From Promethearchaeia archaeon (GTDB lineage Archaea; Asgardarchaeota; Lokiarchaeia; Sigyniarchaeales; SOKP01): a stretch of DNA of 64,000 nucleotides. The DNA lies in the NCBI GenBank assembly GCA_029856145.1, contig JAHQWK010000001.1:448001-512000 (forward strand), read 5' to 3'. Position 1 is the stretch's first letter. Each line of letters opens with the position of its first letter. Shown piece after piece: positions 1 through 64,000 of the stretch. Position numbers and translations under genes: made by a program. The notes under the pieces are model-generated. The model saw only the letters and a program-made list of their open reading frames with translations, was not told where the DNA came from and did not search any database.

Positions 1-96
1 ATTCATTTCTTTGCCTTTCCTTAATATATATTCAATATCTTCTCTATCAAATTGCTTAGCACTTATAATTCCTTCACTAAATTTATCCTTAAACAT
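1..96 (-). CDS. pyrB: N-terminus of a carbamoyltransferase, probably aspartate carbamoyltransferase (runs off the window edge; not in ORF track)
   Basis: Minus strand from ATG at 96 reads MFKDKFSEGIISAKQFDREDIEYILRKGKEMN, open to base 1; IISxxxFxREDIxxIL resembles the ATCase/OTCase N-terminus. argF not excluded. Confidence 0.5.
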   Translation of the reverse strand, partial: MFKDKFSEGIISAKQFDREDIEYILRKGKEMN

Positions 97-259
97 TTAT
101 ATTCTCAATCAATATGTTTTTATTAACATTATGTAAATAAGATTTAAATTATTTTTTATTATAAATGATGGTTATTTAAAAAGAACTAACCAGAACTAAT
201 AAAATTTAAAATTTATAAATAATTATTTTAGTTAATTAATATACAATTGGTTAGCAATT

Positions 260-541
260 TTGAAGTACCCCAAGACTATTAATCGTTACTGTCCATCTTG
301 TAGATCGCATACAAAGCACAGTGTTTCTCTGTACAAAAAAGGGAAGGAACGGATGTTGAATCAAGGGCGCAGACGACTTGAAAGAAAGAAACGAGGCTAT
401 GGTAGCTTTCCCAAAGAGATATTTCACCGCAATGCGAAGATAAATAAGAGATCCACTCCATTATTAGAATGTAGTGAATGTGGCAAAAAACAGTATGCTA
501 AATCCTATAGAGTTAAGAGACTAGAATTGCAAGAAGTATAA
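260..541 (+). CDS. rpl44e: 50S ribosomal protein L44e (eL42)
   Basis: YCPSC...HTKH, GRRR..RK..GYG, LECSECGK zinc ribbon; TTG start. Confidence 0.95.
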   Translation: MKYPKTINRYCPSCRSHTKHSVSLYKKGKERMLNQGRRRLERKKRGYGSFPKEIFHRNAKINKRSTPLLECSECGKKQYAKSYRVKRLELQEV

Positions 542-555
542 AAAAGTGAGATATT

Positions 556-762
556 ATGGTACATAAAAGACAAGAAAAAGGCCTTATTCCCCAACCTAAA
601 AGTAGGTTTTTACGTGTAAAATGTTTGAATTGTGGAAATCAGCAAATAATTTTTGGTTGCTCTGCAACAGATGTAGAATGCTTAGTGTGTGGGAAAACTT
701 TACTTCAATCCACAGGTGGCAAAGCACGTATTCTCACTAAAATATTAGAAGTTCTTTCTTAA
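556..762 (+). CDS. rps27e: 30S ribosomal protein S27e
   Basis: [23 protein letters not shown]...CLVCG..L..STGGKA; follows L44e. Confidence 0.95.
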
Positions 763-815
763 TGATATAAATTTCTTATTTTTTGATCACATTATCTATC
801 TTATTAAAAATTATT

Positions 816-835
816 CGTGAAACGCATCTTTCACG
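816..835. terminator. Hairpin between convergent genes
   Basis: CGTGAAA-cgcatc-TTTCACG, a perfect 7-bp stem between rps27e and the convergent acyltransferase gene. Confidence 0.3.
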
Positions 836-885
836 TAAAATCCTTAATATCTAAGTGACATAATTTATTAATTAAAAATAAGAAT

Positions 886-2013
886 CTATTCCTGCCAAAT
901 ATAGTTAGATTTTTTCATAGCAATTCTAGTTGCTTCTGAGGCCAATCTTCCAATCTGAATCTTTAAAGAAAATTTTGAACCCCATTTATTATAGGAAAAC
1001 CTCAAAAAAAGGGTATATACTATGACTGTTATAAGAATAGCTAACCAAATATGATACCAATGCAAAGATTGATAAAAAAAGAAATAGTTAATATTTTGTA
1101 ATAGAAAAGCTGTTAGGGAATAGTAAGAAAAATAATACAAGAATCTATAACTCTTTTTTGGCTTAAATAATTCATAAACATCAAAAGTTATAAAAACAGA
1201 AATTAATACTATCTCTATCCCTAAAGAATACATTAACCACCATAAATTTGATTTTATTGATAGAATTTCTTCCGTGAATAAAAAAGGTAATATAAAGTAA
1301 AATCCAATCAAAATTAAAATAGTCCCTATTAGCACTGAGGGGAATAACAACTTTCTTTTTACTATTTTCTTCTTTTCCAAATCATTATCAATAAGAGAGA
1401 AATCATAGATTATGTCACCTATAACTGTTCCTATTAGAAAAAACGTAAAAAATGATAAAATAATATTTTGGTCAATACTATTGTATAAGATATGAAATAA
1501 AACACCATAAAAATTAACCTGCCCTTCAAATGGAGTCAATAGAACTAAGATTATTTGATTAGCTATCCAAATTAGCACTCCAATAAATACTCTAAATGTT
1601 TTTGATGTCTTTAATAATGGCCACGACATTAAAAGACATACTCCTATGGTTAACAATATGAACCATGTCCAAATTTGGGAAGGATCCATGTACATAATCG
1701 CGACAAATATATTATAAATTAAACCAAGAATTACAATGAAAATCGATCTAAATAGATATTCATGTTTTATCTGAGAAAAGCTATAATGATCAATTTTTTC
1801 CATTTTTACAAGTCTATTTCTATATGATATCATAGTACTTATCCCCGATATAAAAGTAAACCCAACAGCTCCTAATGTGGAAAGAATGGATACATAACCA
1901 ACCATTAAAATCAATTTTTCATCAGGAACAGGCCACCATGTAATCATGTGTCCCACCACCATATATAACATTGCTAATCCTCGAAACATATCAAGGCTTT
2001 TTAACCGTTTCAT
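886..2013 (-). CDS. DUF1624/HGSNAT-like multi-pass membrane acyltransferase
   Basis: N-terminal RLKSLDMFRGLAMLYMVVGH motif; many hydrophobic TM segments. Confidence 0.75.
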   Translation of the reverse strand: MKRLKSLDMFRGLAMLYMVVGHMITWWPVPDEKLILMVGYVSILSTLGAVGFTFISGISTMISYRNRLVKMEKIDHYSFSQIKHEYLFRSIFIVILGLIYNIFVAIMYMDPSQIWTWFILLTIGVCLLMSWPLLKTSKTFRVFIGVLIWIANQIILVLLTPFEGQVNFYGVLFHILYNSIDQNIILSFFTFFLIGTVIGDIIYDFSLIDNDLEKKKIVKRKLLFPSVLIGTILILIGFYFILPFLFTEEILSIKSNLWWLMYSLGIEIVLISVFITFDVYELFKPKKSYRFLYYFSYYSLTAFLLQNINYFFFYQSLHWYHIWLAILITVIVYTLFLRFSYNKWGSKFSLKIQIGRLASEATRIAMKKSNYIWQE

Positions 2014-2166
2014 ATAAATCAGGAGAGAATTAGAGTAAATAGAAAAATACTTGAGATATGTACCAGAATTAATTAAGGCTTTTATCTATTTCTAAAATAA
2101 AAGTGTTTAAACACTTAAAATTAACTAAATTGTGAATCTTATAATTATTTAATTTAAAATGAAGGT

Positions 2167-2502
2167 TTATTCTCGCCAAGTATATTTACATTTAATACAT
2201 CTAAAAAAGTGAGTGCTTGGTTCGTCAGAACTCCTTATTTGTACTTGCCAAGTTTCTGCTTCTATATTATCACATTTAGGACAATCTTTTTTAGCTTTAA
2301 GAAGTACTGAAATTTTGTCTTCATCCGAGACGATTAGTAAGTTTTTTTCTAAAGCTTGTTTCTTCTTTTTTATGCTTTTTTCTATATCGATATTGTCATT
2401 TTGTATCTCTTGTTGATAACCACACTTACATATTAAAAATAATTTATCATCTATTCTTCTCTTGCGCAGAAGGTTTGAACATTCCGGACAAAATTCAACC
2501 AT
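2167..2502 (-). CDS. tfs: Transcription factor S (TFS, RpoM/TFIIS family)
   Basis: Two Zn ribbons (FCPEC...CKCG; CPKC...QIRSSDEPSTHFFRCIKC..TWRE) with the acidic DE hairpin. Confidence 0.93.
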   Translation of the reverse strand: MVEFCPECSNLLRKRRIDDKLFLICKCGYQQEIQNDNIDIEKSIKKKKQALEKNLLIVSDEDKISVLLKAKKDCPKCDNIEAETWQVQIRSSDEPSTHFFRCIKCKYTWRE

Positions 2503-2655
2503 ATTGATTCTTATGCCATAATTTAGTAATCCTTAACTTTAAAAAACATCTAAGGTTAAAAAATTTTATCTTAATTATAAAAATATGTAAAAATTTTATA
2601 TAAATGTAAAAAAGTTTAAAATTTTTAATTATATTAAATAACCAATAATTTAAAA

Positions 2656-3024
2656 ATGAGTTTTATGGAGTTCAAGGAATTTATTACTTTTTTAGGGACT
2701 AAAGATCTCAAAAAAACATCTAATTTTTACCAAAATATCATAGGATTAACTTTATATAAAGATCAAGATGTTTGTTTAATATTTAACATTAATAATCAAA
2801 GCAAAATAGGTTTTTGTGAGAATATGACAGTAATCTATAAAGATAAAAGTCCAATTATAACTTTTATTACAGATGATGTAGATGAAATCTATACCAGATT
2901 AATCAATTCAGGATTGGCTATAAAAGAAAAACCTAAATTCAATCAGAAATTCAAAATCTATCATTTTTTCTTAAAAGATCCTAACGGATATACAATTGAA
3001 ATACAAAAATTTTTAGACACATAA
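2656..3024 (+). CDS. VOC/glyoxalase family protein
   Basis: DL.K..FY..IIGL, ITF.TDDVDEIY, FFLKDPNGYTIEI. Confidence 0.85.
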   Translation: MSFMEFKEFITFLGTKDLKKTSNFYQNIIGLTLYKDQDVCLIFNINNQSKIGFCENMTVIYKDKSPIITFITDDVDEIYTRLINSGLAIKEKPKFNQKFKIYHFFLKDPNGYTIEIQKFLDT

Positions 3025-3048
3025 TAAGATCTTAAAGAACATGAACTT

Positions 3049-3369
3049 TTAATCAAATTCCTTTTTAATTTGATATAATTTTTGATAATATTCGAAATTT
3101 AATTTATTCATGTCTTGAACAATATCCGCAATAATTAGTTTTTCTCCAGAAGATTGGAACTCAAGATCTCCTATTACATTAATTAAATCATTTTCTTTAA
3201 ATTTAAAATCATCAACACTTATGAGATTAACATTAATCTCACTAGTTTTATCATGTAAAATTATTTGATTGTCACTAATTCTACTTTTTATGTATCCAGT
3301 TACTTGGATTCGCTCATCATCAATAGAAATATCCTTAATCATTCTTTGCTTAGCGTACGGAAAAGACAT
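3049..3369 (-). CDS. Single OB-fold protein, RPA3/RPA14-like ssDNA-binding subunit
   Basis: IKDI..DDERIQVTG, IILHDKT, INVIG, IADIVQDM plus C-terminal helix; divergent from PCNA. Confidence 0.7.
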   Translation of the reverse strand: MSFPYAKQRMIKDISIDDERIQVTGYIKSRISDNQIILHDKTSEINVNLISVDDFKFKENDLINVIGDLEFQSSGEKLIIADIVQDMNKLNFEYYQKLYQIKKEFD

Positions 3370-3550
3370 TTTTTTTTTAAAATAAGAATCTTTTTTTTAT
3401 TTAATACAAGTTTGAAAATTTAAGATAAGTATAAATAATTAATTTAATACCTAAAATTGGTATTATTAAAAGACTAATATCAAACATTATTAATAATGTG
3501 AATAAAACATTTTTATCTTAATTATAATTCAATAAATATACTGAAAGATT

Positions 3551-4354
3551 ATGAGTTTTACATTAAAATTAGAAAATAGTCGGATATTGAAAGGAATAGT
3601 TGAAACTCTCGCGAGTATTATTGATGAAACAGAGTTTCGAGTCACTCCTAAAAAGTTTACAATTTCAGCTATGGATCCAAGTAGAATTTGTTTACTAAAA
3701 CTCTCAATTAATAAGGAGAATTTTGATGATTATCAATGCGATAAAGAATCAAAAGTTGGATTAAACTTAGACGACTTAGATAAGATCTTAAAAAGAAGCG
3801 CAGCCAATGATTCTGTTGAAATTGATTTTAATGAAACAGAACAGAAAATAAAAATAAAAATGCAACGAGAGGGCACATCACGTGTAAGGACATTTAGTTT
3901 AGCATTATTGGATATCGAGATTGAAGAGATTCCGATGGATAACCTTTTAAAGATTGAATATCCTTCAAAATGGGTTATTGGACCTGAGTTCTTAGTTGAA
4001 GCAATAAAAGATGCTGAAATCTATTCTGAAATTCTGAATATAACCGCAAAAGAGGGACAAGGATTAATTTTTAGTTCTACAGGGCAAATCGGTGAAATGG
4101 AATATGACCTTAATGAAGATGATTTAATTGAAACAGATATTAGTGGAACCAGTAGTGGTGCATATTCCTTAACCTTTTTAAAAGCAATTTTAAAAATAGC
4201 TTCAATCACCGAAAAGCTAGAAATATCATTGAAAACTGATCATCCATTAAAAATGATCTTTAATCTTCTTGAAGGCGGAGAATTAAGCTACTTTTTAGCA
4301 CCTCGAGTAGAAGAAGCTGAATTTGAAGATAATGATGATATGGATGAATTTTAA
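3551..4354 (+). CDS. pcn: DNA polymerase sliding clamp PCNA
   Basis: AMDPSRICL, YSL.FL, DHPLK, YFLAPRVE; acidic tail. Confidence 0.95.
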   Translation: MSFTLKLENSRILKGIVETLASIIDETEFRVTPKKFTISAMDPSRICLLKLSINKENFDDYQCDKESKVGLNLDDLDKILKRSAANDSVEIDFNETEQKIKIKMQREGTSRVRTFSLALLDIEIEEIPMDNLLKIEYPSKWVIGPEFLVEAIKDAEIYSEILNITAKEGQGLIFSSTGQIGEMEYDLNEDDLIETDISGTSSGAYSLTFLKAILKIASITEKLEISLKTDHPLKMIFNLLEGGELSYFLAPRVEEAEFEDNDDMDEF

Positions 4355-4510
4355 TTAAGTCCTTCTTTCCCTATTTATTATTTATTAGTTTGTTAATAGA
4401 TTCATTAAAAACATCAGTAAACTAATTTACTCTTAATCTATTAAAGTTTAGTCTCATCATGTTTTTTAGAATATAATTATTTAGGTTTAAAAGTAGAGAA
4501 AATTTGGGCA

Positions 4511-5701
4511 ATGAGCGACATCTATGACTTAGTAAAACGGTATCCATGGCTCCCTTCTTTAAAAACATACTATTCTAATATAGCTTTAAGGAATCCTTTA
4601 GATTTTCTTAATGAAATCTTTTCATCTAATAAATCTAAAGATCTAAAGAATAGAGTCTTAAATCTTTTTACTGATGCTTTTAATAATATCGAACAGATTT
4701 CTGATTATTCCTTCGATGAAACGAATATTAATATCTATTTAATTCTAAGAATATTACTTTATGCTTTAAATGATAAGATTTTATCTAATCGAGTCGCGAA
4801 TATATACTCTAAAACCACTTACAATGTTCTAAATAAAGAAAACGAGTATAATTTAGATTGCATTTACAAAGATTTAGATTTAGAAGTTAATTATGAAGAA
4901 AAACCAACTGTATATAAAAAAATTGTTCTAAAAAGCCAAGAAGAAATCTCTAGAACAAACTTCAAGATTTCTTTTATCGATTATTTAAAACTTGCTTCTA
5001 AATTAAAAGATGATTATAGGAAATTAGTGAATAATGCCCTCCAACATGGTTATGTATATATTAAACCTGAAAGTCTTAATAGATTATTACAAGAACATGT
5101 ACGAATGAAGTTATTGGCTCAAAATATCAGAGAATCTACTAATTTAGATGTATTTAAAGAGAAATTATTTGAAATACAAGAATTTAAAGAACTATATGAC
5201 ACAATTGTCGCGATTTGGGAATTAAAGAAAGATGAATTTGAATACACAGTAGATATAACGTTTAAAGAAGGCCAAGATATGTCAAAAGTTTTCCCTCCTT
5301 GTATTAAAGAAATCCTATCAAAAGCACAAGAGGGTCAGAACTTAATACACACTGAGAGGTTATTTATATTATGGGTTTTAAATGCACTTAAATATCCGGA
5401 GGATAAAATTATTAATGTATTTTCAACACTACCTGATTTTGATCGTGAAAAAACCGCATACCAAGTAAAATACGCTATTAAAAAAGGATACACTCCCTAT
5501 TCTTGTAAGTCTTTAAAATCATATACTTTATGTATGGCAAATAAATATAAAGATAAATTATGCTTGAATGGTTATTTTTCAAAGAAACTACAAGAACAGA
5601 GACAAATCTCTCATCCTTTGTTTTATATTCAGTATAAGCAATTTGTTGCTTCAATTAAAACAAAACCTGAAAAAACTAATTTGAATGATAAAGATGCCTG
5701 A
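4511..5701 (+). CDS. priL: DNA primase large subunit
   Basis: RYPWL, LVN..L..GYV, FPPCIK, H.ER, PDFD...YQ, YTPYSC..L...LC Fe-S cysteines, HPL. Confidence 0.92.
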   Translation: MSDIYDLVKRYPWLPSLKTYYSNIALRNPLDFLNEIFSSNKSKDLKNRVLNLFTDAFNNIEQISDYSFDETNINIYLILRILLYALNDKILSNRVANIYSKTTYNVLNKENEYNLDCIYKDLDLEVNYEEKPTVYKKIVLKSQEEISRTNFKISFIDYLKLASKLKDDYRKLVNNALQHGYVYIKPESLNRLLQEHVRMKLLAQNIRESTNLDVFKEKLFEIQEFKELYDTIVAIWELKKDEFEYTVDITFKEGQDMSKVFPPCIKEILSKAQEGQNLIHTERLFILWVLNALKYPEDKIINVFSTLPDFDREKTAYQVKYAIKKGYTPYSCKSLKSYTLCMANKYKDKLCLNGYFSKKLQEQRQISHPLFYIQYKQFVASIKTKPEKTNLNDKDA

Positions 5702-6974
5702 TAACAAATATTTAAAAAGGCTTTTTCAAGCTTATTATAAAGAAAACCAATCTGTAATTCCAATACTTAATCTTTTTGAACAAAGAGAATTTGGTTTCAT
5801 TCCATGGGAGAAACAAATAATGAATAGGCATATCGGGTTTACTTCCCCCATCAATTTGAAAAAGTACTTTATAAATAATACTCCAAAACATGCATATTCG
5901 AGTGGTTCACTTTTTATTCGACCAGAAAATCAAGATATGCAAGAGAAGGGTTATCAGGGTTGTGATTTAATTTTTGATATTGATGTTGATCACTTTTATA
6001 CTCCTTGTAAGGAACATCATGATATCTGGTATTGTAAAGAATGTGGGGAAAAGGGAAAAGGCATGGTAAAAAAGTGCCCAAAATGTGGTAAATTAAAATT
6101 GAAGAAATTGAATTGGATTTGTGAAGATTGTTTAAATGTCGCCAAAAATGAGATTATTAAGTTAATTTATAACTTTCTAATTCCCGATTTTAACATTAAT
6201 ATTGAAAAAATGAAGATTGCTTTTTCAGGACACCGAGGATATCATCTAAAAGTTGAAGATGAAAATATAAGAACATTGTCTAGTGACGACCGGAGAGAAG
6301 TTATTGATTATATTACAGGAGAGAATATCTCATTCGAGATTTTAGGATTACAAGAAAAAGGAGGAAATATCTTTGGATTTTCAAGGGAAACCATCGGTTG
6401 GCCTCAAAAAATAATTAACAGAATTGAAAAACTATTAAGTAAATCAAATCTAGAAATCGAAACTATACTTTCAGATAAAAGAAAGTTTAATTTAAGTCAA
6501 AGTCTTATAGAGAATTTTATAAACTTTAAAGATAATTTCCATAAGATAATTACTAATAACCATAATAATAATTGGACTTTAGTTGGTTTCAGTTTAAATG
6601 CTTGGAATAAATTTTTAAAAACAATAATCGCAGAAATTGGAATTGAAGTTGATGTTCCAGTTTCAATCGATATCCATAGATTAATTCGATATCCTGGGTC
6701 TTTGCATGGGAAAACGGGTTTTAAAGTTCAGGAATTATACCCTGATGATCTTGATGATTTTAATCCTTTAAATGAAACAATTGAAAAATTAGATCCAATT
6801 GTATTTAAAAGTGAAAAAGCAGTTACTCAAAAAATAGAAATTATTGAACCTGAAGTACCAATTACGAAAATAAAAGGTAAAACCTATGGACCCTACACAA
6901 AAGGAGAAAAAATTGAAGTTCCTCACTATATTGCTGTTTTTCTGTTATGTAAAGGAGTAGCTAAAACTATTTAA
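5694..6974 (+). CDS. priS: DNA primase small (catalytic) subunit with Zn-ribbon insert and GINS-B-like C-terminal domain
   Basis: QREFGF, DLIFDID, FSGHRGYH, DIHRLIRYPGSLHGKTG; ATG at 5694 preferred over 5685. Confidence 0.93.
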   Translation: MPDNKYLKRLFQAYYKENQSVIPILNLFEQREFGFIPWEKQIMNRHIGFTSPINLKKYFINNTPKHAYSSGSLFIRPENQDMQEKGYQGCDLIFDIDVDHFYTPCKEHHDIWYCKECGEKGKGMVKKCPKCGKLKLKKLNWICEDCLNVAKNEIIKLIYNFLIPDFNINIEKMKIAFSGHRGYHLKVEDENIRTLSSDDRREVIDYITGENISFEILGLQEKGGNIFGFSRETIGWPQKIINRIEKLLSKSNLEIETILSDKRKFNLSQSLIENFINFKDNFHKIITNNHNNNWTLVGFSLNAWNKFLKTIIAEIGIEVDVPVSIDIHRLIRYPGSLHGKTGFKVQELYPDDLDDFNPLNETIEKLDPIVFKSEKAVTQKIEIIEPEVPITKIKGKTYGPYTKGEKIEVPHYIAVFLLCKGVAKTI

Positions 6975-7034
6975 GTTAAAAAATTTAAACTCAGAACACT
7001 TTTTTATTATATTAAACTGAAAAATTCGATATTT

Positions 7035-7700
7035 ATGGATTTACGAAAAGAATATAAAAAACTATACCAGCATTGGCTCAAAGAATTCCAGAATACCGAT
7101 TTAACTGCCATAAGTCAAGAAGATTTCAATGAATACAAAAAGAATTTGGATTTTATCAATGATTATCAGGAAGAAGAAAAGGATGAAGTTAAGGATCAGA
7201 TATTCAAGTCATACAAAGATAATTTAAATTATCTGTTTAAAGATTTTTTAAAGATCAGGGAAATTAAAATAATAAATTCAGCATTAACTCTTAAAGAAAT
7301 TAATTTAAATAATGTAATTGAAGCCGAGAAATTACTTTATGAAAATCTAGTAAGTTCTATTAAGGGTTATAAGAAAGTAAAAGCAATCTCGCTTTATGAA
7401 GAAGATGAAGTTCTACATGATAACTTAATTGAACCCGAAACAGAAATAAAGTCTGTTGTTGAGGAGGTTCCTATATCGAAAGAAGAAAAAACCTCTAAAA
7501 TTCTTGATTCCATAAAAAAGGGTGATCAAATAAAAATCAATTATACTCTTGTAAGATTTTTAAAGAAGACACCTCCTTTAGTAGGTGTTGATCTAATAAA
7601 TTATGGCCCTTTTGAAATAGAAGACATTGCAAATCTCCCCCAAAAAAACGCAAAAATCCTTATAATTGAAAAATTTGCTGAAAAAATAGAAATTAATTAA
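7035..7700 (+). CDS. GINS complex subunit (Gins15/Gins51 type)
   Basis: Helical A domain (R..KII..A) followed by B domain LVRFLK..P.LVGVDL..YGPF..EDIANLP..NA; follows priS. Confidence 0.88.
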   Translation: MDLRKEYKKLYQHWLKEFQNTDLTAISQEDFNEYKKNLDFINDYQEEEKDEVKDQIFKSYKDNLNYLFKDFLKIREIKIINSALTLKEINLNNVIEAEKLLYENLVSSIKGYKKVKAISLYEEDEVLHDNLIEPETEIKSVVEEVPISKEEKTSKILDSIKKGDQIKINYTLVRFLKKTPPLVGVDLINYGPFEIEDIANLPQKNAKILIIEKFAEKIEIN

Positions 7701-7702
7701 GA

Positions 7703-7888
7703 TTACTTATACTTATTATCAAATTCTTCTTTAAAATATATTAATCGATATTTTGCATATTTATCTATTAAAGAAAACTTTGGAGGTCTTGGGTTTATTA
7801 ACTGGCCTCCACAATAACGGCATTTTAATTCGGGATTTTGCAATCCATATCTATTGCACTCTTTGCATTTTTGAAGGTATTTAGTCAT
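7703..7888 (-). CDS. nop10: H/ACA RNP protein Nop10
   Basis: KC..C..Y.L...C..CGG...P.PPKFS..DKY.KYR; downstream of aIF2alpha. Confidence 0.92.
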   Translation of the reverse strand: MTKYLQKCKECNRYGLQNPELKCRYCGGQLINPRPPKFSLIDKYAKYRLIYFKEEFDNKYK

Positions 7889-7905
7889 AATTACAACCCT
7901 GCAAA

Positions 7906-8727
7906 TTAATCTCGAATAAACTCAAATGTACCGTTATATTTCTCGGTATTTTTCTCAATGGTCTCTAAAGCATCGGATAAAATATTTTCAGCGTCTAAGT
8001 AATCCTTAGAAACAATTTCTAACCGATATAATGGAGCAGCAATATAATTAATATTAATATTTCTCGTTTGTTCTTGCTCTATTACTTTTAAAGCGTCTAA
8101 AAGGGATTCTTTAATTTGGTCTATTCCATTCTCTGAAGTGAATGAAAGTTTAACCTTACCAGATATGCTTACTGTTGAAATACTTACATTTTCATCAATG
8201 ATTTTCAACAAATTAGTCTTAATTTCATCTGTTATACCTTCTAAATCTGATAAAATTTCTTCACCATTTTCTTTTAAACCTTCAACAGCTTCTTGATGTG
8301 AATCAAATAAATCTAAGACTGGAAATCCAATTAATTCATAAGCTTCATCAAGCGTCATATTAATTCCTTCTGTTTCTGTGAGAAATTGTAGCAAATTTTC
8401 AAATTTTAAGGCATATTTCCATTGCTTTATTCGATTTTCTTTTTGAGCAGAGTTTACCCTTCGTAATGATAAATCTACATGTCCCTTATCCACATCTATT
8501 CTTAATGAGCGTAAAACTACTCTTTGACCAATTCGTACATAATTACGGATATTTTTAATCCATCGAGAACTTATTTCTGATATGTGAATCATCCCTCGTG
8601 CAGAAGATTCATAATCTAAGCCTTCATAATCAAGTAAATCAACATAGACATATTGCTTTTGTACCTCTGTCACTTTAGCAACCACAAATTCGCCTTCCCG
8701 TGGAAACTTTGTTCTACTTTTTACCAT
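7906..8727 (-). CDS. eif2a: Translation initiation factor aIF2 alpha
   Basis: S1 domain (P.EGE.V, HISEISSRWIKNIR, KGHVDLSLRRV), YIAAP.YR. Confidence 0.95.
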   Translation of the reverse strand: MVKSRTKFPREGEFVVAKVTEVQKQYVYVDLLDYEGLDYESSARGMIHISEISSRWIKNIRNYVRIGQRVVLRSLRIDVDKGHVDLSLRRVNSAQKENRIKQWKYALKFENLLQFLTETEGINMTLDEAYELIGFPVLDLFDSHQEAVEGLKENGEEILSDLEGITDEIKTNLLKIIDENVSISTVSISGKVKLSFTSENGIDQIKESLLDALKVIEQEQTRNININYIAAPLYRLEIVSKDYLDAENILSDALETIEKNTEKYNGTFEFIRD

Positions 8728-8837
8728 TGTCTTGTATGAATATTGTTTATTATTTATTTTTTTAAAATTATTATTTATATTAATGATCTATAATTTTTTA
8801 TCTTTCACATAAAAAAGCAAATAAAAAGTGATTAAAA

Positions 8838-9281
8838 ATACCGAATTGGTTTATTCATAATAAATGGGCTGAAAAAGCTGGTATTCACAAAAATATAGCA
8901 GACTTAGTGAATAGAGCTTTAGATTATGGTTTCAATTGGGCTCTTTATGAACGAGATAATGTAGAATTTGAAAACAACGATGAGATCATTATTTCCCAGC
9001 AACTAAAGTATTTTTGTGAAAAAGATAAGGGGAAGAGAGGGTATATTAAAGCTCTTTATTTGCATCATCTCTTAGATTTTTTTAAAGAAACATATGTTAA
9101 CATTTATGACATTGATTTAGTTTTTGAGAAATTTTTACAAAATAAAGCTATAATTGAAATTACTGATTCTGAAGGTAATAGAATAAATTTCCAAAAGGAT
9201 TTAGAAGAAATATTCAAACTATTAAAAGATAATAAAAAAGAATTGTATGAGGATATAAAAGGAACATATATTGAAGATTAA
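8838..9281 (+). CDS. Helical putative metal-binding protein (phospholipase C/P1 nuclease-like motifs); likely ATA start
   Basis: Frame is open upstream of the listed GTG (8907) to ATA at 8838, giving (M)PNWFIHNKWAEKAG...; LHHLLD motif; AAGTGA SD-like element upstream. Confidence 0.55.
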   Translation: MPNWFIHNKWAEKAGIHKNIADLVNRALDYGFNWALYERDNVEFENNDEIIISQQLKYFCEKDKGKRGYIKALYLHHLLDFFKETYVNIYDIDLVFEKFLQNKAIIEITDSEGNRINFQKDLEEIFKLLKDNKKELYEDIKGTYIED

Positions 9282-9339
9282 ATAAATTTAATTAATAAAA
9301 AGTAATAGAAAAAATCGTTATTTATAAAAAAATTGTATT

Positions 9340-11205
9340 CTAAAGATATTGAAAGGTCCAATCTAACTCTAATTCTTCTAATTTTGATTTCGTTGGTATT
9401 CCCTCATCATTCCACCCCATCATTTTATAATAAGTAGTTATCGCATTTTTAAGTTCTTCTGGTTTAATTGATGTTTCTGCGAGGGCTCCTGATGTATGAG
9501 GTTGGAAAAATCTTTCAGGTAACCAATCATCTTTTTTTGTAAGTCCTTCTCTTATATTAAAAACTCGTGCCATAGTTGTAATTCTCTCTCCTACTTTCAT
9601 TAATTCCCAAGTTGAAGAATACCAACCAGTTACAGCTCTTACAATTTCAGGTATATCAATATAATCCCAAGGTAAGAAATAACATATTAATAAAGCATTA
9701 AATAAATTACGCCAATTACTATAATATACTAACGCGCGAACTTTCTTTGCCCCTATATCATCAAGCTCAAGCGGCTCTAAAATCCCTATAGCACTATGAA
9801 CAGCTATTGATCTTTCACTTGTAATTGAAGTATCATGTAAATTTGCCATATGTTCAGCACCTGTAGGTGAAATTGTATAGCCCACTCCTAGTCCCTGTTT
9901 TAACCGAGGTTCATGCATTGGAATCTCTTGCCCTTTAACGTGCATAGCGAACTTATCTGCTCCATTTTTTATTTCTTCAGCAGCCCTTTTAACACCTTCC
10001 GCTAAAATATCACCTAATCCTTCACGTTTACAAATCATTTCAACCATCTTAACCATCGCTTCAGCATTTCCAAAATTTAATTTTATTCCATTTGTATCTT
10101 TATCAGATAAGATTCCATTTTCATAACATTCCATTGCAAATCCAATAGAAACTCCCGTAGAAATAGTATCTATTGAATATTTGTTACAAAGTTCATTAGC
10201 TTTGCACACCGCTTTTATATCATCCACATCACAATTGGATCCAAATGCAGCAATCGATTCATATTCAGGACCTCCATAAATTGGATCAACATTCCACGGC
10301 TCTCCAATTTCGACAATTTTCTTACACCGAATTGAACATGCATAACAAGCTTCCATTTTAAGACTAATTTCTTGTTTCATAATACCAGGATCTAAAGCGT
10401 TTGCACCTAAAAAATTACCATCCCTAAAATTTCGTGTTGGAAGATTTCCAGATGTAGCAAATTGCTCCATTATTCCCCCTCCTGTACCATACTCAAAATA
10501 ACCCTTCATAGGTTTATATGCAACTTCATTAAACTCTTTTATTTTCGCTCTCAATTTTTCTTTGTCAATAACTTCGAGTTTTTTATGTCCTCTAACAGCA
10601 ATAGCTTTTAAATTCTTAGAACCCATTACAGCGCCCATCCCTGTACGACCAGCAGCATTTCTTAGATCATTTATAACACAAGCATAACGTACCATTTGTT
10701 CTCCTCCAGGGCCAATTTGAGCTACGCGAATTAACTTATCATCCAACTCTTTTTGAATAATTTCTTGTGCTTCTCCAGTAACTTTTCCCCAAAGATGACT
10801 TGCATCCCTTAATTCCGCCTCTCCATCATTTATCCATATATACACAGGATTTTTTGCTTTCCCCTCTACTATTATCGCATCAAATCCCGCATGTTTTAAT
10901 TCAGCACCCCAATGACCCCCAACCTCAGCCTCACCAAAACCACCTGTTAAAGGGGATTTGGCACCAACACTGTTTCTGCCTGTTCCAGGTATCGCAAACC
11001 CAGTTAAAGGACCAGTAGCAAAAATTAATTTATTTTCAGGACTTAAAGGGTCAATTCCTGCTTTTAATTCCTTTAATAAATAATACGCTACGAATCCTTC
11101 ACCACCAATATATCGCCGGTAGAATATATCATCGGGGTTTTCGGTTGAGACTTTTTCTTCTGTTAAATCTACCCTAAGAATATTTCCAGTATATCCATTT
11201 ACCAT
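9340..11205 (-). CDS. aor: Tungsten-dependent aldehyde:ferredoxin oxidoreductase family
   Basis: GY.G.ILRVDL, KSPLTG, AAGRTGMGAVMGSKNLKAI, CYACSIRC, GPEYE, DTISTG, HVKGQE. Confidence 0.93.
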   Translation of the reverse strand: MVNGYTGNILRVDLTEEKVSTENPDDIFYRRYIGGEGFVAYYLLKELKAGIDPLSPENKLIFATGPLTGFAIPGTGRNSVGAKSPLTGGFGEAEVGGHWGAELKHAGFDAIIVEGKAKNPVYIWINDGEAELRDASHLWGKVTGEAQEIIQKELDDKLIRVAQIGPGGEQMVRYACVINDLRNAAGRTGMGAVMGSKNLKAIAVRGHKKLEVIDKEKLRAKIKEFNEVAYKPMKGYFEYGTGGGIMEQFATSGNLPTRNFRDGNFLGANALDPGIMKQEISLKMEACYACSIRCKKIVEIGEPWNVDPIYGGPEYESIAAFGSNCDVDDIKAVCKANELCNKYSIDTISTGVSIGFAMECYENGILSDKDTNGIKLNFGNAEAMVKMVEMICKREGLGDILAEGVKRAAEEIKNGADKFAMHVKGQEIPMHEPRLKQGLGVGYTISPTGAEHMANLHDTSITSERSIAVHSAIGILEPLELDDIGAKKVRALVYYSNWRNLFNALLICYFLPWDYIDIPEIVRAVTGWYSSTWELMKVGERITTMARVFNIREGLTKKDDWLPERFFQPHTSGALAETSIKPEELKNAITTYYKMMGWNDEGIPTKSKLEELELDWTFQYL

Positions 11206-11611
11206 ATAAAACCCTTACATTTGGAATATTTTTTAATAATATTTAGTTAAATTTCATCTCATTTATATTTCTTATTTAAATCAAATCTCTGTTTTCTAAT
11301 TATTGTTTAAAATAATCTTCAATAATGAATTTTGCCAATATATAGTTTGAAATTCTGAACTTTACCCGAAGTCCAAATTTATATCGAACTAATGCAAATT
11401 CATATTTTTATTGATTTTTTTTTTTAGATTGGTAATCTGAGGATCGATATTTACATTAAAATACTTATTAATACTCGATAACTTCGCTGAAATATAGTAA
11501 AAAATATAAATTCATCGACATTTACAATTAACATCTAATAAAAATAATTTTCTATTAAAATTATATAATAATAAACATTACATAATGAAAATAAATGGAA
11601 ATTGATGAATT

Positions 11612-12907
11612 ATGCCAAGTGATAAGGAGCATTTAAATTTAGTCATAATAGGACACATTGACCACGGTAAGAGTACTATGATGGGAGCTCTTCTCATAGA
11701 AACTGGTGCAGTATCCGATAGGGAAGCTCGTGAATTAGATAAATTAGCTAAGGAATACGATCGAGACTCATGGTCATACGCATTTGTCTTTGACAGGTTA
11801 AAAGAAGAACGACAAAGAGGAATTACAATTGACCTAGCATTTCGAAAATTTGAAACCAAAACTAAATATTTCACAATCATCGACGCACCAGGCCACGCAG
11901 ATTTTGTAAAAAATATGATCACAGGTGCCTCCCAAGCTGATGCTGCCATCCTAGTCGTTTCTGGTAAGAAAGGAGAAATGGAGGTTGGAATTGCAGCTAA
12001 TGGACAGACTCGTGAACACGCTTATTTAGCACAAACTTTAGGTGTAAAACAACTTGTTGTTGCTATCAACAAAGCTGATATTTACAATTATGCTGAGGAC
12101 CGATTTAATGAATGCAAGGATTCCGTTGGTGATCTTCTTAATAGTATTGGTTTCAAGGATGTAAATTACATTCCAACTAGCGGAATGGCCATGGATAATT
12201 TATCAAAGAAGAGTGATAAATTGTCTTGGTATGATGGTCCAACTCTGATTGAAGCAATTGATCAATTTGTCCTTCCTGAAAAGCCAACTGGTAAACCTTT
12301 AAGGCTTCCTATTCAAGATTGCTATTCAATTAAAGGGACAGGGGTTGTCCCCGTTGGTAGAGTAGAGACCGGAATTTTAAAGAAAGGAGATAAAATAATT
12401 ATTATGCCAACTGGATTTAAAGGGGAAATCCGAAGTATAGAAATGCATCATGAAGAGATTCCACAAGCCATACCTGGAGACAATATTGGATTTAGTATTC
12501 GAGGAATAACAATGGAAGATGCAAGTCGGGGCGATTGTTTAGGACATCCTAAAGATCCACCAACGGTAATCACACCGAAGGGAAAATGGACAGGACAGAT
12601 TATAGTAATCTGGCACCCTACTGCAGTTGCGCAAGGTTACACCCCAGTAATCCATGCACATACAGCACAAGTAGCTGCAAAATTCACCAGCTTAGTTAAA
12701 AAATTAGATCAGAAAACTAGTGCTGTAATTGAAGATAAACCTAAGTTTCTTAAGAAAAATGAAGCTGCTATTGTGGAGTTATCCCCGATTCAGAAAATGT
12801 GTCTCGAGAAATATGAATTATTTCCCGAAATGGGTCGATTTGCTGTACGCGATATGGGCCGGACCGTAGCGGTGGGTATAGTAAAAGAAATTGACACCGG
12901 TGCATAA
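11612..12907 (+). CDS. tuf: Elongation factor 1-alpha
   Basis: GHIDHGKST, ERQRGITID, DAPGHADFVKNMITG, NKAD, GRFAVRDM. Confidence 0.97.
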   Translation: MPSDKEHLNLVIIGHIDHGKSTMMGALLIETGAVSDREARELDKLAKEYDRDSWSYAFVFDRLKEERQRGITIDLAFRKFETKTKYFTIIDAPGHADFVKNMITGASQADAAILVVSGKKGEMEVGIAANGQTREHAYLAQTLGVKQLVVAINKADIYNYAEDRFNECKDSVGDLLNSIGFKDVNYIPTSGMAMDNLSKKSDKLSWYDGPTLIEAIDQFVLPEKPTGKPLRLPIQDCYSIKGTGVVPVGRVETGILKKGDKIIIMPTGFKGEIRSIEMHHEEIPQAIPGDNIGFSIRGITMEDASRGDCLGHPKDPPTVITPKGKWTGQIIVIWHPTAVAQGYTPVIHAHTAQVAAKFTSLVKKLDQKTSAVIEDKPKFLKKNEAAIVELSPIQKMCLEKYELFPEMGRFAVRDMGRTVAVGIVKEIDTGA

Positions 12908-12918
12908 AAAGTCTACAA

Positions 12919-12961
12919 TTGATTTTTTTTATTCTATTTTAACTTACTATTTGTTTTTTTT
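12919..12961 (+). terminator. Oligo-T archaeal terminator region after tuf
   Basis: Two long T runs within about 55 nt of the stop codon. Confidence 0.4.
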
Positions 12962-13201
12962 AAAATTCTATATTTAACTAGATTCATTTTTCATTAAATT
13001 CTCAAATTATTTACAAATAAAAAAGATATATAGGAGAAAAATTTCAACCAAAAAACATCATTCATGTTAAATTAGATAGTGTTGATACAATAGAATTTTT
13101 CTTTTAAAATTTTCATGTCATGTCAATATCATTTTAATTTTTGAACAATTTTCTGCCTTTTCTAATTAACGTAATTTTGCATTAGAAAGGGTTGACATAA
13201 A

Positions 13202-13675
13202 GTTTATACAACAAAACAAAAAATTTGCCTTGTAGGGCATAGCGGGGTTGGTAAATCATCACTATTATCTTTGCTTCAAGGACGTAATGTATCAAAAGAA
13301 GCAAATCCAACTGTAGGATTAGAAATTGAGGATTCAAACCTTAATGGGAAAAAGATTAACATATGGGATTTTGGAGGTCAAGCACGGTTTAGATTCATGT
13401 GGCAAGACTTTTTAAGAGGAGCAGGCTTAACTGTTTTAGTTTGTGATTCTACAGAAGATAATATTAAAAAAACTAAAGATATCTTTAAGAAGTTCTCACG
13501 ATATATGGATACTAAAATTATTGCTATAGCAAATAAACAAGATCTTCCAGGTGCATTAAAAGCAAAGAAAGTTCAGAAAAAATTAGGTATTCCAACATAT
13601 GGAATGTCTGCTATCAGATTGGACTTACGAGATAGAATACGTGAAATTTTGGAATATGAGATTGAAAAAGATTAG
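13202..13675 (+). CDS. Stand-alone Arf-like small GTPase; start uncertain, upstream of the listed TTG 13271
   Basis: In-frame upstream VYTTKQKICLVGHSGVGKSS supplies the G1 box; PTVG, WDFGGQ, ANKQDL, MSA. Confidence 0.8.
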   Translation, partial: VYTTKQKICLVGHSGVGKSSLLSLLQGRNVSKEANPTVGLEIEDSNLNGKKINIWDFGGQARFRFMWQDFLRGAGLTVLVCDSTEDNIKKTKDIFKKFSRYMDTKIIAIANKQDLPGALKAKKVQKKLGIPTYGMSAIRLDLRDRIREILEYEIEKD

Positions 13676-13691
13676 ATAAAATTTTAAATTC

Positions 13692-14252
13692 TCAAAAAAT
13701 TTTTCCAATTAAGTGTGCTATTCTCACTGATTCTGGTAATTTGGAATCTATACATATTTTTTCTAAAAGAGACTCGACTTCTTTAACGTTAATACCCTTG
13801 CAATGGAAGTATATTTTTGAGAAACCTCCTGCGGTATTAATTTCTGTTTCATATAAATTACCTGCATCAATAATACATCTCATCTTATTTCTATATGTAT
13901 TGGGAAATTTTTGTAAAAGAGCTTTCCTTACAGAATCAAAATCTACTTCTCGTTCTGTTATAGCGATAATCGGTTTTCCTGTTTTAGTATAAACTTCATT
14001 TAAATTAACAAGATTGAACCCACCAAAAGTGATTGTATGGGTTAAAACATATTGTGCCTGTTTTTCATTTTTCTTTATCAATTTTATTAATTTTTCAGTC
14101 GCATCGTCACCATCTATCATGATTTCATCTTTTATAACACCTACCAACCTTGTTCCTTGGCAAATAACTCCAATTAATTGAGTTGTTTTAACACTTGTTT
14201 TTAACTTAAAAGATGCATCGTCAAATCCAATTGTTATAGGATTATCTTTCAT
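13692..14252 (-). CDS. DUF99 / endonuclease V-like protein
   Basis: IGFDD, IDGDDAT, ITFGGFN, KLPE..RIAHLI. Confidence 0.85.
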   Translation of the reverse strand: MKDNPITIGFDDASFKLKTSVKTTQLIGVICQGTRLVGVIKDEIMIDGDDATEKLIKLIKKNEKQAQYVLTHTITFGGFNLVNLNEVYTKTGKPIIAITEREVDFDSVRKALLQKFPNTYRNKMRCIIDAGNLYETEINTAGGFSKIYFHCKGINVKEVESLLEKICIDSKLPESVRIAHLIGKIF

Positions 14253-14256
14253 TTTT

Positions 14257-14709
14257 CTATTTTTCAGGTAGAAATTTTTTAATATAATTTAAAAGATTAG
14301 TAAAGGCGATGGTAGCTTTTTCAATTTCTTTAGTTCGATTATAAAGATCCCCTGAAAGATTATCTGCTAAAAAATCAATAATATCTTTTAAAGACATTTT
14401 ATTATTAAGCCACACGTAAGCTACTATTGATTCAACAGTATCAGCAAGATCATGAGCATTAGCCCTAGTTTTTGCAAAACTTTTCATATTTGCATTTTTT
14501 AGGGCAGTTTCTAAAATTGTTTTACTTACTTTTTTTCCTGTTCTAATATTATTATCATTTGGATTGTTTTTTGTTAGAAAAATAGATTTTGCTACCGAAT
14601 AAGTCAAGTTAACTATTCCATCTCCAATTTTAGCCAATCCTTTATCGGTACCGATGGCCCTTTGCGATTTATTAAGATTTAAATCTGAAATTAAAAACTC
14701 ATAATCCAT
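14257..14709 (-). CDS. Archaeal mini-RNase III-like protein
   Basis: DKGLAKIGD..VNL.YS and ADTVESIVAY RNase III-like signatures; lies between rpoL and DUF99. Confidence 0.75.
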   Translation of the reverse strand: MDYEFLISDLNLNKSQRAIGTDKGLAKIGDGIVNLTYSVAKSIFLTKNNPNDNNIRTGKKVSKTILETALKNANMKSFAKTRANAHDLADTVESIVAYVWLNNKMSLKDIIDFLADNLSGDLYNRTKEIEKATIAFTNLLNYIKKFLPEK

Positions 14710-14766
14710 TAAGATAGGTTGAATTAAGGCATCTTATAAAGTTTTCATAAAAAAGAGAATAATATT

Positions 14767-15252
14767 TTATGTAAGTTTTTTAAATAACTTTTGAACTAGA
14801 AGAACTTCTTCTCTTAATGACTCAATTCCTTTATGTAAAATATCTTTAATTTTATATTTTTTAGAATTTTCAAGACGTATGAAAATTTGAGCTGGACTTA
14901 TATTAGTTACTTTATATGCGGCAATGTTAACTCCTTCAATTTCTAATAAGTGCTTCACAAGAATATTACAAAATCCATGAGATTGTCCTTCAACTATTAA
15001 TTCATAATCATTTTCGCCTACCCCTAAATTTAGCTTCAAATTAAGAAATTTATAATCTAGAAATCTAGGTTCTTCCTCTAATTCAAATTCTTCGTCTTCA
15101 ATTTCTTCTTCATCTGAGGAAGGAATTGATCCTACTTCCTCTTTCCCTTCCACCTTGGGGTAAACACTTTCAATTTCTTCATCATCTAATAATTCATCCA
15201 CAATTTCATCTTCATCTTTAACTTCTGTTTTGACTGCTTTTTTTTTTGCCAT
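14767..15252 (-). CDS. rpoL: RNA polymerase subunit L (Rpo11) with acidic N-terminal extension
   Basis: ELIVEGQSHGFCNIL...L....V..AAY; in csl4 cluster; ATG 15252 with GGGAG upstream. Confidence 0.8.
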   Translation of the reverse strand: MAKKKAVKTEVKDEDEIVDELLDDEEIESVYPKVEGKEEVGSIPSSDEEEIEDEEFELEEEPRFLDYKFLNLKLNLGVGENDYELIVEGQSHGFCNILVKHLLEIEGVNIAAYKVTNISPAQIFIRLENSKKYKIKDILHKGIESLREEVLLVQKLFKKLT

Positions 15253-15338
15253 TATTATGACTCCCAATGATTAGGATTTGATAACCTTAATAAATAGTAT
15301 TTAAATTAAAATAAATTTTTTATGGTTTTATATAAATC

Positions 15339-15557
15339 TCACAAATAACGATTTGCTAAATCTTTTAATCTTCCAGTTGCTAAGTGTTGAAGATCTCTTG
15401 AACCAAAAAGTGTGATTTTTATGCTTTTACCAACAACAGAAACATCTAGATTCAGATAATTCACTTTTTTCTGAACATTTTCAAGAAATTTGATAACATT
15501 ATCCAATGAGCCACTATTATTATAGAAGTGAATTACCTTTTTCCCTAACTTTCTCAC
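15339..15557 (-). CDS. Small protein resembling the N-terminal domain of DUF2067
   Basis: KKVIHF...FLE.V..., IKITLFGS..L..A..RLK; position between csl4 and rpoL. Confidence 0.5.
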   Translation of the reverse strand: MRKLGKKVIHFYNNSGSLDNVIKFLENVQKKVNYLNLDVSVVGKSIKITLFGSRDLQHLATGRLKDLANRYL

Positions 15558-15593
15558 TTAATAAACACTCACATTTTTTAAATAAAAAGAAAA

Positions 15594-16205
15594 TTAAAAT
15601 CTTAAATTATTAGTTACATTTCCATAATCACTGGTGAGTTTTCTGCTCTCCACATTACCGCATCGATCACATTTTAGTTTGTTGTACCCTATTTTTTTAA
15701 GTGGATCCCCACAGATTACACAATCCGCATAAATAACACCTAGATCCTTACCAGTGGTGCTTAATTTATATTCAGTATAATTTTGCTCTACTACACGAGC
15801 GCGTACTATATCCGTTATTTGAAAAGCATCACTGATTCTTTCTACATACCTATCTGAGATCTGTGAGACATGTATATTGCCAAAATAACTTGAATTGAAA
15901 TGTATTTTTTTATTTATGGTACAAAAATTAATTCCAACTGAATATTGCCGTAAAAAAAGAATTGAACCAATAACAATATCTCCAATTTTTACAACTTTTC
16001 GATCTTTTTCTTGATGTGTACTTATTTCAATTTTCCTTTCTTTGTTATTAATATTAATCATACCTGTTTTAATGGCAAAGATTTTTCCATCTTTAGTAAA
16101 TGTAGATTGTTTATCGGGGAGGAATTCCTCAACCACTCCAAGTTTTTCCCCCGTTATAACGATATCCCCATCCTTTAGAGATTTCTTACTCAATAATATC
16201 AACAA
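15594..16205 (-). CDS. csl4: Exosome RNA-binding subunit Csl4
   Basis: V..GE.LG..EEFLP, IHVSQ, DIVRARV, LGVIYADC..CG...C..CG.VESRK. Confidence 0.93.
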   Translation of the reverse strand: MLILLSKKSLKDGDIVITGEKLGVVEEFLPDKQSTFTKDGKIFAIKTGMININNKERKIEISTHQEKDRKVVKIGDIVIGSILFLRQYSVGINFCTINKKIHFNSSYFGNIHVSQISDRYVERISDAFQITDIVRARVVEQNYTEYKLSTTGKDLGVIYADCVICGDPLKKIGYNKLKCDRCGNVESRKLTSDYGNVTNNLRF

Positions 16206-16307
16206 TAGTTTTTTAATTTCTCAAACTCTTTCTAATTTAAGTAAATATTATTAAATAAAATAAATAAATTTGATGTCTTAATTTTAAAAGAGTTAACATT
16301 TTTTCAG

Positions 16308-16955
16308 ATGAAAATTAGGAAAAAACAATTAATTTCTATTATTCAGAACACTGAGACATTCACTAACCCTAAAATTGAATTAGAGCAGTATTCTGTAAAT
16401 GCAACTTGTGCGGTAGATATCATATATTATGCGGGTTTTGAATTCAATGACATTAAGCAAGCATTTGTAATTGATTTGGGGGCTGGAACAGGAAGACTTT
16501 CAATCGCAAGTGCACTTTTTAAGGCTAATTATGTTCTAAGTGTTGACATCGACGTGAATGCTTTAAATATTTTAAAAAGAAATATTTTTAGCCTTGAATT
16601 AAACCATATTGTATTTCCTATTTGTGCTGATATTGAGTATTTTGAAATTTCAAAAAAACTAATACCTACAAATATGAAAATCACTACAATTATGAATCCT
16701 CCATTTGGAGTACAAACTAAATTTGCGGATAGACCGTTTTTAAAAAGTGCCTTTAATTTTTCTGATATTGTATATTCTATTCATCTATTAAATCCGAAGG
16801 TCAATAAATTTATTTCAAATTATGTTAAAAGATTTAATTGGAAAATCGATAATGTATTTCCTTTTACGATGGTTCTAGAAAGAACGTATCTATTTCACAC
16901 CCAAAAAACTAAAAAGATTAATGTTCTCGTATATAGATTTATAAAAAAAGAATAA
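16308..16955 (+). CDS. METTL5-family rRNA N6-adenine methyltransferase
   Basis: PKIELEQY, DLGAGTG, MNPPFG, AD..FL, VYSIH, FH. Confidence 0.9.
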   Translation: MKIRKKQLISIIQNTETFTNPKIELEQYSVNATCAVDIIYYAGFEFNDIKQAFVIDLGAGTGRLSIASALFKANYVLSVDIDVNALNILKRNIFSLELNHIVFPICADIEYFEISKKLIPTNMKITTIMNPPFGVQTKFADRPFLKSAFNFSDIVYSIHLLNPKVNKFISNYVKRFNWKIDNVFPFTMVLERTYLFHTQKTKKINVLVYRFIKKE

Positions 16956-16975
16956 AAGGAATTGAAAAGTTAAGT

Positions 16976-18280
16976 TTATATAAAATTTTTCCAAGAATCT
17001 AAATATTTGGGATATTTTGCATTTTCTCCTAACATTTCTTCTATCCTTAGTAATTGATTGAACTTGCAGGTTCGATCTGATCTACATGTGGCACCTGTCT
17101 TTAATTGGCCCGTACAGAGTCCAACAGCTAAATCTGCAATGAACGTGTCTTCTGTTTCGCCGGAACGATGAGAAACCATAACATTAAATCCATTATCAAA
17201 AGACATTTTTGCTGCCTTTATAGCTTCAGTTAAAGAACCTATTTGGTTCACTTTAAGTAATAAAGCGTTTCCCGCTTTTTCTTTTACCGCTTTCTCTAGA
17301 ATATTAATATTGGTAACAGTTATATCATCATCAACAATTTGAATAGATTTATCAACTTTTGCGGTTATATTTGAGAAATTCCTAAAATCTTCTTCGTTAA
17401 ACGGATCCTCAATAGATTTGAATGGGTATTCATGGATTAAATCCATATAGTATTCCAATAATTCTTCTTCAGATAGCTTCCTACCATCAATATTATAAGA
17501 ACCATCTTCGAAAAATTCACTAGCAGCAGCATCCATCCCCAGTACAAAATCTATTCCCATGAGAAATCCTGCTGTTTCAATTGCTTCAATAATTATTTCC
17601 ACCGCTTCAGAAGTTAAATTCAAATTCGGAGCAAATCCTCCTTCATCGCCAACATTAATCGAGGAAGGACCATATTTCTTTTTCAACAATTTCTTTAATG
17701 TTTGATATACTTCAGCAACATTTTGAATTGCTTGAGAAAAAGATTCAGCGCCTACCGGTAAAACCATAAATTCTTGAATTGATAAATTATTACCCGCGTG
17801 TTCACCTCCATTTATGATGTTGCAACACGGAAGGGGAAGTAAATAATCATTTCTAGTTTTATTATATGCTAAATTATAAAGATATTCAAATAAGGGTACT
17901 TCAGATAATTGAGATGCTAATCTAGCTATTGCTAATGAAACCGATAATATCGCATTAGCACCTAAGTTTCTCTTATTTTCTGTACCATCTATAGAGATCA
18001 TTTCTTCATCTATTTTCCCTTGTTCTCTAACATCAAATCCTATCAATTTTTTACCTAAAATTTCATTTACGTTAGTAACAGCCTTTAACACGTGCTTTCC
18101 CATGAATTCCTTTCCCCCGTCTCGCAATTCCAATGCTTCTAACACTCCTGTTGATGCTCCTGAGGGAACAGCAGCTCTTGAATAATATTTTCCAGCAAAA
18201 ACATCAGACTCAATAGTTGGATTTCCCCGAGAATCTAAAATCCATCTAGATTTAATTTTGGTAATTTTAAAATCAGTCAT
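16976..18280 (-). CDS. eno: Enolase
   Basis: ILDSRGNPT, VPSGASTG, GDEGGFAP, LLKVNQIG, SHRSGETED. Confidence 0.97.
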   Translation of the reverse strand: MTDFKITKIKSRWILDSRGNPTIESDVFAGKYYSRAAVPSGASTGVLEALELRDGGKEFMGKHVLKAVTNVNEILGKKLIGFDVREQGKIDEEMISIDGTENKRNLGANAILSVSLAIARLASQLSEVPLFEYLYNLAYNKTRNDYLLPLPCCNIINGGEHAGNNLSIQEFMVLPVGAESFSQAIQNVAEVYQTLKKLLKKKYGPSSINVGDEGGFAPNLNLTSEAVEIIIEAIETAGFLMGIDFVLGMDAAASEFFEDGSYNIDGRKLSEEELLEYYMDLIHEYPFKSIEDPFNEEDFRNFSNITAKVDKSIQIVDDDITVTNINILEKAVKEKAGNALLLKVNQIGSLTEAIKAAKMSFDNGFNVMVSHRSGETEDTFIADLAVGLCTGQLKTGATCRSDRTCKFNQLLRIEEMLGENAKYPKYLDSWKNFI

Positions 18281-18381
18281 ACATATCTTATTGTTTTTTT
18301 ATGGATATGAATATTAATAAAGAATTAAGAAAATTTAATTCTTAACATAATAATAAAAAATTTAAATCATATCTAAATAGC

Positions 18382-19353
18382 ATGTCTTTTGAGAATAAGC
18401 CTTGGGTTGAGAAATATCGACCAAGAGTACTGGATGAAATTGTAAACCAGAAGGGAATAATAAGACGTTTAAAGCAATTTGTAAAAGACTTTTCAATGCC
18501 TCATCTCATTTTTGCAGGACCAGCTGGAACAGGGAAAACAACTTCGGCGTTAGCAATGGTAAGAGAATTGTATGGAAGAAAAATGGCTGTTAATAAAACT
18601 TATTTAGAATTAAATGCAAGTGATGCTCGCGGTATTGATGTTATAAGAACTTTTATTAAAGATTTTGCACGAGCACGTCCTCCTGCTGATATCGCCTTTA
18701 AAGTGCTAATTCTTGACGAAGCTGATAATATGACGTCTCCTGCCCTGCAAGCTTTAAGGAGAACAATGGAAAAATATACAAAAAATTGTCGGATGATTTT
18801 AATATGCAATTATTCTAATAAAATAATACCTCCAATTCAATCAAGATGTGTAGTGTTTAGATTTGCTTCTTTAAATAATGATGACATAAAACTTAGAGTA
18901 AAATATGTAGCGAAACAAGAAAATATAAGCTTGACTCCTGGTGGTTTAAATGCGATTGTTGATGTTTCTCGGGGTGATTGTCGAAGAGCAATAAATTATT
19001 TACAATCTTGTGGCACAATATCTAAAAATATTGATCAAGAGATTGTACTTCGCGTTGCTGGAGAAGTTCCTCCTGAAAAAATAAAAGAAATTTTGAATAC
19101 GGCATTAGAAGGTCAATTACAATTATCTATAAAGCTCCTGAACGATTTAATTAAAGAGTATGGACTTTCTGGACAAAATATCATAAAAAATATATATAAA
19201 GAAATTTATGATTTGAAAGTTCGAGAAGATATGAAAATTGAATTAGTAAAATTATTAGCTGAATTTGAATATCGTTTAAGTCAAGGGGGAACAGAGGAAA
19301 TTCAGCTTCAAGCATTATTAGCTAAAATCGTCTTGTTGCAAAGCTCTGAATAA
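18382..19353 (+). CDS. rfcS: Replication factor C small subunit
   Basis: PWVEKYRP, GPAGTGKT, ELNASD, LDEAD, IQSRC. Confidence 0.96.
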   Translation: MSFENKPWVEKYRPRVLDEIVNQKGIIRRLKQFVKDFSMPHLIFAGPAGTGKTTSALAMVRELYGRKMAVNKTYLELNASDARGIDVIRTFIKDFARARPPADIAFKVLILDEADNMTSPALQALRRTMEKYTKNCRMILICNYSNKIIPPIQSRCVVFRFASLNNDDIKLRVKYVAKQENISLTPGGLNAIVDVSRGDCRRAINYLQSCGTISKNIDQEIVLRVAGEVPPEKIKEILNTALEGQLQLSIKLLNDLIKEYGLSGQNIIKNIYKEIYDLKVREDMKIELVKLLAEFEYRLSQGGTEEIQLQALLAKIVLLQSSE

Positions 19354-20166
19354 ATGATATTTCAGATTGTAATCTAACGTTCTCTTACTGAAATATTTAT
19401 CCATCCTTTCTTTAGATTTTGGGTCTATAATAAAATTAATTTTCTCATCAAATTTTATATCCCATAAAATTAATCCTTCCGGATCTGTTGGTTGATAAGA
19501 AATTTCTTTTGAAGTATCAAATAAATTTACAAAATCCTCATATAATATCTTACCTGTTCCTAATTCTATAATTTTTTTAACCATTCTTCTCACTTGTTGT
19601 CTTAGAAATGCTCTACTTTTAAATTGAAGAATTATATAATCATTTTGTATTGATAATGTTACCGAATCCATATCTCTTATAGTATTTATTTTATCACCTT
19701 CTTTTTTTGAAAAATTAGCAAAATCGTGATTTCCTTCTAATTCTTTGCAAGCTTTTTTGATTAAGCGTATATTTATTCCTGAAAATTTTTCAAAGTACGA
19801 AATTGGAAAAGGTACTATATAAACATAATGTCGTAAAACAGCATCACGCCTAGAAGAAAAATCCAATGGCACTTCTGAATAAGCCCAAAAACCTATTTCT
19901 TTAGGTAATACACTATTTATCTCCATAAGAATTGGATTTTTTTGTGTTATACATGTAAAACACGCTCCTCTCGCAGAAACATATCTATCTGTTCTGCTTG
20001 CGAACTCAAACTGTGATTTATCAATATCTTGAATATAACCTCTGCTTTTTAAAGCTTTTATTACACAATCTTCAATTGTCATAAATCTAGGTTGTCTTTG
20101 AGATCCATGATATTCATCTATTCCAATGTAATAGATTTTGAAAAGAATTTTAGAGTTTAACATCAC
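19318..20166 (-). CDS. truA: tRNA pseudouridine(38-40) synthase
   Basis: G.QRQP, SRTD..VSA, G.HDF.NF, FLRQQVRRMV, GLILW; 3' end overlaps rfcS by 36 nt. Confidence 0.92.
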   Translation of the reverse strand: MMLNSKILFKIYYIGIDEYHGSQRQPRFMTIEDCVIKALKSRGYIQDIDKSQFEFASRTDRYVSARGACFTCITQKNPILMEINSVLPKEIGFWAYSEVPLDFSSRRDAVLRHYVYIVPFPISYFEKFSGINIRLIKKACKELEGNHDFANFSKKEGDKINTIRDMDSVTLSIQNDYIILQFKSRAFLRQQVRRMVKKIIELGTGKILYEDFVNLFDTSKEISYQPTDPEGLILWDIKFDEKINFIIDPKSKERMDKYFSKRTLDYNLKYHLFRALQQDDFS

Positions 20167-20309
20167 TTATAATATTCTTCTATATTTATCGCATTTTGAT
20201 TCTTACAAAATGTTGGAATAAATAAATAAATTTTAATTTTAAGGATTTTTTTTATATTCAAAATTTAATTATGGTTATTAATTAGTAATATTCTATTTTA
20301 TGATAAATT

Positions 20310-23300
20310 ATGGTTAAAATCGCCGCTTCATTAAGAAATTTCCGTGATCGTATTAAAACATCGATATCGTTGAAAACACGGAACGTTTTATTCTTTTTGG
20401 CAATATTCTTAGTTGTATTTCTAGCCATCGTTATTAGATTAAGCCCCCTTATAAGAGATATTACTTTAATTAAAGGATTTGACCCTTGGATCCAGTGGTA
20501 TAACGCTGAATATTTAGATACTCATACGCTATATGAATATTTCAATTGGAGAGACTTTAAAAGCTGGTATCCAGAGGGATATTTTAGAGGTGGTTTACGA
20601 CCAGGACTAACATTTACTGTAGTCGTTATTCATAAGATTTTAAACTTTTTTGGATTACCAATTTCGTTATATGATATATGTTTCTACTTTCCTGCATTTA
20701 TGGGAGGTATAACTGTATTAACAATTTATTTTTTAGGTAAAGAAATACTTAATAAGTCAACTGGCTTATTTGCAGCATTTTTCTTAGCTTTTAATCCAGG
20801 ATACTTACAACGAACCACAGCAGGATTTTTTGATAATGAAACAATTGGTGTTTTTGCTACCTTAATGATATTCTTGTTTTTTTTAAAAGCTATAAGAACA
20901 GGAAAATTTTCACATTCGGTTATTGGTGGTATCTTTTTAGGTTATTTATCCTTAAGTTGGGGGGGATATCAATTTGTTTATTTAGTAATTCCTATAATTG
21001 CCATTATCTTAATTTTCTCAAATAAATATAATGAAAATGTTTTGATGTCTTATGCGGGAGTTCAAGGAACTGGTCTATTGATTTTTTCTTTGTATTCAAA
21101 ATTTAACCACCAAAATTTATTCTCAAATTTAGATATAGGAGGTATTTTTTTCTTTACGATCATTTTAGTTTTTTTTCATCTTATTCACACCAAAAAGAAT
21201 GAGCATCCCAATTTCTATTATCGATTAGTAAATACAATAAAATGGGGGCTTATACCTGTTATTCTTGTACTTGCCGTAATAATTTGGGTTGCTCCTGCAA
21301 TTTTACCTTTTGGATTTGGCTCACGATTTTGGACAATTCTTAATCCTCTGTTCCGTGAAGGAGTAAGTCTTGTTGCTTCAGTAGCAGAGCAAATGCCTAG
21401 TGCGTGGAGTGTATTTTATTATAACACATTAATTCCGTTGGTTCTTATACCATTAGGCATATATTTCTGCTTTAAAAGATTAAATGCAGCAGATATTTTT
21501 GTAATTGCATTTATTATATTAATGTATTATTTTACGGGAAGTATGATTCGTATAATTTTAATTTTTGCGCCAGCAGCAGCATTGGCGGGAGCATATGGCT
21601 TAGCTAGTATATTAAAAATTTTTGGCAGTTTCGTTGGAGAAAGAAAAGTTGGTGTAAGCAGGAAAAGGAGAAGACAATTAAAAGGAACTTTAGGAAGCTC
21701 TGAAGTGTTAGTTGTCTATCTTCTGGTGGGGGTTTTGTTGTATGCTCAAGTTTCTCATACTACTTTTATAGCAGTCAACCAAATGTCATATGTTCAAATT
21801 GTTCCTGGAGGTATTCTTCACGATTGGGAAGAATCTTTAACATGGATGAGAGATAATTTGAAAGGAACAGATGTAGTGGTTTCATGGTGGGATTATGGTT
21901 ATTGGCTTACTCCTATAGGTAATGTGACCACTGTGAACGATAATGCTACGAAGAATCAAACTAGAATTGGTTTGACAGGAATGGCGTTAATGCAAAATGA
22001 TGAACTTTATAGCGTTAAAGCATTACGTCGGCTGGGTGCCGATTATGTATTAGTTTACTGGGGCTTTCTATTAACAGGATTGGGCGGGGACGAGGGCAAG
22101 TGGACGTGGATGGTACAGATCTGTAATGATAATTATGAAAGATATAAAAAATTAGGATGGGAAGAAGATAATTGGGCAGAAAATGCGGTCTTTGATATGG
22201 GCAATTATGTAAATGAAAGCACAGGAGCAGTGGAAGATGGGTGGTTTGAAAGTCAATTAATTAAGCTTTTGTTTATGGCTGAACCTACCTCCTCTGATGA
22301 TGTTCAGAACGATCTTCAACGAAATTATTACGATGCAATAACTAATCGACGAGATGATGATGGTGATCCATGGATATCTCATATCCCTGATGGAGGGTTT
22401 TATGATTCTAAGATATTTATTCCCTCATATTTTTCTCTAGCCCATTTAGTAAAGCTGTATAAGGTTGATTATACAATATTAGATTCCCATTTTGCTATTC
22501 GAAGCCCAAGAGTTACAGATAGTGGATATGCTACATTTAAACTAAAAAATACAGGTACAAAAGAATTACTCATTACGCAAGTAGAAATTAATGGATCAAA
22601 ATTTGATTTTTTCATGGCAGATGATCAAATTGAAGAGGGTTCTGAACAATTAGTTTGGGTTAACACAACAAGTGCAAATTTTCAACTAGACGATGTAGTT
22701 ACAATAAACGTGACTGCTCAATCAGAAGCAGAATTCCAGAGAAAGTATATTTTTTCCAATGCAACAAGTAATTTCTTCGTTAGAGAAGCACAAGATGGAG
22801 AAATTAAAATTGTTAAGGAAAATAGTATAGTTATTCAAAAAGATTCTTCTACTGTTGATTTATACCTTGAAGTGGAAAATACAGGGGACTCAATTGTTGT
22901 TTTAGATAGGTTTTATGTTAATAATGATATAATGGAAAATAGGATTGACCAAGAGAAAATCACTTATTCAAGTGGTTCCTCGGTCCTTGAACCCATGGAT
23001 AAAGCTTCTATTCTGATACAAGATGCTGATATAAGTTTCTTCCCTATCAAAGAATATAATAAGATCGGGGTAGCGACTCCAAACAATATATATGACGAAA
23101 TATTGTTCACATCAAATGTAGAAAACTATTCGCTTTCAATTTTGGGTGAGGATCGGATTGCATCTCCTGAAGAATTGGCCATCTTTGACACAAATTTTAG
23201 GAAACACATTCCAATTGATTTTAATAATTCTTTTGCACATTCATATGATAATGGGACCATCATCTTAAATATAAGGATAAAGAACACAGGAGACATCATA

Positions 23301-24188
23301 TTTGGGTTGGATCAAGTTTATTTGACAGAATCTCTAATCGAAGCTGATTTTGATATAAAACCAAAAAATGAAACTTTAAACCCAAAAAGCAATGAGGAAC
23401 GTTTAATAATAATAGAAATAGACACGGAGGATCCCGCTGACGCAAAATATGGACTTACTGGAGATATTAATGAAGAAATATTGGTGTGCATAACTGGAGG
23501 TTTTGCAGAATTAGAAACTGTTGCATCGGATATTGGATATATACATACTATTAAAAATGAACCAGATATTAAAATAATAAAAGAGGTTCAGGGCGTTGCG
23601 TCATCTATTATTCATGCAAATGAAACAGGAGAACTCTTAATTAAGAATACGGGAAATGAACTAGTAACTCTTGACAATATTTATGTTAATAATACCTTAG
23701 TAACTAATACTGAATATACTTATGGTGATTCTTCATTAGAGATGCAAGAATGTGCGATTGTTACATTTGATATTCCTGGGTTAAAGATAAATAAGTCAGA
23801 TGAATGCTTTATAAATGTTACAACAACTTCCTTAGTAGAGGCAAATGAAACTCTCAATGCTTTTGTAGATTCTGGTTATTACAATATTGAAATCGATGAT
23901 GTTGGAACCTCAGCAATTGATTCAGGAATAGTAACAATTTTGATAAATAATAATGGATTGTTAAATGTTACACTTGATTCAGTTTACATAAATAATACCT
24001 ACTTTTCTATAAATGCCTTCACTTCTGATAATGGTTATGAAATTGGAGCAGGTGATTCATTAGAATTAACAATAGATATGGCTACAATCGAATCAAAATT
24101 TGGAATTATTAATGTTGATGATATTTTAGAGATTTTGGTCCGCACTTTAGAAGGAGCCGAGGATATTCACGAAGAAATTGTAAAATAA
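20310..24188 (+). CDS. aglB: Oligosaccharyltransferase AglB/STT3 with long C-terminal Ig-like repeat extension
   Basis: FDPW, GFFDNE, SVAEQ, SWWDYG, DNAT, GDEGKWTWM; about 13 TM segments. Confidence 0.93.
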   Translation: MVKIAASLRNFRDRIKTSISLKTRNVLFFLAIFLVVFLAIVIRLSPLIRDITLIKGFDPWIQWYNAEYLDTHTLYEYFNWRDFKSWYPEGYFRGGLRPGLTFTVVVIHKILNFFGLPISLYDICFYFPAFMGGITVLTIYFLGKEILNKSTGLFAAFFLAFNPGYLQRTTAGFFDNETIGVFATLMIFLFFLKAIRTGKFSHSVIGGIFLGYLSLSWGGYQFVYLVIPIIAIILIFSNKYNENVLMSYAGVQGTGLLIFSLYSKFNHQNLFSNLDIGGIFFFTIILVFFHLIHTKKNEHPNFYYRLVNTIKWGLIPVILVLAVIIWVAPAILPFGFGSRFWTILNPLFREGVSLVASVAEQMPSAWSVFYYNTLIPLVLIPLGIYFCFKRLNAADIFVIAFIILMYYFTGSMIRIILIFAPAAALAGAYGLASILKIFGSFVGERKVGVSRKRRRQLKGTLGSSEVLVVYLLVGVLLYAQVSHTTFIAVNQMSYVQIVPGGILHDWEESLTWMRDNLKGTDVVVSWWDYGYWLTPIGNVTTVNDNATKNQTRIGLTGMALMQNDELYSVKALRRLGADYVLVYWGFLLTGLGGDEGKWTWMVQICNDNYERYKKLGWEEDNWAENAVFDMGNYVNESTGAVEDGWFESQLIKLLFMAEPTSSDDVQNDLQRNYYDAITNRRDDDGDPWISHIPDGGFYDSKIFIPSYFSLAHLVKLYKVDYTILDSHFAIRSPRVTDSGYATFKLKNTGTKELLITQVEINGSKFDFFMADDQIEEGSEQLVWVNTTSANFQLDDVVTINVTAQSEAEFQRKYIFSNATSNFFVREAQDGEIKIVKENSIVIQKDSSTVDLYLEVENTGDSIVVLDRFYVNNDIMENRIDQEKITYSSGSSVLEPMDKASILIQDADISFFPIKEYNKIGVATPNNIYDEILFTSNVENYSLSILGEDRIASPEELAIFDTNFRKHIPIDFNNSFAHSYDNGTIILNIRIKNTGDIIFGLDQVYLTESLIEADFDIKPKNETLNPKSNEERLIIIEIDTEDPADAKYGLTGDINEEILVCITGGFAELETVASDIGYIHTIKNEPDIKIIKEVQGVASSIIHANETGELLIKNTGNELVTLDNIYVNNTLVTNTEYTYGDSSLEMQECAIVTFDIPGLKINKSDECFINVTTTSLVEANETLNAFVDSGYYNIEIDDVGTSAIDSGIVTILINNNGLLNVTLDSVYINNTYFSINAFTSDNGYEIGAGDSLELTIDMATIESKFGIINVDDILEILVRTLEGAEDIHEEIVK

Positions 24189-24331
24189 ACAATATTAAAT
24201 ACAAAACTTTTTTTTCATTATCTAACTTTAGTAAAAATCATAAGATAATGTTTCATTAGAATACCTATAGACTTATCTTGTATATAATGACTTAAATTTA
24301 TTTATAATATTATATAAAAATAATTTGTTTA

Positions 24332-26344
24332 ATGTACATGAACGTTAGCTTTAAATTACAGACTGGTTACGAACCTGCTGGAGATCAACCTTTAGCTATC
24401 TCCACGCTTGCTAATAATATTAAAGATGGGAAACAATATAATACTCTATTAGGGGCGACAGGCACTGGAAAAACTTTTTCAATAGCAAATATAATTCAAG
24501 AAATTCAGAAACCAACTTTAGTAATGGCACCAAATAAAACATTAGCCGCTCAGTTATATAATGAATTAAAGGAGCTATTTCCTCATAATGCAGTTCATTA
24601 TTTCGTGTCTTATTACGATTATTACCAGCCAGAGGCATATATGCCAATTTCTGGGTTATATATAGAAAAAGATTTTAGTGTTAATGAAGAAATTGAACGA
24701 TTACGACTTGCAGCGGCTCATGCTGTAAGAACTCGGAGAGATGTAATTGTAGTTGCCACAGTGTCCTGTATCTATGGACTAGGTAATCCAATTTTGTGGG
24801 AAAAAATAGCTCTCTCACTCGAAGTAGGCACGCACATAGAACGTTCTGAGATTTTGAAGAAACTTATAAAAATGAATTATGAGCGAAATGATATTGAATT
24901 TAAACCAGGAATTGTACGAGTAAAAGGAGATATTATCGATATTTACCCCGCTTATCTAACTAATGCTGTAAGAATTTCTTTATTTGGCGACGAAATTGAA
25001 TCCATAACAGAAATTCATCCAATATCTAATAATCCAACAAACAAAGTACCAAATTATAGAGTATTCCCTGCAACGCATTTTATAATTCCCGATGAAAATA
25101 AAGTAAGAGCTCTTGAGTTAATAAGAGATGAACTGGAAGAACGTATCAAATTTTTTAAAAATCAGAAAAAGTATGCTGAAGCCCAATGGATTGAGAGGAG
25201 AGTTAAATTTGATTTAGAAATGATGAAAGAGATGGGGTGGTGTAAAGGTGTAGAGAATTATTCAAGACATTTGGATGGTAGGCCTTCAGGTACCCCCCCT
25301 ATGACTTTAGTAGATTATTTTCCAAATGAATTTTTGATAGTTGTTGATGAATCTCATATAACAATACCACAAATCCATGGAATGATCGGTGGAGATCGTT
25401 CTCGTAAAAAAAATCTTATAGATTTTGGATGGCGTTTGCCTAGTGCCTATGATAATAGACCTCTTACATTTGAAGAATGGGAAAACAAAATAAATAACAT
25501 AATTTTTATGAGTGCTACACCAGGAAATTATGAGTTAGAAAAAAGCGGTGGAGTTTCTGCTGAGCAAATAATTCGACCAACGGGTCTTGTTGATCCAATG
25601 GTAGAAATAAGACCAGCTAAGAATCAAATAGACGATCTATTAGGCGAGATTAGAAAAACCATTAATAACGGTGGTAGAACTCTTATAACTACTCTTACAA
25701 AGAGAATGTCTGAAGATATTGCTGAGTATTATAATGAATTAGGATTGAAAATAACTTATTTGCATTCGGAAGTTGATACAATTGAAAGATTTGAAATCTT
25801 ACGCCAGTTGAGAGACGGGACTTTTGATGTTTTAGTAGGTATTAATCTTTTAAGGGAAGGTTTAGATCTGCCTGAAGTTCAATTAGTTGCGATTTTAGAT
25901 GCGGATAAACTTGGATTTTTAAGAGATACTCGATCATTAATTCAAACTATTGGTAGAGCTTCTAGAAATGTTGATGGAAAAGCAATATTATATGCAGATA
26001 GGATGTCACCATCAATGAAAGCAGCGATAGATGAGACAAATAGGAGAAGAAATAAACAAATTAATTATAATGAAGAGAATAATATTACTCCTCAAACAAT
26101 TAAGAAAAATATCTTACAATCTCTTTCAGAAGAACAGGAATTTAAAGGCAGGGAAGTTAAAAAATTAAAACAAACTGTTAAAGATAAAATAAAGCAATTA
26201 GAAGCAGAAGGAGATCTAGATATTGTAATTCAATATTTAGAGGATAAAATGTTCATGGCAGCGAAAGAACTTAGATTTGAAGATGCTGCTTATTTAAGGG
26301 ATAAAATCAAGGACATAAAGGAAACAAACAAAATAAAAGCGTGA
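24332..26344 (+). CDS. uvrB: Excinuclease ABC subunit B
   Basis: PAGDQP, GATGTGKT, YFVSYYDYYQPEAY, DESH, LLREGLD, FEDAA.LRD. Confidence 0.97.
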   Translation: MYMNVSFKLQTGYEPAGDQPLAISTLANNIKDGKQYNTLLGATGTGKTFSIANIIQEIQKPTLVMAPNKTLAAQLYNELKELFPHNAVHYFVSYYDYYQPEAYMPISGLYIEKDFSVNEEIERLRLAAAHAVRTRRDVIVVATVSCIYGLGNPILWEKIALSLEVGTHIERSEILKKLIKMNYERNDIEFKPGIVRVKGDIIDIYPAYLTNAVRISLFGDEIESITEIHPISNNPTNKVPNYRVFPATHFIIPDENKVRALELIRDELEERIKFFKNQKKYAEAQWIERRVKFDLEMMKEMGWCKGVENYSRHLDGRPSGTPPMTLVDYFPNEFLIVVDESHITIPQIHGMIGGDRSRKKNLIDFGWRLPSAYDNRPLTFEEWENKINNIIFMSATPGNYELEKSGGVSAEQIIRPTGLVDPMVEIRPAKNQIDDLLGEIRKTINNGGRTLITTLTKRMSEDIAEYYNELGLKITYLHSEVDTIERFEILRQLRDGTFDVLVGINLLREGLDLPEVQLVAILDADKLGFLRDTRSLIQTIGRASRNVDGKAILYADRMSPSMKAAIDETNRRRNKQINYNEENNITPQTIKKNILQSLSEEQEFKGREVKKLKQTVKDKIKQLEAEGDLDIVIQYLEDKMFMAAKELRFEDAAYLRDKIKDIKETNKIKA

Positions 26345-26385
26345 AATTTTTCTAATACCTTTAATTGAAAAAGATAGAATATAGA

Positions 26386-29259
26386 ATGACTGAAAACTCA
26401 ATTATAATAAAAGGAGCAAGGCAGAATAATCTAAAAAACATTGATGTTGTAATCCCACGCAATAAACTAGTAGTTATTACAGGGATTAGTGGAAGTGGAA
26501 AAAGTAGTTTGGCAATGGACACTTTATATGCAGAAGGCCAACGAAGATTTCTTGAGTCACTATCAAGTTATGCTAGACAATTTCTAGGTGAAATGGATAA
26601 ACCTGATGTAGATTCAATAGAAGGATTATCTCCTGCTATAGCAATAGAACAAAAATCTCTTTCCAAAAATCCCCGAAGTACAGTAGGAACTGTAACAGAG
26701 ATATATGATTATTACAGATTACTATTCGCTAATATTGGCATCCCATATTGCCCCAATTGTGGAAAAGAGATAAAACTTCAAACTCCTCAACAAATAATTC
26801 AACAAGTATTAAGTTCTATAAAAGAAAATCAAAAATTTATTGTTAAAGCACCTGTGATTCGAGATAGAAAAGGAGAATATAAGGAACTTTTAAAAGATTT
26901 AAAGAAGCAAGGTTATGTTAGAATAGAAGTAGATGGTATTCAATATACATTAGATGAAGAAATCTCAATGGAAAAGAATGTGAAACATAATATTAATGTT
27001 GTTATAGACAGATTAGTAATGCATAAAGATATAAAGACAAGGTTGGCTGATTCTATTGAAGTAGCATTGGATTTAACCGAGGGGATAGTTATTATTGAGA
27101 TTGTTGAAAAGGGAGAACAAATATATTCTGAACATCTTGCTTGCGTTGATTGTGGTTTATCCTTTCCTCCGTTAGATCATAAAATGTTTTCATTTAACAT
27201 TCCTCATGGAAGCTGTAAATATTGTAGTGGTTTAGGTAATGTTATGGAATTTGATTATGGATTATTTTTAGGAAATGATTTAGATGTTCCGCTAGAGGAG
27301 ACTCCTATTAGAGATATTCCGGGATTTGGATCTCTAAACGGCTATTCTTGGCAAACAATAGTACAAGTTGCCAAGCATTATGGATTTGACACTGATAAGA
27401 CACCAATTAAAAACATTGACCCAACAAAACTTCATAAAATCTTATATGGTTCTGAAAACGAATCAATTGATTTTCATTTTGAGAGTGATAATAATGACCA
27501 CAAAAATCATAATGGAGAATTTAAATCTTCTTGGCAAGTTGTAAAGCCTTTCGAAGGAATAATACCTATACTACACAGGAGATATATGGAAACTCGTTCA
27601 GATTGGGCTCGTGATGTTTATGAAAGTTTTATGAATCGGATAAATTGTCCTCAGTGTAAGGGGCAAAAATTAAAACCAGAAAGTTTAGCAGTAACAGTTA
27701 ACAAACTCAATATCGCTGAATTATCTGCACTATATGTAAAAGATTCTCTAAAATTTTTTAAAGAATTACAATTAAATGAAACTGAAAAGAAAATAGTTAA
27801 AGAAGTATTAAAAGAAATATTTGATAGATTATCTTTCCTTGAAAATGTTGGTCTAGATTATATTTCATTAAACCGTCGTTCAGATACTTTATCTGTTGGA
27901 GAAGCAGAAAGAATTCGGTTAGCTACTCAATTAGGATCTAGCCTAGTAGGAGTATTATACGTTTTGGATGAACCTAGTATAGGTCTTCATCAAAGAGATA
28001 TCAATCGTCTTATCAATATGCTAAAAAAATTAAGAGATTTAGGAAATACAGTTATTGTAGTTGAACATGATGAGGCAATAATGCGTAATGCAGATCACAT
28101 AATAGATTTAGGCCCTTTAGCTGGTGAACAAGGTGGAGAAGTTGTTGCTGAAGGGTCTATAGAAATTATTATTAATTCAAAGACTTTAACAGGAGAGTAT
28201 TTATCAGGAAAAAGAAAAATTCTAAATCCAAAAAATAGACGTAAAATTAGTAAAGAATTTATTGAAATATTAGGAGCAGAAGAAAATAATTTAAAAGATA
28301 TTAATGTTAAAATTCCTCTGGGTTTATTTACTTGCATAACAGGAGTTTCAGGGGCTGGAAAAACTAGCTTGATTATAGATTGTTTATATAACGGTCTCCA
28401 TAATTTAATAAATACTCGAAGTTCAAAAGTTAATGAAGGGAAATTTGATAAAATAATAGGATATGAGAAAATAGATAAAATTATTAATATTGATCAATCC
28501 CCTATAGGAAGAACTCCAAGATCAGTCCCTGCTACTTATACAAAAGCACTAGATTATATAAGAGAAATTTTTGCCGGATTACCAGAATCTAGAGAAAGGG
28601 GATATAAGAAAGGTAGATTTAGTTTTAATACAAAATATGGCCATTGTAAGAAGTGTAAAGGTACAGGCTATATCTTGAAAGAAATGTATTTCTTACCCGA
28701 CGTGTATATAAGATGTGATTTATGCTATGGTAAAAGATATAATGCTGAAACATTAGAGATTAAATATCGTGAAAAATCGATCTATGATATTTTGAAAATG
28801 ACTTTCCATCAAGCTTTAGAATTTTTTGATAGTATTCCAAATTTAAAAAGAACAATCAAAACAGTAGTGGATGTTGGTTTGGGTTATTTAGAATTAGGGC
28901 AATCTTCGACTACTCTGAGTGGAGGAGAATCACAACGCTTAAAAATCGCTAGAGAATTAAGAAAAACAAGTACAGGAAACACACTCTATATCTTGGATGA
29001 GCCCACAACTGGTCTTAGCTCTTTTGATATTAATTATCTACTAAAAGTTCTTCAAAAATTGGTAGATAAAGGTAATACAGTAATTATTATTGAACATAAT
29101 ATGGAGGTTATAAAATCTGTCGATTTTATTATCGATCTTGGTCCTGAAGGTGGTGAAAAAGGAGGTAAAATTGTAGTAAAGGGAACACCCGAAGAAATTA
29201 TTAGAAATGATAATTCCTTTACTGCTCAATATTTAAAACCGTATCTCAACAGCAATTAA
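26386..29259 (+). CDS. uvrA: Excinuclease ABC subunit A
   Basis: GARQNNLKNI, GISGSGKSS, two ABC NBDs, Zn fingers, LSGGESQR in NBD2. Confidence 0.97.
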   Translation: MTENSIIIKGARQNNLKNIDVVIPRNKLVVITGISGSGKSSLAMDTLYAEGQRRFLESLSSYARQFLGEMDKPDVDSIEGLSPAIAIEQKSLSKNPRSTVGTVTEIYDYYRLLFANIGIPYCPNCGKEIKLQTPQQIIQQVLSSIKENQKFIVKAPVIRDRKGEYKELLKDLKKQGYVRIEVDGIQYTLDEEISMEKNVKHNINVVIDRLVMHKDIKTRLADSIEVALDLTEGIVIIEIVEKGEQIYSEHLACVDCGLSFPPLDHKMFSFNIPHGSCKYCSGLGNVMEFDYGLFLGNDLDVPLEETPIRDIPGFGSLNGYSWQTIVQVAKHYGFDTDKTPIKNIDPTKLHKILYGSENESIDFHFESDNNDHKNHNGEFKSSWQVVKPFEGIIPILHRRYMETRSDWARDVYESFMNRINCPQCKGQKLKPESLAVTVNKLNIAELSALYVKDSLKFFKELQLNETEKKIVKEVLKEIFDRLSFLENVGLDYISLNRRSDTLSVGEAERIRLATQLGSSLVGVLYVLDEPSIGLHQRDINRLINMLKKLRDLGNTVIVVEHDEAIMRNADHIIDLGPLAGEQGGEVVAEGSIEIIINSKTLTGEYLSGKRKILNPKNRRKISKEFIEILGAEENNLKDINVKIPLGLFTCITGVSGAGKTSLIIDCLYNGLHNLINTRSSKVNEGKFDKIIGYEKIDKIINIDQSPIGRTPRSVPATYTKALDYIREIFAGLPESRERGYKKGRFSFNTKYGHCKKCKGTGYILKEMYFLPDVYIRCDLCYGKRYNAETLEIKYREKSIYDILKMTFHQALEFFDSIPNLKRTIKTVVDVGLGYLELGQSSTTLSGGESQRLKIARELRKTSTGNTLYILDEPTTGLSSFDINYLLKVLQKLVDKGNTVIIIEHNMEVIKSVDFIIDLGPEGGEKGGKIVVKGTPEEIIRNDNSFTAQYLKPYLNSN

Positions 29260-29384
29260 TTTTCAATTTTTCCTTAATAATTTCTTAAGTTTTAAAATAA
29301 AATTCTAAACTTATGGTAAATAATTTTATACTATAAGTATTCTAAGGTTATGTGATAAGTATGAATTGAGGTTCGTGATAGAAA

Positions 29385-31190
29385 ATGACTATTGATGAAA
29401 AAAAGATAATCAGAGCGCCTATAGTTTGTATTTTAGGACATATAGACCACGGAAAAACCACTATCCTGGATTATATTAGAGGTACTGTAGTCCAGCAAAG
29501 AGAAGCTGCAGGAATCACCCAACATATTGGTGCTTCTTATTTTCCAACTGGAGATATAAAAGAATTTTTAAGAAAATCTAAACAAGAATTTGCTGAAAAA
29601 GAAATTAAGCTTCCAGGATTATTAGTTGTAGACACACCAGGTCATGCAGCCTTTATGAATCTAAGAAAAAGAGGAGGTGCGGTAGCAGATATTGCAATTT
29701 TAGTTATAGACGTCACCGCTGGAACGATGCCTATAACTTGGGAATCTCTTCGGATTTTAAGAGAGAGAAAAACACCTTTTGTCATTGCTGCTAATAAAAT
29801 AGATAGAATTTCTGGATGGAAATCAAAAAAAGACGCTGATTTTCTCGATTCTTATAAATCACAAAAACCACATGTTAAAGATTTCTTAGATGAAAAAATA
29901 TTAGGGATAATTGGAAATTTCTTAGAGGAAGGGTCTAAAGGAATCGATAGATATGATAAAATAAAAGATTTTACTAAAAAAATAGCAATTGTACCCACTA
30001 GTGGAAAAACAGGTGAAGGAATTTCAACATTATTAATGATTTTAATGGGATTAGTCCAGCAATATTTAACTACAAATCTTAAATATTCTGAAGGATCTGC
30101 TAAAGGAGTTGTGTTAGAAGTTAAAAAGGAGAAAGGTCAAGGAAAAACAATAGATGTCCTTATATACGATGGTCTTATTAATAAAGGTGACGAGTTTATT
30201 GTTGGGGGATTAGAAAAACCTATTAAATCAAAAGTAAGAGCACTATTAATTCCTAAACCTTTAGATGAAATACGAGACCCTAGACAAAAGTTTGATTCTG
30301 TTGATGTTATTAGTGCTGCTGCTGGTTTTAAAATTCTTGCTCCAAATATAGACGATGTTGTAGCTGGGTCTCCATTTAGAGGCATTTTAGATCCCTCAGA
30401 AGAGGAAGATGTATATAGAGAAGTTGAATCTGAAGTAGAAAGTATTAGGATAAAAACTGATAAAGCGGGAGTTGTCTTAAAAGCAGATACTTTAGGTTCA
30501 CTAGAAGCTCTCGAAAATCACTTTACCAAGAATGGTGTAAAAATCAGTATTGCTGATGTTGGACCAATAAAAAAAGAAGACATAATTAATGCTAACATTG
30601 TTAAACAATTAGACCCATATTCTGCAACTGTTCTAGGATTTAATGTTCCTATATTACCTGAAGCTAATGAACAAGCTATTAAAGATAATATAAGAATTTT
30701 CACGAATAATGTGATATATCGATTATTAGAAGATTATATCGAATATGCAGAAACGAGAAAAGCAGAAGATACAGCTAAAGGGTTAAGTGAACTTACATTA
30801 CCTGCAAAAATGAAAATGTTTCCGGATTTTATATTTCGAAATTCAGATCCCGCTGTTTTTGGTGTATATGTTGAAGCTGGGACATTATACCCAAAAGTCC
30901 AATTAATAACTGATAAGGGTAAAAAGGTTAGAAGAGTACATCAAATTCAAGACAAAGGGCAAACGCTCGAAAAAGCACCTAAAGATTCAGAAGTCGCAAT
31001 CTCTATTCGCGGAATTGAAATTGGTCGAGATATAGAAAAAGATGAAACACTATTTGTTAATGTTCCAGAATCTCATGTTAGGCAATTAATGGGAAAGTTT
31101 ATAGATGAACTTTCTACAGATCAAAAACAAGCTTTAAGAGAATTCATTACTTTAATGAGAACCCATACTCATCCTTGGTGGGGAATGTAA
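29385..31190 (+). CDS. infB: Translation initiation factor aIF5B (IF-2)
   Basis: R.PIVCILGHIDHGKTT, GITQHIGA, DTPGH, KADTLGSLEAL. Confidence 0.96.
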   Translation: MTIDEKKIIRAPIVCILGHIDHGKTTILDYIRGTVVQQREAAGITQHIGASYFPTGDIKEFLRKSKQEFAEKEIKLPGLLVVDTPGHAAFMNLRKRGGAVADIAILVIDVTAGTMPITWESLRILRERKTPFVIAANKIDRISGWKSKKDADFLDSYKSQKPHVKDFLDEKILGIIGNFLEEGSKGIDRYDKIKDFTKKIAIVPTSGKTGEGISTLLMILMGLVQQYLTTNLKYSEGSAKGVVLEVKKEKGQGKTIDVLIYDGLINKGDEFIVGGLEKPIKSKVRALLIPKPLDEIRDPRQKFDSVDVISAAAGFKILAPNIDDVVAGSPFRGILDPSEEEDVYREVESEVESIRIKTDKAGVVLKADTLGSLEALENHFTKNGVKISIADVGPIKKEDIINANIVKQLDPYSATVLGFNVPILPEANEQAIKDNIRIFTNNVIYRLLEDYIEYAETRKAEDTAKGLSELTLPAKMKMFPDFIFRNSDPAVFGVYVEAGTLYPKVQLITDKGKKVRRVHQIQDKGQTLEKAPKDSEVAISIRGIEIGRDIEKDETLFVNVPESHVRQLMGKFIDELSTDQKQALREFITLMRTHTHPWWGM

Positions 31191-31197
31191 AATCCTT

Positions 31198-32094
31198 TTA
31201 TTTATTTTCTAGTTCTTCTTTTAGAAATCCTTCAATCTCTCCTAATTCTTCTTCATCTAGCGGTTTTATTTTTGGATGACGTATTAAATCTTTAATATGT
31301 TTAAAATATTTTAGAGCTTCTTTATCCTTACCTTTATCTTTCAGATCTAAACCAATATAAATAAAACTCCATCGATACCATGCAGAGTGTCTAGGGGTAA
31401 AATCAGTAATATCGATATCAAAATCACGAAATTTTTCTATATAGTTTATAGATTCTTCAATAAAAGATATATCATTCAATACTAAGTTATGCCCTAATAT
31501 TATTACTTTTGTATCAAAATTACAGTAATTTTGAAGCGTAATTAAATATCTGTCGATTCTATGCCATGTTAAAAAAGGTAATGGATCAACTAGGTTGTCT
31601 CCAACATATAAAACTTTATCTAGTTGATCGTAACAACTAGCAGAGTCTTCTGAATGCCCTGGGCTATAGAAGAATTCCACATTATCTTGAGGAAACACCA
31701 TTCTTTCTTGAAAAATAATAGTAGGATATGCAATACTTTTATCTTTTAGTCTGGCTTTTTTTTCTTTTTTGATTCTTTCCATTGTTTGTACCATGTTTGC
31801 CCGACATGATATATGACTAATGATCTGAGCAGTTTCAAATACACCATTGCCTCCAATATGATCCATATGAAAGTGTGAATTAAATATTATGATCGGTTTT
31901 GAAAGAAGATTTTTATCTTTTAAGTAATCCTTAAGCATAATCATCTGTTCTTTCTCTATACCCGTATCACAGATAAAAAGGTGATTTTTTCCATTTATAA
32001 CATAAATCTGAATTGACATTGGAACTTGAGGATATGGAATAAAATCTGGAAATGTAAACAGAAAACCTCTACTTCCTATTTTTTGTACTTTCAT
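31198..32094 (-). CDS. Metallo-beta-lactamase-fold hydrolase
   Basis: SHFHMDHIGGN, PGHS.D, VGD, GH; ATG 32094 preferred. Confidence 0.85.
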   Translation of the reverse strand: MKVQKIGSRGFLFTFPDFIPYPQVPMSIQIYVINGKNHLFICDTGIEKEQMIMLKDYLKDKNLLSKPIIIFNSHFHMDHIGGNGVFETAQIISHISCRANMVQTMERIKKEKKARLKDKSIAYPTIIFQERMVFPQDNVEFFYSPGHSEDSASCYDQLDKVLYVGDNLVDPLPFLTWHRIDRYLITLQNYCNFDTKVIILGHNLVLNDISFIEESINYIEKFRDFDIDITDFTPRHSAWYRWSFIYIGLDLKDKGKDKEALKYFKHIKDLIRHPKIKPLDEEELGEIEGFLKEELENK

Positions 32095-32286
32095 AAATAC
32101 GAAAAATATAATGTCAATATATACTTTTATCATTAGCATTTCAATATTCAAATAATTAAGTTAGGAGAAGTTTTAGTTTATAATTAAAATGAATTTGTAG
32201 ATTTATTTCATTTAGAAGTTATTTTATTATTTTGAATCTTTACCAATCATGTAAGAAATAAAAAAAACATTGTACTCAATTTTTCT

Positions 32287-33744
32287 ATGACTAAAATTAA
32301 TAATATTTTAAGTGAAGCATTAAAAGAAATTACCCCTACTCCAGAAGAAATAATTCTAATTAAAAATATCTCTGAGAAAATAAAGAGGGTATTACATAAA
32401 AAAGCAATAGAATTAGATATTAATTATACAAAAATAGAACCTCAAGGATCAACTGGAATCAAACAAACACAGTTAAAAAATGATTTTGATATTGATCTTT
32501 TTATTGGATTAGATTATAACCAGTATAAACCTAAATATGAAGGTTTGAGTAAAAGTAAATTAAGAAAAGAGTCAAAAAAAGATTTTTTAGCACTATGTAA
32601 CAATTGGATTCTACAAAGTTTGACTTTAGATGAATTCCATAATCCTCGTCTCTTATACGCAGAACATCCATATGTAACGGTAGATTACCTTTTAGATGAT
32701 ATTAAAGTGAAAATTGATATCGTTTTATATTTTGTTCTAGATTTAGAATTCATTAAAAAGAATGGTCCTATCACTGCAGTTGATAGATCTCCTTGGCATG
32801 GATGTTTTGTAAGAGATGAATTAAATTCTGACCAAAAAAATGATGTAAGGCTTTTAAAACAGTTCTTTAAGTCTTGTTATAGTTATGGTGATAAGAGCCC
32901 AGTAGGAAAAGTAGGTTTCATAGGTTATAGCGCTGAGTTATTAATCTATTACTTTAATAATCTTATAAATCTATTTGAGAATTTTAATGAGTTGAACAAA
33001 AAACCACTAGATTACTATAAAAGAAATGAGAAGGAATTAAGTAAAATTATCCATTTTCAAAATGATTATCTCATTATCATAGATCCGATCGATAAAAATA
33101 GAAATGTTGCTTCTGCAATATCTGAAAAAGCATATAAATATTGTAATCAGAAAGTTAGTGAATTTTTAAAACAACCAAGTCCAGAATTTTTTATCATTAA
33201 ACCGATTCCTGAAGCAGATTTATCAAATAAAGAAGACGTAATGCTGTCAAAAATCTATATTATTGAATTACTAAATACTGATTTTAAAGTTCACTATACT
33301 ATCAACAGAGACAAATTATATTCTTTAGGAGAAAGTATTAAAGCTAATGGAGAAAGGGAATTTTCTCATGCTGATCGCTTTGGGAAAATTATATTTGAAG
33401 TATATTTCGAAGAAGAGAAGAACCAGTATAATCTAGCTATTTTTTGTGAAAAAACTAATATCTCCAAGACTTATATTCGTAAAGGTCCCCCAATTACAGA
33501 AGAAACACATACCATTAATTTTAAGAAAAAAAATCCAGATTATTTTGAAAAAGAAGGTTCCTTGTATGTAGAAACTCAAAGAGAATTTAATAATTTCTCT
33601 AAATTTTTAAATCAATTTCTTAAGAATAAAATTCCTGATAATTTTAACGTTGTCAATATATCAAACGCGTTTCATACAGTAAGTTCTTCAGGAAAAAAAG
33701 CCATAAATATATTGAAAAATATTATTCTACCGTTCTATATCTAA
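32287..33744 (+). CDS. cca: Archaeal (class I) CCA-adding enzyme
   Basis: GS...T.L..DIDLF, YAEHPYV, AVDRSP.H, RLLKQF, GF.GY..EL, DPID..RNVASA. Confidence 0.92.
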   Translation: MTKINNILSEALKEITPTPEEIILIKNISEKIKRVLHKKAIELDINYTKIEPQGSTGIKQTQLKNDFDIDLFIGLDYNQYKPKYEGLSKSKLRKESKKDFLALCNNWILQSLTLDEFHNPRLLYAEHPYVTVDYLLDDIKVKIDIVLYFVLDLEFIKKNGPITAVDRSPWHGCFVRDELNSDQKNDVRLLKQFFKSCYSYGDKSPVGKVGFIGYSAELLIYYFNNLINLFENFNELNKKPLDYYKRNEKELSKIIHFQNDYLIIIDPIDKNRNVASAISEKAYKYCNQKVSEFLKQPSPEFFIIKPIPEADLSNKEDVMLSKIYIIELLNTDFKVHYTINRDKLYSLGESIKANGEREFSHADRFGKIIFEVYFEEEKNQYNLAIFCEKTNISKTYIRKGPPITEETHTINFKKKNPDYFEKEGSLYVETQREFNNFSKFLNQFLKNKIPDNFNVVNISNAFHTVSSSGKKAINILKNIILPFYI

Positions 33745-33767
33745 AATTCCATAAGCTTCAAGGATTA

Positions 33768-33801
33768 AAATAATAACATTGTAAATAATAACATTATAAA
33801 T
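33768..33801. repeat. 15-bp-period tandem repeat upstream of the EF-2 paralog
   Basis: AAATAATAACATT at 33768-33780 and 33783-33795. Confidence 0.5.
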
Positions 33802-33931
33802 TTGTACTTATCGTAAAATGGTATAGATTAGTGATTTATAGCTGAAATTCAAAAAATTTTTATGATTTCCCGAATTCTATTCTTCAATTATATCATGAAT
33901 TTAATTAGAAATTTATACAAGTGAATTATTT

Positions 33932-36184
33932 ATGGTTAAAGTTAAAAACCCAGACGAAATCGCTAAACTGGTTACTTCTGGTTCATACGAAAAGAAAAGG
34001 ATTTTTAGTATCACAGCTCACATTGACCACGGCAAAACTACTGCAACTGATTATCTTCTACGTAGAGCGGGACTAATGCGACCTGAAGACGCAGGTCAGC
34101 TTCAAATGACTGATTCAGATGATGAAGAACAAGAGAGAGGAATCACAATCTTTACTTCTGTAGTACTCCTTGCATTTAATGATTCAAGAAAACCAGATGA
34201 CGAAGAACCTTATATTATCCAACTTAATGATACTCCCGGTCATATCAGTTTTACAGGGGAAGTATCTCGAGCCCTCAGAGGTTCAGACGGAGCTATTATC
34301 TTAGTAGACGCTCTTGAAGGAGTTATGACACAAACTGAAACTAATATTAGATTGTCTGTTGGTGAAGAATTTTGTAAGCCTGTTCTATTTATCAATAAAG
34401 TTGACCGTCTAATTAGTGAACTTAAATTAAGTCCCCAGCAGACCTTTGAAAAAATCGATAAAATCACAAGAGAGGTTAATGAGTTAATTAAAAAAGTAAG
34501 GCCCGAAGGATCAGATTGGAGCATTGATTTTGCTAAAAATTCCGTAGCTGTTGGCTCAGCTAAACATGGATGGGGTTTTACTTATGAAATTTTAATTGAA
34601 AATGGTTTGAAACCTCAAGATGTTTTTGCGAAATATAATGAAGGAGATATCCAGTGGTTAAGAGATAATTTACCTTTGGATGAGCCTATGTTAAGAATGA
34701 TTGTAGACCATCTTCCTGATCCTATTACAGCCTCTAAATATAGAATCCCTCATATATGGGGAGGTGACCTAAATTCCGAATTAGGTAAAGCACTTCAGAA
34801 TAGTGATTCAAACGGACCACTTTACGGAATGATTACAAAAATTTTTCTTGACCCAAAGAGGAACTATCAACCTACACTTATAGGTCGGGTTTTTTCGGGT
34901 ACGTTTAATCAAACGGATTCAATTTATCTAATAAATAGTGGTACGAGCAATCGAGTGAAGAGATTAGGTGTTATGGAAATTACGGACATTTTAGACATTC
35001 CTAAGATCCCTGCAGGTAATTTATTTGCAATATTTGGTTTTATTTGCCCTTCTGGAGAGACTTTTATGTCGAACAATGACGTACCTAAAGATAAAGAAGA
35101 AAAGAAGAGACTGCCCTCTTTCGAGAAAATACAATATGCTTGTGAAGCAGTTGTCTCCAGAAGCATTAAACCAAAAGATCCGCATGAAATTGATAAATTA
35201 GACGATGTTGTAAGCAAATGGATTCAAGCCGACCCCACAGCAGAATATAGAAGGGACGAAGAATCAGGGGAATTTATTTTATCGGGAATCGATCCATTAC
35301 AAATCGAGATTTTAGTGAAAAGGATAAATAAGCAAGTTCAGATTAATATCGGAGAACCAATCATCGTTTATAGAGAAAAAATTACAGAAAAGAGTCCAAA
35401 TTATTATACTAAATCCGCAAACACGCATAATCGTATTTTATTACACCTAGAACCATTGGATGAAACTACTGAACGTCTAATCGAAACCGGTAAAGTTAAC
35501 GATTTACAAAATGATAAAGAAAGAGCTCAAATACTTAGAGAAGAAGCCGGATGGGATGCAAAAGAAGCAAGGCGTATTGTTGATGTATATCAGGGAAGTG
35601 CCCTTGTAAATGGTACTTCTGGATTACAGAGGTTTGATCGTGTTAAATCATATTTGAGTGCTGCATTTAGAGACTGGGTCGGCAATTGTATCATAGCAAA
35701 GGAACCCGCTACGGGAATTAAAGTAATATTTACAGACATGACTATACACGAAGATACCCGCCATACGTCTTATGGTCAGATTGCTGGAATGGCTTTTTCT
35801 GCTATGTCCTTAGCGATGTTGGATGCCGCCCCTCATCTTTTTGAACCAATTCAGAGAATAGATATTAAATCACCTCAAGGAACTGAAGGAAGTGTCACAG
35901 CTATCATAACCAAGCGAAGAGGTAGAATAACTAATGTTATTCCAGAAGGAGAATACGTGAGAATTCAAGGTCAGATTCCCGCAGCGGAGACAATTGGAAT
36001 CGCTGACGATATTAGAGGTTCAACTCAAGGGCGAGCGTTTTTTGGATACGAGTTTTTGGGCTTTGAGAAGGTACCTGCAAGTTTAGAGGAAGATCTTATA
36101 ATGGATATCCGAAAAAGAAAAAATATGCCATTAGAACTCCCAAATAGAAAGAGTTGGGAGCGGTTTATTTACAAACGGACCTAA
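33932..36184 (+). CDS. Elongation factor 2 paralog (aEF-2p type)
   Basis: AHIDHGKTT, EQERGITI, DTPGH, NKVD; diphthamide loop reads HEDTRHTS rather than HRG; not in an S12/S7 context. Confidence 0.88.
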   Translation: MVKVKNPDEIAKLVTSGSYEKKRIFSITAHIDHGKTTATDYLLRRAGLMRPEDAGQLQMTDSDDEEQERGITIFTSVVLLAFNDSRKPDDEEPYIIQLNDTPGHISFTGEVSRALRGSDGAIILVDALEGVMTQTETNIRLSVGEEFCKPVLFINKVDRLISELKLSPQQTFEKIDKITREVNELIKKVRPEGSDWSIDFAKNSVAVGSAKHGWGFTYEILIENGLKPQDVFAKYNEGDIQWLRDNLPLDEPMLRMIVDHLPDPITASKYRIPHIWGGDLNSELGKALQNSDSNGPLYGMITKIFLDPKRNYQPTLIGRVFSGTFNQTDSIYLINSGTSNRVKRLGVMEITDILDIPKIPAGNLFAIFGFICPSGETFMSNNDVPKDKEEKKRLPSFEKIQYACEAVVSRSIKPKDPHEIDKLDDVVSKWIQADPTAEYRRDEESGEFILSGIDPLQIEILVKRINKQVQINIGEPIIVYREKITEKSPNYYTKSANTHNRILLHLEPLDETTERLIETGKVNDLQNDKERAQILREEAGWDAKEARRIVDVYQGSALVNGTSGLQRFDRVKSYLSAAFRDWVGNCIIAKEPATGIKVIFTDMTIHEDTRHTSYGQIAGMAFSAMSLAMLDAAPHLFEPIQRIDIKSPQGTEGSVTAIITKRRGRITNVIPEGEYVRIQGQIPAAETIGIADDIRGSTQGRAFFGYEFLGFEKVPASLEEDLIMDIRKRKNMPLELPNRKSWERFIYKRT

Positions 36185-36263
36185 AATCATTTTTTATTGT
36201 TATTTTTTTTCATCTAAATTATATAAAGAAATTGTAGTGATCAATTATAATCAGATCTTATAA

Positions 36264-36533
36264 TCAATCTTCATCCTCTACAATAACTGCTGTTCCATCG
36301 TAAATATTGTCGTTACCTCTATATGTAAATCGAACATTAGTGATCGCATTAGCACCTAACTTATAGGCAATTTTTTTCAATTTATCTGGAGCATTAAAAG
36401 CCCATTTAGCATGTTTTTTAAAATCCGTAGCATCTTGTTTGATTTTTACCTTACATATTGTCTTAATAATCTTTTTTCCCGGGATATCATTAGTATCACT
36501 CATTATTATATCCTCCCACGCTTTTTTTCCCAT
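36264..36533 (-). CDS. YbjQ/UPF0145-like protein
   Basis: T.DIPGKKI, L...A..LGANAI.NVRF, YDGTAVIVE. Confidence 0.75.
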   Translation of the reverse strand: MGKKAWEDIIMSDTNDIPGKKIIKTICKVKIKQDATDFKKHAKWAFNAPDKLKKIAYKLGANAITNVRFTYRGNDNIYDGTAVIVEDED

Positions 36534-36703
36534 CTTAACACCACTTGTATAAATGGCTTTTCATATTTATTGTAATTAATCCTATTTTAAGAACTAAGAA
36601 TTTTTAAACATTGTTGTCAACAAGATTGATTTAAAGAAAAAAATTAACCAAAAATCATGCAAAAAAACTAGTAAGAACGCTAATAAGAGTAACTAGCTCA
36701 AGT

Positions 36704-37276
36704 TTAAGAGAAACTTGAGATTTTAGCAATCATATATAGTTTTTTGACAAGTGTTTTAAATGCATCAGTTACTCCTTGGCCGGTCAAAGCACTCGTTTTA
36801 TAATATCCAATAAATCTATTAGCTTTAACAAATTGTTCAACATTTGCATCAGAAGTTGTCACATTTGGATTTGATGCTAAATCTCCATCGTCAACTAAAT
36901 CCACTTTATTTCCAAATAGAATTATTGGAATATTCCCACAATGCTTTTTTAGATCATCAAGCCATCTGCTAACATGAGTGTAACTTTCAATTTGTTCTGG
37001 AGCGTGAGAAAAGACAATTATCGCTCCACTACTTCCTATATAAAATCTTTGACGTAATGCCTGAAATGAATCTTGACCTGCAATATCCCAAAGAAACAAT
37101 CCCACATTCTCCCCCTCAATTACTTCTTCATATTTAGAGAATTGTGTTCCCAAGGTTGATATATACTCCTTCTGAAAGGATCCTTGAGTATATTTTTTAA
37201 TTAAAGATGTTTTCCCTACAGCTCCGTCCCCGATTATGACAACCTTGAATCCATATCCTTTTTCATCGTCACTCAT
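36704..37276 (-). CDS. Ras-superfamily small GTPase (Rab/Rho-like), paralog 1
   Basis: GDGAVGKTS, STLG, WDIAGQ, GNKVD, TSAL; ATG 37276 preferred. Confidence 0.93.
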   Translation of the reverse strand: MSDDEKGYGFKVVIIGDGAVGKTSLIKKYTQGSFQKEYISTLGTQFSKYEEVIEGENVGLFLWDIAGQDSFQALRQRFYIGSSGAIIVFSHAPEQIESYTHVSRWLDDLKKHCGNIPIILFGNKVDLVDDGDLASNPNVTTSDANVEQFVKANRFIGYYKTSALTGQGVTDAFKTLVKKLYMIAKISSFS

Positions 37277-37493
37277 TTTATTTATCCATCCTTCTAAGTA
37301 CAATATCCCTTTTTTAAATAGTAATAATCAGATGTTTTAAATTTTTACAATACAATAATTAAAAGTAATTTTAAAGAATTATACTGATGTTTAGAATTAA
37401 AAGAATTATATTATCTCTATATTTTAAAATTGAATGAAGTCTAGTTTTGATTAATAGACAGATTAGATTATTATAAGAAGTAATTATTGATTT

Positions 37494-38048
37494 TTATAGT
37501 GTAGCTCGATGATATAATTTCCTCACCAATGTTTGAAAAGCTTCTATAACACCTTGACCTGTTAGGGCACTTGTTCTGAAATATTCACTAATATTGTGAT
37601 CTTGGGCAAATTTCTTAACATGAACATCTGAAGTTTCATAATTTGGGCTAGTAGCTAACGCATCCTGATCAACTAAATCAGCTTTATTTCCAAATAATAC
37701 TATTGGTATATTCCCGCACGCTTCCTTTATATTTGATAACCACTTATCAATATGACGATAAGTTTCGATTTCTTCAGGAGCAAGAGAAAAAACAATAATA
37801 GCACCACTACTTCCCTTATAAAATCTATCGCGTAAGGTATTAAATGATTCTTGACCCGCTAAATCCCATAAAAATAATTCAACCATTATTCCACTTAAAG
37901 TCTCTTTATATCTCGAAAATTGCATACCTAAAGTCGAAATATAATCTTTTTCAAACGTGTTTGTTGTATATCTTTTAATTAGCGAAGTTTTCCCTACAGC
38001 ACTATCCCCAACTATGGTTATCTTAAAGCCAAACGCTTTATCACTCAT
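37494..38048 (-). CDS. Ras-superfamily small GTPase (Rab/Rho-like), paralog 2
   Basis: GDSAVGKTS, STLG, WDLAGQ, GNKAD, TSAL. Confidence 0.93.
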   Translation of the reverse strand: MSDKAFGFKITIVGDSAVGKTSLIKRYTTNTFEKDYISTLGMQFSRYKETLSGIMVELFLWDLAGQESFNTLRDRFYKGSSGAIIVFSLAPEEIETYRHIDKWLSNIKEACGNIPIVLFGNKADLVDQDALATSPNYETSDVHVKKFAQDHNISEYFRTSALTGQGVIEAFQTLVRKLYHRATL

Positions 38049-38182
38049 TGTCTTAGATTAATATTTTTTTTATTATTTATTTTACTAATAGTAGAAATAA
38101 GATCTTTTAAGCCTTGCTAAAATATCAATAATAGTGTAGATTGATAAGACAATTAAATATTAATATAACAAAACTTTCTCGC

Positions 38183-38896
38183 TTAGACGTTAAACAGCTT
38201 AATTAATTGCTCAGTATTATCTACTAAAATATTAGGTTGATGTTTGCTTAATGTTTCTTTCTGAGCTAACCCACTTGCAACACACACCATTTTCACTTTT
38301 GCAGCTTTTCCCGCTTCTATATCGGTTGTCATATCTCCAATAAATATAGCTTCCGATGGGTTGATTTTCCACTTTTGTAGAATTTTAAGAATTCCTTCTG
38401 GATTTGGTTTAACTTCCGAAACATCGTTAAATCCTATAATTATACTAAAAAATTTTGTCAAATTAAACTTCTTTAAAACTTCCTCAGCATACTGGCTTTT
38501 ATTGTTTGTTAGAATAGCCATTTCCAACTTTTTATTGAAAAGATCTGATAATAATATATCTATTCCTTCAAAAATTGTAGATTCAGCTTCTTTATATTTA
38601 TTAAATTGATTAAATAAGAAAATTGCTGTTCTAATCTTTTTAAAAAAACTGATATCCTCTAAAAAATTCACTTTTAATAAGTCATATGAATTGAGCAGAA
38701 TCTTAGGTACGGGATAATTTTGGATTTCCTCAATTAGATGGGCAACTTCTTCCATTATTTCATTTCGATTAACCGTTAAGTTATATTTTTCAATAGTATC
38801 ATCAATCGCTTTCTTTATAGCCACTGTGATATCGTATATCGTTCCATCAAGATCCCATATTATCCCTTTATAATTTTCTATGCTAATTTTTTCCAT
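38183..38896 (-). CDS. HAD-superfamily hydrolase (phosphoglycolate phosphatase-like)
   Basis: WDLDGT, LTN, KPNP, IGD...DIEAG. Confidence 0.9.
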   Translation of the reverse strand: MEKISIENYKGIIWDLDGTIYDITVAIKKAIDDTIEKYNLTVNRNEIMEEVAHLIEEIQNYPVPKILLNSYDLLKVNFLEDISFFKKIRTAIFLFNQFNKYKEAESTIFEGIDILLSDLFNKKLEMAILTNNKSQYAEEVLKKFNLTKFFSIIIGFNDVSEVKPNPEGILKILQKWKINPSEAIFIGDMTTDIEAGKAAKVKMVCVASGLAQKETLSKHQPNILVDNTEQLIKLFNV

Positions 38897-38924
38897 ATTA
38901 AAGTCTATTAATATTTAGAACAAT

Positions 38925-38967
38925 TTTAATTATACGAATATCAATAATTTAATTATACAAATATCAA
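38925..38967. promoter_or_regulatory. Direct repeat in a divergent promoter
   Basis: TTTAATTATAC(G/A)AATATCAA twice (38925-38944, 38948-38967), 19/20 identical, 23-bp period. Confidence 0.45.
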
Positions 38968-38993
38968 GAAATTTTATTTAAAATATTTTTTTA

Positions 38994-39890
38994 ATGACAA
39001 TGAACGAAAACCAAGAAGAAGAAAGCGAAGAACAAACAATAGAAGAAAATCAATTGAAAGAAGATGATTTGGAAGCTTACCTAAGAGATATGAAAGCACT
39101 TGAATCAGATTTTTCAGATATGGAGGATCTAGACATGGATGAGCTTCAAGAGATACAAGACGCAATTGAGAAGGTTAAGGAGGGGGAAGAAATACATGAT
39201 GATGGCTTAGATAGCGATGGAATCCCTTCTGAAGAAATGCTTGTGGATGAATATAAAACTCAAGAAGAAGTTAAGGAAACCATGATCTCTGATTTTTCTG
39301 ACATGGATGAGATTGATTTTGATGAATTAAAAGAGATGCAAGAAGCCATTGAATCAGTAAAGCAAGAGGAAATAGAGGACTTAGCCACACCAGAAGGTGA
39401 AACTCAATACACTCAAGAAGTTTCTAAGGAATTAGAAGAAAGGATTAAGCAAGAGCTTTTAAAAAGAAAAAAACTAGAAGTAAAGGAAATTATTACACCT
39501 GAGAAGTTTTTAGATTATGTTAAAAATAGACGTGATAAGATATGGTACCATGCTCTTTATTATTTGGTTTTTAACGTTGAAGACTATATTGCTTCAAAAG
39601 CATTATTATATGACGTCTTAAAAGAAGTAACAAGCAAATCTCCAATTGATCCAATTCTCGAACACCAATTTTATTTTGGCTTGGGTTATCTTTTAAGGCT
39701 AACCTTGAATGATAGACAAGTTGTACGATTTCTAAGAGATGGAAAGTTTAAAATTAATGTTAATATTGATATTTTAAAAGAAATATTAGAAGAAGCTGGG
39801 GAACCAATAAGTACAAGGCCAGTTATAAAAGAAGAAGAAAAGAAAAAAATGTTTCAGGATTTTTTAGATGATAATTTTCTTGATGTCTAA
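38994..39890 (+). CDS. Hypothetical protein: acidic repeat N-terminus and putative winged-helix C-terminal domain
   Basis: Two SDFSDM..D.DEL.E.Q.AIE.VK repeats followed by a globular helix/beta domain. Confidence 0.7.
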   Translation: MTMNENQEEESEEQTIEENQLKEDDLEAYLRDMKALESDFSDMEDLDMDELQEIQDAIEKVKEGEEIHDDGLDSDGIPSEEMLVDEYKTQEEVKETMISDFSDMDEIDFDELKEMQEAIESVKQEEIEDLATPEGETQYTQEVSKELEERIKQELLKRKKLEVKEIITPEKFLDYVKNRRDKIWYHALYYLVFNVEDYIASKALLYDVLKEVTSKSPIDPILEHQFYFGLGYLLRLTLNDRQVVRFLRDGKFKINVNIDILKEILEEAGEPISTRPVIKEEEKKKMFQDFLDDNFLDV

Positions 39891-39914
39891 GTTTGAAATT
39901 TATTTTGTAAAAAG

Positions 39915-40553
39915 ATGAATCAAAAACCATCATTATTAATTATAGGAAATTCAAATGTAGGGAAAACTTCAATAACTAGATTATTGATGCCAAATCCTAG
40001 AAAATTTAAAGGGAAAATTGGGAAAACTCCAGGTAGCACATTATTAATAAAATCTATTACCCAAGAGAATTTACCTTATAATATAGTAGATCTTCCGGGA
40101 TTTGGGTATGTAAGTCAATCAAGTCGGAGACGGGCAGAGCATATAAAAAAGCAAATGGTAATTCATATTGAAAAGCACCATACAGATTATTTTTTTGGTT
40201 TGGTTGTAATTAATATCTTGAGGATTGAAGATGAATTAGAAAAATATTTCATTCAGAATAAGAAAACCATTCCTCTAAGCTTTGAATTAGTTAACTTTCT
40301 TAAGGAATTTCAGATTCCTCTTTTAATAATAATCAATAAAATTGATAAAGTATCTAATCTGGATAAAATCAAAAATATCAAATTATTTGTTGAATCAGCA
40401 AAAGAATATGGAATAAGCATTGTTCATTTAAATAAGCGCGAACTTAATAACAAGGAAGAAATTCCTTATTTAGATTTTTCAGCTTTAAAAAAAACAAATC
40501 TAGAAAAATTAAAAAAAATAATTCAACAATTATTAAACCAAATTAAGAGATAG
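39915..40553 (+). CDS. engB: EngB/YihA ribosome-biogenesis GTPase
   Basis: GNSNVGKTS, KTPG.T, VDLPGFG, NKIDK, FSA. Confidence 0.85.
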   Translation: MNQKPSLLIIGNSNVGKTSITRLLMPNPRKFKGKIGKTPGSTLLIKSITQENLPYNIVDLPGFGYVSQSSRRRAEHIKKQMVIHIEKHHTDYFFGLVVINILRIEDELEKYFIQNKKTIPLSFELVNFLKEFQIPLLIIINKIDKVSNLDKIKNIKLFVESAKEYGISIVHLNKRELNNKEEIPYLDFSALKKTNLEKLKKIIQQLLNQIKR

Positions 40554-40554
40554 G

Positions 40555-41091
40555 TCAACCTCTTTTTCTTAGAATGAAATATTTAATGATTCCTAATAAA
40601 GGATTAAGACGAGGCACTTTTGCTTTATATTTTTTATAATCTTCACCAAATTTATCAATAAGATTTTTATCCTCTGCGTAAGTCCATTGATATGTTAGAA
40701 TGAGGATGATGATGCTAAGAATTAAGCTAAGCCATATTTGAGTCCAGAATGTAATACTTATAGTAAATAATATACCTCCTAAATATTGTGGATGACGGAT
40801 TATAGCATATGGACCTCTATCTACTACCTTTGTAGTATAAAGATAACTTTTTCCCTTTTCCACAGCTCCTCGTTTTTTAAAAGTCCAAAAAGAAATAAAC
40901 CCAAAATAAAGACTAAATCCCCAAATCACATATCCTATATATAATAAAATGATAATATCTAATTCATTAAAGAATAGGAACATTAAGATTATTTGAACTA
41001 TAAAAGATATCGTAAAAATTGTCGTAAAGATAATATCCTTTAAACTAAATCTTTTCTTATTTTTTTCAGCATCAGTATCATTTTTCAGCAT
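40555..41091 (-). CDS. Isoprenylcysteine carboxyl methyltransferase (ICMT/Ste14/PEMT) family membrane protein
   Basis: GPYAIIRHPQY, ED..L..KFGEDY..YK.KVPR. Confidence 0.88.
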   Translation of the reverse strand: MLKNDTDAEKNKKRFSLKDIIFTTIFTISFIVQIILMFLFFNELDIIILLYIGYVIWGFSLYFGFISFWTFKKRGAVEKGKSYLYTTKVVDRGPYAIIRHPQYLGGILFTISITFWTQIWLSLILSIIILILTYQWTYAEDKNLIDKFGEDYKKYKAKVPRLNPLLGIIKYFILRKRG

Positions 41092-41239
41092 TTCTGAAAC
41101 AATATCTAAAATCTTATATATCTTCAGCTATAATTATATAATTAAAATTAAATATTTAAATTTAACTATTCAAATTTGACCATTTTGAAAATAGAAAAAC
41201 TAAAAAATATATATGTATATAAAGAGTTGAGGAAAATAG

Positions 41240-41878
41240 ATGCCAAAGAAAAGATATACGCCACTTAAAACATTTATTTTAGGTGTAATGAGTACAATTC
41301 CTAAACCTATGAGCGGTTATGAGCTCATATCATTAGCAAAAGCATGGCGTTATGATCATTACATTAAAGCTACAAACGCATCTTTTTATTATACGTTAAG
41401 GCAACTTTTAGGTGATAAAATCATCAAAGTAGTAGGATCTAAGCAAGAAGGTAATCGTCCCGAGCAAATTATCTATAAGTTATTAAATAAGGGTAAAAAG
41501 GAATTTCAAGAACAGATTTCTTATATTCTTAATCAAGTTCAAGAAACATTTTTTGATATAGATGCTGCAACTCCTTTTATTTTACTTTTTGGTGTAACAA
41601 AGGGAAAACAGTTTATACTAGATTCTATAGAAAAGCAAATTATTGAAAGAAGAAATTTGTTCAAGCATGCTGATGAAGGTGAAAAATTAGTTAAATCTAA
41701 TATACTCTATGATTTAAGCCCGTTTTATATACTACCTCTGAGACATTGGAGATTTCATAATAAAGCGGAAATAAAATGGCTGGAATATTTTAAAGAAATG
41801 GTTGAAAGTATTGAAAATTTTGAAGAACAGTATAATAAAATTATAAAAAAAACAATTAGCGAAGGTTTATTGGATTAA
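41240..41878 (+). CDS. PadR-family transcriptional regulator
   Basis: ILG...PMSGYEL, S.YY.L..L, RPE..IY.L..KGK; helical C-terminus. Confidence 0.85.
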   Translation: MPKKRYTPLKTFILGVMSTIPKPMSGYELISLAKAWRYDHYIKATNASFYYTLRQLLGDKIIKVVGSKQEGNRPEQIIYKLLNKGKKEFQEQISYILNQVQETFFDIDAATPFILLFGVTKGKQFILDSIEKQIIERRNLFKHADEGEKLVKSNILYDLSPFYILPLRHWRFHNKAEIKWLEYFKEMVESIENFEEQYNKIIKKTISEGLLD

Positions 41879-41906
41879 AATGGAGATTATGTCATTCTTT
41901 TTATAA

Positions 41907-43199
41907 TTAAGGGTTAGTTATTTTTGGATCTTTATCTTTATCCCAATTTATAGCAAATAAGAAATCCCTACTTGCTTTGTTTTTATAGATTAGCGGAAAT
42001 CCACTCACTTTCTCAAATTTTAGCGCTAAATCCTCTAAATAATCATATTCGGGAAAAAAAGCTTGGACTTGCTTTTCCGTTTTCAATCTTTCTTTTATTA
42101 ATAATGCTTTTGCTTGTAAGGTGAATCCCTTCATCTCAAAAAAGTTGGGACTTGCTTTCTCAATTATTTTAGCATATTCATTAATCATATTTTCATTTAA
42201 ATTAAGATCTTTAATTGCTGTTAGCCTGACAACTGACCTGCAAGATAATGATTTAACTAAATCTAAGCTATTCATTATATTATTCCAACCATTTTTAATC
42301 ATAGGGCGACATGTTTTTTTATAGACTTTTTCATTAGAAGCAGGTAATGTAATATATAACTGAGTAGGTAAGGGATCTAATTTTTCAATTATTTCAGGCA
42401 ATGTCCCATTAGTCACTATGAATGTAGTCATATTTCGATTCTTAAATTCTTGAACGAATTCAGAGATTCTTGGATACAAAAGAGGCTCTCCATCTAAAGA
42501 AATGGCAGCATGATTTGGTATCATGGCTTCACTATGAGCTTGCATTATCTCATCAGGTGAAGTCAATTCTCTATTAATCAAAACTTCTAACTCCTCTCTA
42601 GAGCCAATACAACCATTTACATCATTATCTAATCTAAAACTATCATATGAAGAGTTTGTTGGCTTAATAAATTCTTGGTTCTTTAGAAGAGTAACTGCCC
42701 GCTCAATTTTATTTTTTGAAACGTGAATATTATTACTGAGTGAATTTATATTATGGGTTTGGTTGCAGTTTAAAAGAATAAAATAGAGGATATCAATCAT
42801 TATTTCATAATTATCAAGGTATCTCCTTAGTGGTAAATGGTTTTTAACGATATCTTTATGGTGTCTTAACATTTCATCAACAAGAAATTTAGGATCATCT
42901 GGTTCAACAATAAATTCACTTCCAAGTGATCCAGACTCAATATCTCTCCAACAAAAGACACATTGATGATTACAAAAAGGTAATGAAGGAGTGTTTTGTA
43001 AGCATCTATGACTTTGTATTCCAAAAACACCTTTATAACAATTACGATTATCTCTTCCCGTTGCTAACCTTTGCTCAAACCAATGACATGGTTTGATAGA
43101 TGAATGTTTATTATCTCCAATTATCCTATATGTTGTTTTTGTATAAGATTCAACAAATTCATTTGTGATCTTATTGTCAATGATAAACCTATTATTCAT
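41907..43199 (-). CDS. taw1: tRNA 4-demethylwyosine synthase Taw1/TYW1 (radical SAM) with internal insertion
   Basis: HS.IK.CHW, CYK..FGI.SHRCLQ, CNHQCVFCWR, HAAISL.GEP, FIVTNG, QLYITL. Confidence 0.92.
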   Translation of the reverse strand: MNNRFIIDNKITNEFVESYTKTTYRIIGDNKHSSIKPCHWFEQRLATGRDNRNCYKGVFGIQSHRCLQNTPSLPFCNHQCVFCWRDIESGSLGSEFIVEPDDPKFLVDEMLRHHKDIVKNHLPLRRYLDNYEIMIDILYFILLNCNQTHNINSLSNNIHVSKNKIERAVTLLKNQEFIKPTNSSYDSFRLDNDVNGCIGSREELEVLINRELTSPDEIMQAHSEAMIPNHAAISLDGEPLLYPRISEFVQEFKNRNMTTFIVTNGTLPEIIEKLDPLPTQLYITLPASNEKVYKKTCRPMIKNGWNNIMNSLDLVKSLSCRSVVRLTAIKDLNLNENMINEYAKIIEKASPNFFEMKGFTLQAKALLIKERLKTEKQVQAFFPEYDYLEDLALKFEKVSGFPLIYKNKASRDFLFAINWDKDKDPKITNP

Positions 43200-43370
43200 T
43201 AAAGGACCACTCTGAACTCAAAATTATCACTATCTTATATAAATAAATGTATTTTATTAAGATATTAAATTATATTCTTTAAAATTATAAGTACATAAAT
43301 AATTAGTATAATACTTATAGATTATAATCAAAATTTCATGTTTGGTTTCCTAAGATAAATAATAATCTGG

Positions 43371-44255
43371 TTGAAAATGTTAAATAGAATCAAAAGCGAG
43401 TTGCTAAATGTAGGTTTAAAATTTATAAGTGTAGATGAGAAAATCGTCCGTATGATACTTGAAACAAGTCCTTCAAATGTAAATGAAATTGTTATCCTCC
43501 CAGCTATTAAAATAGTTATGAAGAAATTATTACAAAAATTACAAAATAAACGGAACTATGGAAGAGTATATAATGGGGAGTTGAATAATGTTAAAGTTAG
43601 TATTGTTCGTTCTTTAATCGGAGCACCTAATTGTGCAATGGTTGTAGAAGCTTTAAAACGATGTAAAACGAAAGTTATTATTAGAATTGATGTATGTGGA
43701 GGAATAGAAAATGTAATTACACCAATTAACATTGGAGATATTTTAATCCCAAAATTAGCTTTTTGTGATGATGGGACTTGTCCTCAATATTTTAGAGAGA
43801 ATCCCGCTTTAGTAAATGAACTAGAATCAATTTCTAATCCAATGGGAAAATTTCAAAAAATGTTTACGGGGAATCAAACTGTATTTATATCCAAACCAAA
43901 TGACACATTAAAAGAAATATTGTTTAATAAAGGCGTATTATTTTTAAGGGAAAAGGTAAAATTAGCTGATTTATGGACAACCGATGCTCTATTTTGTGAA
44001 AGTTTTGATTTTGTCCGAGCATTGAGTTCAATAAACATACAATGTGTCGATATGGAGTCTTCTATATTATTCTTATTAGGAAAGATTTACAATCTAAAAA
44101 CTTGTTCTATTCTTTCAGTTTCAGATTTACCAGGGCATTCGAAATATGATTTACTTAATTCAAATGAAATACACCACGATATGGAGAATGGAATTGATAA
44201 CACAATTAAAATCCTTATCAATTCATTACCCCAAATAAAGTATGAATTAATCTAA
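43371..44255 (+). CDS. Divergent nucleoside phosphorylase (PNP/UDP family)
   Basis: IGAP, IIRI..CG, IGDILI, DGT, WTTDA.F.E, VDMES, VSD. Confidence 0.75.
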   Translation: MKMLNRIKSELLNVGLKFISVDEKIVRMILETSPSNVNEIVILPAIKIVMKKLLQKLQNKRNYGRVYNGELNNVKVSIVRSLIGAPNCAMVVEALKRCKTKVIIRIDVCGGIENVITPINIGDILIPKLAFCDDGTCPQYFRENPALVNELESISNPMGKFQKMFTGNQTVFISKPNDTLKEILFNKGVLFLREKVKLADLWTTDALFCESFDFVRALSSINIQCVDMESSILFLLGKIYNLKTCSILSVSDLPGHSKYDLLNSNEIHHDMENGIDNTIKILINSLPQIKYELI

Positions 44256-44269
44256 GTTCAGTTCAGAGA

Positions 44270-45166
44270 CTAAAGTCCTTTTAAAAGTTGAGAAAAATCA
44301 GGTTCCGAAAAAAAATCATTATAAACCTTTAGCAACTCAATATTTATAAGGAAAACTTTTTTACCCGATTTATTTTTTGTAGTTCTCATAAGATTAAGTT
44401 GTTTTAATTTTTTAATGTGATACAATATGGTTCCTGAATAAATGTCAAGATTTTCTCCGATTTTTGATACAGCTACTTCTTCATCCTTAAATATTTCTTC
44501 TAATATTTTTGGGATTAATGGATTTAAAAAAATAGCTTTAAATTCTTGATAATCTTCAGGTACCTCACTTAAAAAGTAATGAAGAGTTTTACCAATTTTT
44601 TTGGATCTAATTAGATTAAATCTTTCAAGTGTCATTACATGTTTTAGAAAAGGAGTTCTTGTTATTTCTAATACTTCTTCGATTTTCTCATCGCGAGCGT
44701 GAATTCCCGGATTGTTTTTAATGAAATCTAGTATTTTCACAAGTTTTTTATTACTAAGTATCTCTAATTTGGTACGTCTTTCATTTGTTACAATCCAATT
44801 CTTCTCTTCTAAACTTCGAATTGCTAGAAAAATTTCTTCTTTACTATATCCTTTATTATAAGATAATTTAGCAATACACTTGGCATATAATTTTTCGATT
44901 ATTGGATATTTTTGAATTTGAGCTTCCGAAACAATTTCAAATTCTGTATCGTATCTCTTTAATTTTAATATATCTTTAGCAATTTTTAAAACATCTTTTT
45001 CTATTTCACTTAGCTCTTCAACAATTTCTTCTTTTATTACTTCTTTGCCTAGTTTTTTTTTTTTCTTTTCCCCTAAAGGTTTAAAATCAAGACGCCTAAA
45101 TGAACTCTCCTGTAGATTTTCATTTTCTTTATTTCCTCTGGGTTCTCTTCTTCTTTCGAGCGACAT
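44270..45166 (-). CDS. Multi-winged-helix transcriptional regulator
   Basis: AI.SLEEK.WIV; ILDFIKNNPGIH...H...LERFNLIRS..IGK..HYF; I.E.L.IYSGTILYHIKKL. Confidence 0.8.
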   Translation of the reverse strand: MSLERRREPRGNKENENLQESSFRRLDFKPLGEKKKKKLGKEVIKEEIVEELSEIEKDVLKIAKDILKLKRYDTEFEIVSEAQIQKYPIIEKLYAKCIAKLSYNKGYSKEEIFLAIRSLEEKNWIVTNERRTKLEILSNKKLVKILDFIKNNPGIHARDEKIEEVLEITRTPFLKHVMTLERFNLIRSKKIGKTLHYFLSEVPEDYQEFKAIFLNPLIPKILEEIFKDEEVAVSKIGENLDIYSGTILYHIKKLKQLNLMRTTKNKSGKKVFLINIELLKVYNDFFSEPDFSQLLKGL

Positions 45167-45168
45167 CT

Positions 45169-46713
45169 TTAAGCGTTTTCCTCTAAGAATTGAACAAATT
45201 GTATTTGTTCCTCAACATCCATATATTTTAATTCTTCAACAATTTTATCATAATGTTTAGGTTTAACATTAGGAAGTTTACGAATTCTATTAATCAGCCT
45301 TTTAGGTATTTCTTTATATAGACTAACCATTGCTTCGATATATTTTACTTGCTCTTCTTTTGTTAAGAATGCAAGTTCTTCCAATAATTCTTTCTTTTCC
45401 TTTTTAGAAATTTTTAGACCTATTATTTGCTTCCTTAAATCTTTTGACAATACAGCAAATATCTTTGATAAATATTCTTTAACTAATTTTTTATCTTTTT
45501 CATCTTTTACAGGTAAGAGAGAGTCATGTAATTTTAATCTAAATTCTTCTTCCCTTTTTGCTTTTTCCTCATTATCTATTTTTAAAGGTATCTCTTCAAG
45601 TTCTTTTATTGGTACTTCTTTAATTTTTTTTTGTTCAATTTTAATTTCTTCTTTTACAGGAGCTACTTTTTGTGGGCGGTCTAATTTTTCAGATGGCGTA
45701 AGTGGCGTAGGGGGGATAGGCGAAGTAGGAGCATATATTACTGGTTTTTCAATTTCAGATACTTGTTGGGCTTTTTCTGATGGTTTACCGAAAGATAAGA
45801 AAATTACTAAGATTCCTTTTAGTAGTATAAAGATACCTGCAGCATAAAACATAGTTCCTAAAATCCCTAGGATAATAAACTTAACTGCATCTTTTGATAC
45901 AAATTTTTGTTTTTCCTTGATTCTTTTTTTCATTCCACTATCTATGAGCAAAATTATTAATGCAGTGATTAGAAGAACAACCCAAATTAGTATTCCTAAA
46001 GGGATTTGGATACCAAAAGGTAAATTTATTAGCGTATTACCCCCGTCTGGGAGATAAATCCCATCTGAAAATGCTCTGTAAATACCATATAATATTAATA
46101 TAAATCCTGCTTTATTAGAGAAATAATTCAATGAATTCTTTGCGAGCAAACCGTAATCATAGATTTTAAAATCCTTATTTTTGGAGTTTGTAAACACATA
46201 TATTATGATAAAAACCCCTTTAATAAGAATAATTACACCTAAACCATACATAATACAACCTAATATTCCCCAACAGAAAGAATCTAGAAAAATTTCATTA
46301 TATTTTTTCTCCTTTACTTTTTGAGTAATATAAGTTCTATCATATATTAGCAGAAATAAACAAATTATAATATTTGCAATATTATCTAAAAGGTTAGCAA
46401 GACTATAGTATGGGAATAGATTAAAAAAAATTGATATTACTAAATAAAAGAAAAAAATAAACAATGGTAAAGAAGATATTTTATTTAGAAATTGAATAAA
46501 CTTGTCTAAACTAGATGATTTTATTTCAGGGAAGGTATGATATGGTTTTTTTGCCCTAATATATGGAGTTGGAGCGGGCTTGAATGTAACCCCTTCCAAA
46601 ATAAAAGGAGAACCACATCTTTCACAATAAACTTGAATATTACTTTCTATTAAGTGAGAGAGTTCCTGGGGGAATACATATTCGCACTCCCGGCAGACAA
46701 AAATTTTACTCAT
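45169..46713 (-). CDS. Zn-ribbon multi-pass membrane protein with duplicated TM module and C-terminal helical repeats
   Basis: CREC...CERC; about 7 TM segments; Pro-rich linker; two EEL..L..EEQ repeats. Confidence 0.7.
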   Translation of the reverse strand: MSKIFVCRECEYVFPQELSHLIESNIQVYCERCGSPFILEGVTFKPAPTPYIRAKKPYHTFPEIKSSSLDKFIQFLNKISSLPLFIFFFYLVISIFFNLFPYYSLANLLDNIANIIICLFLLIYDRTYITQKVKEKKYNEIFLDSFCWGILGCIMYGLGVIILIKGVFIIIYVFTNSKNKDFKIYDYGLLAKNSLNYFSNKAGFILILYGIYRAFSDGIYLPDGGNTLINLPFGIQIPLGILIWVVLLITALIILLIDSGMKKRIKEKQKFVSKDAVKFIILGILGTMFYAAGIFILLKGILVIFLSFGKPSEKAQQVSEIEKPVIYAPTSPIPPTPLTPSEKLDRPQKVAPVKEEIKIEQKKIKEVPIKELEEIPLKIDNEEKAKREEEFRLKLHDSLLPVKDEKDKKLVKEYLSKIFAVLSKDLRKQIIGLKISKKEKKELLEELAFLTKEEQVKYIEAMVSLYKEIPKRLINRIRKLPNVKPKHYDKIVEELKYMDVEEQIQFVQFLEENA

Positions 46714-46789
46714 TCTTTTTAATTACACCTTTATTATGATCATTTGCTTTTACTTTAATTTTTTTCGAATAAAATGGAATAAAAATTAA

Positions 46790-47275
46790 TTAATGAGAGA
46801 CAGTAAGCGGTTGAATAGCTTGATCTATTCTTAACCTTGTACCACAATTAACACAAAATACAATTTCAGTTGATTCTAAGTGATATTTCATTTTATTGGT
46901 AAATTTTTTTCCACATTCACTGCAATATTCTAAGAAAATTCGAGGTTCCTTAGTAGAATTATTCTGAATATTGTATTGATTATTATTTTGTGTCTGAGAT
47001 TTTGATTTCCCCGAAACCAGAAGGTAAAAACCCTCAAATAATTTATAGATCCCATAACCAATGTATTTAAGAAGGTAAAAAATCCCTTTGATAATATAAT
47101 AAATCAAGTATGCGATTCCTTTAATGATATAATAAAGCAACGTTACAGTTAAAGCTAATAGTGCGACTAAACCAATAATAGCTAATACTTGGCCATAAAG
47201 AGGTTGTGCTAAATACCATTCGACAAAAGTGTTATACCAAACACCGATATTTTCAAGAAAGTTTTCCCAATCCAT
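46790..47275 (-). CDS. Small membrane protein with 11-mer helical repeats and C-terminal Zn ribbon
   Basis: TM helix, YYIIKGIxYLx repeats, CSECG...CVNCG. Confidence 0.7.
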   Translation of the reverse strand: MDWENFLENIGVWYNTFVEWYLAQPLYGQVLAIIGLVALLALTVTLLYYIIKGIAYLIYYIIKGIFYLLKYIGYGIYKLFEGFYLLVSGKSKSQTQNNNQYNIQNNSTKEPRIFLEYCSECGKKFTNKMKYHLESTEIVFCVNCGTRLRIDQAIQPLTVSH

Positions 47276-47388
47276 AATTATTCATCCAATTTTTTAGTAC
47301 TTTTTATTAATAAAAAAGTGTTAAGAATTGATTTTAAAATTCTTGGAGTCCAATTTTTGAAATGTAAAAGAATGAGTTTAGACAACAT

Positions 47389-47895
47389 TTAATTTTTTTT
47401 TATTAAATTTTCCCAATCCAAAGTTACAACTGTTTTATGAAGGGAATGATCATCATCAACTATATTGTATTTTAGATTTGTAAAAAGTTTTTCAGCACGA
47501 ACTCGAGACTGGTTTATTGAAACTATTTTATCATGTTTACCATGGTAAACTACAACGGGAATTTTGACTGTAGAATAAATCTTAGGATTTAACTTGGGAA
47601 AAGACAAATATGGAGCGAGTAAAATCAATTTTGATACCTTATCAGGATTTTCTAAAGTGAAGATACTCGCTATCAAACCACCAAAACTACTACCTATAAT
47701 AATCCAAGGGCTTTTTTCTTTTAATATTGAATATAATTGTTTCATACGGATCTCTAATAAAACTTTAGTTGATATGTTTGGATTGTACTTTTCAAAATCT
47801 GGAGTTAAGCATTCAGGGAGCCGTTTTCGAAGAAGTTGCCCTTTAAAACCTTTCCCTGAACTTTCAAGGCCGTGAATAAAAATGATACTTTGCAT
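47389..47895 (-). CDS. Alpha/beta hydrolase (YqiA/YcfP-like esterase)
   Basis: HGLES, GSSFGG nucleophile elbow, HG..D, DDDH. Confidence 0.88.
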   Translation of the reverse strand: MQSIIFIHGLESSGKGFKGQLLRKRLPECLTPDFEKYNPNISTKVLLEIRMKQLYSILKEKSPWIIIGSSFGGLIASIFTLENPDKVSKLILLAPYLSFPKLNPKIYSTVKIPVVVYHGKHDKIVSINQSRVRAEKLFTNLKYNIVDDDHSLHKTVVTLDWENLIKKN

Positions 47896-47910
47896 AATTT
47901 TATAAGAATG

Positions 47911-48969
47911 TTAAGGCTCTCTCTCGACAGAAAACTTATCCATTTCTTCTTTCAATAATCTCATTTCCTTCTTGTGACCAAAATAGACAAGTAATCCGAA
48001 AATAGTGAAGTAAATTGTTAAAATTATCATTGTATAAAAATAATACTTATAGGTATAACTCATAAAATGTAAAGCTAAACCAATAATGAATCCAGTGAAT
48101 AATCTAGATTCAGTAGAGCTTTTTCTTAATAAAAGTCTTTGCGTTCCCCAATCAGTTAATCCCGGTATTGGAAGGATTATGCAAAGAAGTAAGGCAATTT
48201 CCGGACTAAAATCAATTTGATAGATTTTAGATATTAAGTACGTAGTAAAAAGAGCTATTAATCCCCCAAGTATTACTCCTGAACATCTTGAGCAAAAATA
48301 GATTTTGGTTCTTCCAAATTTAAGATAAAATGTATGATCGCTCGCAGAGAGAGGATGATGAGTTAAGAACATATAATATAATTGTTTTTCTTCTTTTGCA
48401 AGCACTTTATCATATAGAAATAATAGTATTGGAACAATAAATAAAACTGAGATAAGTACTGCGAGTAAGAATTTGATGCCATAATTAATAAAAATAATAT
48501 CAAGTGTAAATTGGCCAGGATAAAAGACAATTTGAAAAGAAATTATGAGACTAAAAATAATGAAAGAAGTAATAATTAATGCTATGAAGGTATAAAGCAC
48601 ATTAATTCGTTTATGATATTTTAAAGGCTGGTATTTATAGATACCAACCAAGAATCCATAAATTGCTATAATAAAACACCATTCAATATAAATCGTTCCA
48701 TAAAATGCTAACTGAAAGATAAATTCCCCCAAAAAACCAGTGATTAAACCATTTATAGGGCCTGCGAGAACAGATAGAAATGTAAAAAGCAAAAGTGTTA
48801 TTCCAAACTGAATTGAAAGCTCTTGATTATTTATAAAAATGGTAGAGATTGAGCCAAAAGGTTCAGAAATATATACATATGATATTGTAATGAACGCAAT
48901 AATGAATATATTTAAAAATATACGTCTTAAAATATCATATTGCTCTTCATTATGAGCAGATTCAGTCAC
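47911..48969 (-). CDS. ECF S-component-like domain fused to DUF2085-like membrane domain
   Basis: LAGPINGLITGFLG (S component); HH...HT...FCSRCSG, P...DW.TQ, R..TG (DUF2085). Confidence 0.65.
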   Translation of the reverse strand: MTESAHNEEQYDILRRIFLNIFIIAFITISYVYISEPFGSISTIFINNQELSIQFGITLLLFTFLSVLAGPINGLITGFLGEFIFQLAFYGTIYIEWCFIIAIYGFLVGIYKYQPLKYHKRINVLYTFIALIITSFIIFSLIISFQIVFYPGQFTLDIIFINYGIKFLLAVLISVLFIVPILLFLYDKVLAKEEKQLYYMFLTHHPLSASDHTFYLKFGRTKIYFCSRCSGVILGGLIALFTTYLISKIYQIDFSPEIALLLCIILPIPGLTDWGTQRLLLRKSSTESRLFTGFIIGLALHFMSYTYKYYFYTMIILTIYFTIFGLLVYFGHKKEMRLLKEEMDKFSVEREP

Positions 48970-49024
48970 GATATCTTCTCAATTCTTTTTTATTTATGCT
49001 ATTTATAATTAGTTTGATGTAATA

Positions 49025-49684
49025 TTAATTAAAAATCGTATCAAGTTCTTCGATTAAGTTCTCTTTCGTCATTTCAAAACCCATACGTAGTACTTTTAAA
49101 ATTATGTTTTTTCCGAAAGGAACTTTTAAAATTGAATCATCTTGTTCTACAATAGAAATTCCTTCGTCATTATAATCAAGTTGACGCTTTAATGCTTGAT
49201 ATGCTTTTTCTTTTATTTTAAATGTCGCTCTGGATAATTCATTGTAATTCTTAACATCATCTTTAACATTAAAAAAAAGGATAGCTTCTTCTAATTGTGT
49301 AATGAAGCACTTTTTAGTAACTTCTTTTAACTTTTTATAGTTACGGTGAGTGTCTTTACACTGGATGAATGTCTGGTCGTTTTTTAGATAAATAGGAAAG
49401 TTATTATTAACAACTCTTTCAAATTTTTCTTTTGAAATATCTCCATTTTGTATTAATTGTTTAGCGGAATCAAGTGTAACTCGAATTTGCTCTAGTGTAC
49501 CTACTTTTGCTTCTTTATCACTCCAGTATTTATAAAATGATTTGATTATAGGTTTAACAACAAAATTTAGAGTACCCACATCTAATTCAGAATCTATAAG
49601 GTCTCGTCCGTAGTTAAGACTGGTCTCCATTTGGTCAACCATTCTTTTCTCTAAGATCTGGTAATTTCGGTCTAAGTAGTCCAT
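49025..49684 (-). CDS. Uncharacterised helical protein, paralog A
   Basis: Aligns end to end with 49795-50457; CGGAG upstream of ATG. Confidence 0.8.
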   Translation of the reverse strand: MDYLDRNYQILEKRMVDQMETSLNYGRDLIDSELDVGTLNFVVKPIIKSFYKYWSDKEAKVGTLEQIRVTLDSAKQLIQNGDISKEKFERVVNNNFPIYLKNDQTFIQCKDTHRNYKKLKEVTKKCFITQLEEAILFFNVKDDVKNYNELSRATFKIKEKAYQALKRQLDYNDEGISIVEQDDSILKVPFGKNIILKVLRMGFEMTKENLIEELDTIFN

Positions 49685-49794
49685 TATTCAACTCCGATCT
49701 ATTTAATACTAGTAATTTTTGCAAGTTTGATTATTTATTTAAAGTTATTATCCGAATTTATTTGTTAAAATCTATAATGAAATTAATATTTTGA

Positions 49795-50457
49795 CTATTT
49801 ATTATCGTATGTTTCATTGAGTGATGTAATAAACTCTTTTTTAGTTAACTTAAAGCCTTGTCTAAGCGCTCTAACTATTATTTTTCTCCCAATTGGGATT
49901 TTAAGCATTGATGAGTCTTCTTCAACTATTTTAATACCCATATCTGTAAATTCTAATTGTTTCCTTAAATTTTGCTCAGCTATATCTTTTGAAGGAAATG
50001 CTATTAAACATAAGTCTCCATAATCATTCACTTCATCCTTTACCTCTAAAAATCTTACAACTTCTCTTAAATAATTTCTAAATGTTTCTTTTGCTACCTG
50101 CTTTAATCTTTCATAATTTTTATGTGATTTCGAGCATTGGGAATCCGTTTGATCATTTGCCAAATAGATAGGAAAATTCTCCTCTATAATTTTATTAAAA
50201 CTCTCTTGAGTTTTCCCATTTAGTAATAATTGTTTACCAGAATCCAATGTAATTTTAATTTGTTTTAAAGTACCAGATCTTGCCTCGCTTTTTGCCCAAT
50301 AATCATAGAAAGTTTTGACGATTGGTTTGACAATGAAGTTTAATAAACCTGTATCTAATTCAGTATCGATTAATTTTCTTCCTAATTCTAAAGATTTTTG
50401 CATTTGCTCAATCATTCGTTCCTTTATAATCAAGTAATTTCTCTCTAAGTAATCCAA
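49795..50457 (-). CDS. Uncharacterised helical protein, paralog B
   Basis: Aligns end to end with 49025-49684; CGGAG upstream of TTG. Confidence 0.8.
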   Translation of the reverse strand: MDYLERNYLIIKERMIEQMQKSLELGRKLIDTELDTGLLNFIVKPIVKTFYDYWAKSEARSGTLKQIKITLDSGKQLLLNGKTQESFNKIIEENFPIYLANDQTDSQCSKSHKNYERLKQVAKETFRNYLREVVRFLEVKDEVNDYGDLCLIAFPSKDIAEQNLRKQLEFTDMGIKIVEEDSSMLKIPIGRKIIVRALRQGFKLTKKEFITSLNETYDNK

Positions 50458-50649
50458 TATTAAATCTCCGTATATATTTTAAAACAAAAATATAAATTCT
50501 CAAATAATTATTATAAAAAGACTTCTATTCTTTTAAAATGATTTCATAATCATTATACTATTAATTTTATGTGTTCAAAAATCTTTATAATCGAAATAAA
50601 ATTAATCAATCAATAGAAATTGAAAAAAAAAGTTTGAATTTTCTATAAA

Positions 50650-53600
50650 ATGTCAATTTTTTATTTTCGAACTTTGTTGCTTGGTTCAGACCCTGATACT
50701 ATTCATTTTTATATATCAAGAGCTTTTGGTGAACCTGGCGAAGATAAGGAGACTTATGTCTCATGGTATAAAGAATTAAACGTCTTAGATAATAAATGTG
50801 ATTTAGAAATTGATGCTCTTACAAGTTTTTCTGCTAATTTAGATGAAATAATTCCAACGGTAGATGGAATTGTTTATTTTTTAAATCCTACAATTCAGGA
50901 AGAGTCAGAACTTTTTGAAATGATACTTCCGGATATTTTTTCCGTAAAACGGGATATCCCTACGATTATTATGTTTTATGATCAAAATGGAATTCTTCCT
51001 ATCTCTATTAATGATTTATTAACACATATATGGGTTAATTTTCCTAGCCTTGAAGCATTTGTGAATCTTCCTCCTAACGATTTTCATCAAACTCTCCAAT
51101 CTTTATGCTTAGCTATGATTAATGGAGATACGCCATTAAATATAGAAAATGCATGGATGCGATTTCCAATATTTATACAAATGGCAAATATCTATTTTAA
51201 TAACAAAAATTACTTTTATGCCGCTCAAGCTATCAGAAAAGCAGCTCAAATTGCAGAGATCTATAATAAAGAAGAATTTTTTATAATCAGTGAACAAGCA
51301 GCATACCTTTTTTCCAAAATGAATTTATATTTAGAAGCAAGTAAAATTTTAGAAAAAGTAGATAAACGGAAATCAAGAAATTTCAAGAAGTTATATGCTG
51401 AAGCTATAGTAAGAGAGGGCAATCATTTTTTCAAAAGGAATGAATATGAAAAAGCAGCTAGAAGCTATGAAAGAGCAGCTCAATGGTCAAGTATAGAATT
51501 ATTAGATAAAAAACTTATTAATGAAGCATTTAGATTAGCTATAAATTCGTGGATTTCTGCATGTAGTGTTGAGGATGCTTTTAGAATTTTTCTAAGTTTA
51601 CCTCATAAAGAGGTTATCACCATTTTAAAAGAAATTTCGGATAAAATTTGTGCTGCAGCTGATTATTTGGCAAGTATTAATAATTTTGAATTAGCAAGAG
51701 AACAGCTATATAGCGCAGTTAACAGATATCAATTGGAGGATCTTTTTGATGAATTAAAAAACTTGACTACCAAACTTTCCGAAGTTCTAATTGAACTTTT
51801 TAAGCATCAAGTAAAAGAACAAAAAAAACATGCTGCTAGAAATACTTATGATGAGATTGAAAACATGTGGATCTCTTATAAGGTAAAAAAAGTAGATTTA
51901 AATTTGACTCTAGAAGAGTTGATTAATCAATTTTTTGAAGTTAATAATTTTGGAATGGCTACAATATTAATAGATAAATTAAGTTCAAGAAAATCCAAAC
52001 AACAATTAGCAAAAGTTAGAGATGAGCTCGAAGATAAATATAGAGCTTTGAAAAAGAAAGAAGTAGAAGACAATATCAATAAAGGAGTTCAAGTTATAAG
52101 AGATTTTGGCGAAGTTGAACGAGAAATACTTATAGAGATGAATTCTCAAAAAATAACTGAAGTAAATGAATTTATTAAACATAATAGTTATTTAACAGCA
52201 GCAAATCTGCTGAAAAAACAAGCAGAATATCTTAAAAGTATTGGAAAAGATGAAATAAGGGATCAAATTCTAACAAAATCTTTAGACATCTTGTTAGATG
52301 GTTTAGAATTTGAAAATTTCTTCATAACTTGTAATACACTCTCAGGTGAAATGAAAACCAAATATTTAACTAGAATTTTTCCAAAATATATTCAAAAATT
52401 AAATGAACTTAAGGATTCTGAGGATTATCTAAGAAAAGAAAGAATTTTTGAGAATTCAATCAGAATTTACCGAGATCAAATGCTTTATGACCATTCAAAA
52501 GAAATAAGCTTACTTTTCATAAAACTTGTTAAAACTGAAGCCTTAAGGATATTGGAGAGCGAAGATAATCTCTCTGCTGTCAATAAAGCTGAAGTTTTAA
52601 TCAAAAAAGCTCTAAATATAACTTCAGCATATCTGGAAAAAGAGGAAAATATTAAAATTACTTTTAACAAAATCTATAAAAAAATTACTGAAATTTATAT
52701 TGAATTAGATAACTTGCATTTAGCACACGTTTATAATGATAAAATTGAAAAACCAACTTACAAAATAGAACTCAATAAGAAAATAGAGAAACTTGAAGCT
52801 AAGAAAAGTGAAATTAGATCTAAAAAAGCTAAGGAAACACGTAAAGGAGAAGAATTAAAGGAAAAAGATTCAATTATCGAAAAAAGAGCGCAAGAAGCGA
52901 GATTAGATAAAGAAAATGATATGAAAGAACGAAAAGGATTAATAAGAGGATATTTCAAAGATGGTTTGAGTTATTTAAAATCCCAACAGTATGATGAAGC
53001 GCTTGAGATCTACAAAAATACAATGAATCGATTAAATTTGACTAAAAAATATAAATTAGCAGGAGTTTCTTTAGCCATAGCAAGTTTAATACTTATGAAA
53101 CAAAATAAATTTGAACAAGCGAGGAATTTATTAAATGAGACAAAAAAGAAATTATCTGGTTTAGCTAAATTATTTTCTGAAACATTTGCGGTTACATTGA
53201 TCGAATATGTTATTGATTTGAAGAGTTTTCAAGATGAAGAAAAATTGAAAGAATCACTGCACTTTTTTGAAATACTCCCATTATTTGAAGAGGAATTATT
53301 TTTATTATATGATCTAATAGGCGAAGAATATCAAAAGGAAGAAAAGCGTGAAAAAACTATTGAGACGTTCGCAAAACAAAAAGAAATTGAAAGGATTGTT
53401 AAAAAGCTAGCAGGATCTATTGAAAAAAAAACACATCACATAAAACAACGAGAGGCAATCAAAAGCCAATATTGGAGACTTATATTAGATGATATCTTTA
53501 ATGGAAAAATGATAAATGCATCAATAGGTTATTTTGACATAATACCAAAACTAATCAAAGAAGGTTATATTAAACTAGCTGCAGTTAGTTTGATCTTAGG

Positions 53601-54378
53601 TTCGATAATCCTTATTAATGAAAAAACAGTTAAAATTTCTGAAGAAACATTCCAGAAACATGTAGATGAAAATAAATCTGATTTAAAGCCTCTTCCAGAA
53701 ATCGAGATTATGAAGTATTTTTTCCCTGCAATAAGAAATGATGAAAAATCGGTTATTAAACTAATCATTGATTCATTTATCGAGAAATTGGTTTTGTTCG
53801 AACCTGAAATTCAGATATTAAGAAATATTGCTGGAGAAGAAATTTCGGAAGAAGAAGAAATTGAAGAAATGTCAAGAAAAGAATATGGAAAATTATCAAA
53901 AATACGAATAGATTTTGAGCAAAGATATGGCAAACTACATTCTAAACAAGGAGATGCTAGAAGAGATAAAGAAAATTCATTAAAGAAAAGAAAACCAATG
54001 AGAAAGAGGTATTATTTATTGATATTAGAGTTGTTGGAAACAAAAAAATTTAAGGAGGGTGCAGAAAAATACTTAGAATTAGCATATAGTTTCTCTAAAA
54101 GGAAAGATCTCGAGAGTAGTTCATTAATGGTGATTTTTTATGGATTAGCTCTTTTAAAGGCAGAAGAACCCTTAAAATCAATTAAAAAGAATATTAATAT
54201 TTATTTAAATAGCTTAGGAGTTAACAAAAAATTGGTCGAAGAAACATTTTATATTATGCTAATTATGTTTCTGATTGATGTAAAACTATATAATTTTGAC
54301 AAATTTTTGCCTAAAATTAAAGAAATATTGGAGATACTGCCTATGTTCGAAGAAGAGAAGGTTTTAATTGAAGAATAA
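50650..54378 (+). CDS. Large alpha-solenoid (TPR/SNAP-like) protein with N-terminal degenerate small-GTPase domain
   Basis: N-terminus follows Ras-like strand order without G motifs; TPR-like A..YERAA helices; three C-terminal repeats. Confidence 0.7.
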   Translation: MSIFYFRTLLLGSDPDTIHFYISRAFGEPGEDKETYVSWYKELNVLDNKCDLEIDALTSFSANLDEIIPTVDGIVYFLNPTIQEESELFEMILPDIFSVKRDIPTIIMFYDQNGILPISINDLLTHIWVNFPSLEAFVNLPPNDFHQTLQSLCLAMINGDTPLNIENAWMRFPIFIQMANIYFNNKNYFYAAQAIRKAAQIAEIYNKEEFFIISEQAAYLFSKMNLYLEASKILEKVDKRKSRNFKKLYAEAIVREGNHFFKRNEYEKAARSYERAAQWSSIELLDKKLINEAFRLAINSWISACSVEDAFRIFLSLPHKEVITILKEISDKICAAADYLASINNFELAREQLYSAVNRYQLEDLFDELKNLTTKLSEVLIELFKHQVKEQKKHAARNTYDEIENMWISYKVKKVDLNLTLEELINQFFEVNNFGMATILIDKLSSRKSKQQLAKVRDELEDKYRALKKKEVEDNINKGVQVIRDFGEVEREILIEMNSQKITEVNEFIKHNSYLTAANLLKKQAEYLKSIGKDEIRDQILTKSLDILLDGLEFENFFITCNTLSGEMKTKYLTRIFPKYIQKLNELKDSEDYLRKERIFENSIRIYRDQMLYDHSKEISLLFIKLVKTEALRILESEDNLSAVNKAEVLIKKALNITSAYLEKEENIKITFNKIYKKITEIYIELDNLHLAHVYNDKIEKPTYKIELNKKIEKLEAKKSEIRSKKAKETRKGEELKEKDSIIEKRAQEARLDKENDMKERKGLIRGYFKDGLSYLKSQQYDEALEIYKNTMNRLNLTKKYKLAGVSLAIASLILMKQNKFEQARNLLNETKKKLSGLAKLFSETFAVTLIEYVIDLKSFQDEEKLKESLHFFEILPLFEEELFLLYDLIGEEYQKEEKREKTIETFAKQKEIERIVKKLAGSIEKKTHHIKQREAIKSQYWRLILDDIFNGKMINASIGYFDIIPKLIKEGYIKLAAVSLILGSIILINEKTVKISEETFQKHVDENKSDLKPLPEIEIMKYFFPAIRNDEKSVIKLIIDSFIEKLVLFEPEIQILRNIAGEEISEEEEIEEMSRKEYGKLSKIRIDFEQRYGKLHSKQGDARRDKENSLKKRKPMRKRYYLLILELLETKKFKEGAEKYLELAYSFSKRKDLESSSLMVIFYGLALLKAEEPLKSIKKNINIYLNSLGVNKKLVEETFYIMLIMFLIDVKLYNFDKFLPKIKEILEILPMFEEEKVLIEE

Positions 54379-54387
54379 AAAGATTTT

Positions 54388-55311
54388 TTAATCGGCCATA
54401 TTAGCATAATTTTGTAAATCCTTGACACGCATTCTCAGAGTAACTTCAGTAACCCTAGCTAATTTTGAAATTTCTTTTTGAGTTCGGTTCTCATTACAAA
54501 TTTTCGAACCAATATAAATAGCTGCTGCTGCTATCCCTTTAGGATCCTTTCCCGCCGAATTAAATCCACTTTCCCTAGCTTTTTCAATAATTTTAACAGC
54601 TATATTTCGACATTTCATAGATAGCTTTAATTCTTCATTAAATTTATCTACATAACGCTCACTAGAAAAGTGAGTCACTTTCAAACCTAATTTCGGCAAT
54701 ACTTCCATCAAAATTAAACGATAACTTTTGATCACTTTTTTTTTAGGAATTTGTGCAACTTTTGTAATCTCTTCGGCAGTTCTGGGTATTCCATGGACTC
54801 GTAAAGCCGCAAAAATCGAAGCTGATAATAGGGTATCAATACTACGACCCATTGTTAATTTCTTTTTTACTGTTTGAGTATAAATCCGAAGTGCATCCTC
54901 TGCAACCGCATCAGGAATTCCTAATCTCTTTTGTAAACGCTGTAAATTTGGTAAAGCAATCCATAAATTTCTTTCATAGCTAGTTGTTAGTGATCTATGT
55001 ATTTTAGCTAATCTATTGAACTTTGACTTATATTTTGGACTTAATAACGTACCTCTGGCATCTCTAGAACCTCTAATAATGGTTCTTGGGCCAATAGGAC
55101 TGTATACTCTCTCGTTACTTTTTCTTTTTTGGATTTCTTCTTGAGTAAAAGCTCTCCGAGGACTATCATCAAGAATACGAGAATATACAAATCCGCAATT
55201 TAAACACACATACCAGCCATCCTCTTCCGAAATTTTTGGGCTGTCACAGCAAGGGGGTCCTTCTTCGGTGCCATCTTCAAAAAAATCATCATCTTCAAAA
55301 TGTGCTGGCAT
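54388..55311 (-). CDS. tfb: Transcription initiation factor IIB
   Basis: Zn ribbon ...VCLNCG, RAF, ERNL..A, GRS, PRT..EI, GKDPKGIAAAAIY, TQKEI...VTEVTLR. Confidence 0.93.
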   Translation of the reverse strand: MPAHFEDDDFFEDGTEEGPPCCDSPKISEEDGWYVCLNCGFVYSRILDDSPRRAFTQEEIQKRKSNERVYSPIGPRTIIRGSRDARGTLLSPKYKSKFNRLAKIHRSLTTSYERNLWIALPNLQRLQKRLGIPDAVAEDALRIYTQTVKKKLTMGRSIDTLLSASIFAALRVHGIPRTAEEITKVAQIPKKKVIKSYRLILMEVLPKLGLKVTHFSSERYVDKFNEELKLSMKCRNIAVKIIEKARESGFNSAGKDPKGIAAAAIYIGSKICNENRTQKEISKLARVTEVTLRMRVKDLQNYANMAD

Positions 55312-55511
55312 AGTTTTTAAAATGCAAAAGGACGGTAATTGAATTTTTAATTTTTTTCCTTAGAAATACATAAATTAAAAAATATATAAGTGTAATCTAT
55401 TTCAAATTAACTTGTGAAAATTTATATCTTTATCTTTTTAACTAGTATAGTAATAAATAATAATAAAAATTAAATCAACCTATTAATAATAAAGAAAAAT
55501 CGTTATTTGTA

Positions 55512-56750
55512 ATGTCTACTGAAGTCTCTAGCTTGATAAAAGTCATCTCTAAATTTTTAGACCCGAAATCTGCTAAAGTTAGTAAATTAAAAGAAATTGA
55601 TGACATTTTAAAATTACATATTGATTCTTATAAATTTATTGATAAAGAAGAATTCACAATCATTAAGCAATTATTGGACATCACGACCATTGGAGATGCC
55701 TCAAAGTTAAATAAAGATGACCCGTTTGGGAGTCTTATTGAAATTGAAGAAACGGATGATTCTATAGAATTAGCAATAGACTTGCAGAAAAAAATTGAGG
55801 AATTAAAAGAAAAATACCCTTTTCTTGAAACTAAATTAAAGAAAACAGGCACAATTAGTTCACTTATTGCGAGTATTAAAGAGGAAAAAGAAGGAATAGA
55901 GATTAAAGGTCAAAAAGTTCTTGTATGTGGTTTAGACGCAGCTGGGAAAACATCATTGTTATCCAAATTTGGAGGACGTTTAGGAATAAGTGATATGATC
56001 GCAACACATCCAACAAAAGGAGTGGTACGAATGAAATTTGGCACTAGCAATTTGAATCTATTTATATGGGATTTGGGTGGTCAAGAGGAATATAGAGAAA
56101 GATATTTAAATAATCCAGAGCAATATTTTGTCCAATTGGATTTATTAATGTTTGTAATTGATGTACAGGATCCTGATAGATTTGAAGAATCTCTTCAATA
56201 TTTTGATAAGATAATAGATTCAATAATCTTGTTAGAGGAAACTCCCTATATATTAATATTCATTCATAAGTATGATCCTGATCTGAAAAATGACCCAAAA
56301 ATACTCTTAAATGTTGAACTTTTAAAGGATAACTTAAATGAACTTTTAAAAAGTAAAACGAGCGAATTTGAGCTTGAGATCTATTTAACATCAATATATT
56401 CTCTTATTTCTCGTGAACCTCAGTTTGCTAAATATATAAAGAATTTGATGAGTGCAAGTTCTTCTCTAACTGATCCGACAGTACGAAAAGTGGAGGGTCT
56501 TGGAAAGACTTTAGAAGAAACTTTGAATGCTGTAATTCGTTTATCAGAAAGTATTTCTATGCAACTCAGCGATCTTGATAATCGACTTCGAGCAATAGAG
56601 TCAGGAGCGTTTCAAGTTGCTCAAAGTGGTATTCCAATTGAAATTGCTAATCCCAATCAGCCAACCGCAAGGCGTCAAGAAAATGTACGTTTAAATGTCC
56701 TTAATGAGTTAAAAGATTTATTTAGCAAGAGGAAAAGTCTAGACCTTTAA
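55512..56750 (+). CDS. Multidomain Arf/Rag-like small GTPase (N-terminal HhH-like domain, C-terminal coiled coil)
   Basis: GLDAAGKTS, PTKG, WDLGGQ, HKYD, TSIY. Confidence 0.85.
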   Translation: MSTEVSSLIKVISKFLDPKSAKVSKLKEIDDILKLHIDSYKFIDKEEFTIIKQLLDITTIGDASKLNKDDPFGSLIEIEETDDSIELAIDLQKKIEELKEKYPFLETKLKKTGTISSLIASIKEEKEGIEIKGQKVLVCGLDAAGKTSLLSKFGGRLGISDMIATHPTKGVVRMKFGTSNLNLFIWDLGGQEEYRERYLNNPEQYFVQLDLLMFVIDVQDPDRFEESLQYFDKIIDSIILLEETPYILIFIHKYDPDLKNDPKILLNVELLKDNLNELLKSKTSEFELEIYLTSIYSLISREPQFAKYIKNLMSASSSLTDPTVRKVEGLGKTLEETLNAVIRLSESISMQLSDLDNRLRAIESGAFQVAQSGIPIEIANPNQPTARRQENVRLNVLNELKDLFSKRKSLDL

Positions 56751-56759
56751 ATCTTTAGC

Positions 56760-57479
56760 CTATTCTTTTTTAAAAGATTTCATAATCTTCTTATAGAATG
56801 TTAACAAAAAAATAGCAAAAAATATACTAATCGAGAGTAATAGATACCCTATATTACTAATCAACATTGTATTAATTTCTTGATATTGAATTTCATATGC
56901 TACAAACTGTTCTAAGTAGGTTAGCATTTTATATATTAGTGGACCGGTTAAATAGAGCGTTATTAAAAATCCTATTATACCAAAAATGCAACCAAATATG
57001 ACATCTGTAGGGTAATGCACACCAAGCTGAATTCTTGAAAATGAAACCATAATCACAAGTAAAAATAGTAAAATACAAATAATTGGTGATTTCGTAAAAA
57101 ACAAACCAAATAATAAACCTTGTGCCATAACATTATACGAATGCCACGACGGAAAACTTCTCGAAGTAGGTTTTCGTTCAAAAACAATTATTTCACCTTC
57201 TTCAAATCTTTCAAATGGCCTTTTTCTTTTTACTGTTTGTTTTATCACTAATATTAGAATTAATCCAGTAAGAAATGTAGCGGAGATATAGGCTAATAAA
57301 AAAGGATCATACCAAATAAATAAATAAAAAGCAATTAAGAAAAGCCATAAAGTTTCTCTTCCAAAAAAAGAAATAAATCTTAAAATGATTGTGAATGGTT
57401 TACCCCCTAAACCATTGTATTTCATAATAATTCTTTGGTCCCATTGGTCAATTCTATTTGAAAATTCTTTGAAATCCAT
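56760..57479 (-). CDS. PAP2-family membrane phosphatase
   Basis: K..VKRKRP, SFPS.H, SRIQLGVHYPTDV. Confidence 0.9.
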   Translation of the reverse strand: MDFKEFSNRIDQWDQRIIMKYNGLGGKPFTIILRFISFFGRETLWLFLIAFYLFIWYDPFLLAYISATFLTGLILILVIKQTVKRKRPFERFEEGEIIVFERKPTSRSFPSWHSYNVMAQGLLFGLFFTKSPIICILLFLLVIMVSFSRIQLGVHYPTDVIFGCIFGIIGFLITLYLTGPLIYKMLTYLEQFVAYEIQYQEINTMLISNIGYLLLSISIFFAIFLLTFYKKIMKSFKKE

Positions 57480-57502
57480 AATAGTTTGTATGTCTTGGTT
57501 TT

Positions 57503-58297
57503 TTAATGTGGATTTAATAACTTATAAGCTTCAATCACTTTAGGGATTTGATCTTTAAAATAGTCTAATGAATGTGAATCAGATCCAACAAAAAATTCTA
57601 CTCCTTCTTTCCTTAACTGCTTCATAACACTCATGGATGGAAATGATCTATTTATTGGAAATCGCAATCCAGATAAATTTAATTCTACTTTTATTTTGTT
57701 TTTTATACATAGGCGACCTAAATCTATTACTCGATTATCAGATACATCACAATCATCTGTAGGTATGCAATCATTATTATTAATATAACGAAAGATAGTA
57801 TCAATATGACAGATATTTTTAAAAATTTGCGAGTTAATCATTTTTGTACTTAATTCAAAATAATTATCTATAATCTGTTTCATTGGAATTTTTTCTAACA
57901 ATTTTGTTAACCCCTCTCTTGTTGTAATGGGATATCCAATTATCCATTCGTGAATAGATCCTCCAATAAAATCAAATTCTTTCCCATAATCATCCATAAA
58001 TTCAATTAATTGAATCTCTTTACTCTCATAGTATTCAATTTCTAAGCCACTGAGTATGAAATCATATGTTTCTTTATATATATCGATCTCTTCAAGATAA
58101 TCATTAACTCTTCCATTATAAAAGGGATTAGTCTTGTCATTTTCCACATAATAAAGTTCATAATGGTCAAGAAAACAGACATTAATTTGGTGTTCTTCAG
58201 CAACTTTTATATAATCTTCAAAAGTAGGACCGTCTTGTGCCACATCTCCGCTCCAATTTCTAGTATGAACATGAAAATCTGTAAATTTAAACTTCAT
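57503..58297 (-). CDS. PHP-domain phosphatase (histidinol-phosphatase HisJ/HisK family)
   Basis: DFHVHT, DH, GLEIEY, GSIH, HID, GSDSH. Confidence 0.87.
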   Translation of the reverse strand: MKFKFTDFHVHTRNWSGDVAQDGPTFEDYIKVAEEHQINVCFLDHYELYYVENDKTNPFYNGRVNDYLEEIDIYKETYDFILSGLEIEYYESKEIQLIEFMDDYGKEFDFIGGSIHEWIIGYPITTREGLTKLLEKIPMKQIIDNYFELSTKMINSQIFKNICHIDTIFRYINNNDCIPTDDCDVSDNRVIDLGRLCIKNKIKVELNLSGLRFPINRSFPSMSVMKQLRKEGVEFFVGSDSHSLDYFKDQIPKVIEAYKLLNPH

Positions 58298-58346
58298 AAA
58301 ATAACAAGATTGATAATTAAAGAAGAAAAATAAAAATTTGGATTAA

Positions 58347-60236
58347 TCAACTAATTGAATCTTCTTTATCAAAAAAAACTCTGTAAAACAGTTCTTTTTC
58401 ACCTATATCTGGCGGAGTTATCTTAGTATAGCCTCCCTTATGAATAACACGAATTGTTTCTTTATTTTGAATGTGTATATTTCCATAGAATCCCTTTATA
58501 CCTTTTTCCTTAGCAACAATAATTATATGTTGATATAGAAATGTACCAATACCCTTTCCTCGATAATCTTCCCTAACTAAAAAGCTATATTCCGCCATAT
58601 TCATTTGAGGGTTTAAATAATATGTAGCACTTCCTATCATTTCTTCTTTTCCAATTTCCCCAATAAATGCTCCTAGTGAAAAAACATTATGATAATCAAT
58701 ATTAACTTCACTCTGAGTTTTTGAATGTGTGAATTCTTTTCTAAGCTCAAAAAATCGTAAATATCTATCTCTTTCATTTAATGAATAATACAATTCTTTA
58801 AGGACTTGTTCATCTGTAGTTTTAACAGGTCGAATATTAATTTTTTCTCTATCTCTTGTTGTATAAATGGTTTCGTATTCTGAAGGATATAAACAAATTC
58901 GACCATCATCATCACAAGGAAGCATCTGATCAGAAAATATATAATTCAATTTTTTAGCTTCGTCTAATAATGATTGTCGGAATTTTGGGTGAGCTATACA
59001 AATCAACTCAAGCACTCTTTCACGAATAGTTTTACCATGAAGGTATGCCACACCCCATTCAGTCACAATATAATGAACATCACCACGAGATAACAATATT
59101 CCTGCTCCTTCATCTAGATGAGGCACAATTCGTGATTTTTCACCATCTCTAGATGTTGAAGGTATTATTATAATGGGTTTTCCTCCTTTAGAAAATGCTG
59201 CACCCCTCATAAAATCAATAGTTTCACCTAATCCCGAATAAAAACTGTAACCCTCAGTAGCAGCATTTACTTGTCCAGTCAAATCAATTTGTCTAGCAGA
59301 ATTGACAGAGACCATTTTTTTATTCATTCCAATGTATCTAGGATTACATACATAATCAGATGGAAAAAATTCTATATAGGGATTATTGTCTACAAAATCA
59401 TATAATTTTTTTGTTCCTAAAGCAAAACTAGTAAGAATTTTTTCAGGATGGAAATTCTTTTTTCTACAAGTCAATACTCCGTTTTCAATGAGTGGTATTA
59501 CATTGTCTGTAATATAATGAGAATGCATTCCAAGATCTCTTTTATCCTTTAGAAATTTTAAGCTTGCATTTGGTAAGTCACCAAAACCTATATGAATCGT
59601 AGATTTATTTTCTATTATGTTTGCAAGATTTTTTCCGATTCTTTCAGCTATTTCATCAGGCTCATCAAAAATAAATTCTAATAACGGTGTGTCATTAAAG
59701 ACAAAAAAATCAATTTCTTTCATATGTATGAAACTATTTCCTAAAGTTCGCGGCATTTGTGGGTTAATTTCAACAATAGTGATATAGGATGATTGAGCTA
59801 TTGGCTTCGCAATATCTACATTAATCCCTAAAGAGCAAAAACCATAGGGATCTGGGGGAGAAACTTGTATAAGGGCAACATCGATATGTTTCTTACCAGT
59901 TAGAAATAAAGATGGAATTTCACTAGTAAAAATAGGTGTATAGTCTGCTTGACCTTTGTTAATTTCCTCTCTAAGAGTTTTTCCAATAAAAAATGCATTA
60001 TGTCTAAAGAGATCCTCTGCCTTATCCTTAAAATATTTTTCTGGACCTATAGTTAAGAAGTGAAGTATTTCAGTATCAATTAATTTCTCTGAGTGTTTAA
60101 TCAATTCTGATGTTAGTAACTGTGGCTCTGAACATCCAGAATCAATAAAAACTCTATTTCCAGGAATTATTTTTTTAATTGCTTCCTCTGCTGTTATTTC
60201 CTTATCTTTCCATTTTTCTCTCCAGTCTTCTTTCAT
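58347..60236 (-). CDS. Acetyl-CoA hydrolase/CoA-transferase-like domain fused to Pat-type GNAT acetyltransferase
   Basis: DVALIQVSPPD.YG..SLG, N..MPRT, DLTGQ, DF.RGA..SKGG, VTEWG.A.L.GK...ER; C-terminal IRP...S....YLRFF, AEYS, RGKGIG; GGTGA upstream of ATG 60236. Confidence 0.9.
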   Translation of the reverse strand: MKEDWREKWKDKEITAEEAIKKIIPGNRVFIDSGCSEPQLLTSELIKHSEKLIDTEILHFLTIGPEKYFKDKAEDLFRHNAFFIGKTLREEINKGQADYTPIFTSEIPSLFLTGKKHIDVALIQVSPPDPYGFCSLGINVDIAKPIAQSSYITIVEINPQMPRTLGNSFIHMKEIDFFVFNDTPLLEFIFDEPDEIAERIGKNLANIIENKSTIHIGFGDLPNASLKFLKDKRDLGMHSHYITDNVIPLIENGVLTCRKKNFHPEKILTSFALGTKKLYDFVDNNPYIEFFPSDYVCNPRYIGMNKKMVSVNSARQIDLTGQVNAATEGYSFYSGLGETIDFMRGAAFSKGGKPIIIIPSTSRDGEKSRIVPHLDEGAGILLSRGDVHYIVTEWGVAYLHGKTIRERVLELICIAHPKFRQSLLDEAKKLNYIFSDQMLPCDDDGRICLYPSEYETIYTTRDREKINIRPVKTTDEQVLKELYYSLNERDRYLRFFELRKEFTHSKTQSEVNIDYHNVFSLGAFIGEIGKEEMIGSATYYLNPQMNMAEYSFLVREDYRGKGIGTFLYQHIIIVAKEKGIKGFYGNIHIQNKETIRVIHKGGYTKITPPDIGEKELFYRVFFDKEDSIS

Positions 60237-60528
60237 AATATTAGATTTCACCTTTTATTCTAGTTTAATTTAATTCTTTAAAATATAAATATAATCTCCA
60301 GTCTCTTTATTAATTGTATTATCATCAATATAATGTTTTTGAAATTATAAATAAAATGTTTAAATTCAATTCTATATATCTCTCAATTGATTCAAATCTG
60401 TCCATTTAAATCTAAAAGGTTTAAATGTGATGTGTATAAAAAAAAATCTTTAAAATGGTTAAAGAATTTATTAAAATTAGAATTCTAAATAATATAAATT
60501 GACTGAAAATTTGTTTAAGTGAAGAATT

Positions 60529-62511
60529 ATGTCAGAAGAAGATAAGAAAATGGAAAGTATTCTAACAGAGACTCGTAAATTCGACCCAGTTAAACTAAAC
60601 GAGAAGTTTGCGAAAACTGGCATGTCTTTTGAAGAATATAAGAATCTATATAAGCAATCAATAGAAGATATGGAAGGTTTCTGGGGAGAACAAGCTAAAT
60701 CTCTTGATTGGTTCAAACCCTATGAAAAAGTTTGGGAAAAAACCGATCTATTTCCTGGTAAGTGGTTTATTGGCGGTAAACTTAACGTTGCTTACAATTG
60801 CCTTGATAGGCATGTAAAAAATGGAAAAGGTGATCAAGCAGCTCTTATTTGGGAAGCTGATGAGCCCGGACAGATTAAATCTTATACTTATAAAGAATTA
60901 CTTGCTGAAGTAAGTAAAACTGCAAATGCTATGAAAAAAGTTGGATTAAAAAAAGGCGATAGAGTCACAATTTGGCTTCCTATGATTCCTGAATTGGCAA
61001 TTATTATGTTAGCATGCGCTCGAATTGGCGTTATTCATTCAATTGTTTTTGGTGGCTTTTCTAAAGAAGCAGTAAAAGATAGAATTGAGGATTCTGATTC
61101 TCGATTACTCTTCACAAGTGATGAAACAGCACGTGCGGGTAAATTTTACCCCAAAATAGCTGATGTAGTCCAGATCATTAATGATGTACCAACGATTGAG
61201 CATGTCATTGTTGTAAAGCGAACTGGAAGAGACGTACCTCATACTGAAAAAGATATCTGGTATCACGACTTCATTGAAGGAATGAGTGAGGAATGTGAGC
61301 CTGAAATGATGGACTCTGAAGATACACTATTCATTCTTTATACAAGTGGAACTACTGGAAAACCCAAGGGCGTTAATCATACTACAGCAGGCTATATATT
61401 ATTTACATCTATTACCCATAAAATCGTATTTAATTACCATGAAGGTGATATCTGGTATTGTACTGCAGATATTGGTTGGATTACAGGTCATTCTTATATT
61501 GTATATGGACCTTTAGCTAATGGTGCTACTTCATTAATGTTTGAGGGAGTTCCAACTTATCCTGATGTTGATCGTTTCTGGGATATTGTAGAACGTCATA
61601 AAGTGACTCATTTCTATACAGCTCCTACTGCAATTCGTGCTATAATGAGATATGGTGATGATCATGTTAACAAGCATGATCTTAGTTCATTAAAAGTCCT
61701 AGGTACTGTTGGAGAACCTATAAATCCCGAAGCATGGACATGGTATCATAGAGTTGTTGGAAAAGAGAAATGTCCTATAGTTGATACTTACTGGCAAACT
61801 GAAACCGGGGGGTTTATTATGACCCCAATCGCTACAGCAACACCCACAAAACCTGGGTCTTGTTGTCTACCATTTTTAGGTATTAAACCAATCATTTTCG
61901 ATTTAGAAGGGGATGAAATTACAGAACCAAACGAAGGTGGATACTTTGCAATTGCTCAAAGTTGGCCGGGTATGTTACGTGATGTTTGGGGTGATACTGA
62001 GAGATTTAAATCAACTTATCTCGAAAAATATCCAGGATATTATTATACTGGTGATGGAGCACGACGAGATGAAGATGGTTATTATTGGATTTTAGGTAGA
62101 CTTGATGATGTTATTAAAGTATCTGGACATAGAATAGGAACCATGGAAGTAGAATCTGCTCTTGTAAGTCATCCAAAAGTAGCTGAAGCAGCAATTGCCC
62201 CATTTCCCCATAAAATTAAAGGGCAGGCAATATGGGCGTATGTTACTTTAATGCAAGGAGTTGAAAAATCTGCTAAATTATCCAAAGAAATTAGAATGCA
62301 TGTTAGACAAGAAATTGGGCCTGTATTTCAACCAGACGTTATTCAATTTGCTGATGCCTTGCCTAAGACGAGAAGTGGTAAGATAATGAGAAGAATATTA
62401 AAAGCTATTGCCGCTGGCACGAATATTGGAAATGTTACAACATTAGCTGATCCCTCTGTAGTAGATGCTTTACTTGAAGAACGTAAAAAGATGGATGTTG
62501 AAATAGGTTAA
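60529..62511 (+). CDS. acs: AMP-forming acetyl-CoA synthetase
   Basis: YTSGTTGKPKG, ADIGWITGH, VGEPIN, DTYWQTETG, GRLDD, LPKTRSGKIMRR. Confidence 0.97.
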   Translation: MSEEDKKMESILTETRKFDPVKLNEKFAKTGMSFEEYKNLYKQSIEDMEGFWGEQAKSLDWFKPYEKVWEKTDLFPGKWFIGGKLNVAYNCLDRHVKNGKGDQAALIWEADEPGQIKSYTYKELLAEVSKTANAMKKVGLKKGDRVTIWLPMIPELAIIMLACARIGVIHSIVFGGFSKEAVKDRIEDSDSRLLFTSDETARAGKFYPKIADVVQIINDVPTIEHVIVVKRTGRDVPHTEKDIWYHDFIEGMSEECEPEMMDSEDTLFILYTSGTTGKPKGVNHTTAGYILFTSITHKIVFNYHEGDIWYCTADIGWITGHSYIVYGPLANGATSLMFEGVPTYPDVDRFWDIVERHKVTHFYTAPTAIRAIMRYGDDHVNKHDLSSLKVLGTVGEPINPEAWTWYHRVVGKEKCPIVDTYWQTETGGFIMTPIATATPTKPGSCCLPFLGIKPIIFDLEGDEITEPNEGGYFAIAQSWPGMLRDVWGDTERFKSTYLEKYPGYYYTGDGARRDEDGYYWILGRLDDVIKVSGHRIGTMEVESALVSHPKVAEAAIAPFPHKIKGQAIWAYVTLMQGVEKSAKLSKEIRMHVRQEIGPVFQPDVIQFADALPKTRSGKIMRRILKAIAAGTNIGNVTTLADPSVVDALLEERKKMDVEIG

Positions 62512-62515
62512 ATTA

Positions 62516-62546
62516 TATTTTTATTTTATATTTTTTTTTAATTTTT
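62516..62546 (+). terminator. Oligo-T terminator region after acs
   Basis: Several T runs immediately after the acs stop codon. Confidence 0.4.
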
Positions 62547-62564
62547 AAAAAATCCAATTTTTCC

Positions 62565-63407
62565 TCAACCTTTTGCAAAAGTACCTATTATGTATAGTAA
62601 ATCTAATTCCTTATTAATATCTTTTCCCAATATCATCTTTACACTGGCTCTATTTTCTAGTTCAGTTAAATTGAACAATTCAAAAATCCTTTTTGGGAAG
62701 TATTGATGTTTAGCAATAATCATATGATCAGCTTCTAATGCAATACTCTTATTAATTATCTGTGATGCTGCATCTAAATTCGTGGCAATTAATGGGCCTA
62801 ACCGCTTATTCGCCACTAATCCATATCCTTCATTTTCAATAATTAAAATCCTAGCACCCAATTTAATTCTCATGGTTAAATAATTAGTTCTATTAAATCC
62901 CATTGCTTTCTTATCTAGAGCTAACACCCAGTCCGGAACTGTATTTAAAACCTTTACCTCTTTATTTGCAATTCCTAATTTTGGAGGTTGTATTGGTAAA
63001 TGATACATCACCCCATAAAATCTTCTTTTAAAACCAAATTTTTTATAGATGGGTTCTCCTAATTTGGAAGCATAAAGTATCATTGTCTCGCAATTCATTT
63101 TATTTGCAATTCCTACTAAATTTCTAAAAATTTCTGTGCCTACTCCTCTTCCTCTGTATTCTTTCAACACAACCATATATCCAAAACTACTAACTTTTTC
63201 AAATATAAAAACCCCACCCACACCAATAATCTTTCCTTTCTCTTCAGAAATAAGGAATTTTCCAATTTTCCATTTTATTAAAGCCTTCCATATTTTTTCT
63301 TCTTCTTGAATACTCGCTGGAGGAGCTCTACCAAAAGCAGAATAGAGTACATTTATACATTTGGAAATTTCTTCGTCTGCTGGTTCTCTAATAGTATATT
63401 TAAACAT
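62565..63407 (-). CDS. GNAT-family acetyltransferase with YitH-like C-terminal domain
   Basis: V..EYRGRGVG, L.AS..G.PIYKKFGF; LD...GF.R...L, R.GPL.A. Confidence 0.85.
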   Translation of the reverse strand: MFKYTIREPADEEISKCINVLYSAFGRAPPASIQEEEKIWKALIKWKIGKFLISEEKGKIIGVGGVFIFEKVSSFGYMVVLKEYRGRGVGTEIFRNLVGIANKMNCETMILYASKLGEPIYKKFGFKRRFYGVMYHLPIQPPKLGIANKEVKVLNTVPDWVLALDKKAMGFNRTNYLTMRIKLGARILIIENEGYGLVANKRLGPLIATNLDAASQIINKSIALEADHMIIAKHQYFPKRIFELFNLTELENRASVKMILGKDINKELDLLYIIGTFAKG

Positions 63408-63533
63408 AAAATTTATTTTAAAGCGTTTTTCTTAAAAGAATAAAAATAAATAAATCAATTTATTTTTAATACTTCAAAGAATTATTTGTTTTCTGTACTT
63501 TATATTTATTTTAAGTATTTTGAGGTTTTACAA

Positions 63534-64000
63534 TTGAGTTTTGACAATGATCAGTTAGTTGAAAAGATAAAGTCGATGGATAAAGATGAAGCTGTTGAAA
63601 TTCTTCTTTCAATATTATCAACATCTAAAAATATGGAAAGTAAAATAAAAGCGGTTGAACTATTAATTCAATTCGACGATAGTAATAATACACACTTTCA
63701 AACTATAAAAGATACTTTTTTAAATGATCGGCATCCACAATTGAGACTTCAGTTAATAAAATTAATAGGGACATATTATAAAGAGAAGGGAATTGATTTC
63801 TTAAAAGAACAATATAAAAATTGTAGCGATGGAACGGTCAGGAAGAATCTTATTGATATAGTAGGAAAAGTGGATTTAAATGCCTCATTATCTTTTCTTG
63901 TTGAGGCTTTAAATGATGCTAATATGGAAGCAAAAAAAATCGCTATAACTAACTTAGGAAAAATTAGCGCTAGTGAAGCGTTAATCCCTCTAATCAACAT
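63534..64000 (+). CDS. HEAT-repeat (PBS-lyase-like) protein, truncated by window end; not in ORF track
   Basis: GAGGT SD then TTG at 63534; open to the end: ..ND.HPQLR.., ..SDGTVRKNLI.., FLVEALNDANMEAKKIAITNLGKISASEALIPLI. Confidence 0.85.
   Translation, partial: MSFDNDQLVEKIKSMDKDEAVEILLSILSTSKNMESKIKAVELLIQFDDSNNTHFQTIKDTFLNDRHPQLRLQLIKLIGTYYKEKGIDFLKEQYKNCSDGTVRKNLIDIVGKVDLNASLSFLVEALNDANMEAKKIAITNLGKISASEALIPLIN

Follow-up and report, generated by a model that had tools for sequence, protein, structure and literature searches.

From bacteria to mammals, acetyl-CoA synthetase (Acs) is inactivated by acetylation of its active-site lysine. Pat-type acetyltransferases are placed in a scheme of types I-V, in which types I and II carry a domain resembling ADP-forming acyl-CoA synthetase and type III carries a cNMP, ACT, or NADP domain (PMC8556138). 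That paper and PMC12184503 describe the regulatory domain of Pat itself as an inactivated enzyme that binds acetyl-CoA, and according to the former, oligomerisation is required for the activity of Pat. Several substrates are described for enzymes of the Pat family (PMC12184503).

A fusion gene encoding a CoA-transferase-like domain and a Pat-type GNAT was found head-to-head with acs in the DNA of a Promethearchaeia archaeon of the Lokiarchaeia (GCA_029856145.1, contig JAHQWK010000001.1, forward positions 448,001-512,000; this stretch of 64,000 nt is referred to as the window). With moderate confidence, we read the fusion as a Pat-like writer for Lys618 of Acs with a non-transferase ligand-binding N-terminal body (N-body). 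As far as can be judged from its sequence, the locus most likely encodes a switch that turns acetate activation on and off and is of a type not described before.

Architecture of the locus and comparison with described systems

The features of the locus are listed in Table 1. Pfam detected AcetylCoA_hydro at residues 10-187, AcetylCoA_hyd_C at 279-432, and GNAT at 471-608 of the fusion protein, and the AF2 model had a pLDDT of 91 and a pTM of 0.88. Acs scored 992 bits against the NCBIfam acetate--CoA ligase model (cut-off, 657). A sequence-only reading had proposed a dead CoA-transferase joined to a Pat-type GNAT, divergent from an acs that retains its target lysine in PKTRSGK; the Pfam domains, PDB matches, and gene arrangement bore out this architecture.

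Table 1. Positions of the features within the window
Feature	Position	Strand	Remarks
CoA-transferase-like::Pat-type GNAT fusion gene, 634 aa	58347-60251	-	ORF list, translation, Pfam/NCBIfam, AF2
Fusion start codon, GTG as listed; ATG at residue 6	60234-60236 (ATG)	-	
4-Hydroxybutyrate-CoA-transferase-fold domain, residues ~9-440	58932-60227	-	Without the transferase reaction-centre residues
His220 codon	59592-59594	-	Replaces Gln of LQxGIG (AarC Gln267 by spacing)
His245 codon (CAT)	59517-59519	-	Replaces catalytic Glu nucleophile (3GK7 Glu238, RipA Glu249, AarC Glu294)
Cys302 codon	59346-59348	-	Replaces conserved Asn of DYVNDP (AarC Asn347 by spacing)
Glu343 codon	59223-59225	-	Replaces second Gly of GGQxDF (AarC Gly388, external oxyanion hole)
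Pat-type GNAT with N-terminal extension, residues ~441-612	58416-58931	-	
Catalytic Glu554 codon	58590-58592	-	Aligned to Pat enzymes
Divergent intergenic region, AT-rich	60252-60528		Holds a candidate shared promoter/operator
acs, AMP-forming acetyl-CoA synthetase, proposed target	60529-62511	+	Pfam full Acs; NCBIfam acetate--CoA ligase
Acs Lys618 of PKTRSGK	62380-62382	+	
Second GNAT gene	62565-63407	-	Pfam GNAT

Like Pat/PatZ of Salmonella and E. coli and PatA of S. lividans, the fusion contains a GNAT of the same subgroup with an N-terminal extension, a catalytic Glu, and the acetyl-CoA loop. It further shares with them a large disabled acyl-CoA-enzyme domain in the same chain and an Acs with the PKTRSGK lysine. 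However, this domain has the class I CoA-transferase fold (PF02550 and PF13336) rather than an ADP-forming acyl-CoA-synthetase-like one, the protein length is 634 aa as against about 890, and in most of its relatives the transferase site looks active. The type I-V scheme, as set out in PMC8556138, includes no CoA-transferase-fold regulatory domain, in agreement with the claim that this type of sensor is new to the published Pat classification. No description of a CoA-transferase-GNAT acetyltransferase was found in the literature searched, which comprised full text on GNAT/Pat fusions and a 2021 Pat-type review.

The arrangement also resembles B. subtilis acsA/acuABC (PMC11255334) in that acs is divergent from the writer gene, and the writer is followed by an HDAC-family gene in 14 of 54 loci of Bacteria or Archaea, as well as in an early-branching member of the clade (L025). 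In contrast to B. subtilis, the writer is a Pat-type GNAT with a 440-aa domain instead of the small AcuA, there is no AcuB, and the gene after the writer in the window encodes no deacetylase comparable to the eraser AcuC. This downstream gene (264 aa) was considered as a degenerate deacetylase, but it encodes a HisJ-family PHP phosphoesterase.

The GNAT motifs named in the sequence-only reading were all present: YLRFF at 497-501, AEYS at 553-556, and RGKGIG at 564-569, the last corresponding to the acetyl-CoA loop R/Q-x-x-G-x-G/A. In alignments to S. lividans PatA and E. coli PatZ, Glu554 fell on the catalytic Glu of each (E123 and E809, respectively), the roles of which are taken from PMC12184503. 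The nearest solved GNATs were S. lividans PatA (4nxy/4u5y; E-values from 8e-15 to about 1e-14), followed by E. coli PatZ (9it0; 3.5e-12) and the Pat proteins of S. solfataricus and M. tuberculosis (3f8k, 4orf). The alignments to Pat GNATs started at about residue 455 and thus covered the segment before the core. Among the titled PDB chains that matched this part with E <= 1e-3, one was a phosphinothricin-acetyltransferase-like GNAT, all others were of the Pat family, and none was an AcuA. Against the NCBIfam Pat model the fusion scored only 47.7 bits, far below the cut-off of 460. The motifs and structural matches suggest that the fusion is probably a protein lysine acetyltransferase of a Pat-like kind.

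Reaction centre of the CoA-transferase-fold domain

The N-terminal domain showed the class I CoA-transferase two-domain fold with Pfam E-values of 2e-28 (PF02550) and 3e-59 (PF13336). It was aligned by HMMER to the solved 4-hydroxybutyrate CoA-transferases 9vag, 3eh7, and 3gk7 with E-values of 1e-100 to 1e-116 (lowest, 7e-116), and its predicted model matched 3gk7 and 2oas by Foldseek with a TM of 0.93-0.95. The likeness to AbfT (3GK7), RipA, 2OAS, and AarC extended over the whole 430-aa fold (33-40% identity) and included the family-wide invariant positions beyond the reaction centre, in line with the conservation of the rest of the fold noted in the sequence-only reading. Unlike these enzymes, the fusion has His, Glu/Asp, Cys, and His in place of Glu, Gly, Asn, and Gln, respectively, and a C-terminal GNAT.

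The HMMER alignments paired LGMHSHY with LG(I/V)H(S/T)E, GLGETIDF with G.GGQ.DF, and IHIGFG with LQ.GIG. All three substitutions had been read from the letters, including the His codon of DLGMHSHY at the Glu position, for which the alignment to the three solved enzymes was run as a check. The catalytic Glu of H(S/T)E is absent; His245 takes its place in the alignments to 9vag, 3eh7, and 3gk7. The external oxyanion-hole Gly of GGQxDF, termed strictly conserved in the case of AarC Gly388 (PMC4876117), is likewise absent and is represented by Glu343 in GETIDF. In AarC, a single atom of the bound ligand has Gln267, Glu294, and Gly388 at distances of about 4 A or less, and Asn347 buttresses Glu294 (PMC4876117). 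The numbering was transferred to AarC by motif alignment and spacing; Cys302 was equated with Asn347, the probable internal oxyanion hole, because both lie 41 residues from the Gly, and the presumed closeness of His220, His245, Cys302, and Glu343 is based on the AarC and RipA papers (PMC4876117, PMC3180442) and motif spacing. Because the Glu nucleophile and the oxyanion-hole Gly and Asn are all replaced, the N-domain should be unable to run the class I ping-pong reaction. Judged from these alignments, it is a CoA-transferase fold stripped of its canonical nucleophile.

The replacements were retained in 135-141 of 141 orthologues. His occupied column 220 in 140 of the 141, where 10/10 stand-alone enzymes have Gln, and column 245 in 135, with Tyr in four and Leu in two. 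Cys302 was found in all 141 orthologues, while Asn was present at this column in 93 of 111 rows that keep the Glu (83/101 fusions and 10/10 stand-alone enzymes). Glu or Asp at column 343 and His243 were also invariant. The mean top-residue frequency of the N-domain was 0.864, compared with 0.858 for the GNAT. By this measure, the replacements are not decay, and the N-domain and the GNAT are under equally strong purifying selection. The near-invariant His220, Cys302, and Glu/Asp343 resemble a working site more than a passive pocket, and were counted against the reading that we prefer.

An acidic residue at the Gly388 column was found among 182 fusions in 51 sequences without the catalytic Glu and in none with it. 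A separate Desulfobacterales clade also combines loss of the Glu with a change of the Gly to Asp, and a single origin of this pair was rejected by the AU test (p 7e-5), indicating at least two origins. The Desulfobacterales proteins have Gln at the nucleophile position, keep Asn302, and have no Cys; the change of Asn to Cys recurred in 4 of 12 fusions in which Glu is replaced by Asp. An extension of the remodelled clade to sister families was ruled out, since the best matches in f2 and f3 all keep GGQ and three of the four have the catalytic Glu; in the fourth (L131) the Glu motif was left unread by the motif scan. Since His220, His245, Cys302, and Glu/Asp343 are near-invariant and two of the changes recur in Desulfobacterales, a dead sensor is only one reading of the domain. 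The earlier description as a pseudo-enzyme thus stood for the loss of the canonical nucleophile; it did not stand as a general property of the fusions, most of which keep the Glu, and the near-invariant replacements allow other sites.

The foremost alternative, which we regard as rather unlikely, is that the N-domain is still a catalyst whose reaction centre was remodelled for other chemistry, making the protein a bifunctional one that may still act on Acs. The carboxylate could have moved from HSE to the oxyanion loop (Glu/Asp343), where it would support CoA transfer or acyl-CoA hydrolysis, or a triad of Cys302, His, and an acid could accept the acyl group as a thioester; acyl groups might then be consumed or handed over beside the GNAT, for example. 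The strict pairing of Glu loss with the acid, its repeated origin, the invariance of Cys302, Glu/Asp343, and His243 and near-invariance of His220, the recurrent Cys, and the mapping of the residues by spacing to positions clustered at the AarC ligand (PMC4876117) all favour such a site. His245 varies, however, to Tyr or Leu in 6/141 sequences, and Asp and Glu are freely swapped at 343, whereas a nucleophile that needs exact placement would not usually tolerate this. On the favourable side, a Glu-to-Asp change makes glutaconate CoA-transferase a hydrolase. As Desulfobacterales has Gln at the nucleophile position, Asn302, and no Cys, no single new chemistry fits both clades.

Also rather unlikely is the more specific proposal that Cys302, His220/His243 (and possibly His245), and Glu/Asp343, which occupy the very positions of the former thioester chemistry, form a new Cys-His-acid centre that binds an acyl group or the CoA thiol covalently, or a His/Cys/carboxylate metal or redox site. 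If so, the GNAT would be informed by the N-body of the acyl-CoA, CoA-thiol, or redox state, a mechanism without known precedent for protein acetyltransferases, and Desulfobacterales, with its Glu loss and Gly to Asp, would have reached a partly parallel solution of its own.

Linkage to acs and the wider fusion family

The acs gene of the window is the only true Acs gene in the genome, the next ligase being 31% identical. Across the remodelled clade acs adjoined the fusion in 20 of 21 loci. The shortest spacer among the loci was 136 bp and the longest about 2000 bp. When 12 orthologous intergenic regions were aligned, a conserved block emerged at 60330-60364 (AATGTTT... TTATAAATAAAATGTTTAAA), which is a candidate shared promoter or operator. 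The second GNAT gene, noted earlier as converging on acs, does so in the window, but it failed as part of a conserved module: it lies beside acs only in some close relatives and is absent or several kb off elsewhere. A role as a second writer found no support, as it is neither Pat-type nor a conserved neighbour. One genome (G164) was set aside as an apparent case without the fusion because its contig ends 24 bp beyond acs. In genus g6 of the same family (four genomes, 89-100% complete), neither protein gave a match, at thresholds of E <= 1e-30 for the fusion and E <= 1e-20 for Acs, and this was counted in favour of the preferred reading.

CoA-transferase::GNAT fusions were found in anaerobes of more than fifteen phyla of Bacteria and Archaea, as had been suggested for anaerobic bacteria. 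Most of them, including a paralogue in the same genome (G000:C9:142478-144277), retain the Glu together with GGQ and Asn, so that transferase activity is probable. These intact-site fusions, known solely under the database name 'acyl-CoA hydrolase/GNAT superfamily N-acetyltransferase', have Gln/Glu/Asn/Gly-Gln at the reaction centre with the same two-domain architecture and length; the protein of the window descends from them, its remodelled domain being a derived special case. They usually occur in a cassette of ADP-forming synthetase, fusion, and HDAC, and not head-to-head with acs.

In an unbiased clustering of the neighbours of 120 fusion loci, 54 of which formed the diverse set, the top neighbours were AMP-forming ligases (38 loci) and ADP-forming acyl-CoA synthetase (26 loci, 24 of them within the diverse set). 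An HDAC-type deacetylase gene, one of the few partners shared across groups, was near the fusion in 14/54 diverse loci and in L031 and L025. At least one of the three partners lay within 6 kb in 33/54 diverse loci. A true acs was within 10 kb in about 11/54, against a random-gene expectation of ~0.5% by rough estimate. The acs association is not Asgard-specific; it spans many phyla and includes ADP-forming acyl-CoA synthetase. The intact-site paralogue has no acs nearby, and the Desulfobacterales clade has an AMP-ligase near the fusion in only 4/26 loci; both were counted against the preferred reading.

These data also bear on whether the fusion acetylates other proteins or a small amine, its place beside acs being inherited gene order without functional coupling. 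The whole neighbourhood of about 10 kb (TFB, GTPase, PAP2, PHP) is syntenic in the archaeal family, and part of the acs adjacency is therefore inherited gene order; moreover, the intact-site paralogue has unrelated neighbours (radical SAM, HhH-GPD, TatD), Pat-family enzymes have several substrates, as stated above, and about 40% of the diverse loci have no acetate-node partner within 6 kb. Nevertheless, acs remains adjacent where the orientation is flipped (L023) or the other neighbours have changed (L021, L025), the partnership recurs in unrelated phyla, and the fusion is accompanied by a gene for an HDAC-type eraser, so that we consider the lack of coupling quite unlikely.

Very improbable is a pure structural or oligomerisation scaffold for the GNAT that neither binds a ligand nor catalyses. 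Such a role would fit the loss of the catalytic residues, the assembly of 4-hydroxybutyrate CoA-transferases into dimers and tetramers (RipA, PMC3180442), and the dependence of Pat on oligomerisation. A scaffold, however, has no need of replacements that are near-invariant precisely where the reaction centre used to be, and it gives no reason to expect one pair of changes to arise on two occasions.

Proposed switch and its meaning

In the reading preferred here, a Pat-like writer with a ligand-binding N-body, the C-terminal GNAT would acetylate Lys618 of the adjacent Acs by means of Glu554 and the acetyl-CoA loop, shutting off ATP-consuming acetate activation at high acetyl-CoA. This genome also carries ADP-forming acyl-CoA synthetase genes, and ungated Acs could therefore drive a futile cycle. 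The N-body would take the role of the inactive ADP-forming-synthetase-like domain of Pat/PatZ, binding CoA or acyl-CoA non-covalently in the rebuilt pocket and gating, or helping to shape, the substrate site of the GNAT. We infer Acs as the substrate, as well as the ligand and the direction of control, the link to Acs being drawn from gene linkage. The search for an HDAC partner was successful: the deacetylase gene directly downstream of the fusion in L025 has a 65%-identical, unlinked orthologue in this genome (G000:C31:14341-15519). The mark could be removed by this deacetylase or by the product of one of the three Sir2 genes of the genome.

Asgard archaea are the closest prokaryotic relatives of eukaryotes, and to our knowledge no Acs writer is known in them. 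The locus supplies a concrete candidate writer, target, and eraser for Asgard Acs. The intact-site and remodelled-site paralogues in one genome, together with a convergent bacterial counterpart, offer a natural experiment in the conversion of an enzyme fold into a regulatory domain. Since the architecture is widespread but lies outside the type I-V scheme of prokaryotic lysine acetyltransferases, a whole class of regulators that act at the acetate/acetyl-CoA node may have escaped notice.

Reaction centre and acetyltransferase domain of the fusion

The three ORFs picked out by the sequence-only reading, a CoA-transferase-like protein fused to a GNAT, a divergent acs and a second GNAT, were all confirmed as real genes. 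The AlphaFold2 model of the fusion was confident (pLDDT 91, pTM 0.88), and solved 4-hydroxybutyrate CoA-transferases superposed on its first 440 residues with TM values of 0.93-0.95.

Features of the fusion-acs locus and related genes of the same genome (window coordinates unless a contig is named)
Feature	Position	Strand	Description
HisJ-family PHP phosphoesterase, 264 aa	57503-58297	-	49 bp downstream of fusion
Fusion gene, 634 aa	58347-60251	-	ORF list; both acetyl-CoA hydrolase/transferase fold halves and C-terminal GNAT
Glu343 codon GAA	59223-59225	-	HMMER alignments and translation
Cys302 codon TGT	59346-59348	-	HMMER alignments and translation
His245 codon CAT	59517-59519	-	HMMER alignments and translation
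His220 codon CAT	59592-59594	-	HMMER alignments and translation
Conserved intergenic block	60330-60364		AATGTTT, then TTATAAATA, then AAATGTTTAAA; divergent spacer between fusion gene and acs
acs, 660 aa	60529-62511	+	Full AMP-forming acetyl-CoA synthetase; NCBIfam 992 bits (cut-off 657)
Second GNAT, 280 aa	62565-63407	-	Generic GNAT, Acetyltransf_9/7/1 with Acetyltransf_18 tail
Intact-site paralogue (L001), 635 aa	G000:C9:142478-144277	-	Same contig, 364 kb upstream
HDAC most like that of locus L025	C31:14341-15519		65% identity; window's genome

HMMER alignments against 9vag, 3eh7 and 3gk7 placed LGMHSHY of the fusion on LG(I/V)H(S/T)E, GLGETIDF on G.GGQ.DF, IHIGFG on LQ.GIG, and DYVCNP on DY(V/I)N(D/H)P. 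Alignment to 4-hydroxybutyrate CoA-transferases put His245 on the catalytic Glu, which bears out the Glu-to-His replacement claimed earlier. In AarC, the best-studied relative, Glu294 acts as nucleophile; the amide of Gly388, termed strictly conserved across the superfamily, provides the external oxyanion hole, and Asn347 provides the internal one and also orients the Glu; and Gln267, Glu294, Gly388, and Phe392 all lie ~4 Å or less from one atom of the bound ligand (PMC4876117). The AarC spacings Gln267-Val270 (+3), Asn347-Gly388 (+41), and Gly388-Phe392 (+4) are identical to His220-Phe223, Cys302-Glu343, and Glu343-Phe347 of the fusion, and Phe223-His245 equals Val227-Glu249 of RipA (+22; PMC3180442). 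From these matching spacings and the motif alignment, rather than from a direct AarC alignment, we infer that His220, His245, Cys302, and Glu343 correspond to AarC Gln267, Glu294, Asn347, and Gly388; on that mapping, all four mappable reaction-centre positions would be replaced.

Among 141 orthologues of the fusion (69-94% identical), His243, Cys302, and an acidic residue at position 343 (Glu and Asp both common) were kept in all, and His220 in 140, while position 245 was His in 135, Tyr in 4, and Leu in 2. On average, the commonest residue reached a frequency of 0.864 across the transferase-like domain versus 0.858 across the GNAT. Constraint on the transferase-like domain thus equals that on the catalytic GNAT domain, and the conservation shows a reaction centre that was remodelled, not one in decay.

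The best solved relatives of the fusion GNAT were the GNAT domains of S. lividans PatA, E. coli PatZ, S. solfataricus Pat, and M. tuberculosis Pat, and one of the matched S. lividans PatA structures was crystallised with Acs. As in Pat, the alignment begins ~20 residues ahead of the core. Glu554 aligns with SlPatA E123 and PatZ E809, both named catalytic (PMC12184503). The fusion scored far under the NCBIfam Pat cut-off: it is related to the Pat GNAT without being orthologous to any named Pat.

Linkage to acs within the family

The acs of the window is the sole true Acs in the genome, and Lys618, the proposed target, is present in PKTRSGK as had been stated. Nine genera supplied 20 orthologous loci, and acs adjoins the fusion in 19 of these; the remaining locus stops at a contig edge. 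The pair is mostly divergent (convergent in L023), and the intergenic block, in which copies of the word AATGTTT flank a TATA-like box, is retained in most orthologous spacers despite lengths from 136 to ~2000 bp. In four genomes of the genus g6 (89-100% complete), no match was found to the fusion (E <= 1e-30) or Acs (E <= 1e-20), a joint lack that counts as one co-absence event.

TFB, GTPase, PAP2, and PHP genes around the fusion are likewise syntenic in the family, and therefore the acs-adjacency signal is partly inherited gene order. At loci L021 and L025, acs is retained beside the fusion and the other conserved neighbours are lost. The TFB, extended Arf/Rag-like GTPase, and PAP2 genes at 54388-57479, syntenic with the fusion in most genera of the family and not beyond, look like inherited gene order outside the acetylation module. 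The 264-aa PHP gene scored 83 bits against TIGR01856 (cut-off 90), matched histidinol phosphatase PDB 2yxo (E 2e-6), and had no Pfam match. At 17 of 21 remodelled-clade loci it is the gene after the fusion, at the place of the HDAC in L025, and its product may act in the acetylation pathway, e.g. on a phosphorylated CoA-related compound. The second GNAT does converge on acs in the window, but is not a conserved neighbour: it lies beside acs in some close relatives only, and elsewhere is 4-5 kb from acs or absent. It gave no match to Pat-type models.

Neighbours, distribution and convergence across the fusion family

Every ORF within 6 kb of the fusion at 120 loci was clustered with no prior choice. 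The largest cluster comprised AMP-forming Acs/ligases at 38 loci, made up of 20 of the 21 loci of the remodelled Asgard clade, 4 of 26 Desulfobacterales loci, 12 of 54 diverse loci, and 2 other Asgard loci. The second cluster, a ~700-aa ADP-forming acyl-CoA synthetase that usually abuts the fusion, was present at 26 of the 120 loci, 24 of them diverse. The next cross-group partner was an HDAC-family deacetylase (14 of the 54 diverse loci, L031, and L025). At least one of the three lies within 6 kb at 33 of the 54 diverse loci, and a recurrent operon contains the ADP-forming synthetase, fusion, and HDAC, with acs often a few kb off. In L025, an early-branching locus of the remodelled clade, HDAC, fusion, and divergent acs are consecutive, the same layout as B. 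subtilis acsA/acuABC (PMC11255334). A search for a sirtuin or HDAC partner in the window's genome recovered the HDAC on contig C31, with three Sir2 genes and two more HDAC-family loci elsewhere.

Across 400 genomes of the phylum, only members of the window's own family carried the remodelled form (>=69% identity), and intact-site fusions (41-54% identity) were present in several other families. Searching one genome per species turned up 80 full-length fusions, distributed over Desulfobacterota, Planctomycetota, Verrucomicrobiota, Acidobacteriota, Chloroflexota, Spirochaetota, Nitrospirota, Bathyarchaeia, Thermoplasmatota, and others. In a 192-sequence tree, P0124 is sister to the remodelled Asgard clade, and the two lie within the Asgard intact-site fusions with 100% local support, a nesting also obtained by IQ-TREE on 48 rows. 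Among the fusions, the nucleophile position must have switched between Glu and non-Glu at least 15 times; the Gln/His/Glu/Asn/Gly/Gln set was retained by 10 of 10 stand-alone transferases sampled. The paralogue L001 keeps IQMGIG, DLGVHSEV, GIGGQVDF, and the Asn; its conserved neighbours (radical SAM, HhH-GPD glycosylase, TatD, SCP2, and a thymidylate-synthase-like gene) include no acetate-node gene. The intact-site majority probably has a different role from the remodelled form, perhaps genuine CoA transfer linked to acetylation. At L030 (G319:C1:1798742-1802534), in another family of the phylum, two tandem intact-site fusions of EEGQ type adjoin an MFS transporter, with acs (56% identity) 2.4 kb off.

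A Desulfobacterales clade of 27 sequences carries Gln or His in place of Glu, and GDQ in place of GGQ. This clade was distant from the remodelled Asgard clade in both trees, and joining the two by constraint lost 72 log-likelihood units (AU test p 7e-5), the tested group being defined after the tree was seen and the trait columns, which bias towards uniting both clades, being retained. Among 182 fusions, 101 had Glu with Gly at the oxyanion column, 51 had no Glu and Asp/Glu at the Gly column, and none had Glu together with Asp/Glu there, which shows that nucleophile loss and gain of an oxyanion-loop carboxylate are coupled and arose together at least twice. This fits either a compensating polar plug that occupies the site without reactivity or a relocated carboxylate that retains part of the chemistry. 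Cys302 and His220 were added in the Asgard clade only, not in the Desulfobacterales clade. In 4 of 12 Glu-to-Asp fusions (P0146, P0153, P0174, P0183), Asn is replaced by Cys, as in the Asgard clade. At four Desulfobacula/Desulfotignum loci of the Glu-to-Gln clade (L061, L062, L063, L067), a convergent AMP-forming ligase lies <=40 bp from the fusion; it is merely 29-33% identical to Acs, suggesting that the partner is a different acyl-CoA synthetase.

A candidate regulator of Acs

Among the papers covered by full-text search, none described a CoA-transferase::GNAT fusion; the names under which databases list such proteins are 'GNAT family N-acetyltransferase' and 'acyl-CoA hydrolase/GNAT'. A 2021 review of bacterial lysine acetyltransferases gives the regulatory domains of types I-V as ADP-forming-synthetase-like, cAMP, ACT, NADP, none, and tandem GNAT, and CoA transferase appears in it solely as a metabolic enzyme (PMC8556138).

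The best-supported interpretation is that the fusion would be a Pat-like writer for Acs with the CoA-transferase fold as regulatory body. The Pat/PatZ body is described as an inactivated ADP-forming synthetase that binds acetyl-CoA with high affinity, gives the enzyme cooperativity, and helps shape the Acs-binding groove (PMC8556138, PMC12184503). With its conserved His, Cys, and acidic residues, the remodelled domain of the fusion might form a new catalytic or metal-binding centre, and the earlier view of a dead enzyme as sensor is fair yet incomplete. By analogy with Pat/PatZ, this domain is proposed to bind a CoA species and to gate the GNAT. ADP-forming synthetase genes are also present in the window's genome, and therefore an ungated Acs could cycle acetate at ATP cost.
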